From Pseudomonadota bacterium (GTDB taxonomy: Bacteria > Myxococcota > JACRCW01 > JAFGSX01), in the NCBI GenBank assembly GCA_043821645.1, contig JBDRCO010000119.1, positions 1 through 54,339 on the forward strand: DNA of 54,339 nt. The letters are read 5' to 3'. The notes beneath the pieces were generated by a model, which saw nothing but the letters and a program-made list of their open reading frames with translations, was not told the origin of the DNA and ran no database searches. Of this stretch, positions 1 through 54,339 are shown one piece after another (positions within the stretch are counted from its first letter, which is position 1; the number at the start of each line of letters is the position of its first letter). Position numbers and translations under genes: made by a program.

Positions 1-240
1 CAGAGCGAGCAGGACGCGCTCCTGGGTGCTCAGCTCGGCTCGACGAGCCGCCAGCCCGAGACAGAGAGACAGGCTGAGCAGGACCAGCACGCGGGGCCCG
101 CGCCGCCACAGCACCATCCCGGCAAGGGCGACGGACAGGACCACAGCAAACGCCAGAGCCAGCGTGGACGGGATGGGCAGGTGAGGACCGAGGGCTGTTC
201 CCCCTGCGAAACCGGCGGCGATGAGGACGGCGATGGGCAC
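1..240 (-). CDS. Partial membrane protein (N-terminus; runs off the window edge), possibly ComEC/Rec2-like
   Basis: Manual translation from GTG at 240 gives VPIAVLIAAGFAGGTALGPHLPIPSTLALAFAVVLSVALAGMVLWRRGPRVLVLLSLSLCLGLAARR..., open to the window edge with about 3 hydrophobic segments. The ComEC assignment is only a resemblance. Confidence 0.45.
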   Translation of the reverse strand, partial: MPIAVLIAAGFAGGTALGPHLPIPSTLALAFAVVLSVALAGMVLWRRGPRVLVLLSLSLCLGLAARRAELSTQERVLLAL

Positions 241-270
241 GGGCTGATTATCAACAGTGTGCGATGGGGG

Positions 271-729
271 TCAACGCGAGTCCGCATTCATCAGCGCGTC
301 GCGCAGCGAGTTCTTGAGTCCGGCCGGCACGGCATCTGCTCCGACCTGCTTCAACGCGAGGGCCACTTCGTCACGCTGGGCATCGCCGAGCGCTCCCCCT
401 GCCTTCAGAGCGGCTGCATGCAGCTCGAGGACCCGGAGGTAGGCCCGGGCAGCCCTGTCCAGTTCTCCCGTGGCCAGGCACAGGTCGGCCTCGACGACAA
501 GCAGGCGTGCCAGAAGCTGCAGTTTGTCGGGATGGGCCAGCAGCTGCACCACGCTGTCGGTGTCGACGGCGTCGAGCAAGGACAGGTTCAGGCCGAAGAA
601 CTCCTGTGCCGTCTCGTCGACGGTATCCTGCGCAGCGTCAAGTCGCTGCGCCTCTTTCAGAAGGATGATGCGGCGGAGAGCGCGCCCGAAATGCTCGATG
701 AGCCGAACGATGTAATCGCTGCGGAGCAC
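271..729 (-). CDS. DUF6483-like small helical (TPR-like) protein
   Basis: N-terminus MLRSDYIVRLIEHFGRALRRII resembles the DUF6483 'DYIxRxIE' pattern; helical; lies 4 bp downstream of the 734-3280 gene. Confidence 0.65.
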   Translation of the reverse strand: MLRSDYIVRLIEHFGRALRRIILLKEAQRLDAAQDTVDETAQEFFGLNLSLLDAVDTDSVVQLLAHPDKLQLLARLLVVEADLCLATGELDRAARAYLRVLELHAAALKAGGALGDAQRDEVALALKQVGADAVPAGLKNSLRDALMNADSR

Positions 730-733
730 GGGC

Positions 734-3280
734 TCAGGCGTCTGCCAGGTTCAACACTCCAGGGGGCAGGTCTGGCACATCGTCCGGGGAGACGTTCTTG
801 AAACCGTACTCGCGAATGACTTCTTGCTTGAGTTCACGGCAGCGGGCCGGGGTCAGGTTCTCTTCTCGTAGCAAGGCCTCGGCGTAGTACGCGCGATACT
901 CCTCGACGAAGGCCGTGCGGTCACCACGGTAGTGCTCCTCGCTGTGGTTCAGGACGTGGTTGACCTCGTGCACCAGGGTCTCGGCCAGCCGCGCGGGCGT
1001 GAGCCCGTCGGCGATGTAGATGCGATCATCCCACATGTAACCATCGATGCTGCTGGTGATGGCGCGCAGCACGGGCTTGTGCTCGAGGTGGGCGTAATCG
1101 GCGGTGGTGAGCTGGACACCCTCGGGCAGGAGTTCCTTGCGCAGGCGCAGGTAGTCCGGGCGGCTGAGGTCGGACAGGGTGTCGACCTTGACACGACCGC
1201 CGACGATGGCCTCGTAGGTGGTGCGAGCCACTGCGCTGTCGGACTTCTTGAGCACATCGAGAGCCCGAGCCACCGAGGTGCGAAAGGGCAGGCTGCTGCG
1301 GGCGGGATTGACCTCAAGGAAGGGGTACTGCATGCCCTTCTCGAGCTGTCGCATCACCTTGTCTGATGCCTCGTGGTCGTGGTCGCAATACAGGGCCTTC
1401 TCCACCACCGGCCAGGTCAGGGTCGGCGGGAAGCCGAAGCGCGACGCGAATTTCTGTAGCAGAAGATCCGCCATGTCTCCGTACTCGACGAGGTTGGAGA
1501 CGTAGGCGCCGGTCATGGTCAGGGCGCGGAGCCGCCTCTCGCTCTCGGGCTCCTCGGGGTGCAGGCGCTTCATCATCTCCAGGGCCGCGCCGTAGGTGAC
1601 GATCATGCCCAGGGCATCGGCGCTTTGATGGCCGTAGGCCGCGTTGACCTGCACCCGGTACACCGGCTTGCCGTCGTCACCGCGGACCTCGCGAACGCGC
1701 ACCAACTCATCGGTCCTGTCCGAGGTGAACCAGCCATCGGCCGAGAAGCGATCCATGAGTCGCTGCTCGGGTGCTCCCTGATCCTCGGCCCAGTAAAAAT
1801 ACTCGGTGTTGAACCAGGCCACCGCGTCGGTGAGCTTGCCGCCTTCGAGCTGCGCCGGATCCACGTCGCCGCTGCGTGGCTTGAAGCTGATGCTGTTGCT
1901 GCGTCCCTTGTCGACGTGCGGCGTGAACAGCAGGTCATGGCGTCCGCCACTGCGGGAGGCCACGCCGTCGCCGTCGAGATCCAGGTGGTCGAGCGTCCGC
2001 GCGTCGTGCGGGTACAGGTAGTTGTCAGGTTCCCAGACATCCTGCTTCTCGACTGCGCCACGAATGTCCTTCCAGCCTGCGCGGGCGCCGATGCCCTCGA
2101 ACATTTTCTGGATCACGATGCGGTCATCATGGCCGTAGGTTCCCAGGTTGCTCACCAGGACCTGGCTGCCCGGGTACTGCCGGCGGACGCTGCCCAGCCA
2201 TTGCTTGCCACGGCAGGCAAAGAAACCCAGGACCTTGTCCCCCTTGGCTGCCCGCGGGCCATGCTCGAGTGACCACTTGGCCACGGCTCCCAGCTGGGCA
2301 TGGCCCGAGTACAGGATCATGTGCAGCTTGGGATCGTTGATCTCGTCGAGGACATTGGTCTCGCCCTGCACCAGCTCGACGTGGGCGAGCACCTGAGGAT
2401 GTGTGCCCTTGGGATCCTCGAGCTTCTTGGTGGCCACCACGTGGTGCTCGTCGACGACCTCGATGGCGAAGCCAGCCTTGCGGTAGGACGCGATCTCGGC
2501 GCGCCAGAACTCGTCCATCACATATTGCTTGACGTTCAAGGTGGGGGCGGGCTCGCTGCCGAACCACTTGTCGTAGGGGGGTGCCGTCGGCCTCAATCCC
2601 TCGACGAGGTGCTGACGCTGGACCTTCTGAGCGGCAGTCAGGCCGCGCAGTGGAAGAGCCTCGAGACCCAGCAGCATGTGGCGCTGCAATCCGTCATGCG
2701 GTTCTCGCTCGGCCGCTTCCAGGAGTTGCTCCACCATGCGGTTTTTCAGCGGAGCCTCGCTCGCTGACAGACCCTGAACCAGTCGCACCATCAGCGCGTA
2801 CGACGCCGAGCGCGCTCGCAGGTCGAGGAGCGAACCTCGCCCGGGGTCGTCGCGGCCGCGCCGCACGAAGTCCTCGAGGTGCGTGGCCAGCTGGGCTCGC
2901 ACCTTGGCGTTGATGCCTCTGGCCTTGAATGGGTTGTCATCGATCGCGCAGAGCTTGCTGGCTGCAGCCTCGAGGGCACGCACGCTCCCCTGGGTCAGGC
3001 CCGCCGTGGTTCGCGAGCAGAAACCATCGGATTCGAAACCTCGCGTCGTGAGCTGCACACCACCAGGAAGAAACACGGTGCTTCGCAGGCTGCTCAGGGA
3101 CGTCCCTCGCCCGGTCCGGGGCACGTCGCGGGCCCGGGTGGTCCCGCCGGCGCGCTCGACGCTATCGACAGCAGCGCCGGTCGTCCTGGTCGCCGGGCGC
3201 GCGTTCGGAGTGCTGGCGAGGGTGTCCACTCGCGGCGTGGGCAAAGCAGTGACACGGCGACGTCTATCAACAGGTGGCAT
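734..3280 (-). CDS. Large hypothetical protein: caspase-clan-like His/Cys core plus C-terminal HEXXH metallopeptidase-like domain
   Basis: ATG at 3280 preceded by GGAG. Motifs LYSGHA, FFACRGKQ, DLDGDG and LVHEVNH...EEYRAY. Collinear similarity to 27311-29584. No signal peptide. Confidence 0.8.
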   Translation of the reverse strand: MPPVDRRRRVTALPTPRVDTLASTPNARPATRTTGAAVDSVERAGGTTRARDVPRTGRGTSLSSLRSTVFLPGGVQLTTRGFESDGFCSRTTAGLTQGSVRALEAAASKLCAIDDNPFKARGINAKVRAQLATHLEDFVRRGRDDPGRGSLLDLRARSASYALMVRLVQGLSASEAPLKNRMVEQLLEAAEREPHDGLQRHMLLGLEALPLRGLTAAQKVQRQHLVEGLRPTAPPYDKWFGSEPAPTLNVKQYVMDEFWRAEIASYRKAGFAIEVVDEHHVVATKKLEDPKGTHPQVLAHVELVQGETNVLDEINDPKLHMILYSGHAQLGAVAKWSLEHGPRAAKGDKVLGFFACRGKQWLGSVRRQYPGSQVLVSNLGTYGHDDRIVIQKMFEGIGARAGWKDIRGAVEKQDVWEPDNYLYPHDARTLDHLDLDGDGVASRSGGRHDLLFTPHVDKGRSNSISFKPRSGDVDPAQLEGGKLTDAVAWFNTEYFYWAEDQGAPEQRLMDRFSADGWFTSDRTDELVRVREVRGDDGKPVYRVQVNAAYGHQSADALGMIVTYGAALEMMKRLHPEEPESERRLRALTMTGAYVSNLVEYGDMADLLLQKFASRFGFPPTLTWPVVEKALYCDHDHEASDKVMRQLEKGMQYPFLEVNPARSSLPFRTSVARALDVLKKSDSAVARTTYEAIVGGRVKVDTLSDLSRPDYLRLRKELLPEGVQLTTADYAHLEHKPVLRAITSSIDGYMWDDRIYIADGLTPARLAETLVHEVNHVLNHSEEHYRGDRTAFVEEYRAYYAEALLREENLTPARCRELKQEVIREYGFKNVSPDDVPDLPPGVLNLADA

Positions 3281-3399
3281 GCGCAGAGTCTCCTGCCTGG
3301 GAGCACCGAGATCTCTCATAGCAGATGGGAGCCCAAAATGGCGCGAGCCCCCTCAGTGACCGCGGCTCCCCCGCGGCAAGAGTCCAGTGCAGCGTCTGC

Positions 3400-4080
3400 T
3401 CAACTCCTTTTCTGAAGGCTCTGGATCAGATCGATGACGGCTTCGCGCTCGGCACTGCTGGCGACGTCGCAGACCTCGACCATCGCCATGGCGCGCGCCT
3501 CGATCACCTCACCGCTGGTGGCATCATCGTCCTCAGGCACCAGGCCCTGGTCAACGATCACGGCCAGGGCGCCTGCCTCGAGGTAGCTGGGTGCCGAGTC
3601 CACGTTGACGCCGCCAGAGACCACCAGCGGGATGTGGGGAAAGTGTGCGCGCAGGGTCGCCAGGTAATCCGGGCCGCCCAGGGCCTGGGCCGGGAACACA
3701 TTGACCAGATCCGAGGCACGCGATGCCACGACCACCTCGGTCGGGGTGGCGGCGCCCACGATCACCACCATGCCGCGGTCGCGCGCCATGCGGGCAAATT
3801 CCTCGTCGTAGAACGAGCTGAGCACGAACTGGGCGCTGGCCATCATGGCCAGGCTCACCTGCTCGGTGCTGTTGACCCGCGACATGCCCAGGATGAGGTT
3901 GCTGTCCTCGGCCAGTTCGCCCGCCACGTCGACAACGTCATCGAGGGTGGCAGGGATGCCGAGCAGCCGGATGCCACCGCGGACCAGGGCCTGCGCGCTG
4001 CGCAACAGCCGGTCGGGATCTGGCGTGTCGACCACGGCGATGAGGCCACGCTCGGCGATGTGGGAGAGAGTGTCGCGCAT
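3400..4080 (-). CDS. KDPG/KHG aldolase (Eda) family homologue, catalytically degenerate
   Basis: Fold motifs present (AQFVLS, GAATPTEV, FPAQALGGPDYL, SGGVN, YLEAGA). The Schiff-base Lys position reads N (LVNVFPA). Start placed at MRDTLSH. Confidence 0.8.
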   Translation of the reverse strand: MRDTLSHIAERGLIAVVDTPDPDRLLRSAQALVRGGIRLLGIPATLDDVVDVAGELAEDSNLILGMSRVNSTEQVSLAMMASAQFVLSSFYDEEFARMARDRGMVVIVGAATPTEVVVASRASDLVNVFPAQALGGPDYLATLRAHFPHIPLVVSGGVNVDSAPSYLEAGALAVIVDQGLVPEDDDATSGEVIEARAMAMVEVCDVASSAEREAVIDLIQSLQKRS

Positions 4081-4288
4081 GGCATCGGCGTAGCGCGCCA
4101 GTGTGGTCGCGGTCAAGCGTTGTGCGCGCACTCTAAGTCATGCAGGACCGTCCCGCGCGGCAGTCCCAGGTGCGCAACGATTGGGGAGCGGCGGCACCAG
4201 CGTCGGAGGCAAGGGCGGGACCGTTGCGCGGGGAGGCCTGTCCGCGTACCTTGGGCTGTGACGGCTCGAGGGCAGCCACGAGGACACC

Positions 4289-4626
4289 ATGGCGGGCGGC
4301 AAACCCGGTCGTTTCGACGATGATCCCGACCGCGAGGGAGGTGCAGGCGTCGTCGAGGAGACCGACAAGAAGCTCAAGAAACCGCAGCTGTACAGGGTGC
4401 TGCTGCACAACGACGACTACACGACCATGGAGTTCGTGGTCATGGTGCTGATGACCGTGTTTCACCACCAGCAGACCGAGGCCATGCGCATTATGTTGCA
4501 GGTGCACCACAACGGCACGGGTGTGGCGGGCGTCTACAGTCACGAAGTGGCCGAGACCAAGGCGAGCAAGGTGATGGAAATGGCGCGCCACAACGAGTAT
4601 CCGCTGCAATGCAGTGTGGAGCCCGC

Positions 4627-4630
<4 letters not shown>
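4289..4630 (+). CDS. clpS: ATP-dependent Clp protease adaptor ClpS
   Basis: LYRVLLHNDDYTTMEFVV...MLQVHHNG.GVAGVY...YPLQC signature. Confidence 0.97.
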
Positions 4631-6921
<2,291 letters not shown>

Positions 6922-6927
6922 GGACGT

Positions 6928-7392
6928 TCAGTCGGAGAGCCTGTTCGAGATCAGCCCGAAGAACACCGCTTCTCGCGTGAACATCCACCCGAGGTGCTGG
7001 CCGCAGGATGCGCACACCACGATGCGCCAGCTGTGACCCGCGAACCAGGTGAACTCCGTCGACGGGCTACCCACCGGGGAACAGCCCGGGGCCTGTGCGA
7101 AGCAGCCGATCTCGAACAACACGCCCGCGGGATTGAAGACGTGATGGGCATGGGAACCCTGCACCTCGATGGCTGCCCGGCTGTTGGTGATCACGTGCGA
7201 GCAACGTCGACAGCGCAGGTTGCGGGTCTCGTCCGTCCGCGGGGATCCCTCGGAGTCGGTCTCGACACCGCGTGCGCCCTCGGCGGCGCGCTGCTCGAGG
7301 AACCACCAGGGCGGCGGCGAGGATCTCTCTGGCCTCGAGCCGAGAGTGCGACGAGCGGCGAGCCCGGGACGGGTTGCCGATGTGCTCTCCAG
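6928..7392 (-). CDS. Bacterial cereblon (CULT/Yippee-like domain) protein; start uncertain
   Basis: CRRC...HVFNPAG.LFEIGCF...EFTWFAGHSWRIVVCASCGQHLGWMF...FFGLI: two CxxC Zn pairs plus the aromatic cage tryptophans. No in-frame ATG/GTG between the upstream gene's stop and the domain; CTG at 7392 is used provisionally. Confidence 0.85.
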   Translation of the reverse strand: MESTSATRPGLAARRTLGSRPERSSPPPWWFLEQRAAEGARGVETDSEGSPRTDETRNLRCRRCSHVITNSRAAIEVQGSHAHHVFNPAGVLFEIGCFAQAPGCSPVGSPSTEFTWFAGHSWRIVVCASCGQHLGWMFTREAVFFGLISNRLSD

Positions 7393-7400
7393 GGCCGTCC

Positions 7401-8996
7401 CTAGCGCCCCAGATCCGCGCACTGGAGGTCGGCGAGGAGCTTGCAGGCGCGACCGCTGAGGCACAGGCCATCGTCGGTGCAGGGGCCGCTCACGCCGAGG
7501 TCCGTGCACTGGGTATCGGTCTGGCAGGGACAGTAGCCCGTGCTGGTGCCACTGATCACCCGGCAGCTCTGGCCATCGGCACAGGTTTCTTGCGGATCGC
7601 ACAGATCGAGCACCGAGAAGCGGTCGCTGCAGCGCATGCCCGCAGGACACTCGGTATCGTCGACGCACGAGGGGCTGCAGTACGACGGGGGCGCAGTGCG
7701 CGGGTCGGCCGCGTCGAAGAAGAGATTGACCAGACAGGCGTGCTGTCCACCGTCGACACATCCAGCGTAGTCCGCATCGCAGTCCAGACAGAGCCTGGGA
7801 TCGGCGAGGGGCTCGCAGTGTCCCCCCGAGCAGAGTTCTCCATAGGGGCACTGGGAACTGCCGGTGCAGGGGCGCGGTGCGCAGGTGAGAGCGCCGGCGA
7901 CGCCGCAGGCGTTGGGTGCCTGACAACTGCCACAGTTCAGCAGCGCGTCGCAGCCGTCCGAGACCAGGCCGCAGGTTGCGCTCAGGTCCGTGCAGGTGGC
8001 GGGGGTGCAGGGGTTGGGTCCGCAGCGGTTGGCGTGACCACCACCGCCACAGATCGCTCCTCCGCTGCACAGTCCACAGTCGAGCGAGGCACCGCAGCCA
8101 TCGTCGAGCTCTCCGCAGTTGGCTCCCAGGTCCTCGCAGCGGCTCGGCGTGCAACCACACAAGTTGGGTGTTCCACCACCGCCACAGCTCATCGGTGCAA
8201 CGCACTCGCCGCAGTCGATGCGATTGCCGCAGCCATCAGGAACGGTCCCGCAGTTGCGCCCCTGCTCGCCGCACGAACGCGGCGTGCACGTCCCGCTGCC
8301 GCAGGTGTTGGCCGTGCCGCTGCCGCCGCACACCTGGGGTGCGGTGCACTGCCCGCAGGCCAGCCACTGTCCACAGTTGTCCCAGACCTCACCACAGCTC
8401 GCGTGCTCGGCGGCGCAGGTCGTCGGGGTGCAGTTTTCGACCCGGCAGCCCGCGCGCAGGATGGTCTGGCAGGTGCTGCCGCAGATCAGATAGCCCCCGG
8501 TGTAGCCCAGATGCGCGCAGCTCAGCCCTCCAAAATCGTCGCGGTCGCACAGCTCGATGCCGTCGCGAACGCCGTCCCCGCAGCTCAGGGGCGGTCCGCA
8601 GCGGGTGACGTCCAGCTCGCCGCAGTTGCTGCTGCAGCGCAGCTCGCCCGCGCGGTGGCCCTGTTGCTCGCAGGTGGCGCCACCGAGATCCGCACCGTCG
8701 CAGCGCTCGACACCGTTCCGGGTACCGTCGCCACAACCCTCGGGAGCACCGCAGCCCGAGCGATCAAAATCCTGGCAACGAGGCTGGCAGCGCAGCTCGC
8801 CGGCCGCGAAGCCAAGGGAGACGCAGGTCGCGCCCCCGAGTTCCGGCCCGTCGCAGACCTCGCCGGCCTGGCGCGTGCCATCCCCGCAGACCTCGACCCC
8901 ACCGCCACCTGCGTCCGGCGTCGGTGTGGCCGGTGGGCAGGCGGTGCACCCAAGAATCAGGGCCATCACCAGGCCGCGAGTGTGAAGCGCGCTCAT
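7401..8996 (-). CDS. Cys-rich repeat lipoprotein (myxobacterial type)
   Basis: Lipobox-like ILGC/TAC; repeated CGDGxRxxxExCDG units followed by CTPxxC...CGxxxDGCG units. Confidence 0.85.
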   Translation of the reverse strand: MSALHTRGLVMALILGCTACPPATPTPDAGGGGVEVCGDGTRQAGEVCDGPELGGATCVSLGFAAGELRCQPRCQDFDRSGCGAPEGCGDGTRNGVERCDGADLGGATCEQQGHRAGELRCSSNCGELDVTRCGPPLSCGDGVRDGIELCDRDDFGGLSCAHLGYTGGYLICGSTCQTILRAGCRVENCTPTTCAAEHASCGEVWDNCGQWLACGQCTAPQVCGGSGTANTCGSGTCTPRSCGEQGRNCGTVPDGCGNRIDCGECVAPMSCGGGGTPNLCGCTPSRCEDLGANCGELDDGCGASLDCGLCSGGAICGGGGHANRCGPNPCTPATCTDLSATCGLVSDGCDALLNCGSCQAPNACGVAGALTCAPRPCTGSSQCPYGELCSGGHCEPLADPRLCLDCDADYAGCVDGGQHACLVNLFFDAADPRTAPPSYCSPSCVDDTECPAGMRCSDRFSVLDLCDPQETCADGQSCRVISGTSTGYCPCQTDTQCTDLGVSGPCTDDGLCLSGRACKLLADLQCADLGR

Positions 8997-9077
8997 GCAG
9001 CCTCCTGCGGGCGCCTCGTCGGCGCCGCCGAGGAACGGGAACGTAAGAAGTGTGGAGAATAGCAGAACCGGAGTCGG

Positions 9078-12000
9078 TCAGGGGCAGTCCATCAGGTAGT
9101 TGTCCTGCAGCGTGATGGTGGCCGAGGGCGAACCCGAAAGCTGTGCACCGGTCGCCCCCGTCGCGGTGACGATGATGGTCTCGGCCGCTTCGTAGTACAC
9201 GCACTCGTCGTAGGCGCTGACGGTCACGCTGCCCTGGGTCTGGCCCACGTCGATGACGATGCTGCTGGCCGAGGCGTCGTAGTCCGTGTAGCGCTGGGCC
9301 GTGCCGCTGAAACCCAGCGTGATCGTCACCTGCTGCACCGCGGAGGCGGACAGGGTGGCGGTGACCAGGGACTCGGTCGGACCCACGCCCCGGGGTTCGT
9401 CAATGATGGTCGGGTTCGCAGCGAGTCCGGTCACCGTGAGCTGGTCGTTGTCATGGACGGTCGCGCTGGCGAGCAGGGGGGTCGTGGCCAGCGTGGCCCC
9501 GCTGGGGCTGTACAGTTCCAGCTCGAAACTCTCGTCTGTCTCCGCCGTGGCATCGTCGACCAGGGTCACCTGCGCCGTAGCGGTCGTGGTGTTGGCAGGG
9601 ATGAGCAGAGGAGTCGTCAAGGCCACGAAGTCGTCCGGGGCCTGGGCGCTTCCATCCACGGTCCGCACCTGCACGGTGATGTCGCTGTCCGATGCGTGGT
9701 CGAGGGCGACATTGAAGAACAGTACCGGGTCCATGCCTTCGGTGCCTTCGGCACCGGTCAGGGAGATCACGGGCAGGGCGTCGTTGTCGCGGATGGTGAC
9801 CACCGCACTGCCGCGCGTCGACGAGATCGTGGCATTCTGCGGTGATTGCAGGGTCACCGAGAAGGTCTCGCTGCTCTCGCTGAGCGTGTCGTTGACGATG
9901 GGCACGCTGCAGGTGGTCGTCTGCTGGCCCGCGGGGATCGTCGCCAGGCTGGAGATCGCGGTGTAGTCCGCGGGTGCGAAGGCCGTGGCATTGGCGCTGA
10001 CACAGGTCACCTGCACGTCGTCACGCCAGGTCTTGTTCAGGTGCACGGTCAGGATCGCTGGCCCCAGGTGCTCGTCCACGGTGAGGTCGTCGATGCTCAG
10101 CTCCGGTGGGGTGTCGTCGTCCTCGATGGTGCCCAGGGCTGCCCCGCGCAGGATGTCCGCATGGACGGCATTCGAGAGCAGCAGCGAAAAACTCTCATCC
10201 TGTTCGGCGACGGCATCGTCGACGATGGTCACGGTCACCGTGGTGCTCAGCTGTCCTGCCGCGATGACCTCGTCGCGGTCGACGGCGGTGTAGTCCGTCC
10301 CGGCCTCGGCCGAACCATCGACGGTCGTCACGTGCACGGTGACCGGACTGGCGCAGACCCTATCCAGGGTCAACAGGAAGCCGAGGCTGCCACTGCTCTC
10401 GTTCACGCTGCGGTCCGCCACCGACAGCTTGGACGTCACCCGACTCTCGTCGTCCTGGATGGTGACGGTGGCCGCGCCGCGCTCGATGTGGGCCTCGACG
10501 GGCGAGCTGAGCACCACCCGGAACCGGGTGTCCGCAGCCGTGTCGCCGTTGTCGATCAGTGGGATCTCGACCGCTGTCGTGAGCTGCTGGGCCTGCAGGG
10601 TGGCTGTACCGCTGCTCGCGACGTAGTGCTGGCCGGCCAGCGCGGTGTCATCCACCGTGTGCCACTGCACGCTCACGATCTGGTCCGACGCTGTGGTCAG
10701 CCGGACCTGCACAAAGACCGAGGCATCGGCTTCGCGCCCGGTGCCGTCCTCGACGCGCAGCCAGGGCAGGCCATCGTCGTCGCGGATGGTGACATACACG
10801 CCATGGCGATACAGGGTGCTGTCGACGCTGTACTCGGCGATCAGTACGAAGCTCTCCTCGCCTTCCTCCGCGTTGTCTTGCAGCAGCGGGATCACCACAT
10901 CGGCCGTCAGGGTGTGCGCCGGGATGACCACGGTGGTGGTCAGGGCCTGGTAGTCCTCGCCGGCCCTGGCCGAATTGTCCGCGGTCGAGACCTGCACCGA
11001 CAGGGCCGTGTCAAGCAGGCGATCCAGCTGCAGGGTCACCGTCACCGAGGCATCGGACTCCTTGGGTTGAACGTAGCTGAAGGAGATGGGCTCGTTGGTC
11101 GAGGGATCAGGATCGTTGTCCACCACCGACAGCAGCTGGCCGGCGCTCCAGGCGCTGTCGAGTCCGAGGTAGCTGTGGCGGGCGCGGATGAAGTACAACC
11201 CGGTGCCGAGACTCAGGCTGGTGACGGCTCCCGGGAACAGGGCGCCTGCGTCGACGATGTCGTCAAACTGGGGATCCCCTGCCACCTCGTAGGCGAACAG
11301 ACCGAAGTCCTGGCCCAGGCAATTCAGGGTCACGGGATGCAGGACCGAGTCGAGGGCGATGCTACCCAGGGTCTGCTCGTAACTCGAGGCCAGCGTCAGC
11401 GCCGGAGCCTCGAGGCCATCGAGGCTGCTGAAGCAGCGCAGCGTGCTGAAGGCTCCATCCTGGCCTGTGGTGTCCTGCGGCTGGGCGTGCCAGAAGAAGA
11501 TGCCCGCCCAGGGGGGCGCGAAGATGAAGGTGTCACTCGCTGTGGACTGACCTCCAAGGATGGAGGTCATGCTGGCGTCGCCGCCGACCTGAAAGCGGAT
11601 GTGAGCGATGCCGTCGCCATCCGGATCCACGGCCGTGGCTTGCAGTGCGACCGGGTTGCCATGCTCGAACACGGCACCATCTTCCGGAGCCAGGGTCTCG
11701 ATGAAGGGCTCGTGCAGGGCGTAGACCACGAAGCTGCGCTCGGCGCTGGGCTGCCCGGGGTTGCTGCCGCTGGCCGCCAGGGCACGCACCCACCAGGTGT
11801 AAGTCCAGCGCTCGTCCGTGAGATCGTCCAGCGTCACGCCGGGCGTGGTGCTGGGGATCGTTCTGACCTCGTCACCGGGATAGACCACGAAGAAGATGTA
11901 ACTGGAGATGGGATCGTCGTCGAAGTCGGTGCTCGCGCTGGCGGTGAGCGTCACGCTGGCGGGCCGGGTGAAGTAGACCGTGCCGTCGACGGGCTGAAGC

Positions 12001-15000
12001 AGCAGCGGGGCGTAGGGCGGTGTGTTGCTCACCGTGAAGCTGCGACGATCGAGCGCGGACCAGGGCGTGCTCGTGGCCTGCCCGTCCGAGGCCACAGCGT
12101 TGGCCAGGGTGAAGACGCCCGGCCCAAGATCCACTGCAGCCAGGGTGAACGCGGGCCCAGCTCCTGCCGGTGAGGCCACCTGCTGTCCGATCGCGTCCCA
12201 GATATCGAGGGTATAGGTGAGGGTGTCGCCGTCCACATCGTCGGCGTGCACGTGAAACTCCACCTGGCCGTCGGTGTAGACCTGACCCGGCAGAGCCTGG
12301 GTGAGAGCCACGCTCGCCGGTGGGCTGTTGACGACGACAAAGTGGCGGGTCGCGCTCCAGTCACTCCACGCGCCGGCACCCTGCACGCGAACGCGCCAGC
12401 TGTAGCTGCTGCGTGCCAGCGGTCCGGGCTGCCACACACCCTGGGATGGCGAGCCTGTGGCCAGCGGGGTGGTGAAGTCATCGCTCGTGGCCAGCTCGAA
12501 CTGAAAACCCTGCGCCCGGGGCTGGGTGCAGCGCAGCTCGATGGTGCTGGCAGAGGTGTAGCTGAATCCATCTGCGGGCTCGAGGTTCACCGGAGCGGCG
12601 GGTAACAGCGTGAAACTGCGCGTGGCGGACCAGGCGCTGTACTGCTGCCCGTCGAAGGCGCGCATGCGCACGTTCAACAGGCGGTAGGGCAGGGCGCCGA
12701 CGGTCACCTGCTGCTGGATCTCGTCGACGACGCTGCCCGCCGTCATGTAGGTCGAGAAGTCAGGGCCGGCGGAAAACTGAACCTCGTGGCTCATGGAATC
12801 GCCGTCGATGTCGTCACCTGGCGTGAAGACGAAGCTCTCGCCATCGTGCAGCACCGCGCCGCTGGCCAGCACGACCACGGGCGCGGTCGGGGCGTGATTC
12901 ACCGCCTGCACGGCCAGCGCGAGCTGGTGCCTGGCCTGGCGTCCCAGGCTGTCCGCGATCTCGATCTGCACCAGGTGGCCCCCGGCGCGACTGAAGCGCT
13001 GGGTGAGGGTGTTGCCGTTCGTGGCCACGGTCTGGCCGTCCACGTCCCAGCGGGTGCTGCCCAGGGTGGTGTTGGGCGACAGGGCCGTGTGTGCCGTCAG
13101 CACGACGTCCTCGTTGGTCCCGATGGCTCCGCCACCGACGCTCAGGGCCACCGCAGGCAAGCCGCTCAGGCCCATGCTGCCGCTCACCGCACCCTCGGAC
13201 TGCCGGTAGGGGTCGCTGGGGATGCTGAAGCTCCCGGACAGGAAGGTCGCGGTCACCGAGGCCCCGATGCTGAGCTCGAGCCCGACGTCCGCGCCCACGG
13301 CGATGCCGCCGGTGACCGGGAGACTGAAGCGGATCTCGGGGTAAACGCCTGGCTGATCGAAGGCCTTGAGCAGATCATATTGCGCAGCGCCGTCGAGGCC
13401 GGCCGCATCGGTGGCCAGCTTGGCTCCGGCCAGCAAGGTGTTGAGGACGAACTCCCCGTTGACGCTGACGCTGCCGGCGAAGCCCAGGTTGACCTCGAGG
13501 TCGGCGCCGGCTTCGATCTCGCCTTCAATGCCGGTCTCGACGCTGAGGGCGAAACTGACGTGGCGGGCGAACAGGCCAAGCAGCGCATCCAGCTCGTCAC
13601 TGCTCATCACCGCGAGCAGGGTGTCGAAGCTGGAGCGGAACAGCGCCACGGCGCGCTTGACGTCGAACTGTGGCTGGTCGCCGGCCCACAAGATCGGTGG
13701 GATCTGCCTGGCCAGGTCGCCGAAGTAGAACGAGCTGGCGCCCTTGTTCTGGAGCAGCGCGAGATAGTCGCTCAGGATCGTCAGGTCCGAACTCATGCAT
13801 ACTGCGATCTTGTCGTAGGCATTGGCCGCCGCGCCTCCGGTCGCCGTGCCTCCTGCGCCCACGCCAGCGCCCACCTGGAACGACGCCCCCAGGCCCGCCT
13901 CGATGCCGTAGCTGGCCAGATCCACGTTGCTGCGCAGGCTGTCGAAGATGGCCAGGCTGAAGGCCATCAGGGTCTGCTCGTCGGGAAAGCTGAATTCCAG
14001 GGTCGAACCATCGTACTGCACGGTGCTGCTGAACAGGCTGCGCGCTCCGTCCACGGCGAGGGACAGGGCGTCGTACACCAGCTCGGCCGCACCGGTGGAG
14101 GGGATGCTCACGTCCACCGACATGCCGAGCGCCTGCTTGCCGCCTATCACCACGGCGTAGTTGGCCTCCTCACCCACGGACATCGATGCACCAAAGCTGA
14201 CCTCCGGCCGCAGGTCCGCGGTGACCTCGATGGGCAGGTCGCGGAAAACCGTGCGCAGGACCAGGCTCAAGGCCGGGAAGGCGTTGAGGGGAGATGCCAG
14301 GACGTACAGCAGGCGGAGCGCGTCCGGATCGTCGGGTTCCGCCGGTCCATGCATGTCAAAGATCAGCTCGAGTTCCGTCCCAGGTGCCAGGGGGTTGCGC
14401 AGCACACAATCGAACAGCGCCGCGTCGCTGCTCAGCGTCGTGGTCATGCGCGTGACCTCGACACCGCCGACGGTCAGGGCATTCGATTGCACGAAGGATT
14501 GCGCATCAGGATCCCAGGAAAATCCCATGCGTCCCTGGACCTGGCTGGCGAGGGTGGACAGGGTGACCACCAGGCGGTCCAGGGGCACCCCACTGAGGTC
14601 GGACGCCCAGTCCGCACCGTCGCGGATGCCCTCGAGCAGGTCCAGGGACAGGCTCTGACTCGCGTTGCCATAGCGCAGCTCGAAGGCGGTGCTGTTGCCG
14701 ACCGAGAAGGTGGCCGAGGCGGTCTTCTGCACATCCAGGCCAACCAGAACCGTGTTCAAGAAGCTCGCAGCGTCGTCGCCATGAGCGAGCAGGATGTCGG
14801 AGATCTGCTCGAAGGGATTGATCCCCTGCCGGTCCTGCACCTGGTTCAGGGTGTCGAAGGCCAGGCGCGCCAGATCCTTGAGGTTGGCCTCGGCATGGTT
14901 GTACAGAAAGCTCCGCACATCATCCACCAGGGCCTGAGGATCGGTCTGGCTGTTGAGGCGGTTGAGGTTGTCACCGAAGGTACTGCGCAGGGCCTGCAGC

Positions 15001-16526
15001 CTGGCGCGCACCGAGACCAGCCGGTCCCGCGCGTCGGCAACCTGGCTCCACGGACCATCGTCGACCACCAGGGTCACCAGGGTCGAGATGCTGCGTAAAA
15101 GAGCGATCGCATCCGCGGTCAGGAAGTCGAAGACCGACCCCAGAACATCCACCACGGCGCCGGTCACGGCACCCACGACCTGCATGAAGCCCTTGGTCTG
15201 GCCCGTGACCAGGTCCTTGCGGGTCACGGTGAACAGGGAGAGCGTGCCGTCGTCAGAGACCTCGAGCCTCTGCAGGTGTCGTCCCGGCCGGTGACTCAGG
15301 GCCTGCTCCAGGGCGTCCAGGCTGCCCTCGGACACTGGCAGGTCGAGGGCGAACAACAGTGGTGTCGGGCTGAGTGCAGCCTCATCGACGTGCAGGTTCC
15401 AGTCCGCGCGCTGCCGGTGCAGCGACATGCCTCCGCTGTCCAGGACCACGCGCAGGGTTTCTTGTGCGGCACCGTCGACGCGGGACAGGATGGCGGGCAT
15501 GCCGCGGAAGCGGGCCAGTCCGAGCAGACGGCCGCGGCGCATCAGGTTGTCGAGGTAGCGACCCTGCAGTGCCTGGCTCCAGTCCGCGGGGACTTGCAGC
15601 GCCACCAGGTCCACGCCATCACTCGAGCCGCCGTGCCGCGCCTGGCGCAGGGCACAGGCCTCGCCGGCCACCGTGGAGATCGCCGAGGCCAGTTCCTGAT
15701 CTGCCAGCTCTGGCAGCGACGCGGTGTGCACGTCGCGGATCGCTGGGTTCAAGGCCAGCAGCGCGTCCAGGTCCGGGTACAGGGGCAGATCCGTCCTGGT
15801 CGAGAAGTGGCGGCCATAGCCATCTTCCAGTTCGGCCTCGACCGGATACTGGCCGGTGGCGTCGAGGATCAACTCGAAAGTCGTCTGATCGGAGAGTCGC
15901 GCGTCTGCTCCCTCTCCCACGCGCCAGTGCACGCTGGCCGTTGGTAGCTCGTGGTTCACGTCGAGGTGCAGCGCCTGCCCCGCCACGGGAAGCGCCGGCC
16001 AGATCTCGATCAGGGGTGCGGCTGCAGCCTCGCGAACAGTGACCTCGAAGCGCAGGTCCCGTCCCAGTGTGGTGCCGTCGTCGGCGGGGAGATCCGAGGC
16101 GACCACGGCCAGGTAGCGTGTTCCCACCTCGAGTGCGACGTCTGGCACCAGGGTCAGCGCCCGCGCATCGACGTCGAGGTAGACGGTGGCCGCGACCGGC
16201 CGCAGCGACGTGCCCTGGTAGAGACGGAACCAGGTGTTGCCGGCGGCGAGGGCCTGCTGCCCATCGCCCAGCGGCGGCGGCAGCAGGGGAATGGCCGACG
16301 ACAGCGGGCGGTCGAAGCGCGTCCTGACCACGGCCGTGATGGCCAAGTTGGCGTGTGCCTCGGTCAACGTGGCGACGTCGTCCAGGCTCGCGAGGGAGTC
16401 CTCGACCGCGGGGACGTCCTCGAGTGCGCTGTCGGCGCGACCACCGTCGGGATCTCCCGGGGGGGGACAGGCCAGCATCAGCATCAAGATCGAGACGGCC
16501 AGCACGAGGTGACGTGAACGATTCAT
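9078..16526 (-). CDS. Giant (~2480 aa) surface lipoprotein/adhesin with Ig-like/PKD domains, an unknown central region and C-terminal Calx-beta repeats
   Basis: MNRSRHLVLAVSILMLMLAC lipoprotein signal; several N.PP.AP.L..P.DG Ig/FN3-like units; about six Calx-beta units (T.DGSA.AG.DY...IVDD...E.DE.F.L.L...TI.DDD). Confidence 0.85.
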   Translation of the reverse strand: MNRSRHLVLAVSILMLMLACPPPGDPDGGRADSALEDVPAVEDSLASLDDVATLTEAHANLAITAVVRTRFDRPLSSAIPLLPPPLGDGQQALAAGNTWFRLYQGTSLRPVAATVYLDVDARALTLVPDVALEVGTRYLAVVASDLPADDGTTLGRDLRFEVTVREAAAAPLIEIWPALPVAGQALHLDVNHELPTASVHWRVGEGADARLSDQTTFELILDATGQYPVEAELEDGYGRHFSTRTDLPLYPDLDALLALNPAIRDVHTASLPELADQELASAISTVAGEACALRQARHGGSSDGVDLVALQVPADWSQALQGRYLDNLMRRGRLLGLARFRGMPAILSRVDGAAQETLRVVLDSGGMSLHRQRADWNLHVDEAALSPTPLLFALDLPVSEGSLDALEQALSHRPGRHLQRLEVSDDGTLSLFTVTRKDLVTGQTKGFMQVVGAVTGAVVDVLGSVFDFLTADAIALLRSISTLVTLVVDDGPWSQVADARDRLVSVRARLQALRSTFGDNLNRLNSQTDPQALVDDVRSFLYNHAEANLKDLARLAFDTLNQVQDRQGINPFEQISDILLAHGDDAASFLNTVLVGLDVQKTASATFSVGNSTAFELRYGNASQSLSLDLLEGIRDGADWASDLSGVPLDRLVVTLSTLASQVQGRMGFSWDPDAQSFVQSNALTVGGVEVTRMTTTLSSDAALFDCVLRNPLAPGTELELIFDMHGPAEPDDPDALRLLYVLASPLNAFPALSLVLRTVFRDLPIEVTADLRPEVSFGASMSVGEEANYAVVIGGKQALGMSVDVSIPSTGAAELVYDALSLAVDGARSLFSSTVQYDGSTLEFSFPDEQTLMAFSLAIFDSLRSNVDLASYGIEAGLGASFQVGAGVGAGGTATGGAAANAYDKIAVCMSSDLTILSDYLALLQNKGASSFYFGDLARQIPPILWAGDQPQFDVKRAVALFRSSFDTLLAVMSSDELDALLGLFARHVSFALSVETGIEGEIEAGADLEVNLGFAGSVSVNGEFVLNTLLAGAKLATDAAGLDGAAQYDLLKAFDQPGVYPEIRFSLPVTGGIAVGADVGLELSIGASVTATFLSGSFSIPSDPYRQSEGAVSGSMGLSGLPAVALSVGGGAIGTNEDVVLTAHTALSPNTTLGSTRWDVDGQTVATNGNTLTQRFSRAGGHLVQIEIADSLGRQARHQLALAVQAVNHAPTAPVVVLASGAVLHDGESFVFTPGDDIDGDSMSHEVQFSAGPDFSTYMTAGSVVDEIQQQVTVGALPYRLLNVRMRAFDGQQYSAWSATRSFTLLPAAPVNLEPADGFSYTSASTIELRCTQPRAQGFQFELATSDDFTTPLATGSPSQGVWQPGPLARSSYSWRVRVQGAGAWSDWSATRHFVVVNSPPASVALTQALPGQVYTDGQVEFHVHADDVDGDTLTYTLDIWDAIGQQVASPAGAGPAFTLAAVDLGPGVFTLANAVASDGQATSTPWSALDRRSFTVSNTPPYAPLLLQPVDGTVYFTRPASVTLTASASTDFDDDPISSYIFFVVYPGDEVRTIPSTTPGVTLDDLTDERWTYTWWVRALAASGSNPGQPSAERSFVVYALHEPFIETLAPEDGAVFEHGNPVALQATAVDPDGDGIAHIRFQVGGDASMTSILGGQSTASDTFIFAPPWAGIFFWHAQPQDTTGQDGAFSTLRCFSSLDGLEAPALTLASSYEQTLGSIALDSVLHPVTLNCLGQDFGLFAYEVAGDPQFDDIVDAGALFPGAVTSLSLGTGLYFIRARHSYLGLDSAWSAGQLLSVVDNDPDPSTNEPISFSYVQPKESDASVTVTLQLDRLLDTALSVQVSTADNSARAGEDYQALTTTVVIPAHTLTADVVIPLLQDNAEEGEESFVLIAEYSVDSTLYRHGVYVTIRDDDGLPWLRVEDGTGREADASVFVQVRLTTASDQIVSVQWHTVDDTALAGQHYVASSGTATLQAQQLTTAVEIPLIDNGDTAADTRFRVVLSSPVEAHIERGAATVTIQDDESRVTSKLSVADRSVNESSGSLGFLLTLDRVCASPVTVHVTTVDGSAEAGTDYTAVDRDEVIAAGQLSTTVTVTIVDDAVAEQDESFSLLLSNAVHADILRGAALGTIEDDDTPPELSIDDLTVDEHLGPAILTVHLNKTWRDDVQVTCVSANATAFAPADYTAISSLATIPAGQQTTTCSVPIVNDTLSESSETFSVTLQSPQNATISSTRGSAVVTIRDNDALPVISLTGAEGTEGMDPVLFFNVALDHASDSDITVQVRTVDGSAQAPDDFVALTTPLLIPANTTTATAQVTLVDDATAETDESFELELYSPSGATLATTPLLASATVHDNDQLTVTGLAANPTIIDEPRGVGPTESLVTATLSASAVQQVTITLGFSGTAQRYTDYDASASSIVIDVGQTQGSVTVSAYDECVYYEAAETIIVTATGATGAQLSGSPSATITLQDNYLMDCP

Positions 16527-16658
16527 GGCACGCTCCACTGCAGTCAGGGGACGCTGCGGCGTGCGTTTCCCCCACGACGGCAGGACAGCAACCTGTGCGC
16601 AGCTCGCGCCGAAAGGCAAGCTGCACGGTGGAGTATCGCCGACGCGGGTGCTGGGCGA

Positions 16659-18482
16659 TCAGCGTCTGCGAGATCGGCGGCGGGGCAAGGCGAGGGCGGC
16701 GAGGACCGCGAGCACTGCGAGCGGGGCACGGGTCCCCAGGGCCGAGCACGATCCGTCGTTGATGAGGCGAAGCCCTGACTCCGGGGCTGGAGCCTCCAAC
16801 CGCACCAGAGGCAGCAGGCACTCGCGGGCATCGCCGGCGACCACAATGCAGCGGACGCGTGCCTCGTGATGGCCCGGTGCCGACGCCAGCACGAGGTGCT
16901 CGCCCGCCGTCAGGGCGCGCTCGTAGCCGCCACTGGCGTCCGCCGAGAAGGGCTCTTGGTCGTCGATGCGGATGCTCGCGAAGGGCAGGCCCGGTGCCAG
17001 GCTCGCGCGGCGCCAGTCCGCGTCCGCCTCGGTGACGACGACCCGGCCGAACAGCTTGCCCTGGTTCTCGAGCAGGACCTGGCAGGAGCCCTGCTCGCCG
17101 CAGGTGGCGTTGTCCTCGCACTCACCGCAGCTCACGCCACAGCGCGGATCCGCTCCACAGCCGCGCCCCTCACAGTCGGGCTGGCAGTTCGGACCAACGT
17201 CGACACACTGTCCTTCGCCCGAGCAGAACAGGCTTCCCGCGCAGGTGCCGCAGGAGCTGCCGCACGCCGGATCCAGTCCGCATTCGCGGGTGCTGCAATC
17301 GGGGGTGCAAACCTCGCTCAAGCAGCTGCCGTCGTCGTCACAAACGGTGCCGTCATCACAGCTGCCACAGCTCGTGCCGCAGGTCGGGTCCGGGCCACAG
17401 CTGCGACCGCTGCAATCCGGGGTGCACGGGGGTGGTGCGCACTGCCCGTCGCTGCCGCAGACCTCGTTGCCTCCGCAGGTTCCGCAGCTGACACCGCACA
17501 CAGGGTCCGCTCCGCAGCTGCGACCGCTGCAATTGGCCTCGCAGGTCGGGGCCTGGCACTGGCCCTGGGCGTTGCAGGTGGCATCGCCGCTGCATGTGCC
17601 GCAGCTGGTACCGCACTGGGGGTCCGCGCCGCAGCTGCGGCTGGTGCAGTTCGGCACGCACTGCGGTACGAGGCCGATGGAGCACCAGGTCACGGCCCCG
17701 GCGGTCACCGAACAGCTGCGGCTGGCGCTCGAATATCCGCTGTTCGAGGCCTGCAGGCTGTGGCTACCGGCGCTGGCGGTGAGGGACCACGCCGCGTCGC
17801 CCGCAGCGGCGGTGGTGCTGGCCCCACCCGCGATGGCGATGCGCGCGCCCGGGATGCGCTCGCTCATGTCGGCAGTGCCCTGGCCGCGATCCACGAACAC
17901 GCAGCCCTTGAAGGTACCTGTGCTCACCCCCTCGGTCAGGCTGTTGCGCCGGATGCCGATGTAGGCAGAGCTCAGGGACCGCAGGTTCCGCACGATGCCA
18001 TAGGAGCAGCCGCGCGCCTCGTAGGACCAGATCTGACCCCAGGCATCTCCGCTTTCGTAGAGCACGATGTGGCCGCCGGTGTTGGCGTCGTTGCGGTAGA
18101 CAAAGGCGTCGGCGCGCTTGGCACTGTCTCGCGACACCCGCGTCCAGTGGGTGGTGTTGTAGCGGAACTCGCGGGTCGAATAGGGGTGCGCGTCCGTCGT
18201 CACCGGCGAGGGTCCCGGGACCTGCCAGGTCTTCGCCACGAAGCCCGAACAGTCCGCACCGTAGGAGCCCGAGTGGCTGCAACCCGGGCAGCTCCCCGAG
18301 CAGGACCCGTGCTGTGCGCCATCGCTGCGCCAGCGTCCGTGGCCCCACCAGTACGAATAGCTCACTCCACTCTTGGCCAGGTTGATGATGGCATCGCGGG
18401 TCATGGGCTCGGGGGCCGCCCAGGCAGCGCCGGCGAGGGAGGCCATGGTGACGACAACGCAGAGGCGCGGGATCATCGTCAT
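16659..18482 (-). CDS. Secreted NlpC/P60-like hydrolase with Cys-rich stalk and MYXO-CTERM-like anchor
   Basis: Signal peptide; YSYWWG...ADCSGFV...GHIVLY catalytic Cys/His; CxPxCxxRxCGxDPxCGxSCGxC repeats; ends GSCSA + hydrophobic stretch + RRRSRRR. Confidence 0.8.
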   Translation of the reverse strand: MTMIPRLCVVVTMASLAGAAWAAPEPMTRDAIINLAKSGVSYSYWWGHGRWRSDGAQHGSCSGSCPGCSHSGSYGADCSGFVAKTWQVPGPSPVTTDAHPYSTREFRYNTTHWTRVSRDSAKRADAFVYRNDANTGGHIVLYESGDAWGQIWSYEARGCSYGIVRNLRSLSSAYIGIRRNSLTEGVSTGTFKGCVFVDRGQGTADMSERIPGARIAIAGGASTTAAAGDAAWSLTASAGSHSLQASNSGYSSASRSCSVTAGAVTWCSIGLVPQCVPNCTSRSCGADPQCGTSCGTCSGDATCNAQGQCQAPTCEANCSGRSCGADPVCGVSCGTCGGNEVCGSDGQCAPPPCTPDCSGRSCGPDPTCGTSCGSCDDGTVCDDDGSCLSEVCTPDCSTRECGLDPACGSSCGTCAGSLFCSGEGQCVDVGPNCQPDCEGRGCGADPRCGVSCGECEDNATCGEQGSCQVLLENQGKLFGRVVVTEADADWRRASLAPGLPFASIRIDDQEPFSADASGGYERALTAGEHLVLASAPGHHEARVRCIVVAGDARECLLPLVRLEAPAPESGLRLINDGSCSALGTRAPLAVLAVLAALALPRRRSRRR

Positions 18483-19435
18483 GGCGTCACCTCCCACAGC
18501 GTGACACCGCTGTCGTCGCAGTGCACGAACACCACACGGCCGTCGGGCGCCACGCGCAGGGGGCGAAACTGCTCCTCGGCACCGCGGCGCGCGGGCAAGG
18601 CGACGCGAGTTCTGGCCACACCGTCGGGGTCAACCACCACCAGCCACTCGTCCACGGCGAGCAGCTCGAAGGGTGGTCTGGGGCCTTCGCGAAAGGTCTG
18701 GGCGCCCACAAAAACCTGGCCCCGGGCATCGCTCTCCAGCGCCGTGATCTGCAACAGCGAATCGGCGAAGCCCAGGGTGGCGAGGTGACGCGTGGGTGCA
18801 TCGGACCGGGTCGCGACCTGGGACCACAGCGTGACCCCGTGCGCGCCATCCCGGACCGCGCTCAGACGCACGCGCCGATCCGCGGACAGACGCCCACCGC
18901 GCAGGGTTCTGACCTTCTCGGCGCGTCCCTGGCGGTCCGCCACGCGCACCTGCTGGGCGTGCTCCAGCTCCAGCCAGATGCCGTCGTCCTCGACCTCGAG
19001 AGCTGTCACCGCACCGCCCTCCTGGACAGGCCCGCCCTCGACGGGGACGGTGGCCAGGATGCGGCCCTGGTGGTCCACCACGTCGACCACCCGCGCCGCC
19101 AGGCGGTCGAGCAGGGCCACGTGCTGGTCGTCGATCCAGGCCAGGTCCTGGTAGCTGTCCGCGTGCAGGGGCCAGGTGTCGGCGACGCGTTCCCCGTCCA
19201 GCACCAGGATGCGTGCATTGACCTGATCGAGCAGAAACACCCGGCCCTTGCCGTCGAGGTCCAGGCTCATGGGCCCTTCGGGGGCCGCCTCGTCGGGGAC
19301 CGTGCGGCCGACCTGATCCGGGCCGCTTCCCCAGGGCAGGTGCACCCCACGTTCGAGCCCGGCGTGGGCAGGTGCAGGGACACGTAAAAGCCCGAAGATC
19401 ACCGCCCCAAAGGCAGCCCAGCGCAGCAAGGACAT
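18479..19435 (-). CDS. Secreted beta-propeller (NHL/SMP-30-like) protein
   Basis: Signal peptide ending PAHA; EGPMSLDLDGKGRVFLLDQVNARI blade-type repeats; 4-bp overlap with the NlpC/P60 gene. Confidence 0.75.
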   Translation of the reverse strand: MSLLRWAAFGAVIFGLLRVPAPAHAGLERGVHLPWGSGPDQVGRTVPDEAAPEGPMSLDLDGKGRVFLLDQVNARILVLDGERVADTWPLHADSYQDLAWIDDQHVALLDRLAARVVDVVDHQGRILATVPVEGGPVQEGGAVTALEVEDDGIWLELEHAQQVRVADRQGRAEKVRTLRGGRLSADRRVRLSAVRDGAHGVTLWSQVATRSDAPTRHLATLGFADSLLQITALESDARGQVFVGAQTFREGPRPPFELLAVDEWLVVVDPDGVARTRVALPARRGAEEQFRPLRVAPDGRVVFVHCDDSGVTLWEVTP

Positions 19436-19552
19436 GTCACAACCTCTCTCGCCTCGCGCGATGCGCGTGGCGTCGCTGACGGTGCAACGCGATCGCCCGG
19501 GGCGACCGCGGCAAGGTTCACCATAGACAGCGGGGAGAGGATCGTGAATCCG

Positions 19553-20635
19553 TCAGGAAGTGGATGCTGACCCACTGGTGCGGGGCGCCAGGACGATGCG
19601 GTTCTTGCCCATCTCCTTGGCCTGGTACGGGGCGCGATCCGCGTGCTTGAGCAGAGAATCAATGCTCTCGCCGTGCTCGGGGTAGCCCGAGACTCCTATG
19701 CTCACGGTCAGGGGGCGGTCGAGGTCGCGGGCGACCTCCGACCACGGATGCTGTTCCACGGCCTGGCGCAGCCTCTCGGCCTTGATGCGGCCACCATCCA
19801 GGGCGGTCTCCGGGAGCAGGATGCAGAACTCCTCGCCGCCGTAGCGGGCAGTGAAGTCGGACTGTCGCAGGCCCTTGGCGCTGGAAGGCTTGAAGACCTC
19901 GGCAATGGCACACAGCGCGGCGTCGCCGACCTGGTGACCCAGGCTGTCGTTCACGCGCTTGAAGTCATCGACATCGACGAAGAGCAGGCAGAACTGGCGT
20001 CCGTAGCGCTGTGACCGAGCCAGCTCCATCTCCAGATGCTCGACCAGGTAGCGGTGATTGAACAGGCCCGTCAGGCCGTCCCGCACGGCGAGATCCTGCA
20101 GCTTGCGATTGGCCTCGAGCAGCTCCGTGTTGCGCTGCTGCAGCTCCCCGGTGCGCTCGTCGACGAGCCGGCTCAGGCTGGACTCGCTCTCGCGCAAGGC
20201 CCGGTTCGCCTGTTCCAGCTGCTCCACCGACTCCGACAGCCGGGCGGTCAGGTTGTCGCGCTGCACCTCGAGTTCGGCAGCGTGCACCAGGGCATCGACC
20301 ACGGTGCGCATGTGGTGGGGATGAAAGGGTTTCTCGAAATAATGGTGAACCTTGGCCGCGTTCACCGCATCGACCACGGCGCCGTAGTCGTCGTAGCCGG
20401 TGACCAGAACACGCACGCAGTATGGCGCGAACTCCTTGATCTGGCTTAGCATTTCGACGCCACTCAGGCGTGGCATGCGCTGGTCGCTGATCACGGCAAC
20501 AGGCGACATGGCACGCGCCTGCTCCAGGCCATCCAGACCATCCACGGCCTCGATGACCTCGTATCCTGGTGCAAAGGTACGACGCAGGACCTGTCGCAGT
20601 GCCTCGTCGTCCTCCACGATGAGTAAGCGTTGCAT
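19553..20635 (-). CDS. Response-regulator diguanylate cyclase (REC-coiled coil-GGDEF)
   Basis: LLIVEDD...ISDQRMP receiver domain; DGLTGLFN; RQSD I-site; RYGGEEF active site. Confidence 0.93.
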   Translation of the reverse strand: MQRLLIVEDDEALRQVLRRTFAPGYEVIEAVDGLDGLEQARAMSPVAVISDQRMPRLSGVEMLSQIKEFAPYCVRVLVTGYDDYGAVVDAVNAAKVHHYFEKPFHPHHMRTVVDALVHAAELEVQRDNLTARLSESVEQLEQANRALRESESSLSRLVDERTGELQQRNTELLEANRKLQDLAVRDGLTGLFNHRYLVEHLEMELARSQRYGRQFCLLFVDVDDFKRVNDSLGHQVGDAALCAIAEVFKPSSAKGLRQSDFTARYGGEEFCILLPETALDGGRIKAERLRQAVEQHPWSEVARDLDRPLTVSIGVSGYPEHGESIDSLLKHADRAPYQAKEMGKNRIVLAPRTSGSASTS

Positions 20636-20750
20636 CGTTCCCCCGACCTTGCCCCGCGGGCGGGCGCCTGCCGGTCCTCGCACCAGGCACGGTGATCCCG
20701 TCCCAGCGTGGTCTTAGGCGCAAGTGGGGTGTTTTGTCACCTGTTGCGCG

Positions 20751-22256
20751 TCAGGGCACGAGCACACTGCCGCCGATGAACTCGCGCATCAGGCTGGTCG
20801 GCGGCAAGTGGGTGTGCAGCCAGTCGGCGGAGAGAGGTTCGACGGCATCGAGCATTCGCAGAAGGCGGCGCGCCTCGGGCAGCAGATCCTCGCGCTGGAC
20901 CGCTGCCAGGGCTGCCTCGGCAGGCTGCCGGAGCGCCGACAGCTCGAAGGGGAGCGCCGAGTTGAACATCACGTCGGCCTCCTCCTGGTAGGGGAAGATG
21001 TGCTGGTGCTCGCCCTCCCGAACCGCAGGCCAGCGCGCCAGGGTCTCCTCGGCGCTGTAGCCGCGGGCCCGGCGGTCGCGCACGGTACGGCGGAGCAGGC
21101 GCAGGTCGGTGGTGGACATGCGGTTGAGATCGTCGAGGTTGAGGTGGGTGAGGGCCGAGACATAGACCCTGAACACCGAGGGTTCGGTGAGCTGCGGGGT
21201 CAGGTCAGGGTTGAGGCCGTGGATCCCCTCGACGATCAGCACGCCATCTTTTCCCAGCCGCAGGGGCGAGCCCTCGAGATGCTGGTGGGTCTGGAAATCC
21301 AGCCGGGGAGGGCGCACTTCTTCCCCCGCGATGAGTCGCAGCAGCACCTCGTCGAAGCGCGCCACGTCCAGGGCCTCGAGCACCTCGAAATCGTAGTCGC
21401 CGTCCGGGCGACGCGGGATCTTGTCCCGCGGCCTGTAAAAGTCATCGAGGCTCAGGGTCCGGGGTTGCAGCCCGAGCAGACGCAGCTCCACCTGCAGGCG
21501 ACCCGAAAAGCTGGTCTTGCCCGACGACGACGGGCCACTGATCAGGACCACGCTCGGGCGCGGATTCAGGGCCACGATGCGGTCGGCGATCTCCGCGATC
21601 TTGCGCGCGTGCAGCGCCTCGGCCACCCGCACCAGCTCGGCGATGTCGCCGCTGCGCACCAGGGCATTGACCTCGCTGACGAAGGACACGCCGTGCACGG
21701 CGCCCCAGCGCTCGGCCTCGTAAAAGGCCCGGAACAGCGTCGGGCGTTCCCGATAGCGAGGCACCTCGCGGCTGCCCTGGGGCAGCGCGCGCAGCAGCAA
21801 TCCGGGCGGGTAGGCGTGAACATCAAAGGGGCGTGCACCCGCGGTGGTCTCGCACAGCGGTCCCTTGAACGCGAGCAGCCGGCCCGCGCCGTCCCGGATC
21901 AGCTGCGGCAGCTCGACGTGGTGATCGCTGATCCAGGCTCGGGTCAGCACACCCTGCTCCACCTCGAGCGCGGTCAGCGCCTGCTCGCGGGTCGCCACCT
22001 CGGCCGACAAGGCCTGCCCGGCCTGTGCCAGACCTTGCATGGTCTCGCGCAGGGCCTCGACGTCGCGGGGCAGCAAAGGCGGGGCGTTGCGCACGTGGTA
22101 ATAGAAGGCGTCACCCAGACTATAAGCGAGCTGCAGCGTGGCCTCCGGGTGCAGCAGGCGAAAGGCCTCGTGCAGCACGAAGGTGCGCGTGCGCTGGCGC
22201 TGCCGCTCCTCTTCCTGGGTGGAGTAGAAACGCTCGGCAAAGTGGTTTCGCGTCAT
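20751..22256 (-). CDS. Nucleoside (uridine) kinase with ThrRS-N-terminal-like domain
   Basis: ISGPSSSGKT P-loop, LSLDDFY, IVEGIHGLN, DLRLLRR.VRD.RARG, IFPYQEEAD.MFNSAL. Confidence 0.88.
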   Translation of the reverse strand: MTRNHFAERFYSTQEEERQRQRTRTFVLHEAFRLLHPEATLQLAYSLGDAFYYHVRNAPPLLPRDVEALRETMQGLAQAGQALSAEVATREQALTALEVEQGVLTRAWISDHHVELPQLIRDGAGRLLAFKGPLCETTAGARPFDVHAYPPGLLLRALPQGSREVPRYRERPTLFRAFYEAERWGAVHGVSFVSEVNALVRSGDIAELVRVAEALHARKIAEIADRIVALNPRPSVVLISGPSSSGKTSFSGRLQVELRLLGLQPRTLSLDDFYRPRDKIPRRPDGDYDFEVLEALDVARFDEVLLRLIAGEEVRPPRLDFQTHQHLEGSPLRLGKDGVLIVEGIHGLNPDLTPQLTEPSVFRVYVSALTHLNLDDLNRMSTTDLRLLRRTVRDRRARGYSAEETLARWPAVREGEHQHIFPYQEEADVMFNSALPFELSALRQPAEAALAAVQREDLLPEARRLLRMLDAVEPLSADWLHTHLPPTSLMREFIGGSVLVP

Positions 22257-22468
22257 CCAGACCTCGCAATGGACACCCGCGAACGTTAGCGCAACACTGG
22301 CCGGGTCTCGATGTTCTTTCGAGCTTCGAGCGATGCTGGTGCCCTGGCGGCGGGCGCGCTATCGTCCTGCCTTTCCGGGGTGCGACAGCACGGAAGGTGT
22401 GAAGCGGTCGTGGGGGGATGGCCCGCCCCGGCCCTGCCACGACGCGACCACGACACGGAGTGCGCGCG

Positions 22469-24433
22469 ATGCGGATCACGATCAAGGACCTGACGACCCA
22501 GAAGACCCATGACATCGGCGAGGACGGTGCGGTGCTTGGGCGTGACAAGCGCTCCACCGATCTGCCCGTGCGCGACGAGTCGGTGTCCAAGCAGCACGCG
22601 CGCATCTACCCGGCCAACGGCGGCTGGATGCTCGAGGATCTGGGATCGTCCAACGGCACCTATTTCAAGAACAAGACCATCAGCGAGCCGGTCGAGCTGT
22701 ATCAGGGGGCGGTGTTCGCCCTGGCCCAGCGCCAGTTCGAGGTCGTGCACCTGGACCTGCCCGAGGAGACCGCCGCCGAGGGTGGCAACGGCGCAGACTA
22801 TGACACCTCCGTCGGGGAAGACGAGCCCTCCCCGCCGCCCGCCGCTGAGGCAGGCGACGATGACGATGACGACGACGACGACGAAGCCCCCGTCGACACG
22901 GCGTCCAGCCGATCGAAGAAAGCCGCGGCGCCGGCGCCCCGACCGGCACCAAAAGCTGCCGCCAAGCCTGCTGCCAAGCCCGCCGCCAAACCCGCCGCCA
23001 AGCCTGCCGCACGGGCCACAGCGAGGCCCGCACACGCCACCGAGCCCGAGCTCGAGGCAGACGAGGCTCCGTCCAAGCCCACCGTGGGCTACTTCCTGGT
23101 CGCCATCCCGAAGGCCTTTGCCTACTACCTGGCAGCGGTGCCCCTGCTCATCTTCAATCCGGTGGGCACGGTTCGAAAGGGTGTGGCAGAGCAGAAGATC
23201 CCCGCCATGAGTTCGGTCCAGCTCATGGCCTATGCGATTCCGGCTTTCGTGTTCACCTCCTTGCTCGGTCAGGTCTTCTCGTTCATCGCGATGCTCGTTT
23301 CGGGCCACTTCTCCATCGGCACCCTCATCCCGGGACTGCCCATTGCCATCGCCGTGGGCACGGTGACCGGCATCATCGCGGGACTGATCTTTCATCCCGT
23401 GGTGCGCTGGGTCATCACCAAGCTCAAGGGTCGTTCCGACGAGCGCTCGCGGACCAACTACGCGATCATGAGCTTCACCGTGGCCATCGTGGCCGCGCTG
23501 CCCCAGGCCGTGGCCACCCTGCTGGCTGCCATCCCGCTGCCCTTCATCGTGCTGATCAGCCCACTGTTGCTGCTCGCGGCGACGGCCATCGGGCTTTTCA
23601 TGAGCTACACCTGGGTCCGCGCCTTCGAGATGATCAAGTGGGTTCAGTACGTGGTGCTGGTGGTCGGCGCTCTGGCCGTGCTCGGCACGGTGGGCAACTT
23701 CGTCAACCTCACCATTGCCAGCGTGCGCTCGCTGGGCAGCGGCGGCGGCGGGACCGCGGTGGCCGAGGCTGGCGAGGGCGAGCTCAGTGCCGAGTACAAG
23801 GCGGCTTTGGAGCAGGCCGAGAAACAGGGTACCCCGGCGGCCGCGCTCGAAGAGATGCGCAAGGGCTTCCTCGCGCAGCAGGCCGCGATCGTGGCTGCCC
23901 AGAAGCAGGCCGAGGCTGCGGCGGCGGGGGCGGCAGGTGGTGCAGACACCGCCAAGACCGATCCGGATACGGCCAAGGGTGATACCCCGGCGGCCACCCC
24001 GGATACGCCCAAGACCGATCCCAAGGTCGACAAGGAGCCGCCCAAAGAGGACCCCAAGGCTGGCGCGGATGACAGCGCCCCGGCGGCGGACGACGGCGCC
24101 GACGACGTGGACGACAGCAAGACCGAGGCCGTGCAGCCCAAGCTGGCCAAACCGGCGCGCGCCAAGCACGCGTCGGAGTTCCTCGAGTTCGCGACCCGTC
24201 GCGACGAGGTCGACAGGGCGATGAAGGAGAACCCGCACCTGATCAAGGACGGGACCATCCTCAAGCTGTACCAGGCGATGCTCAAGCGGACCTACGACAT
24301 CGACGCCAAGTTCCAGAAGAAGCGGGGCAAGCCCTGGGAAGACGAGGTCAACGCGCGCCGTCGCGATCTCGCCGTGTTCGAGGGCACCCGCAAGGTCGTC
24401 GACAACCTGTGGCGCAGGATCTTCGGCGACTGA
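22469..24433 (+). CDS. FHA-domain membrane protein with Yip1-like multi-TM region
   Basis: LGR...VSKQHARI...LEDLGSSNGTY FHA motifs; acidic/AAKP linker; about 5 TM helices; charged C-terminal domain. GGAG upstream of ATG 22469. Confidence 0.85.
   Translation: MRITIKDLTTQKTHDIGEDGAVLGRDKRSTDLPVRDESVSKQHARIYPANGGWMLEDLGSSNGTYFKNKTISEPVELYQGAVFALAQRQFEVVHLDLPEETAAEGGNGADYDTSVGEDEPSPPPAAEAGDDDDDDDDDEAPVDTASSRSKKAAAPAPRPAPKAAAKPAAKPAAKPAAKPAARATARPAHATEPELEADEAPSKPTVGYFLVAIPKAFAYYLAAVPLLIFNPVGTVRKGVAEQKIPAMSSVQLMAYAIPAFVFTSLLGQVFSFIAMLVSGHFSIGTLIPGLPIAIAVGTVTGIIAGLIFHPVVRWVITKLKGRSDERSRTNYAIMSFTVAIVAALPQAVATLLAAIPLPFIVLISPLLLLAATAIGLFMSYTWVRAFEMIKWVQYVVLVVGALAVLGTVGNFVNLTIASVRSLGSGGGGTAVAEAGEGELSAEYKAALEQAEKQGTPAAALEEMRKGFLAQQAAIVAAQKQAEAAAAGAAGGADTAKTDPDTAKGDTPAATPDTPKTDPKVDKEPPKEDPKAGADDSAPAADDGADDVDDSKTEAVQPKLAKPARAKHASEFLEFATRRDEVDRAMKENPHLIKDGTILKLYQAMLKRTYDIDAKFQKKRGKPWEDEVNARRRDLAVFEGTRKVVDNLWRRIFGD
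22958..23005 (+). repeat. In-frame 12-bp tandem repeat (AAKP x4)
   Basis: gccgccaagcct gctgccaagccc gccgccaaaccc gccgccaagcct. Confidence 0.85.
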
Positions 24434-24492
24434 TCTTCCCGGGGTCGGTCGGCCCGCCCCTCCAGCTCCGGGCGCTCGTCCCGGCCCGGGCA

Positions 24493-25128
24493 TCAGCCGC
24501 TTCGAGACCCGTCCACCCGCGCCTCGTCGCTCGCCACCACCACCGCTCGATCGGGTTCAGGCCAGCGCGCCACGCGTTGTTGCGGCGCTGTGGACAGCCA
24601 GATCGGGAGGTAGCTGTCGACCACGCGGCCCACGGCATGACGCAGGGCTGCGATGCGCGCGTCCACCAGGGGCGGTGCCGACCTGGCCACGGCCCCTTGC
24701 AGCACCTCGCAGGTGTAGGGTCTGACCAGACCGCCCTCGAACAGGCGCGACGTGTGGCCGAAGCTGCGACACAGGTAGGGGCGTGCGGCGTAGACCAGAC
24801 ATCGTCCCGCTCGAAGCAGGGGGCATGCGAAGTCGTCCGGCGCACCCTTCTCGAGTTCACCGCGCAGCGCACGCGACTGCTCGCGCACCTGCTGCCGCGT
24901 GGCGTCATCGAGATTCTCGAACGCCTGGTCGATCAACGCGAACTCGACGTCACTGACCAGGGGGGCGGCGCGGGTGCAGCAGCGGTGGCAGTCCCCCGGA
25001 CAGCGTGCCCCCGGGTGCGCCTCGAGGTAGCCCGTCATGCTGTCGTCGAGATCGCGATACAGCGCGCGCACAGCGTCGCGATCGGAGCCGATGACCACGG
25101 GTGGTGTGGTGCCCTGGTGATCGCTCAT
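24493..25128 (-). CDS. YkgJ-family cysteine-cluster (CxxxCxxCC) protein
   Basis: CPGDCHRCC...CPLL..GRCLVYAARPYLCRSFG. Confidence 0.88.
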   Translation of the reverse strand: MSDHQGTTPPVVIGSDRDAVRALYRDLDDSMTGYLEAHPGARCPGDCHRCCTRAAPLVSDVEFALIDQAFENLDDATRQQVREQSRALRGELEKGAPDDFACPLLRAGRCLVYAARPYLCRSFGHTSRLFEGGLVRPYTCEVLQGAVARSAPPLVDARIAALRHAVGRVVDSYLPIWLSTAPQQRVARWPEPDRAVVVASDEARVDGSRSG

Positions 25129-25186
25129 GGATCGCGCCCTGATCCCGAGCTTGCGAGTGGGACCTGCATGGGCCACATTCTCTCCC

Positions 25187-26857
25187 ATGTCACCGCGCTA
25201 CACGAGCATGCTGGTTGCGATGGGATGGCTCATGGTTTCCTCCGGGGTCTTGGCACAGCAGCGGGTGCTGTACACCAATGCTCGAGTGATCACCCAGGAC
25301 CCAGCGATGCCCAGGGCTGCTGCGCTGTTGGTCGAGGGGGACCGCATCCAGCGGGTCTACGCCCGGGTTCCGGCGCAGCGACCCACAGGCGCCCGGCAGG
25401 TCGATCTCAAGAACGCGGTGGTGGTGCCTGGTCTGGCGGACGCGCACCTGCACCTGACAGCCCTGGGCGCCAAGGCCCGGCAGGTGGACCTGCGCGGCAC
25501 GCGCAGCGCGGGTGAGGCTGTGGCCCGGGTCAAGGACTTCGTGAACCGCGGCGGTGCTGGCGAGCCCATCATCGGCTTTGGCTGGGACCACAACGACTGG
25601 ACTCCCCGGGCTTTCCCCGAGCGCGGTCTGCTCGATGCAGCCCTCGGCAACCAGGTCGTGATCCTGTACCGCATCGATGGCCATGCCGCCTGGGTGTCGA
25701 CGGCGGCACTGGCCGTGGGTGGCATCGCGCGCGATCGCGCGGATCCCGACGGCGGTCGCATCGTGCGAGACGGCAAGGGTGATCCGAGCGGTGTGCTCGT
25801 CGACAACGCCATCGATCTGGTGACCGGATCCTTGCCGCGGCTCACTCAGGTCCAGCTCGAGCACGACGTGGCGCTGGCCACCCGCGAGTGTGCCAGGCTC
25901 GGCCTCACCCAGGTTCATGACATGGGCAGCGACGTGCGCACCTTGCAGGCGCTGCGTGCTCTCGAGGCACGCCACGCGCTGCCGCTGCGGGTCTTCGTGT
26001 ACCTGGCGGCCGACGATCCCGACGCCACCAAGGAACTCAATCCACAGCAGCGAAGGCGCACCGCGTCGCGGGTCGAGGTGCGCGGGCTCAAGCTCTACAC
26101 CGACGGAGCCCTGGGCTCGCGCGGTGCCGCGCTCAAACAGCCCTATTCCGATGATCCTGGAAACAGTGGATTGCTCGTCACCGAACCCAAGATCCTGCAC
26201 GAGCGCGTACGCCAGGTCCACGAGGCAGGTTACCAGGTGGCCATCCACGCCATCGGCGACCGCGGCAACCGCGAGGCTCTCGACGCCATCGGGGCGCTGG
26301 GCAAGGGCGGGGTGAGCCGTCGCCACCGCATCGAGCATGCCCAGATCGTGGATCCCGCCGACATCCCGCTGTTCAAGCAGCTCGGTGTCATCGCCTCGAT
26401 GCAGCCCACCCACGCCACCAGCGACATGGACTGGGCCGAGGCGCGCCTGGGTCCTGACCGCCTGGCCGGGGCCTACGCCTGGAAAACCATGCTGAGCAGC
26501 GGCGTCGCCCTGGCCTTTGGCTCCGACGCTCCGGTGGAGAGTGCGGATCCGACCTGGGGCCTGTTTGCCGCCACGCAGCGCACCGATCATGATGGCGCAC
26601 CGAAGGGAGGCTGGCTGCCCGGGGAGAAGCTGAGCCCGGACCAGGCCCTGGCCGGTTTCACCAGTGGCGCTGCCTATGCCGTCGGGCGCGAGGACGAGCT
26701 GGGAGTGCTGCGAGCGGGAGCCCTGGCGGACTTCACGGTCCTCGATGGCGATCCCGCGGACCCGGCCACCCGCTTGCTTCACCTCAAGGTTCTGCGCACC
26801 GTCGTCGGCGGCGAGCAGGCTTTTCCTCCCACAACCAGCACCAGCGACATACCGTGA
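25187..26857 (+). CDS. Amidohydrolase 3 (YtcJ-like) metal-dependent hydrolase, probably exported
   Basis: VVPGLADAHLH, RIDGHAAWV, KLYTDGALGSRGAAL, HAIGDR, RIEHAQ, FGSDAPV. Start may instead be 25208. Confidence 0.9.
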   Translation: MSPRYTSMLVAMGWLMVSSGVLAQQRVLYTNARVITQDPAMPRAAALLVEGDRIQRVYARVPAQRPTGARQVDLKNAVVVPGLADAHLHLTALGAKARQVDLRGTRSAGEAVARVKDFVNRGGAGEPIIGFGWDHNDWTPRAFPERGLLDAALGNQVVILYRIDGHAAWVSTAALAVGGIARDRADPDGGRIVRDGKGDPSGVLVDNAIDLVTGSLPRLTQVQLEHDVALATRECARLGLTQVHDMGSDVRTLQALRALEARHALPLRVFVYLAADDPDATKELNPQQRRRTASRVEVRGLKLYTDGALGSRGAALKQPYSDDPGNSGLLVTEPKILHERVRQVHEAGYQVAIHAIGDRGNREALDAIGALGKGGVSRRHRIEHAQIVDPADIPLFKQLGVIASMQPTHATSDMDWAEARLGPDRLAGAYAWKTMLSSGVALAFGSDAPVESADPTWGLFAATQRTDHDGAPKGGWLPGEKLSPDQALAGFTSGAAYAVGREDELGVLRAGALADFTVLDGDPADPATRLLHLKVLRTVVGGEQAFPPTTSTSDIP

Positions 26858-26867
26858 GGACACGCCG

Positions 26868-27146
26868 ATGAGCGACAAGGGCAGCAAGAAGAAGAAGAAG
26901 GCGCAACCGAAGCAGCCCGAACCCGTGGCGCGCAAGAGTACAGGCGCGTCCTTGCCCTTCGAGCTGGAGTTCGAGCGGGGCAACTACGCGGGAGCGCGGC
27001 ACCTGGCTCTGGGAGCGGTCGCGGGTGCGGACGGGGCGCGAGCGCGCGACATCCTGGATCGTATCCGCGTCGACAAGATCCCCTTGCTGGTGTTTGCCGG
27101 GTGCCTGGCCTTGATCGCGCTCATCGCGGGCCTCGGCCTGGGCTGA
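26868..27146 (+). CDS. Small tail-anchored membrane protein, hypothetical
   Basis: GAGG RBS then MSDKGSKKKKK; FERGNY..AR helix; C-terminal TM segment. Confidence 0.7.
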   Translation: MSDKGSKKKKKAQPKQPEPVARKSTGASLPFELEFERGNYAGARHLALGAVAGADGARARDILDRIRVDKIPLLVFAGCLALIALIAGLGLG

Positions 27147-27310
27147 GGTGGACCGGGATCCCTCGCCTGAGACCCCTCCCGCCAAACCAAACACCCATAT
27201 GATATGAAATGGCAGCCCCACCCGGAGTGCGCTCGGGCAAGAACTCGACACTTCTGGTGGGCTAGATCCTCGCGTCATTCAACCCGGTCTCCGGGTGGGA
27301 GGTTTTTCTC

Positions 27311-29584
27311 ATGACCCGCATCAACCCCTCGCAAGTGCGCGCCCTGACCCAGCAACTGGTGCAGGACGGCACGCTCGACCGCAAAGACATCAACACCCTG
27401 ATCGACGCGGCGCTGTCGGACAAGGTGCTGTCCAAGGATGAGAAGAACGAGCTGCGCGAGGTGCTGGCCCAGCACGCGGACAAGATCGACCACGCCGACA
27501 CCAAGAAGAAGCTCGAGTCCTTCCTGTCGACGTCGAACGCCGGCATCCGCAACCTGGCCCACCAGCTGGAGAGCGACGACGGTGTCATCAACTTCTCGGA
27601 CGCCGAGAAGCTGGGCGAGCTGGTCCACAAGGACGGCAAGATCTCGGGCCGCGAGAAGTACTCGCTGTTCGCGGTGATGGCCGGCAGCAAGATGACCGAC
27701 GACGCCAAGGCCAAGCTCGACAGCGTGGCGCGCGGCACCCCGTACACCCCTCCTGTGACCCCTCCGGTGACACCGCCGGTGACGCCGCCGGTGACGCCGC
27801 CGGTCACCCCGGACCTCGAGCTCAAGCTGCCCACCGTCGCTGGCCAGAACTACAGACTCAGCGCCGAGGGTCACATGGTCACGGGCACTGGCGGCCCGGC
27901 GCGCTACGACGAGCTGGGCGCGCTGTCGCTGTACCGAAGCGCCGATGCCCTGAGCCAGGCCGAGGGCGTGGTGCTCAAAGACGTGCCCACCGCGGTCAAG
28001 GAGAAGATGCTAGATCACCTGGGCAAGGCCTTCGCGGCCGGCGCCGAGGACGCGACCCTGCCCAAGGTCACCCGCGAGCGCATGCGCTCGGGCGCCGCCA
28101 CGACGCTGCTGGCGGTCATCGAGGGCTGTGGCGCGGATCAGGCCGCCCTGCGTACCAAGGCGGTGGACCTGTACCTGAACCAGGCGATGAAGGAGCCCGT
28201 GGCCGGCCTGCGCGCGTCCATGGCCTTCAACCTCGAGCGCCTGCAGACGACGCTGCAGCCCGCGGACAAGACCCGGCTGGCCGCGCTGATGGACGCCGTG
28301 ATCCCCAGCAAGCCGCCCTACGACAAGTGGTTCGCCGACGGCAAGCGCGAGATCAAGGTGCAGCACTTTGCCCACAAGGAGGTCTGGGACTACTCGGGCG
28401 ACCCGGTGAAGATCTACGAGCGACAGGGCTACAAGATGGTGGCCGCGCACCCCGACGAGAACCCGCCGCGCTGGGAGCTCGAGAAGACCAACGACAATGC
28501 CCCGGGCGGCGCGGTCAAGATGCACATCGACCTCATGCAGACCCACGATGGGATCTTTCAGGGCATGAGCGATCCCGACATCAACATGGTGCTGTACACC
28601 GGTCACAGCAACCTGGGCGGCAACGTCAGCGAGGAGCTGCGCCTGGGCACCGAGGAAAAGAGCGACAAGCTGATCCTGATGGCCATGTGCCGCGGCAAGC
28701 AGAACATGTTCGAGGTGGCCAACAAGTATCCCAACAGCCACTTCGTGACGACGGACCATCCCTCGTACTTCTCGTCGGTGATGGGCATGGCCACGGCGAT
28801 GACCGAGGGAGCGCTCAAGGGCCAGGACTACAAGGGCATGCTCAACAGCGCCCCCTACATCTCGGACGAGGGTGGCAAGGCCAATTACTTCTTCCCGCAC
28901 GAGGCCCGGCGCTACGCCCTGTACGACGCGGACAAGGACGGCGTCATCGATGGACGCGGTGTCACCGTGGACAGGCTGTACGACGTGGGCCTGAGCTTGC
29001 CCAAGGGCACCAAGGTCGACCTGGTGGCGCGGCCCAACGACCTGCAGGCCGAGGACATCGACGGCAGCAAGGTGCAGCACGCCGTGCAGTTCATGAACAC
29101 GCTCATGACCTACCACGTGGATCACGGCAACAACACCTCGGCCTTCGGCAAGAAGGACATGGACAACTTCCTGTCCGGCGGCTGGTTCGATGGCCCCACC
29201 AGCGAGCTGGTACGACTCAAAAAAGAAAACGTCGACGGCAAGGAGATGATCCGAGTGCAGGTGAACAAGTCGCTAGCGGATCAGAGCTGGTTCAGCCTGG
29301 GCACCCTAGTGCAGTTCGAGACCGTGAAGCAGATGCTCACCGAGCGCAACGGCGGCACCCTCACCGCCAAGGACGAGGCGCGGGCGGCCCTGTTTGCCGG
29401 TGAGTACCTGTCCTACATGTACTGCACGTGGGATGAGGCCCAGGGCGGCGTGCGCGGGCTCAACCGCTACTGCGAGCACCTGGGCGGCCTCACCTATGAC
29501 AAGCTGTCCAAGGCCATCGAGAGCGACGGCCACGGCTACGTCACCGACAAGCAGATGGACGCGCTGCTGGCTAGCAATGGTTAG
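27311..29584 (+). CDS. Large hypothetical protein: EF-hand-like N-terminus, TPPV linker and caspase-clan-like His/Cys core; paralogue of 734-3280
   Basis: GGAGG RBS; strongly G/C-ending codons; PPYDKWF, LYTGHS, AMCRGKQ, NYFFPHEAR and DADKDG shared with 734-3280. Confidence 0.88.
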   Translation: MTRINPSQVRALTQQLVQDGTLDRKDINTLIDAALSDKVLSKDEKNELREVLAQHADKIDHADTKKKLESFLSTSNAGIRNLAHQLESDDGVINFSDAEKLGELVHKDGKISGREKYSLFAVMAGSKMTDDAKAKLDSVARGTPYTPPVTPPVTPPVTPPVTPPVTPDLELKLPTVAGQNYRLSAEGHMVTGTGGPARYDELGALSLYRSADALSQAEGVVLKDVPTAVKEKMLDHLGKAFAAGAEDATLPKVTRERMRSGAATTLLAVIEGCGADQAALRTKAVDLYLNQAMKEPVAGLRASMAFNLERLQTTLQPADKTRLAALMDAVIPSKPPYDKWFADGKREIKVQHFAHKEVWDYSGDPVKIYERQGYKMVAAHPDENPPRWELEKTNDNAPGGAVKMHIDLMQTHDGIFQGMSDPDINMVLYTGHSNLGGNVSEELRLGTEEKSDKLILMAMCRGKQNMFEVANKYPNSHFVTTDHPSYFSSVMGMATAMTEGALKGQDYKGMLNSAPYISDEGGKANYFFPHEARRYALYDADKDGVIDGRGVTVDRLYDVGLSLPKGTKVDLVARPNDLQAEDIDGSKVQHAVQFMNTLMTYHVDHGNNTSAFGKKDMDNFLSGGWFDGPTSELVRLKKENVDGKEMIRVQVNKSLADQSWFSLGTLVQFETVKQMLTERNGGTLTAKDEARAALFAGEYLSYMYCTWDEAQGGVRGLNRYCEHLGGLTYDKLSKAIESDGHGYVTDKQMDALLASNG
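27746..27811 (+). repeat. In-frame 12-bp tandem repeat (TPPV x5.5)
   Basis: acccctcctgtg acccctccggtg acaccgccggtg acgccgccggtg acgccgccggtc accccg. Confidence 0.9.
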
Positions 29585-29651
29585 CCTCGGCTCCCCGGAC
29601 GGAGTGCTTGCAGGCTGACTCCCGGTACCGTAGGCACTACAGTTCCTGTTC

Positions 29652-30464
29652 ATGACCCTGGCCACAATCCCAGAGCGCCTGGAAGCGCGCCTGAACCGCA
29701 TCCTGGCCCGCACCAGCATCGAGCACGGTGTGCTGTCCGCTGGTGACCGCATCCTGGTTGCCCTCAGCGGGGGCAAGGACAGCTACGGCCTGTTGCACCT
29801 GTTGCAGGGCTTGAAGCCGCGCTTGCCGTTTTCGATCGAACTCGTCGCGGTGCACGTTGAACAAGGGCAGCCCGGGTTCGACAACACACCCCTGCGTCGC
29901 TGGTTGGTCGAGCACGATGTGCCGCACGAGATCGTGGTCGAGGATACCTACAGCACCGTGCAGAAGCTGGTCGCGGAGGGTGACACGCCCTGCGCGGTCT
30001 GTGCCCGGTTGCGCCGGGGTATCCTGTACACCACGGCTGCGCGCCTGGGCTGCAACAAGGTGGCGCTCGGCCACCACCGCGACGACGCCCTGGCAACCTT
30101 GCTGCTCAACCTGTTCTACACCGGCACCCTGCAGGCAATGCCCGCACGCTATCGCACCGACGACGGCCGCTTCGAGGTGATCCGGCCGCTCATCGAGATC
30201 GCCGAGAGCGATCTGGTGGCGCTGGCCGAGCAACAGGGATTTCCCATCGTGCCCTGCGTGCTGTGCTCGGGCCACGAAGACCACCAGCGCAAGGCCATGG
30301 GTTCGCTCATCGACGGTGTCGCCGAGCGCCATCCGCAGGTGCGCACCGTCATGCTGGCCGCGCTGCGCAACGTGAGGCCCTCGCACTTGCTGGATCGCGA
30401 CCTGCTCCGGCGCACCCAGCCCGTTGACGACGTTGCACCTGCGCGCCCTGACCTCGGACGCTAA
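29652..30464 (+). CDS. ttcA: tRNA 2-thiocytidine(32) synthetase TtcA
   Basis: SGGKDS PP-loop, CAVCARLRRGILY, ALGHHRDD, VIRPL, PCVLC, NVRPSHLLD. Confidence 0.93.
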   Translation: MTLATIPERLEARLNRILARTSIEHGVLSAGDRILVALSGGKDSYGLLHLLQGLKPRLPFSIELVAVHVEQGQPGFDNTPLRRWLVEHDVPHEIVVEDTYSTVQKLVAEGDTPCAVCARLRRGILYTTAARLGCNKVALGHHRDDALATLLLNLFYTGTLQAMPARYRTDDGRFEVIRPLIEIAESDLVALAEQQGFPIVPCVLCSGHEDHQRKAMGSLIDGVAERHPQVRTVMLAALRNVRPSHLLDRDLLRRTQPVDDVAPARPDLGR

Positions 30465-30506
30465 GTACCCCTCTCCACACGACGCACATCCCCACGGAGG
30501 TCTGCC

Positions 30507-30947
30507 ATGCATCGCCTGCTGTCATCCCTGGTCGCCATCAGCTGCACCCTCGCCCTGGCCAGTGCCGCGCGCGCGCACTGTGAGGTGCCCTGCGGCATCT
30601 ACGACGACGATCTTCGCTACAAGTTGCTGCAGGAGCACGCCGGCACCATCGAGAAGTCCATGCAGCAGATCGTGGACCTGTCCAAGCAGAAGAACCCCAA
30701 CTACAACCAGATCGTGCGCTGGACCACCAACAAGGACGAGCACGCCGACGAGGTGCAGCACCTGGTGTCGCAGTACTTCATGACCCAGCGCATCAAGCCC
30801 GAGGACAAGAACTACGAGAAGAAGATCACGACCCTGCACCAGATGCTGATCGCGGCCATGAAGTGCAAGCAGACCACCGACGTCGAGAATGTGAAGAAGC
30901 TGCGCGAGCTCACCAAGAGCTTCGGCGATCTCTACTTCGCCAAGTAG
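30507..30947 (+). CDS. sodN: Nickel superoxide dismutase with Sec-type signal peptide
   Basis: Ni-hook HCEVPCGIYD immediately after AARA; NQIVRW..NKDEHA; KCKQ. Confidence 0.92.
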   Translation: MHRLLSSLVAISCTLALASAARAHCEVPCGIYDDDLRYKLLQEHAGTIEKSMQQIVDLSKQKNPNYNQIVRWTTNKDEHADEVQHLVSQYFMTQRIKPEDKNYEKKITTLHQMLIAAMKCKQTTDVENVKKLRELTKSFGDLYFAK

Positions 30948-31019
30948 TCCGATTCGATCCGGGGCCGAGGGGCTGTTTCGTCGACGACAGACGGTCAAAC
31001 ACCGCCTGCTGTCTGTGGG

Positions 31020-32981
31020 CTACCGGTGCACCGTGTACACGTGGTTGCCCAGGTACTTGGCCCAGTCATAGGTGTGCAGCACCACGCGCTGGCTGTAGCG
31101 TTCCCTGAACCCGCTGCCGTAGTCGTACATGGGTTCGTCGCTGCTGCCGCTGTAGATGGAGTCGCGCACGTAGAAGACGCCGCTGTCCCGGCAGCCTCCA
31201 TCGCTGGCCATGGCGGCGCGGATCTTGCGCGAGTAGCTGCCGGCTCCCTGCTGGTCAAAATAGTCCAGCGAGTCCTGCACCATGGGGCAGCTGCCCATGC
31301 GCACGCTGTCGTCGTAGCCGAGCACGATGACGGAGTGCCAGAACATGTAGTGGTTGTACACGACGATGACCGGCGCGTGCTTGGTGCGGAGTTCGAACTT
31401 GATGCGCTCGATGACGTCCTCGTCGATGATCCCGACATTCCATACGCTGTTGGCGTTGAGGTCGGGGTCCACGAACAGCAGGGTGCGATCGACTGCGGGG
31501 GTCGGCGTCAAGTTGTTGTGCCAGGCAAAGGGCAGATCGTCGAGCCAGTTGACCCGGCAGCTCGCGTAGGCATCCGGATCGCTGGCCGTGCTTCGGACGA
31601 AGTCCTCACCCTCGTCACGGATGTAGCCGATGGTAAATGGATAGTCGCGGCTGAGCAGCGAGCCGCCGAAGTGATTGAAGGTGTAGATCACATCGGTGAT
31701 CGTGTACGGCACCACGGATCTGGGCGCATACCCTTCAGCGTTCATGAGGAAACGCTCGCTCAGGTCGGTGTCGCCGAGGTAGTCGAAGGAACCCAGGGGC
31801 AGGTGCTGGTTCATCAGGAGCTCCATGGCACCGGTGTTGGCCATGAAGTTGCAGCTGCCTGCGTCGTGCTGGTTGGGAGAGGCCAGGGCGTAGGGCTCGA
31901 GCACGTTGACGGCGTCGCCGCCGTCCTTGAATCGAAAGGCGCCACCCAGGCTGCCGTCCGCGGAACGCAGGATGAGGCTGGCGGAGAAGGCGACGTCGGA
32001 GCCCAGACCCGGGGCGCGGCCACCAGGTCCCTTGCGGCCCACCGCGAGCTGGCACACCGTGGCGTCGGGGCCCTGGCAGAGCTCGATGCGCTCACCGCGA
32101 ACAGCACCCACGTCGACGCGCCGACCGAGCAGAGTGTAGGTCACGCGCTCGCCTTCCAGCGCCAGACGGCCCGCATCCTCGCGCCGTACCGGAAACACTT
32201 CGTGCTCCGTGCGCACGAGCAACTGCAGCGCACCGTCATCGAGCAGGCGATAGCCCAGGGCCCGGACTGCTCTCGGGGATGGTGCGGACCTGCGATCGTC
32301 ATCGAGCGTGGCTGCAGAAGCAGGCTGCGGTCGCTTCTTGTACACCTCGCAACCCTGGCTGCGCAGACCACCCAGCACGCCCCAGTCCGAGGCCGGGTTG
32401 TGCTCGGCACTGAGCCAGGTCAAGGCCTTGAGCTCGCCCAGCACGGATACGTCGGTGATGGCGTTGTGATCGAGGTTGAGCCAGCGCAGCCCCGTCAGGC
32501 GCGCCAGGGGGGCGATGTCGTCGATGACATTGAAGCCCAGACCGAGGCGCTCGAGCTGCTGCAAGCCGGCCAGGGGAGAGATGTCGATGATCGCGTTGTG
32601 CCCGAGCTGTAGCGAGCGCAGGGTGGTGGCCGTGGCGAGGTTCTCAACATCCTGGATGTCGTTTTCCCATGCCGAGAGGGCCGTGAGACCTCGCAGATGC
32701 TCCACCCCGTCGAGGTCGAGGATGCCCCGGTCCGGGCATTCAAGACGGTTCAGACCACGGGCGCCATCAACGGTGATCGCCCCCTCGGGCTGATCCAGGG
32801 CCTCGCGCACGCAGGCCTCCAGCTTGCCGTCGACGAAGACGATGTCCTGCCGGCACTGCTCGCTCTGCAGATCGCAGTACGCGTCGTCCGGGCAGCCCTC
32901 GTCGACACAGGTGTCGATGGGCTCGCCCGGGCACGCGAGCAACATGGCGAGGACCAGCAGCAACGGGGAGATACGGATCAT
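31020..32981 (-). CDS. Lipoprotein with internalin-type LRRs and C-terminal papain-like (C1) cysteine protease domain
   Basis: LLAC lipobox; LxxLxLxxNxIxDIxPL repeats; NQHDAGSC, DLSERF, WHSVIVLGYDD, FYVRDS. Confidence 0.82.
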   Translation of the reverse strand: MIRISPLLLVLAMLLACPGEPIDTCVDEGCPDDAYCDLQSEQCRQDIVFVDGKLEACVREALDQPEGAITVDGARGLNRLECPDRGILDLDGVEHLRGLTALSAWENDIQDVENLATATTLRSLQLGHNAIIDISPLAGLQQLERLGLGFNVIDDIAPLARLTGLRWLNLDHNAITDVSVLGELKALTWLSAEHNPASDWGVLGGLRSQGCEVYKKRPQPASAATLDDDRRSAPSPRAVRALGYRLLDDGALQLLVRTEHEVFPVRREDAGRLALEGERVTYTLLGRRVDVGAVRGERIELCQGPDATVCQLAVGRKGPGGRAPGLGSDVAFSASLILRSADGSLGGAFRFKDGGDAVNVLEPYALASPNQHDAGSCNFMANTGAMELLMNQHLPLGSFDYLGDTDLSERFLMNAEGYAPRSVVPYTITDVIYTFNHFGGSLLSRDYPFTIGYIRDEGEDFVRSTASDPDAYASCRVNWLDDLPFAWHNNLTPTPAVDRTLLFVDPDLNANSVWNVGIIDEDVIERIKFELRTKHAPVIVVYNHYMFWHSVIVLGYDDSVRMGSCPMVQDSLDYFDQQGAGSYSRKIRAAMASDGGCRDSGVFYVRDSIYSGSSDEPMYDYGSGFRERYSQRVVLHTYDWAKYLGNHVYTVHR

Positions 32982-33081
32982 GGCAGCCTCATGCGACGAT
33001 CAGGGCGTGGCACGGTCTCAAGGGCGCGCATTGTGGCAATCGAGCGCAGCCCTGTCCACGCTGGTCTGGCCGGCGCTGCGA

Positions 33082-34611
33082 TCAGCCAAGGTCCGGGATC
33101 AGGGGTGATCTATCCTTGCCGCAGAAGCGGGCTTTGCTCGGGTAGCGTGTCTTGCACACGGGGCAGATCATCCCACCGCTGATGGGGATGAACAGGGTGT
33201 GGCGGGCGTCTCTGTCCAGGGGCACCAGGGCGCTTCGGTCAAAGGGGCAGAAGGTTCCACTCTCGAACTCGAATTTACAGGTGGGACAGACCAGACCCTT
33301 GCCTTGCTCTGGCAAGGTGGCCTTGCCGGCCATCTCCGCCTCGTACACCTTGGAGTGCGGAGCATCGGCAGCCAGCGCCTCGGCCTCGCGGACGCTGCGA
33401 AGGCGCCGCCGGAACAGCAGGGCCACGACCCCGGACCCGACCACCAGGACCAGTCCCACCAGGCCCAGTACCCAGCCGAAGCCAGACCCCTGGTCCGCGG
33501 GTGATGCGTGCAGGCTGGTTGGCGTGCTCGCCTGCGACGAGGAGCGAACGCTGAGCTCGCCAACACGGATCGCACCCACCAGCTCGGCAGCGACCTCGCG
33601 CACGCGTGCGTTCGAGGAACGCTGAACCAGGGTCTCCAGATCCGGAGTGGCCTCGGGAACGGCAGGGGCCGCGTCCTGGGTGGCTCCCGCTTCCATTGTC
33701 GTCGTCGCCGGAGTGAGTCGAAGCAGCGCGCTGGCGCGCAGTCCCGGTGCCTCCGCAGTCAGGGCCACGGCCGCAGCCTCCTGCAGATCTCGGGACGCGA
33801 TCACGCATCCACGTCCGTCGACCATGGCCAGCTCTGCCGGGGCAACCTTGAACTGCACCGGGGGTGACGTCGCCGGGCAGCCTTCGAGGTCCTTGGCGCG
33901 AACCTCGAAGCAGCGCGTGGCGCCGGCCGTGATGTCGGCAGTGGCGGGATCAAACTCGAGGCTGCGCGGGGGGCCTGCACTGGCGCAGGCAGCGGCCCGC
34001 TCGGGCACGCGCTCCAGCTTCTCCTCGCGCCTGAACTTGAGCACGCAGCGCTGGGCGCGCTGAGCCTCGAGGCGGGTGCCCTGCTTCCAGCTCTCGCCGT
34101 CGGAGTACCACACCAGCTCCTGGCTGCGCACCTCGCCCAGTTGCTCCTCGTCGGGAGGATTCGGTGGCAGCTGCAGGCGGCTCCCCTCGGTCACGTAGAG
34201 CACGTGCTCCCCGTCGACCAGCTGGAAGGCGTGGCGCAGTTGCTCCTCGGCAAGGCCCTGGATCTCCGGTGCGGCGCACTCGGTGACCCGCACGCCATCC
34301 CGCGTGTCGTGATTCTGAGGCTTCGTGTGCTTGCTCTGGGCCTCGCACCCCGTCGATGAGATCACGCGACGCTTCGAAGCGAAGCGGAGTTCGCCCTCCT
34401 TCACGGTCAGCTCGAACTCGTCGGCCGAGACCTTCCAGTCATGACCCTTGGGCACTGGGCCACAGCTCGGAGCCCAGGGATCTGCCTGGATCTCGAGCTT
34501 GACCCTGTCCACGCGCCAGGGACCCGGGCGTGGCAGCTCCTCGGCACGCAGGGGAGCCACCAGCAGCGAGGCCGCCAGCAACCAGACCGGGGACATCGGG
34601 CGCAAGGTCAT
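33082..34611 (-). CDS. Single-pass membrane protein with periplasmic Ig-like region and cytoplasmic double zinc ribbon
   Basis: Signal peptide; TM WVLGLVGLVLVVGSGVVALLFRRR; CPTC..FCPFD and CPVC..FCGKD. Confidence 0.78.
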   Translation of the reverse strand: MTLRPMSPVWLLAASLLVAPLRAEELPRPGPWRVDRVKLEIQADPWAPSCGPVPKGHDWKVSADEFELTVKEGELRFASKRRVISSTGCEAQSKHTKPQNHDTRDGVRVTECAAPEIQGLAEEQLRHAFQLVDGEHVLYVTEGSRLQLPPNPPDEEQLGEVRSQELVWYSDGESWKQGTRLEAQRAQRCVLKFRREEKLERVPERAAACASAGPPRSLEFDPATADITAGATRCFEVRAKDLEGCPATSPPVQFKVAPAELAMVDGRGCVIASRDLQEAAAVALTAEAPGLRASALLRLTPATTTMEAGATQDAAPAVPEATPDLETLVQRSSNARVREVAAELVGAIRVGELSVRSSSQASTPTSLHASPADQGSGFGWVLGLVGLVLVVGSGVVALLFRRRLRSVREAEALAADAPHSKVYEAEMAGKATLPEQGKGLVCPTCKFEFESGTFCPFDRSALVPLDRDARHTLFIPISGGMICPVCKTRYPSKARFCGKDRSPLIPDLG

Positions 34612-35378
34612 GCCAGGTCCTCGAAGACGATCGCAGAGAGCTGCCGTCCAGTATGGCCGCGATCGCGCCGGTGCGAGTAGAAACGGAGCGCATCGCAGGA
34701 CACGCAGGGCCCCACCTGGTCGACCTGGGCGTCCTGCAGTCCAAGATTTCGCCAGCGGGCCCTGGCGTCGGCGGCGAGGTTGGCATACAGCGCGCCGTCG
34801 CGCTCGACGCGGGCCGAGGGATGCATGTCTCGCAGCACTTCGGGGCCCACCTGGTAGCAGCAGGGTCCGATGTGCGGGCCGATGGAGACCCGGAGCTCGG
34901 CTATCGTGGCTCCCGCGCGCAGCAGCTCCTTGACCGTCGTCTCGATGACGCCACCCACCAGTCCTCGCCAGCCTCCGTGCAGCGCCGCCAACAGGCGCGT
35001 CTCGATGGCGACCACCAGCATGGGTACACAGTCCGCGGTCTTGACGCCGACAGCCAGGCCACGATGCCCGGTGAACAGCGCGTCTGCCTCCTCGCTGCGA
35101 ACCCGGTCGAGATCGTCGGGGGAGGCCAGGATGGCGCGGGCCGAATGGACCTGCTGCACCGTCACCAGTCTTCCCCGGGTTACCCCGAGGGCGCCTGCGA
35201 TGCGGCCCAGGTTGTCCTCGACGCGTGCGGCCTCGTCACCCACGGCCGTGCCCGCATTGAGCGAGTTCCAGGGCGCTGGCGAGACCCCACCCAGGCGCGT
35301 GAAGAAGCCGTGGCGCAGGTGAGGGACCCCCTGTAGCAGCGCACTGCGAAGGAAGGCCGGTAGCTGCGGGTCGCTCAT
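34608..35378 (-). CDS. pgeF: Peptidoglycan editing factor PgeF (YfiH, laccase-domain)
   Basis: HGFFTRLGGVS, QVHSA, TADCVP, HGGWRG, IGPHIGPCCYQV, FYSHRR. Confidence 0.93.
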   Translation of the reverse strand: MSDPQLPAFLRSALLQGVPHLRHGFFTRLGGVSPAPWNSLNAGTAVGDEAARVEDNLGRIAGALGVTRGRLVTVQQVHSARAILASPDDLDRVRSEEADALFTGHRGLAVGVKTADCVPMLVVAIETRLLAALHGGWRGLVGGVIETTVKELLRAGATIAELRVSIGPHIGPCCYQVGPEVLRDMHPSARVERDGALYANLAADARARWRNLGLQDAQVDQVGPCVSCDALRFYSHRRDRGHTGRQLSAIVFEDLA

Positions 35379-37123
35379 GGGACGCGTCCCCCGCTGCGCC
35401 GGAACACGCCCAGCAGAGCCAGGGTTAGCAAGAAAACCGAACCCGCGATGAGGATCAGCGAGGGCAGGGACAGGCCCAGCAGCAGGGCGGGCTGCTCGAG
35501 GTCGAGAAAGGCGCCAACGGCGACCAGCAGGGCGGCGGCGAGGACCAGGGTCTGGCGGTCCCGGGCGCGGGTGTTGCGATCGACGGCGCGGGTCAATTCC
35601 GGAGCGTCGAGGCGCAAACTGGTGTCGCCCGCTTCGAGGGCGCGCAGGATGCGCTGGCCCGAGGTGATGGCCGTGCTGAGAAAGGTCGCGGCGCGGGAGG
35701 CTCCGATGAGGGCGTTGCGCTTGAGCCGTTCCACCGAGTAGCGTTCGCGGATCAGTTCCTCGACGAAGGGCCGTGCCAGCTCCACGGGATTGACGTCGGG
35801 TGCGATCTCCCGCGCCAGGCCCTCTGTGGTGAGCAGGGCCTTGAACAGCATGGTGTAGTCGGAGGGCATGCGGATGCGGAACTTGAGGGCGCCATCGACC
35901 AGCTCCCCGAAGAAGGCGCCGATCTCGATCTCGGAGATGGTGCGACCCACGAAGTGGCGCTCCATCACGTCGACCACCTCCGCCTCGAAGGCCGGGTAGT
36001 CCACGGGCCCCTGGGGAACACCGAGTTCAAAGAAGGTGCGAGCCACCTCTTGCAGGTCCTCGCGCAACAGCGCAGCCAGAACGTCGACGATGCGGTCGCG
36101 AGCGCTCCCGGTCAGGCGTCCAACCATGCCGAAGTCGACCAGCGCGATGCGGCCATCATCACCCACGAACACGTTCCCCGGGTGCAGGTCGCCGTGAAAG
36201 AAACCGTCGTGGAAGATCATCTTGTACGCGGCGTTCAGGTAGCGGCGGGCGATCAGGGATACGTCGACCTGGGTGTGGTCGATGGCCGTCAGCTTGGTGC
36301 CATGGACGCGCTCCATGGTGAGCACGGCCTCGGTGGTCAGGTCCGCGAAGACCCGGGGGATCAGGACCTCGGGCACCTGCTCGAAGTTCCGGCCGAAGCG
36401 CTCGATGGAAGCGGCCTCGACCAGAAAATCAGTCTCCCGCGCCAGGCTGCGCTCGAACTCGGTGAGCATCCCGCTCAGGTTCACCAGGCGCGCCTCGGGA
36501 GCCACGTCCTCGATCCGGCGCGCCATCATGTGCATGATGGACAGATCCGCCACGATGGTGCGCGTGATGTCCGGCCGTCGGACCTTGACGATGACGTCGT
36601 CACCCGCGTGGGTCCGTGCCGCGTGTACCTGGGCAATGGAGGCCGAGGCCAGGGGATCTTGCTCCAGGCTCTGAAACAGATCCTCCACTGTCCTGCCGAA
36701 CTCGCGCTCGATCTGTTTCGCGATCTGGGGGTAGGGCACCGTGCTGACATGGTCCTGCAGGCGGCGCAGTTTCAGGCACAGGGCCTCGGGGATGAGGTCC
36801 GGCCGGGTGCTCATGATCTGGCCGAACTTGACGAAGGTGGGGCCCAGTTCCTGCAGCACGTTGACCAGGCGCTCCTCGAAGTTGTCGTCGCGCACGTCGC
36901 CACTGGCGCCGGAGCGGAAACCAAGATTGAGCCGATCGAACAGTGCGCCGAAGCCATGGCGGGCCATCACCGTGGCGATCTCGCGCAGCCGGTTCATGTC
37001 CTTGAACCCGCTCTGCACGGCCCGGGTTCCCTGGTAAAGCGATCGCAGCACGGACACGCGGCACCTCCCGTCGCTGGTATACACCTCTCCCGCCCCCTCG
37101 TCAGCGGTGGGTGACGGAGTCAC
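35375..37123 (-). CDS. ABC1/AarF/UbiB-family atypical kinase
   Basis: ELGPTFVKFGQIMSTRPD, LASASIAQVH, VKVRRP, FFHGDLHPGN, DFGMVG; C-terminal TMs. Confidence 0.92.
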   Translation of the reverse strand: MTPSPTADEGAGEVYTSDGRCRVSVLRSLYQGTRAVQSGFKDMNRLREIATVMARHGFGALFDRLNLGFRSGASGDVRDDNFEERLVNVLQELGPTFVKFGQIMSTRPDLIPEALCLKLRRLQDHVSTVPYPQIAKQIEREFGRTVEDLFQSLEQDPLASASIAQVHAARTHAGDDVIVKVRRPDITRTIVADLSIMHMMARRIEDVAPEARLVNLSGMLTEFERSLARETDFLVEAASIERFGRNFEQVPEVLIPRVFADLTTEAVLTMERVHGTKLTAIDHTQVDVSLIARRYLNAAYKMIFHDGFFHGDLHPGNVFVGDDGRIALVDFGMVGRLTGSARDRIVDVLAALLREDLQEVARTFFELGVPQGPVDYPAFEAEVVDVMERHFVGRTISEIEIGAFFGELVDGALKFRIRMPSDYTMLFKALLTTEGLAREIAPDVNPVELARPFVEELIRERYSVERLKRNALIGASRAATFLSTAITSGQRILRALEAGDTSLRLDAPELTRAVDRNTRARDRQTLVLAAALLVAVGAFLDLEQPALLLGLSLPSLILIAGSVFLLTLALLGVFRRSGGRVP

Positions 37124-38835
37124 TCGATGGAGATCCCGGCGCGGATCTCACGACGTGGCAGGGGAGCCTCGTCGGGTGTTGCGGAACGCTGCTGCATGGC
37201 CGCGAGCACCACATCGAGGCGGCCGAACAGCCGCTGTCGCACGCCGACATGAACCCCGGCGTCGGGCATCCGTCCCGGCGGGGCCCCCGCTGCCAGCCCG
37301 AGATCCGAGCTGGCAAACAGGTGACTGCCCAGGCTCCGGATGTCCCAGCTTGCGGCCAGGCGGAACTGGTGGGTCATGCGCTCGTCCAGGGCGCGCTCGC
37401 GCCATTCGTCCCGGGCATTCCACATCCACTGGTAGCCCAGCCACAGCGCCAGGCCGCCGGGCAGGCTCAGGGCCTGGGCATCGAGGTAGATTCCCTGCAG
37501 GCTCTCGAGGCCACCGTTTCGCGTCGCCCCGCTGCCGTCGTCCGCCGGCACCAGCAGGTCGCGCAGCTCCAGGCTGAACAGACCCAGGTGCGCAGCCAGG
37601 TCCCACGAGGGCTCCACGCCAAGGGAGACATCGAGTCCCTGGGCCTGCTCTGGCCTCAGCGCCGTCGGGGCGAGGTCCGGCCACAGGAATGAACGCGCGG
37701 GGCGTTCCGCACGCTCGCTCAGACCTGGAGCGCGGGTCGCGGTGCCGATGCGGCCCCTGAGCACCAGAGCCTGCGCAGGCGAGTAGCGCAGCACCGCGTG
37801 GCCTGCGGGCAGGGCACCCACGGCGTCGTCGAGATCCACGCTCAGCACGCCCTCCACGTCCAGGTTGGCGCGGATCGTCCAGTGATCACGGACCCAGGCA
37901 CCAAACACGGCGCGTTGCACAAACACGGTGCTCAGCGATGGCCGGGCCTGTGTGCGATCGGCCACGCGCCCTCCCGCGTGAGCCTCCAGCGCGTGATGCT
38001 CGACCAGTTCACCCTCATAGGCCACGTCGAAGCCCGTCTCTCCCGTGCGCAGCACCAGGTCGTCGTCACCGCGGTGCTGCTCGAACAGATTCTGCCGGGT
38101 CCAGCGAAAGCGCAGCAGATGCTGTGGCGCCAGCTGCATGGTGCTGTGCAGGGAAAACAGCTGGCGAGAGATGGCGCGATGGCCGTCCTGCCAGCTTGTC
38201 TGCAGCACATGGAGACCGGCCGAACCCTGCTGGCCAAGGGAGATGTCCGCGCGCCCGAGGATTCCTCCCGCCGAGGGATCGGCCGAGGATCCATCCACGA
38301 AACCCGCGACGAGCGTGTGCCAGCTCCTCGACCGCGTGGCGAGCTGCATGCTTCCTCGACCAGCCAGGACCCCACCGCCCCGCAGCTCCGAGCAGATGCG
38401 CCCACCAAAGGGAAGCACGGTCTCGGGGGCGTCGAGGTCGATGATACCGGCCAGGGCATCGGGCGCTCCGGCCTGGGGACCACGCGCCAGGTGCAGCGTC
38501 GGCGCCAGACACTGAGGCACGGGCAGCGAACGCAGGTTGTCCTCGGCATTCTCGGCCCGGAGCAAGGGAATGCCATCCCAGCGCACCAGCCAGCGCTGGA
38601 GATTCACGCCGTCGAGCCACAGCGTGTCTCCTGTTCGGTCGAGGGCTGGCATGGCCGCGAGAGCGTCTTGCAGATCTCTGGCACCGCGGTCGCGGGTCTC
38701 GCTCGCTGCCAGCTCGCGGGGCAGAGCCGTCGCGTCCCCGGAGGAATCCGGCGGGGAGACATCCGCCGCGGCCAGCCCGCCCAGCAGCATCACGCTTGCG
38801 GTGCACAGGCGGGATGTGGGTCGCGAGGCTCTCAA
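37120..38835 (-). CDS. Divergent, short TonB-dependent-receptor-like outer-membrane protein
   Basis: Signal peptide; plug-like DLQDALAAMP...RGPQA...ALAGII; barrel-like RAPGLSE, LRPEQA and terminal REIRAGISIE. Confidence 0.65.
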   Translation of the reverse strand: MRASRPTSRLCTASVMLLGGLAAADVSPPDSSGDATALPRELAASETRDRGARDLQDALAAMPALDRTGDTLWLDGVNLQRWLVRWDGIPLLRAENAEDNLRSLPVPQCLAPTLHLARGPQAGAPDALAGIIDLDAPETVLPFGGRICSELRGGGVLAGRGSMQLATRSRSWHTLVAGFVDGSSADPSAGGILGRADISLGQQGSAGLHVLQTSWQDGHRAISRQLFSLHSTMQLAPQHLLRFRWTRQNLFEQHRGDDDLVLRTGETGFDVAYEGELVEHHALEAHAGGRVADRTQARPSLSTVFVQRAVFGAWVRDHWTIRANLDVEGVLSVDLDDAVGALPAGHAVLRYSPAQALVLRGRIGTATRAPGLSERAERPARSFLWPDLAPTALRPEQAQGLDVSLGVEPSWDLAAHLGLFSLELRDLLVPADDGSGATRNGGLESLQGIYLDAQALSLPGGLALWLGYQWMWNARDEWRERALDERMTHQFRLAASWDIRSLGSHLFASSDLGLAAGAPPGRMPDAGVHVGVRQRLFGRLDVVLAAMQQRSATPDEAPLPRREIRAGISIE

Positions 38836-39773
38836 GGTTCACCTCGCAGCCGCGCGATCAGTTCCTCCAGATCCGTGGGCAGTGCGGCCTCGAAGTGAAG
38901 CCTCTGCCCCGTGCGTGGATGGGTGATCTCCAGCTGCCAGGCATGCAGTGCGGGTCGACCGAACGCGGGATCCTTGCGTCGTCGTCCATAGGCCTCGTCG
39001 CCCACCAGAGGGTGACCGCGGTCCGCGAGCTGCACGCGCACCTGGTGCGTGCGACCCGTGTGCAGGGCGACCACGAGCAAGGAACAGCTCCCCAGCCGCT
39101 CACGGCAGGTGAACTCGAGCACGGCCCGCCTGCTCGCCCCTAGCACGCGGCTCGAGAAGCGTTTGCGATCGCGGGGGTGCCGGCCATAGGGCGTGTCGAC
39201 GCGACCGCCTGCACCGGGATCCCCGTGCACCACGGCCAGGTAGCGCTTGCTCACACTGCGGTCCTGGAACTGCCGCTGCAGGTGCGCCAGGGCCTCGTCG
39301 TGGCGCGCCACCACGAGCAGGCCACTGGTGCCTTTGTCCAGGCGGTGCACGATGCCAGGTCGCTCTTCGCCACCCACCGAGAACTGCGCGCCGTAGCGGC
39401 CGAGCAAGGCGTTGACCAGCGTGCCTCCATCGTGACCGGGGGCGGGATGCACGACCATGCCTGGCGCCTTGTCGACGACGATGATGTCTGCATCCTCGTG
39501 CAGTACCACCAGCGCGATGTCCTCTCCCCGGGGGCGCGCTGGCCGCAAGGCCGGTATCTCGACGTGGATCTGCTGACCCGCGGTGACGCGACGCGAGGCG
39601 CGTGCCAGCGTGCCCTCGATCCGCACCTGTCCGGCCTCGATCAGTGCTTGCACCCGGGCGCGACTCAGTCCCTGGGCGCGCTCTGCCAGGAAACGATCGA
39701 GACGAGCCCCGTTTCCGTCAGCGTCGACCACGAATTGCAGCAGTGTGGGAGTGCTGGGAGCGGGGCCGGTCAT
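38832..39773 (-). CDS. rluD: RluA-family 23S rRNA pseudouridine synthase (RluD-like)
   Basis: S4 domain RLDRFLA; GMVVHP; IVHRLDKGTSG; TGRTHQVRV; ALHAW.L. Confidence 0.92.
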   Translation of the reverse strand: MTGPAPSTPTLLQFVVDADGNGARLDRFLAERAQGLSRARVQALIEAGQVRIEGTLARASRRVTAGQQIHVEIPALRPARPRGEDIALVVLHEDADIIVVDKAPGMVVHPAPGHDGGTLVNALLGRYGAQFSVGGEERPGIVHRLDKGTSGLLVVARHDEALAHLQRQFQDRSVSKRYLAVVHGDPGAGGRVDTPYGRHPRDRKRFSSRVLGASRRAVLEFTCRERLGSCSLLVVALHTGRTHQVRVQLADRGHPLVGDEAYGRRRKDPAFGRPALHAWQLEITHPRTGQRLHFEAALPTDLEELIARLRGEP

Positions 39774-39840
39774 GGTGGGGTCCGCTCCGGGTGCGCCGCC
39801 GCCGGGGTCCCGGGCTCCCCTGCAAGCGACGGACCGCGAC

Positions 39841-40107
39841 TCACCAGATGCGGGACTTGATGTGGCCCTTGGCCCGCAGGATGACGTCGACCAGGGCGCG
39901 GTCGAAGAAATTCGAACGCTTGGCCAGCTCCGGGGACACGCGGCTCAGGTAGAGCTCACGGCCCTCGGCGATCTCGGCCTCGATGTTGTGGAACAGGGTG
40001 TCGTTGACGATGCCCTCGGTGATCTTCTCCTCGTTGTAGAGCGAGATGTCCGAGGCGATGGCGCGCGCCAGCCGGGTCGCGAGTTCGGGGGTCTCGATGG
40101 TCGCCAT
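39841..40107 (-). CDS. Small conserved-looking hypothetical protein
   Basis: GAGGAG RBS; RLARAIASDISLYN...EGRELY..RV, a pattern I recognise from deltaproteobacterial small proteins. Confidence 0.8.
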   Translation of the reverse strand: MATIETPELATRLARAIASDISLYNEEKITEGIVNDTLFHNIEAEIAEGRELYLSRVSPELAKRSNFFDRALVDVILRAKGHIKSRIW

Positions 40108-40202
40108 GTGCTCCTCGCTGCGGTGACCTGGATCCTGGACCCGGCGCCGCGACAGGCCAGATGGTAAAGAGGGTGCCGCAGGCTGTCAACGCGTCGTCGC
40201 CA

Positions 40203-41696
40203 TCACGGTGCGGGATGGGTGACACTGGCCAGGTAATCCTGGGCCACGCGATCGCCGTCGAGACCCAGGTGCTTGGCGAACTGTTGCACGAAGCCTCGCA
40301 GGTAAACCCGAGCCGGGAAGGCTGCAGCGTTGTTGTCCTCGATGGCCTGCAGCTTGTCCCGGGGGATGCGCGTGCTCGCGGAGATCTGTTCCAGACTCCA
40401 GCCCCGGGCCAGACGGATCGCCCGCAACGCCGCACCATCGTAGCCGCCGTCGAGGACAGGGGGGGGCACGACGGGGGCACCAGGCGGTGGGGAGGACGTC
40501 GCGGCAGTGGCAGGCAGAACATTCGCCGAGGTGGCCGCGATGGCTGTCTCCACGGCTGGCAGGACAGGCAGGGGCGCAGGGCGCGTTGCCGCAACGGGCC
40601 GTGGCGTCGGGGCGGATGCGGGCCTCGGGGTGGGTTCCGGGCGCGGTGTGGACACAGGTGCGGGGCTTCCTGCCGCGGGCGAGGTGGAACCCAGCACGGC
40701 ACGGAGGCCACGCTGCAGGGTCCCGCGCACCCCGCGGCCGGTGGATTCCGCTGTCAGGGCCGTGGCCACGTCCTCGATGGCGCGCGCCGCCCGGCTTGTT
40801 GGGCTGTCCACCAGCAAGGGGCGTCGCCGGCGCAGGGTCTGCCACACGACCTCGTCATGGGGCACGCTGCCCAGCAAAACCAGATCGAGCCCGAGCAGGC
40901 GCTGCACGGCGTGGTGAACGCGTTCACCCAGACGGCGGTCATCGGCCTCGTGGGTCTGGTTGACCACCAGCGACGGCCGAAACCGCGCCATCTCGTCCGC
41001 CACCACACGGCCTGCGTCCTCGTCGATGCTGCGGACGGTTTCGAGCAGCTCGCGGGGGGTGCTCAGTCCCCGCGCGTTGAACTCCACCACGGCCTGCTCC
41101 AGCAGGGAGCGCAGCCCGTAGGTTCGCTGCACGGTGCGTAGCAGGCGCAGGTAGGCCGCCTTGAGAAAGCGAAAGGCGTTCTCCTCCGACGTCGGCTCCG
41201 GTGTGATGACGAGGATGCCGTGCTGCGCGAACAAAAAGAAGTCGAGCACGTTGAAGGTCGTCCCCGCACCCAGATCGATGATCAGGTCGTCACACTCCAG
41301 CTTGCCCAGTGCCCGCAGGATGCGCACTTTCTGCTGATGTGCGGGGTTGCCGGCATCCAGGGTGTCGCGGGCACCCGAGATCAGGCTCAGGTTCCACAGC
41401 GCCGTGGGGGTGACGAGGTCGTTCAGAGAGGCAACCGAGCGCTGGATGAAATGCGACAGCGAGCGCTGTGGCGCGTCGAGGCCCAGGCAGGTGTGCAGGT
41501 TGGCGCCACCGAGGTCCGCGTCGACGGCGATCACCCGTTGTCCGGATCTCGCCAGCGCGATGGCCAGGTTGGCGGTGATCAGGCTCTTGCCGACACCGCC
41601 CTTGCCTCCTCCCACCGCGATGATGCGCTTCGGACCTGCCACGGCGTCTCCTGCTACGCCACGGGTTACTCGCTCGCGGGGAGCCTCGATGGCCAA
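40203..41696 (-). CDS. MinD/FlhG-like P-loop ATPase fused to a C-terminal RodZ-type HTH
   Basis: GGKGGVGKS deviant Walker A, DADLGGANLH, DLGAGT, TPEPTS; Pro-rich linker; LRAIRLARGWSLEQIS...VYLRGFV..FAKHLGLD. Confidence 0.88.
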   Translation of the reverse strand: MAIEAPRERVTRGVAGDAVAGPKRIIAVGGGKGGVGKSLITANLAIALARSGQRVIAVDADLGGANLHTCLGLDAPQRSLSHFIQRSVASLNDLVTPTALWNLSLISGARDTLDAGNPAHQQKVRILRALGKLECDDLIIDLGAGTTFNVLDFFLFAQHGILVITPEPTSEENAFRFLKAAYLRLLRTVQRTYGLRSLLEQAVVEFNARGLSTPRELLETVRSIDEDAGRVVADEMARFRPSLVVNQTHEADDRRLGERVHHAVQRLLGLDLVLLGSVPHDEVVWQTLRRRRPLLVDSPTSRAARAIEDVATALTAESTGRGVRGTLQRGLRAVLGSTSPAAGSPAPVSTPRPEPTPRPASAPTPRPVAATRPAPLPVLPAVETAIAATSANVLPATAATSSPPPGAPVVPPPVLDGGYDGAALRAIRLARGWSLEQISASTRIPRDKLQAIEDNNAAAFPARVYLRGFVQQFAKHLGLDGDRVAQDYLASVTHPAP

Positions 41697-41823
41697 CTCT
41701 CCGTCAGGACACCGGACGCTCCCTTCTCCATGTAAGCACTCCGCGGAGGCAGCTCCAATTTTTCAACCCCTTGGTGTGCGAGGCACCCGCAAACCCAGGC
41801 CGCGTGCTGGTGTCGAATCGGCC

Positions 41824-43230
41824 TCAGTGGGAGCCAGGATCCCCCGACGCATCGGGCGCAGAGATGCCGGAGAGCAGGGCTTCGATGACGATGTCGTCAT
41901 GTTCCAGCGCCAGGGTGCGCGGATGGATCCACAGGGCGCCGTCCGCGACACGACCGATCACCGGTGGGTCGTGGTCCCGCAGGACACGGGCCAGTCCGTC
42001 CTCGTCGACACCTTCGACCCGCACCGCCCAACCTGGGAGTTCGGTCAGCGGCGAGGCTCCGCCACCCACGCGATCCACGCAGGCACAGGCCTGTGCATTC
42101 AGGCCAGGACGGGCAGCGACCAGAGCTGCCGCCATGACCTCGGCTCGACGCTGTAGCACCGGGGTGGGGGTGGAGATCGCGCGCGCGACCGGGACGAGCA
42201 GGGGATCGTCGCGCCACAGACGCAGGGTTGCGACCAGGGCCGCCAGGCACAGCTTGTCCGGACGCAGGGCGCGCATCAGCGGGTGTTGACGGATGCGCTG
42301 TATCCACTCGGCGCGGCCGACCAGCAAACCAGCCTGGGGGCCGCCCAGCAGCTTGTCGCCGGAGAAGGTCACCAGATCCGTGCCTTCGGCGACAGCCCGG
42401 GCCACGGTCGGCTCCCCGGCCAGGGCATCGAGGCTGCGCAGGCAACCGGAACCCGCGTCATACATCAGGGGCAGGCCGTGCGCCTTCGCCAGGCTCGACA
42501 GTTCCGGCAGCGACACCTCCGCCGTGAAGCCCACCACCGCGAAGTTGGATCGATGGACCTTGAGCACAAGCGCGCTGTGCTCACCCAGGGCTCGGGCGTA
42601 GTCCTCGCGATGCGTGCGATTAGTGGTGCCGACCTCGACAAGAAGGGCTCCCGACTGTCGCATGACGTCCGGAATGCGAAAGCCTCCCCCGATCTCCACC
42701 AGTTCACCACGGCTGACCACGACCTCGCGGCCCGTGGCCAGGGCGGACAGGGCCAGCAGCACCGCCGCGGCATTGTTGTTGACCACGGCGGCATCTTCGG
42801 CGCCGGTGAGCTCGGCGAGCAGGGCCGTGGCGTGGTGGTGACGGCTGCCCCGGCTTCCGGCGGCGAGGTCGTACTCCAGCGTGCTGTAGCCGCGGGCCAC
42901 CGCGAGGAGGGCCTCGATCGCAACCCCGGCCAGGGGCGCACGTCCCAGGTTGGTGTGCACCACCACACCGGTGGCGTTGAGGACAGGTCGCAAGCTGTCG
43001 CGCGCCGAGCGCGTCGCGTGCTCGACGATGTCAACAAGGTCCAGGGAGGCGTCCTCTCCCTCCAGGATGCGGTGCCGGGTCTGCTCCACCGCGTCGCGCA
43101 GGAGCTGTGTCAGGGCATCGTGGCCGAGGCGGGGTGCGAGGGCCGCGATGGCGGGCTGCTGCAGGAGCTCGCCGATGGAGGGCAGGGCGCGGAGCCGCTC
43201 CTGCGTGACCTTGGTGTCCGCGGCGCTCAT
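41824..43230 (-). CDS. selA: L-seryl-tRNA(Sec) selenium transferase
   Basis: NATGVVVHTNLGRAPL, VNNNAAA, SRGELVEIGGGFRIPD, EVGTTNRT, FSGDKLLGGPQAG. Confidence 0.96.
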   Translation of the reverse strand: MSAADTKVTQERLRALPSIGELLQQPAIAALAPRLGHDALTQLLRDAVEQTRHRILEGEDASLDLVDIVEHATRSARDSLRPVLNATGVVVHTNLGRAPLAGVAIEALLAVARGYSTLEYDLAAGSRGSRHHHATALLAELTGAEDAAVVNNNAAAVLLALSALATGREVVVSRGELVEIGGGFRIPDVMRQSGALLVEVGTTNRTHREDYARALGEHSALVLKVHRSNFAVVGFTAEVSLPELSSLAKAHGLPLMYDAGSGCLRSLDALAGEPTVARAVAEGTDLVTFSGDKLLGGPQAGLLVGRAEWIQRIRQHPLMRALRPDKLCLAALVATLRLWRDDPLLVPVARAISTPTPVLQRRAEVMAAALVAARPGLNAQACACVDRVGGGASPLTELPGWAVRVEGVDEDGLARVLRDHDPPVIGRVADGALWIHPRTLALEHDDIVIEALLSGISAPDASGDPGSH

Positions 43231-43299
43231 GATCTGTTTATAGGACCGATCGGGCGTCCGGGCGAGAAAGCCGCTCGCGATTCGCGCAGGGGACCGGGC

Positions 43300-43653
43300 T
43301 CAATCAGGTGGCATGCAGGCTGAATCACTGGCGGTACCGCCGCACACAAAGCTGCCGCCACCGCGGCACTCGCTCTGATCCAGGCGCTGTTGTGCCCAGA
43401 TGGCGTCGTCGTCATCGCAGCGCGTCAGGGCCGTGCGCTCGGCCTCGGGCACGGCGACCGGAGAGGCCAGAAAGGCCTGCTCCGACGCGCAGGCCTCGTC
43501 GATGCTGCTTTGCGGACGGGTCGTGCTTGGCGTCGCACCCGCGCACCAGCACTCCATCCAGGTGCGCGCCAACTGCTCGCACGGCGTGGGCTCACAGGCG
43601 ATGAGGACACACAGGACCATCCCGAGAAAAACCGCCAGGATGTTCCGGTTCAT
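43300..43653 (-). CDS. Small Cys-containing lipoprotein, hypothetical
   Basis: LIAC lipobox; 4-bp overlap with the upstream gene. Confidence 0.65.
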   Translation of the reverse strand: MNRNILAVFLGMVLCVLIACEPTPCEQLARTWMECWCAGATPSTTRPQSSIDEACASEQAFLASPVAVPEAERTALTRCDDDDAIWAQQRLDQSECRGGGSFVCGGTASDSACMPPD

Positions 43654-44369
43654 GACTTGGGGACTGCCTTGATCAAGGCCTTGCCGCTCTTGATCACCAC
43701 CTTGAACTCGACGTCGGCGTTGTGCTGACTCGACATCGTGGTGGCGCGTTCCTTGAGTTGCTTGCCCAGGGACTCCATCGACACCTTGGTCGATTCACCG
43801 GTGCGCTTGCGAGCCATGACGTAGGTGTCGTAGATGCGCTTGACGTCATCGTCGGACAGACCTGTCGACGCGGGCTTCCGGGTCGGCGCCGCAGCGCGCG
43901 CTGGAGCCGGCTTCTCCTTCTCGGTCTCACCGGCGGACTGTTGCTCGCGGAGCTTGGCGTCGCTCTCGAGCTTCTTGGCACGCCGCTTGGCCTTGGTCAC
44001 ATCACGGTGGTAGGTGCCCTCCTCGATCTGCTTGATGGTCCGGCCCCACAGCTGATCGTAGGACGTGAAGCGCTGGTACGAGGTATTGAGCTTGAACAGG
44101 ATGTTGGTCTTGACGCCGCCCGTGTCGCTGCGCAGCTTCATGATGCTGCGGCGCAGGTCCTCGCGCTCCTTCTCGGGGAGCTGTCGTTCCAGACCCAGGA
44201 AGTACATCTCGAACATCCGATGAACCTCGACGAGACGGACGTCGAAAGCCGCGATGCCGCGCAGGATCTCTTCGTTGCGCTGGACGATCTTGTTGGAGAT
44301 GCGGTCCGAGGCGGACTGCACCTGCTTCTTCACGTAATTCTTGCCGAGATTCTTGTTGTCGACTGCCAT
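43650..44369 (-). CDS. MXAN_5187 C-terminal-domain-like protein
   Basis: FEMYFLGLERQLP...QIEEGTYHRD; IYDTYVMARKRTGES...VEFKVVIKSGKALIKAVPK. Start at MAVDNK. Confidence 0.8.
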   Translation of the reverse strand: MAVDNKNLGKNYVKKQVQSASDRISNKIVQRNEEILRGIAAFDVRLVEVHRMFEMYFLGLERQLPEKEREDLRRSIMKLRSDTGGVKTNILFKLNTSYQRFTSYDQLWGRTIKQIEEGTYHRDVTKAKRRAKKLESDAKLREQQSAGETEKEKPAPARAAAPTRKPASTGLSDDDVKRIYDTYVMARKRTGESTKVSMESLGKQLKERATTMSSQHNADVEFKVVIKSGKALIKAVPKS

Positions 44370-44576
44370 GCTGTGCCGCCCTGTCCCGTGACGACCGCGG
44401 GCTCCCCCGGAGTCGTGCGGGCTTCCCTGGCAACCTACCAGAAGGCCCCGGGTCTCGCCAATCACTGGACGACGCAACCAGGTCTTGCGCTGGCCCTGGG
44501 GCGCGTGCACTGCTTGCGCTGCGGGCCAGGTCACGACCCTATCCCTGGGGACCACCGCAGCAACCCCGGAGGCTTC

Positions 44577-45605
44577 ATGTCCGACGCCACACACCTTCCG
44601 CTCCTCGAGCAGGCTTACGAGGCGCTCGCGGACGGGGACCTGGAACAGCTGGAGCAGATGGTCGCCACCCTCACCGCACAAGCCCCGGATGACGACGAGG
44701 TCATGGCCCTGCGCGCCGAGGTCTTGCTGGCCCAGGACAAGGCCGATGAGGCCCTCGACCTGCTCGAGACGGCGATCCAGGCGCAGGCGCGATCGCCGCA
44801 GCTCCTGGCCGAACGCGCCAGCATCCTGCTCGACGCGTGCGAGGATCCCCTCGCGGCCCGGACCGACCTGGAGCGCGCCCTGCTGCTTGCCCCGAGCCCT
44901 GAGCTCGAGGCCGACCTTCGCCTCATGCACGCGGAGTGCTGCCTGCAACTGCAGGACCCCCGGGCGGCTCTCGACACGGCCCAGGCCGCCGCCCGGCTGT
45001 TTCCGGACGCCGCCGAACCCGAGCATGCGGTGGCGCAGTCCCTGTTCGATCTACATCGCTTCGACGAGGCGAGCCTCTCCGTGGCGCGCGTCATAGACCG
45101 CGACCCGCGCTACGCGCCTGCGTATTTCTTGCGCGCCGAGATCCTCGACATCGCCGGCGACTCCTGGGGCGCGCAAAAGGCCCTGGACCGGGCGCGAGCC
45201 CTGGACCCCGAGGGCTTTCCGGCCTCGCCAGCCCTCACCGAGCAGGACTTCGAGACCATCGTGGCCGAGGCCCTGGACGAGCTCCCCGACAGCATTGCCA
45301 GCTACCTGCGCAACGTCGCCATCCTCGTCGACGAACGGCCCGACCTCGAGACCCTGCGCGCCAGCGATCCACCGCTGTCACCGGCCTGCCTGGGGCTGTT
45401 CGAGGGCACACCGCGCCCCGCGGAGTCGGTCGAGGATCCCTGGAGTACCTTCCCAAAGGCCGTCCGCCTGTACCGCAACAACATCATGCGGACCTGCGCC
45501 TCCCGCGACGAGGTCGTCGATCTGGTGGCCAGCACCTTGCTCCATGAGATCGGGCATTTTTTGGGCCTCGACGAGGATGACCTGATCGAGCGCGGGCTCC
45601 AGTAA
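44577..45605 (+). CDS. TPR-repeat protein with C-terminal minimal zincin (Zincin_1) metallopeptidase
   Basis: GGAGG RBS; TPR-like helices; FE.IV.EALDELP...LGLFEG...LYRNNI...TLLHEIGHFLGLDEDDL. Confidence 0.88.
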   Translation: MSDATHLPLLEQAYEALADGDLEQLEQMVATLTAQAPDDDEVMALRAEVLLAQDKADEALDLLETAIQAQARSPQLLAERASILLDACEDPLAARTDLERALLLAPSPELEADLRLMHAECCLQLQDPRAALDTAQAAARLFPDAAEPEHAVAQSLFDLHRFDEASLSVARVIDRDPRYAPAYFLRAEILDIAGDSWGAQKALDRARALDPEGFPASPALTEQDFETIVAEALDELPDSIASYLRNVAILVDERPDLETLRASDPPLSPACLGLFEGTPRPAESVEDPWSTFPKAVRLYRNNIMRTCASRDEVVDLVASTLLHEIGHFLGLDEDDLIERGLQ

Positions 45606-45632
45606 AAAAAACCGGCGGCACGTGGCCGCCGG
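45604..45632 (-). terminator. Intrinsic terminator downstream of rho
   Basis: 8-bp stem ccggcggc/gccgccgg with a 5-nt loop, preceded on + by an A8 run (U-tract on -). Confidence 0.8.
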
Positions 45633-45658
45633 CTCAAAAACCAGGTTGTCGACGAGGC

Positions 45659-47005
<1,347 letters not shown>

Positions 47006-47301
47006 TCACCCTTGGCGCTCTGCGCGCCGCTACGCCCGTTGCGGGTCGTCGTTAGATGGTGTGCTGGACAGCACACCGGGATCGTCATCTTGACTTTCTC
47101 TCTGCGTCTCGTCCGGGTCACGCCAACCAACAGCGGTTTGGTCGCTGTGGGGGGCGCTCGCCTCCAGAGTTCAAGACTGGCGTGGTCGAATCCTCGTTGA
47201 TCGTCGTCGGAGCTGAGGGACTCACACCGGGGTGGTCTGGGGTCCCGTATGTCCGGCCCTGTCTGGCACCGTCGAGATCGAGTCCATCAGGGTGTGGACA
47301 T

Positions 47302-47330
47302 TCGATAGCGACGGCTCCGTGCTTTGTCAA
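47302..47330 (-). promoter_or_regulatory. Putative sigma70 promoter of rho
   Basis: Minus strand TTGACA-17 nt-TATCGA, about 295 nt upstream of the rho start; the -10 element is imperfect. Confidence 0.5.
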
Positions 47331-47457
47331 GAACTACCGGCGAAAGATCGGATTGCGAGAGCTCCCGGCGAGCCCGTGGCCAGGCGCCCGGGTCGCCCCG
47401 AAACTCTTGCCAGCCCGGTACGTGATCGCCATGATCCTCAATCTGGGGAGGAACGTC

Positions 47458-47745
47458 ATGGCAGATCAGGATCTGGTCCAGGTGCACCTGCGCATCACCG
47501 GGCGGGTGCAGGGGGTGTGCTACCGGGCGAATGCCTGCGAGCAGGCGAAGGCCATGGGTTTGCGCGGCTGGGTGCGCAATCGCATCGACGGCAGCGTCGA
47601 GGCCATGGCCTTGGGAACACCACACAATATCGAGGCCTTCGTGACGTGGTGCGGTCAGGGGCCGAGCGCTGCTCAGGTCCAGCAGGTTGCCGTGCGCCAG
47701 GTCACGCCTGTCGAGGAGTGCCTCCCTTTCGAGGTCAGGTACTGA
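47458..47745 (+). CDS. acyP: Acylphosphatase
   Basis: GRVQGVCYR, GWVRNRIDGSVE, GPSAA.V, FEVRY; GGAGG RBS. Confidence 0.93.
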   Translation: MADQDLVQVHLRITGRVQGVCYRANACEQAKAMGLRGWVRNRIDGSVEAMALGTPHNIEAFVTWCGQGPSAAQVQQVAVRQVTPVEECLPFEVRY

Positions 47746-47810
47746 CAGCGCTGTCGTGGTTTTTAAACTTCCTTTCTTGCTGTAATTATTGAACATTTTA
47801 TTCAAGCAAC

Positions 47811-47850
47811 GCCGCGAAGCGGGCGCGGTCGCCACTTCGGGCCTTTTTTT
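47811..47850 (+). terminator. Probable intrinsic terminator downstream of acyP
   Basis: Interrupted GC stem (gcc/ggc, cgaag/cttcg, ggcg/cgcc) followed by T7. Confidence 0.6.
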
Positions 47851-47962
47851 ATCCCACCTCTGACAGGGATGTCCGGATTTCGCACCCAGGCCGATCTCCG
47901 GCCAGGGGCCGCTTTGTTTCTTAACGCATGTAGTAAAACAGAAATATCATAAATAGTTTGCC

Positions 47963-47978
47963 TGGCCCGAGCCTTGCT
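47963..47978 (+). promoter_or_regulatory. Sigma54 (-24/-12) promoter
   Basis: TGGCCCG-AGCC-TTGCT versus consensus TGGCACG-N4-TTGCW (one mismatch, exact spacing), with an AT-rich tract immediately upstream. Confidence 0.75.
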
Positions 47979-47987
47979 TTAAGGGAC

Positions 47988-48098
47988 GCCATCAAGTGAT
48001 GGCATGCGGTGTCACCCCGGTGCACCGTCGTTCGAGATGAAATTTAAAAGATGGTGATGGAATAGAAAGCCCCGGCCTCGGCCGGGGTTTTCGTTTTT
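47988..48098 (+). ncRNA. Candidate ~110-nt sigma54-dependent small RNA (three stem-loops)
   Basis: Begins at the predicted +1 with hairpin gccatc-aagt-gatggc; second hairpin 48007-48027; purine/AU-rich linker; ends in a terminator. Confidence 0.6.
48065..48098 (+). terminator. Strong intrinsic terminator
   Basis: 12-bp stem gaaagccccggc/gccggggttttc (one G-U pair), ctcg loop, then gttttt. Confidence 0.85.
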
Positions 48099-48198
48099 GG
48101 ACTCCCGGCTCGGAACGCCTGGCGTGGGCGGCGGATCACCCGGCATCTGCGGCGACCGCTTTCTTCGCCACTCTCCCCGGTCCGGCTACATTGTATCC

Positions 48199-49647
48199 AT
48201 GAGTCTGGCTGGCATCGCGGGTGTGCTGGGGGCGCTGCTCTGCGCCCAGAGCGAGGCCGCGCGCACCGGACCCGACGCCGTCGGCAAGCCCTGGGGGCGA
48301 ACGCCGGGCATGCACCAGTTTCGCGGCAACCCCAGCCACACCTGGTACGGCCAGGGCCCAGTGCCGGATCACCCTGTCGTGCTGTGGCGCTTTCCGCGCA
48401 CCGAGCGCATGTGTTCCCAGTCCGCGGTGGGCACGCAGGACAAGCGCTGGTGTGGCACGGGCTGGACAGGGCAACCGGTGCTGCGCGAGCTCGCCGATGG
48501 TCGCCACGAGGTCATCGTCGGGACCTTTGACAAGAGAGTGATCTTTCTCGACGGCGGCACCGGCGTGCGCACGCGCCCTGACTTCAAGGCGCACGACCTG
48601 GTCAAGGGTACGGTCAGTCTCGACCCCGATGGTTATCCGCTGCTGTATTTCGGCTCGCGGGACAACAAGCTGCGCGTGGTCGCCCTGGACAGGCCCCGGC
48701 CCACGGAGCTGTGGGCGCTGGACTCGAACGACTACCCCGGCCTGCACAACAACGACTGGGATGCCAATCCGAGTGTCGTCGACGATCTGCTCATCGAGGG
48801 CGGTGAGAACAGCTACCTGTTCACCGTGATGCTCCACCGCAGCCTCGACGCGGGGGGCCTGGCGCAGGTGCAGCCCGAGGTCAAGCTGGTGTACCCGGGC
48901 TGGACCCCTGAGCTGCTCGCCGAGCTTGGCGATCACAATGTCAGCATCGAGAACTCGCCCGCGGTGTTCGGCGACCGCATCTACTTCGCCAACTCCGGGG
49001 GCCGCATCGTGGGCCTCAACCTCGCCGCGGCGCGCGAGGGACGGGCCCAGGTCGAGTTCGATTTCTGGATAGGCGACGACGTCGACGCCAGCATCGTGGT
49101 CGACGCCCAGGGCATGCTGTATGTGGCGGCCGAGCTCGAGCGAAAGATCGCCCGGCCGCGCCAGGTCGGGCAGCTGGCCAAGCTGGATCCCTCGCGACCG
49201 CAGGATCCCCTGGTGTGGCGCCTGTTCGTGCCGGCCCTGGCCGGGGATCCGCGCGGCGGCGGCATCTGGTCGACCCCCGCCTTGCACCGCGACGTGCTGT
49301 ACGTGACCACGCAGTCGGGCAAGCTGCTGGTGGTGGACAGGGACACCGGGCACGTGCAGTGGTGGCAGACCCTGTCCAGTCACCTGTGGTCGTCACCGGT
49401 GGTGGTCGACGACACCTTGCTGGTCGCCACCTGCCAGGACGGAAAGATCCACGCCTACGATGTGAGCGAGCCCAGGACACCGAAGCCGCGCTGGGTGGTC
49501 AAGGTGGGCTGGGGCGGCTGCATCGAGAGCACGCCTCTGGTGTACAAGGGGCGCATCTACGTCGGAACCTGGGATGGCTTCGTGTACGCCCTGGGTGAGC
49601 GCACCGTGGCGCGGCGTCCAGCGGCGTCGAAGAAGAACAAGCGATGA
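48199..49647 (+). CDS. Secreted PQQ-like (BamB-type) beta-propeller protein
   Basis: Signal peptide; FRGN...YG; repeats IENSPAV, IWSTPAL, LWSSPVVV, IESTPLVYKGRIYVGTWDG. Confidence 0.85.
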   Translation: MSLAGIAGVLGALLCAQSEAARTGPDAVGKPWGRTPGMHQFRGNPSHTWYGQGPVPDHPVVLWRFPRTERMCSQSAVGTQDKRWCGTGWTGQPVLRELADGRHEVIVGTFDKRVIFLDGGTGVRTRPDFKAHDLVKGTVSLDPDGYPLLYFGSRDNKLRVVALDRPRPTELWALDSNDYPGLHNNDWDANPSVVDDLLIEGGENSYLFTVMLHRSLDAGGLAQVQPEVKLVYPGWTPELLAELGDHNVSIENSPAVFGDRIYFANSGGRIVGLNLAAAREGRAQVEFDFWIGDDVDASIVVDAQGMLYVAAELERKIARPRQVGQLAKLDPSRPQDPLVWRLFVPALAGDPRGGGIWSTPALHRDVLYVTTQSGKLLVVDRDTGHVQWWQTLSSHLWSSPVVVDDTLLVATCQDGKIHAYDVSEPRTPKPRWVVKVGWGGCIESTPLVYKGRIYVGTWDGFVYALGERTVARRPAASKKNKR

Positions 49648-49675
49648 TGCGCGGGCGCGGGCCGAGGGGTGCTGC

Positions 49676-51004
49676 TCACATGGCCTGGACGCGTTGCCAC
49701 ACCGCGGGCGTGCGGACGCGGCACTCGGCGGCGATCTTGTCCTCGTCGAGGGACAGGATCTGCTTGTTGCGCATCAGCACCTTGCCCTGGCAGATGGTGC
49801 TGTCGACCGTGGCGTCGACCATGCCGAAGATCAGGTGCCCCAGGAAGTTGTCCGCCGAGAAGGGTGTGGGGGGCACGTAGTCCACCACCACCGCGTCGGC
49901 GGGTCCGCCCACCACCAGCTCGCCGATGGGCATGCCGAACTGGCGCTGGGCCAGGATGCGCGAGTTGTCGAGCATCATCCGGGGTGCCTCCAAAAAAGCG
50001 ACGCGCGGATCCCCGGCGACGTGCCGGTGCAGCAGGTAGGCGCAACGCATCTGCGAGAACATGTCGCTGGACATGCCGTCGGTGCCCAGGGCCACCAGCA
50101 CGCCGCGCTCGAGCAGCTTCAGGGCCGCGGCCGCGCCCACGGCGTTGTTCATGTTGCTCTCGGGATTGTGCACGACCGTGGTGCCGGTCTCGTGCAGGCG
50201 CGCGTGCTCGCTCTCGTCGATGTGAATGCAGTGCACGAAGATGCTGTCGGGTCCGGCGAGGCCGAGGTCTGCCAGGCGGTGCACGACGCGCTTGCCGTGG
50301 GTGGCCAGGCTGTGCTCGACATCGGCCTTGTCCTCGGCGACGTGGATATGAAAGCCCGCGCCAAAGGGGGCCGCGGCCTCGACGCAGCGGCGGAGGGTCG
50401 CATCGCTGCAGGTGAAGGAGGCGTGCAGGCCCATCATGGCCTTCAGATCGCCGGACTTCTCCTCGGCGCAGCGGCGGATGAAGCGCGCATTCTCCTCGAT
50501 GTCGGCGCCCTCGACGTTGCGATCCGAGACCTCGTAGCACAGCGAGGCGCGCAGCCCGGCCTGGCGCACCGCGGTGGCGATGACGTCGAGGGAGCCGTCG
50601 CGGCAGCTGGGGCTGGCGTGGTGGTCGATGATGGTGGTGGTGCCGTTGCGGATGCACTCGATGAGCGGCACCAGGGCGCTCAGACGCACGTCTTCGAGCT
50701 GCAGGGCGCGGTCTATCTTCCACCACAGGCGCTCGAGCACCTGCACGAAGTTGGCAGCGGGCTCCCCCGGCGGGTTCATGCCGCGCGCCATCGTCGAGTA
50801 GAAGTGATGGTGCGAGCAGATGAGGCCCGGCAGGACCACGCGCCCGCGGGCGTCGAGGATCTCGTCGGCGCGCTCTGGCACCGTGGCTGCGGTGCCCAGA
50901 TGGGTCACGGTGCCGTTGTCCATGCGCAGGGCGCCGTTGACGATGACCTGGCTGTTCTCGCCCAGGGTCACCAGGGTGGCGTTCTTGATCAGCAGGCTGG
51001 CCAT
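49676..51004 (-). CDS. ssnA: Putative aminohydrolase SsnA
   Basis: PGLICSHHHFYSTMARG, NFVQVLERLWWKIDRAL, GTTTIIDHHASP, CYEVSDR, GLHASFT, HNPESNMNNAVG. Confidence 0.9.
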   Translation of the reverse strand: MASLLIKNATLVTLGENSQVIVNGALRMDNGTVTHLGTAATVPERADEILDARGRVVLPGLICSHHHFYSTMARGMNPPGEPAANFVQVLERLWWKIDRALQLEDVRLSALVPLIECIRNGTTTIIDHHASPSCRDGSLDVIATAVRQAGLRASLCYEVSDRNVEGADIEENARFIRRCAEEKSGDLKAMMGLHASFTCSDATLRRCVEAAAPFGAGFHIHVAEDKADVEHSLATHGKRVVHRLADLGLAGPDSIFVHCIHIDESEHARLHETGTTVVHNPESNMNNAVGAAAALKLLERGVLVALGTDGMSSDMFSQMRCAYLLHRHVAGDPRVAFLEAPRMMLDNSRILAQRQFGMPIGELVVGGPADAVVVDYVPPTPFSADNFLGHLIFGMVDATVDSTICQGKVLMRNKQILSLDEDKIAAECRVRTPAVWQRVQAM

Positions 51005-51162
51005 GGCGCGCTCCTTGTTTGCATCGTGGTCGGTTGCAGGTCGTAGCAGACCGCCGCGCCGAGTGAAAGCGCCCGCGTGCAGACGCCGATTTTGAACCCG
51101 GTGCCGCGGCGCGGATTCGCGGAGCTGTTCACGGCATGCCCGCTTCGTGTCAGGATCGCCAC

Positions 51163-51882
51163 ATGCGTCGCATCTTCGTTCCCCCGGACAGGCTCTGTGC
51201 CGGCGAGCTGCTCCTCGACGAGGACGAGGCGCGCTACGTGGCGCGAGTGCTGCGGCTGGGCGAGGACATCGAGGTCGAGCTGTTCGATGGCCAGGGGCGG
51301 CGTGCCCGGGCCACCCTGGTGCAGGTGGATAAAAAACACGTGCGCTGCGAGGCCCAGCCCCCCGTCGACGATCCCGCCCCTGCTGGACCTGCCGTCACCT
51401 CGCTGGTGCCCCTGATCAAGGGCGAGCGCCTGGACCTGTGCCTGCGCATGTTGACCGAGCTCGGTGTGCAGGCCGTGCAGCTGGTGGCCTGCGAGCGCTC
51501 GGTGGTCGCGTCCAGCGACGAGGGAGGCCGCCTCGAAAGGCTGCAGCGAGTGGTCAAGGCCGCGGCGCGACAGTGCGGTCGAGGCCAGGTGCCACGCCTC
51601 GACGCCTGCGTGCCCCTGCGCGAGGCCGTGGCGAGGGCCTCGGGGCTGTGCCTGTTCGGCGATCCCGCGGCTTTGCCAGGCCAGGTGGTGGACTCCGAAA
51701 CGGTCGCCGGGGCGCAGCTCTGGCTGTGCACCGGGCCCGAGGGAGGCTTCACCGAGGACGAGCGCGCGGCGCTGCGGGAGCGGCAATTCAGGCCACTGTT
51801 CCTGGGGCCGCACGTGCTGCGTGCTGAGACCGCGGCGGTGGCTGCGCTGGCCGTGGTCCAGCAGGCGGCATGCCCCCATTGA
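51163..51882 (+). CDS. rsmE: 16S rRNA m3U1498 methyltransferase RsmE
   Basis: RVLRL, TELGV, AARQCGR, GPEGGF, LGPHVLRAETA. Confidence 0.93.
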   Translation: MRRIFVPPDRLCAGELLLDEDEARYVARVLRLGEDIEVELFDGQGRRARATLVQVDKKHVRCEAQPPVDDPAPAGPAVTSLVPLIKGERLDLCLRMLTELGVQAVQLVACERSVVASSDEGGRLERLQRVVKAAARQCGRGQVPRLDACVPLREAVARASGLCLFGDPAALPGQVVDSETVAGAQLWLCTGPEGGFTEDERAALRERQFRPLFLGPHVLRAETAAVAALAVVQQAACPH

Positions 51883-51949
51883 CGACGCAAAAAGTTTTTC
51901 TTTCTTTTCAAACCGGCGATAGGCTCTGCAACCAAGGACCGGGGTAGAA

Positions 51950-53413
51950 ATGGCACCAGTTGCTCTCTCCTTGGCTGCACTGTTGCTTGCGCCCGCCGCC
52001 AGCGGCGTTGCCGTGGTTCCGGTCAGCTTTGGCGACGTGGCGCCACCCGCCGAGATGGCGCGAGCTCTCGGACAGGCCCTGCAGGCACGCCAGCTCGAGG
52101 TGCTGGACCCTGCGGCGCTCCACCAGCGCATGCTGAGAGGAGGCTGGCCGGTCGAGGTTGACGTCGAGACCCTGCGCCGCGACGTCGAGAAGGCGGTGCC
52201 GCCTGCGGAGGTCAAGCAGGCGGTGTTGCGCCTGCAGGACGTGGTCGCGGCCCTCGAGAACGACCCGCGATCCAGCGATGACAAGATCGCACTGCTGCAG
52301 CGGGCTCGTCTGGTGCTGGCCCGCGAGCTCTACAACCAGGGCTTTCTGGCCAGCGATCGCAAGGCCACCGAGACACTGCAGCGCGAGATCTTCAAGCACC
52401 TCGAGGCTGCGGTGCGTGCGGACCCCTACATCAGCATGCCCCTGGAGACCTTCTCTCCCGAGGTCCGGCGCCTGCTCGACCTGGCGCGGCGGCGGGTGGC
52501 CGAGGCCCCGCGGGCGGTGTTGCAGATCCAGACCGAAGCCCAGGACGCGGCCGTGTTCGTCGACGGACGCGAGATGGGGCGCCTGCCCACCGCCGCGCGC
52601 AGCTCGCTGCCCCTGGGCAGTTACCGGGTGTGGCTGGCCCGCGAGGGATGCCGCTCGCGCACCTACCGGCTGGACCTGACCAGCCAGGGTGCCAGCGTCG
52701 ACATCGACCTGGACTTCGACTGTGCGGTCCGCCCCGACGAGGGCTCGCTGCGCTTCGCGCCCGGCCAGCGCATCCGCAACAGCGTGGCCGTGCGTCTGGC
52801 GGAGCTGCTCGACGTGAGCACGCTGATCCTGCTCGGCGTGACCCCGCAGGACGACGGGCAGTGGTTGTTTGCGGCGCGCTATGACCTGTCGCAGCAGCGC
52901 GCGGTGCGCCAGGGGGCGGTGCGCATGGATCCCGAGCAGGGCGCGGATCTCGCGCATTTGGCGGACTTCTTGAGCGCAGGGGTTCCCCGGGCACCTGCCG
53001 ACCTGCCCTTTGACCTGCCCTTCGAGGGCATTCCGCGGCTCAATGCGCCTGTCGCAGGAGCCGGTGCGGTGTCGTCGACGGGTGGCACTGCAAAAGCGCC
53101 AGGCAGCGAGACCGTGCCCTCTCCTCTGCTGCTTGCGGGGGTCAGCGCGGCCTCGGCCGGCGTGCTGGGGCTGGTGGTTGGCGCCGTGGGGTTTGGAGTC
53201 TGGTCCAGCGCCTACAGCGCCATCGACAACCCGGCCGCGGGCGCGGACCTGGACGCGATGTACAGCACAGCCAAGCTGGGATGGAACGTCGGGTGGGTCG
53301 GCAGTGTCGTCGGAGTGGTCGCCCTGGCTGCCGGCGGTGGGCTGCTCGGCTGGTGGGCCCTGGCGCCGGGAGACCCGCCCGCACCCGCTACCCTCAACGG
53401 GGAGTCGCCATGA
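51950..53413 (+). CDS. PEGA-domain exported/membrane protein
   Basis: Signal peptide; helical domain; AVFVDG..MG..P...LPLGSYRV PEGA; two C-terminal Gly-rich hydrophobic helices. Confidence 0.75.
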   Translation: MAPVALSLAALLLAPAASGVAVVPVSFGDVAPPAEMARALGQALQARQLEVLDPAALHQRMLRGGWPVEVDVETLRRDVEKAVPPAEVKQAVLRLQDVVAALENDPRSSDDKIALLQRARLVLARELYNQGFLASDRKATETLQREIFKHLEAAVRADPYISMPLETFSPEVRRLLDLARRRVAEAPRAVLQIQTEAQDAAVFVDGREMGRLPTAARSSLPLGSYRVWLAREGCRSRTYRLDLTSQGASVDIDLDFDCAVRPDEGSLRFAPGQRIRNSVAVRLAELLDVSTLILLGVTPQDDGQWLFAARYDLSQQRAVRQGAVRMDPEQGADLAHLADFLSAGVPRAPADLPFDLPFEGIPRLNAPVAGAGAVSSTGGTAKAPGSETVPSPLLLAGVSAASAGVLGLVVGAVGFGVWSSAYSAIDNPAAGADLDAMYSTAKLGWNVGWVGSVVGVVALAAGGGLLGWWALAPGDPPAPATLNGESP

Positions 53414-54339
53414 TTCCAAGCGTCCGCGCGGCAACGCGCTCTGCCATCGTGTCGCTGCTGGGCTGCGGGTTGTGGCTGGGCGCGAGTCCACTGCACGCCC
53501 GGAGTGCGCCGGTGCAGAGCGTCTGGGTGATGGATCTGAGCGCCCCGGACGCGGGTGTCGAGACCGGCCAGCATCTGGCCATGTTGTTGCGCGAGGAGCT
53601 GACCACGGCCTTGCCCGACCACGTCATCAACGGCGTCAGCGGTGGCTGCACCGACACGGACCTGGTGGCCTGCGCGCGCTGGCTGGGCGCGCCGGAGAAC
53701 ATCACCCTGGTGGTCGGGGGTCGCCTGCTGCAAGACGTCGAGGGCATCGACGTCGAGCTGTGGGTGGCCGACAACCCGTCCACCGGACCCCGCCGCAGCA
53801 CCCTGCAGAGGTTGTCGCTCAGCCCGGCCACCTGGCGCCAGGCCATGCGCGAGCTTGGCGTGCGCGCAGTGGCGCCCGAGCGCTACACCGGCGTGGTCGA
53901 GATCCAGGGCTTACAGGTCTTTGACCGCATCACCGTCGACGGTAACGTGGTCGAGCACGACGTGCCCGTGGCGCGCCTCGATCTCGCCGTGGGCTCCCAC
54001 GGTATCGAGGTGCTGCGCTCGGGTTCGGGTGTGACTGCCGAGGTGGTGGAGGTGCAGTTCGAGCAGGTGGCGCGGCCTGTCCTGGGCTACACCGGCGAGG
54101 ACGGCGCCGCTGGCAATGGCAGCGCCACCGCGGGAGCAGGCTCCGCGACGTCGAGCGAGGCCGCGTTGCCCTGGCTGGGCATGGGGCTGGCAGCGGGTGG
54201 CGTGGCGCTGGTGGCCGTGGCCACGGGCCTGGTGCTGCATGGCTTGATCGCGCTGCAGCCCGAGCTCTCGTTTGCCCAGCAGCAGGTCGAGGCGAACGCC
54301 GGCTGCATCGATGGCAGCGACTGCTGGAGCCAGCGCGCC
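53410..54339 (+). CDS. Partial PEGA-like exported/membrane protein (runs off the window edge)
   Basis: Manual translation from ATG 53410 (ATGA overlap, GGAG RBS): MIPSVRAATRSAIVSLLGCGLWLGASPLHA...ITVDG...LAVGSHGIEV...LPWLGMGLAAGGVALV; open to the edge. Confidence 0.75.
   Translation, partial: MIPSVRAATRSAIVSLLGCGLWLGASPLHARSAPVQSVWVMDLSAPDAGVETGQHLAMLLREELTTALPDHVINGVSGGCTDTDLVACARWLGAPENITLVVGGRLLQDVEGIDVELWVADNPSTGPRRSTLQRLSLSPATWRQAMRELGVRAVAPERYTGVVEIQGLQVFDRITVDGNVVEHDVPVARLDLAVGSHGIEVLRSGSGVTAEVVEVQFEQVARPVLGYTGEDGAAGNGSATAGAGSATSSEAALPWLGMGLAAGGVALVAVATGLVLHGLIALQPELSFAQQQVEANAGCIDGSDCWSQRA

Follow-up and report, generated by a model that had tools for sequence, protein, structure and literature searches.

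A predicted sigma-54-dependent small RNA gene recurs beside different genes in an uncultured class of Myxococcota

Introduction

Between acyP and a PQQ-like β-propeller gene of an uncultured bacterium lies an intergenic region that a preliminary description, made from the sequence alone, took for a self-contained sigma-54 transcription unit without a protein gene. Does this region hold a gene for a small RNA (sRNA) in its own right, as was proposed there, or the attenuator leader of the propeller gene downstream, which was the alternative? And if it is an RNA gene, to which of the known kinds does it belong? Our literature search on the phylum found functional work on only one myxobacterial sRNA, Pxr; its targets are described as not yet identified (PMC11928866).

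The window analysed here, 54,339 nt long, is contig C119 of the source genome, G000 (7.07 Mb in 140 contigs, 94.7% complete). G000 is a member of the Myxococcota: the genomes flagged as belonging to the same phylum include Myxococcus-type carriers of Pxr. Its class counts four species in our genome set, G000 and G001 from one family and G002 and G003 from a sister family, the latter three assemblies being 82%, 92% and 96% complete, respectively. Here we describe the unit of G000, its counterparts in the class and the readings that they allow.

Results

The locus and its sequence data

The features of the locus are collected in Table 1. G000 carries a single rpoN; for the sigma-54 interaction domain it gives 45 matches, of which 37 score above 180 bits. 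Within the window, the sole AAA+ signal is a 23-bit match at 6094-6447.

Table 1 Features of the locus in the window. Positions are those of the window; centres of the palindromes are relative to the predicted start.
Feature	Position	Strand	Sequence	Remarks
rho	45659-47005	minus		
acyP	47458-47745	plus		
Intergenic region				453 bp, between acyP and propeller gene; contains the RNA unit
Distal palindrome	47744-47755		GACAGCGCTGTC (context CTGACAGCGCTGTCG)	Overlaps acyP stop codon; centre ~ -239; candidate activator site
Proximal palindrome	47862-47873		GACAGGGATGTC (context CTGACAGGGATGTCCGG)	Centre ~ -121; candidate enhancer (UAS)
A/T box	47949-47958		ATAAATAGTT	Between enhancer and promoter; conserved
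Putative sigma-54 -24/-12 promoter	47963-47978	plus	TGGCCCGAGCCTTGCT	GG at 47964-5, GC at 47976-7; canonical spacing
Hairpin 1	47988-48003	plus	GCCAUCAAGUGAUGGC	6-bp stem; predicted 5' end; specific to G000
Hairpin 2	48006-48028	plus		
Unpaired A/U-rich region	48029-48064	plus		Unpaired to ~48059 in the minimum-energy fold; proposed seed
Micro-ORF	48037-48057	plus	ATG AAA TTT AAA AGA TGG TGA	Encodes MKFKRW
Conserved 8-nt motif	48056-48063	plus	GAUGGAAU	Single-stranded, directly before the terminator
Intrinsic terminator	48065-48098	plus	U tract GTTTTTGG	Stem 48065-48092, 12 pairs (8 G-C), UCGG loop
Further short ORFs	48012-48146 and 47921-48025	minus		
PQQ-like β-propeller gene	48199-49647	plus		
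Amidohydrolase gene	49676-51004	minus		

Four sequencing runs were examined of the 22 listed (X2, X4, X5 and X21), and those that hold the unit's sequence are DNA only. Contigs of the DNA runs X2 and X4 cover the RNA unit with 0 differences and thus represent the same organism, adding no variation. Contigs of X21, a metatranscriptome from the same study, gave no cover of the unit and are neutral on its expression.

A sigma-54-type promoter with conserved upstream elements

The near-consensus -24/-12 element noted in the preliminary description is present, and the start predicted from it, at ~47988, coincides with the base of hairpin 1 in G000. By itself this promoter motif could be a chance occurrence: of TGGC-N8-TGCW the window has 13 copies, 4 of them with TTGC, where 6.9 ± 2.4 would be expected. 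Likewise, the promoter word TGGCCCGNGNCTTGCT is found in 96 of 401 genomes, and among the 30 loci fetched G000 and G001 alone carry the unit. In G001 the promoter reads TGGCCCGGGTCTTGCT, identical to that of G000 at 14 of 16 positions, with both changes in the spacer; in G002 it reads TGGCGCGGCCGTTGCT. All three carriers of the unit keep the -24 GG and the -12 GC at canonical spacing. Upstream of this promoter, G000 also has a sigma-70-like TTAACG-18-TATCAT at 47921-47950; inspecting the G001 and G002 sequences by eye, we saw no matching -35/-10 pair.

Two GACA-N4-TGTC palindromes precede the promoter. The distal one has a counterpart in the homologous place of G001 (GACAGGTGTGTC), 228 nt before TGGC as compared with 219 nt in G000. 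The proximal one starts 101 nt before TGGC in both genomes, despite intervening indels, and the palindrome of G002 (TGACAGACCTGTCAGG) lies 126 nt before its promoter. The G000 genome contains 88 such sites, and the two described here are the sole pair within 250 nt of each other. A promoter-like motif is found 60-160 nt away from 7 of the 88 sites, versus 28 of 934 for eleven control palindromes. The extended form CTGACA-N4-TGTC is found 34 times in all (12 in G001, 12 in G002 and 10 in G003), whereas the reversed control gives 5 (0, 2 and 3). At their conserved spacing, these palindromes are candidate binding sites of an activator.

Between enhancer and promoter lies the A/T box, which is the same ATAAATAGTT in G001 and reads ATAATAGTT (CATAATAGTTTG) in G002. 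Its distance to the promoter varies across the three genomes (14, 28 and 56 nt). By eye, the box is no more than an approximate match to the IHF consensus given in PMC3045617; it is a possible bending or IHF-type site.

A predicted short, terminated transcript with an unpaired conserved word

The 111-nt stretch that follows the promoter folds at -47.9 kcal/mol (z = -4.59), and none of 200 shuffles folds as well. The structural elements reported earlier are all there: hairpin 1 at the predicted +1, hairpin 2, whose limits had been placed at 48007-48027 and are each one nucleotide further out, and the 12-bp terminator with its U tract. Hairpin 1 aligns to a 17-nt gap in G001 and is an insertion specific to G000. 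Hairpin 2 aligns with a hairpin of G001 in which 3 pairs are changed on both sides, a weak sign of covariation since only two sequences are compared.

The exposed stretch between hairpin 2 and the terminator had been proposed as the seed of the RNA. It is indeed unpaired over 48029-48059; its conservation, on the other hand, is confined to the last 8 of 31 nt, GAUGGAAU. With its flank the word, G-N-GAUGGAAU (G-N-GATGGAAT), shows no difference between G000, G001 and G002 and is unpaired in each of their folds. Degenerate copies of it occur elsewhere in the G000 transcript, as GAUGGUG in the unpaired region and GAUGGCA in hairpin 1, and in the centroid fold the former pairs alternatively with CACCGUC. 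The ATG inside GATGGAAT encodes M-E-stop in G000.

The terminator differs between genomes: G001 keeps the stem and has no U tract, while the G+C-rich hairpin of G002 is one of its own, with GUUUUG after it, and in a covariation analysis over three sequences the G002 stem aligns out of register.

Upstream, the unit had been thought to be insulated by a terminator of acyP. A T7 run with a hairpin does exist at 47822-47850; the hairpin, however, is weak and imperfect, the acyP 3' region (47746-47860) folds with z = -0.23, and it is not among the matches of the terminator scan.

The unit recurs beside different genes

We found the unit in three of the four genomes of the class (G000, G001 and G002), each time beside different genes. 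The parts come in a common order: GACA-N4-TGTC, the A/T box, then TGGC-N7-TTGCT, next a short stretch without coding sequence that closes with GAUGGAAU, and last a terminator. Neither hairpin 1 nor the micro-ORF is among the conserved parts.

G001 shows acyP, ATAAATAGTT, TGGCCCGGGTCTTGCT, ~60 nt of unrelated sequence and GATGGAATTGAAAGCCCCG...CGGGGCTTTCG, followed by a radical-SAM gene. The transcribed middle cannot be aligned between G000 and G001: in the transcribed region they share, beside the promoter, only the 8-nt motif and the terminator. The G002 unit, which was uncovered by following the palindrome into G002 and G003, sits between two genes, one divergent and of the Fic/DOC family, the other convergent, and therefore cannot be a leader. 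Its RNA, of ~135 nt, has four copies of UGGAAUG, the last of which (GAGAUGGAAUGAGA) is unpaired before the terminator, and folds with z = -3.5. In G003, where a convergent gene directly follows acyP, the unit was not found with the two patterns tried, including promoter plus GATGGAAT.

That last pattern gave 24 matches in 19 of 401 Myxococcota genomes, versus 2 in the reversed control; on inspection of all 24 loci, only those of G000, G001 and G002 are genuine. Pattern searches did not find the unit in the remaining genomes of this 401-genome phylum sample. A covariance model built from two sequences (R1) and run on 150 genomes scored 154 bits in G000 and 129.5 bits in G001, with the next match at 27.5 bits at most; the five of these loci that we inspected lack the combination of promoter and motif, and as R1 missed G002 too, its negatives are weak. 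When 47940-48110 served as the query of a BLAST-type search, 41 genomes returned only a terminator-only match in G015, and the true homologs were missed: DNA similarity searches are blind here, and synteny succeeds.

Relatives of the propeller protein occur in 4 of the 41 genomes (54-58% identity) and, in a metagenome scan, at 5 loci (46-59%). The combination of promoter, palindrome and motif is absent from all 8 propeller-relative loci (L004-L011, 46-59% identity). At two of these (L005 and L006), the propeller-relative frames, G031:C60:602-1894 and G015:C48:23241-24533, each contain one in-frame TGA, which could reflect selenocysteine, a frameshift or two genes.

A separate observation concerns two loci of one genus, L047 (G194:C3) and L048 (G197:C1). 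Both have TGGCCCG-N-G-N-CTTGCT from 1501 on the minus strand, followed by the nearly identical, untranslated-looking CAGGGCCGCCCTCAGGGGACTCACACAGGGTGATGTAATC..., possibly another sigma-54-driven RNA.

Since the flanking genes differ in each genome, the unit behaves as a free-standing gene and not as a leader of the propeller gene. The locus probably holds a non-coding RNA gene of ~105-110 nt (~47988-48098, plus strand), transcribed with sigma-54 and belonging to a family specific to this uncultured class of Myxococcota. Sequence and conservation together point that way: a -24/-12 promoter, two palindromes, an A/T box, a terminator of its own and no conserved ORF. The enhancer-controlled, stand-alone sRNA of the preliminary description gains support from the same recurrence beside different genes. 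Weighing against this reading, the unit is known from three genomes, and the structure covariation comes from two sequences.

Comparison with known RNA families

Nowhere in the window does a match attain the gathering score of its Rfam family; the best permissive match, rsmX, scores 28.7 bits against a threshold of 56. Looking up the sequence of the unit likewise brought no look-alike.

The RNA had been likened to Pxr, a resemblance that holds for its kind, a stem-loop sRNA behind a sigma-54 promoter, and fails for its family, with no match in sequence or structure. Searched with the Pxr model (RF01812), 47750-48250 gave no match at E<=10 and the whole G000 genome no match at E<=1; membership was set at a covariance score of at least 80 bits. 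As a positive control, the model scored 129.2 bits at the Myxococcus locus L050, and with the published probe we located Pxr in five Myxococcus-type genomes. Pxr identity is rejected, given the absence of a model match and the neighbours acyP and the PQQ-like propeller gene.

The likenesses are nonetheless several. Pxr, found in M. xanthus and other Cystobacterineae of the same phylum, is ~108 nt long with multiple stem-loops, and a sigma-54 promoter is predicted for it, preceded by a region for enhancer binding, as for the RNA described here; sharing this kind of promoter is no evidence of homology. Pxr is also an intergenic gene with its own terminator (PMC5568312). M. xanthus is reported to have no hfq and Pxr is thought to be Hfq-independent (PMC5684412). 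The differences lie in place and in functional element. PMC5568312 puts Pxr always between nla19/pxrR, a sigma-54 activator gene, and an NADH dehydrogenase gene, whereas the present unit follows acyP or lies elsewhere, with no activator gene nearby. The functional element of Pxr is the SL1 loop, while here the conserved word adjoins the terminator.

At L050 (G123:C20), we note a -24/-12 element, TGGCACGGCGACTGCT, before Pxr (1441-1480), with its GC at 1454-5. This GC precedes the start of the Rfam Pxr match, at 1480, by 25 nt, versus the usual ~12, and the primary transcript of Pxr may start upstream of the Rfam model.

GlmY and GlmZ of Enterobacteriaceae have the same promoter architecture as the unit: a sigma-54 promoter, several TGTC/GACA activator sites (GlrR: TGTCN10GACA) and IHF-type sites between enhancer and promoter (PMC3045617). 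GlmY is a decoy for RapZ (PMC7073468). They belong to another phylum and bear no sequence relation to the present RNA, whose half-sites are arranged as GACA-N4-TGTC. Their activator is a two-component response regulator, while here an FHA-GAF protein with a link to a Ser/Thr kinase is the candidate. The Qrr RNAs of Vibrio require Hfq and LuxO. In contrast, Hfq was not found in G000, and the RNA has no sequence similarity to Qrr. These too are short, sigma-54/activator-dependent, base-pairing sRNAs that end in a terminator (PMC10162802).

The unit combines a promoter of the sigma-54 type, upstream sites, rpoN and enhancer-binding proteins encoded in the same genome, and independence of its flanks. 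It is best read as a member of the functional class of sigma-54/activator-dependent sRNAs, as Pxr, Qrr and GlmY/Z are, and of none of those families.

Alternative explanations

The alternative that survives best, which we still regard as unlikely, is that the locus has no functional RNA and carries signals at the level of DNA only: transcription factor sites, a neighbour's terminator or an orphan sigma-54 site such as has been reported within E. coli genes, any transcript being without a role. Sigma-54-like motifs are frequent, the transcribed middle is poorly conserved, and widespread non-canonical sigma-54 binding has been described at genome scale in E. coli (PMC4591121). Such a scattering of signals does not readily account for promoter, palindrome, A/T box, 8-nt motif and terminator occurring together in three genomic contexts. 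Moreover, in all three genomes the terminator of the predicted transcript comes directly after the motif, which lies in the transcribed part and in G002 is multiplied there.

Could the RNA instead titrate a protein? Repeated (A)UGGAAU(G) would then bind an RNA-binding protein, of the CsrA/Rsm type or another, whenever the sigma-54 activator is on; we give this little credence. The core of a CsrA/RsmE site is A-N-GGA-N, and AUGGAA fits it. The RsmX/RsmY/RsmZ sponges (clan CL00106) are likewise short, with GGA-containing repeats and a strong terminator. The copy number of the repeat varies between species, as it does in sponge RNAs: GGA occurs 5 times in G002 (four times as UGGAAUG) and twice in G001. 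G000 encodes CsrA and yields the weak rsmX match (RF02144; E = 0.0016). Yet that match is far below the gathering score, and the homologs in G001 and G002 give none at E<=10. The multiple exposed GGA of Rsm sponges is not seen either: the G000 transcript has a single one, and most of the G002 repeats lie inside a long stem, not in loops. The conserved word, at 8 nt, is also longer than a GGA site requires. None of G001, G002 and G003 yielded a CsrA, absence not being proven at the completeness of these assemblies; the genome with the most repeats, G002, is thus left without a partner. A CsrA sponge is unlikely, and identity with rsmX is rejected, in view of the sub-threshold score, the one GGA of G000 and CsrA not being found in the relatives.

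The only csrA copy of G000 (1501-1740 of locus L013, its neighbourhood being 575-2147) lies on contig C86. From their translations, its neighbours look like the flagellar flgL (hook-associated/flagellin-type) and fliW. As CsrA was not found in three relatives, contig C86 may be lineage-specific or a binning contaminant.

A decoy could also address a protein other than CsrA. In this version the RNA would be the non-coding, repeat-bearing output of a pathway from Ser/Thr kinase through FHA-GAF activator to sigma-54, and its (A)UGGAAU(G) units, of which each RNA has one to four, would titrate that RNA-binding protein. We consider it improbable. If true, it would place a protein-sponge sRNA system outside Gammaproteobacteria and couple it to kinase signalling of the eukaryote-like type.

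Far less plausible is a cis-acting leader, in which a terminator-gated sigma-54 transcript, possibly with MKFKRW, would control the propeller gene. The unit is oriented as that gene and ends 100 nt upstream of it, the micro-ORF exists as described, the centroid fold offers its alternative pairing, and read-through is conceivable in G001, whose terminator has no U tract. Synteny largely refutes attenuation: the downstream gene is the propeller gene in G000, a radical-SAM gene in G001 and a convergent gene in G002, and none of the 8 propeller-relative loci has the unit's combination of elements. Nor is there a conserved leader peptide, as MKFKRW is absent from G001 and G002; the leader put forward as the alternative in the preliminary description falls with it.

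That the locus is a small-protein gene or encodes a dual-function RNA, with MKFKRW or a peptide from either strand, is hardly credible: short ORFs do exist on both strands (Table 1), but none is conserved, and the ATG at 698 of G001 opens an unrelated 72-codon frame.

A candidate activator

Returning to the sigma-54-dependent sRNA gene, we looked at what might drive it. Contig C65 of G000 carries, downstream of a Ser/Thr kinase gene, the gene of an FHA-GAF-AAA+-HTH enhancer-binding protein. A GACA-N4-TGTC palindrome lies ~35 nt after its stop codon and 99 nt before a good sigma-54 promoter of a lipoprotein-like gene. Around the G001 ortholog, which is 77% identical, this arrangement recurs: the spacing is 98 nt and the downstream gene is orthologous; the G002 ortholog has no exact palindrome site on its contig. 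The operon of the C65 activator is itself preceded by a perfect CTGACAGCAATGTCAG, at C65:39856.

Palindromes precede sigma-54-like promoters at four positions in G000 (C65:44879, C68:155907, C68:144347 and C108:6652). To judge from the translations, the genes at these promoters are Cys-rich and start with lipoprotein-like signal peptides. The four promoters make up a small candidate regulon of the FHA-GAF activator. Because the palindrome stands at a matching distance (98-101 nt) from the sigma-54 promoter beside the activator gene and in the RNA unit, we propose that the RNA belongs to this regulon. The C65 protein would bind the GACA-N4-TGTC palindromes upstream of the RNA gene, and the RNA would be the non-coding member of a small regulon otherwise driving lipoprotein-like genes. 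We advance this binding as a possibility, somewhat on the doubtful side: the assignment draws on motif sharing only, and the spacing in G002 is 126 nt, not 101.

Mode of action

The RNA may act in trans by base-pairing through the single-stranded GAUGGAAU, without Hfq, at or near the ribosome-binding sites of mRNAs. We hold this tentatively, at close to an even chance. Base-pairing is favoured because the word is 8 nt long, invariant and single-stranded, and also by a duplex found in G002. There, nt 29-50 of the RNA form a duplex of -23.3 kcal/mol with the Fic gene's Shine-Dalgarno region, made of 10 perfect pairs plus flanks (segments GGGAUGGAAU and AUUCCAUCCC). The leader of this Fic/DOC gene (L105, G002:C28, ~4036-4070, plus strand) has AUUCCAUCCCC directly before GGAGG, complementary to the first repeat of the adjacent, divergently transcribed sRNA. 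Only 0.1% of 5000 random genomic windows gave a local duplex as good, for a pairing that was spotted post hoc. With the whole RNA against the Fic leader, 96 of 1000 shuffles were as good, which leaves the local duplex as the one significant result.

In G000, none of the sites considered, in leaders, in the Fic ortholog or on contig C76, makes a credible target. Seed complementarity of at least 7 nt is missing from the leaders of the regulon candidates, five in G000 and two in G001; the G000 ortholog of the Fic gene does not carry the complementary site, and the C76 site was dropped, being ~90 nt from a start codon. ATTCCATC occurs 60 times in G000, which is no enrichment over the ~64 occurrences estimated by hand from base composition.

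Implications

An uncultured sister lineage of Myxococcota would thus have an sRNA family of its own, unrelated to Pxr and under the same kind of predicted sigma-54 control. For the study of this family, the unit supplies a defined enhancer motif, a candidate FHA-GAF activator encoded beside a Ser/Thr kinase gene, and an invariant 8-nt word.
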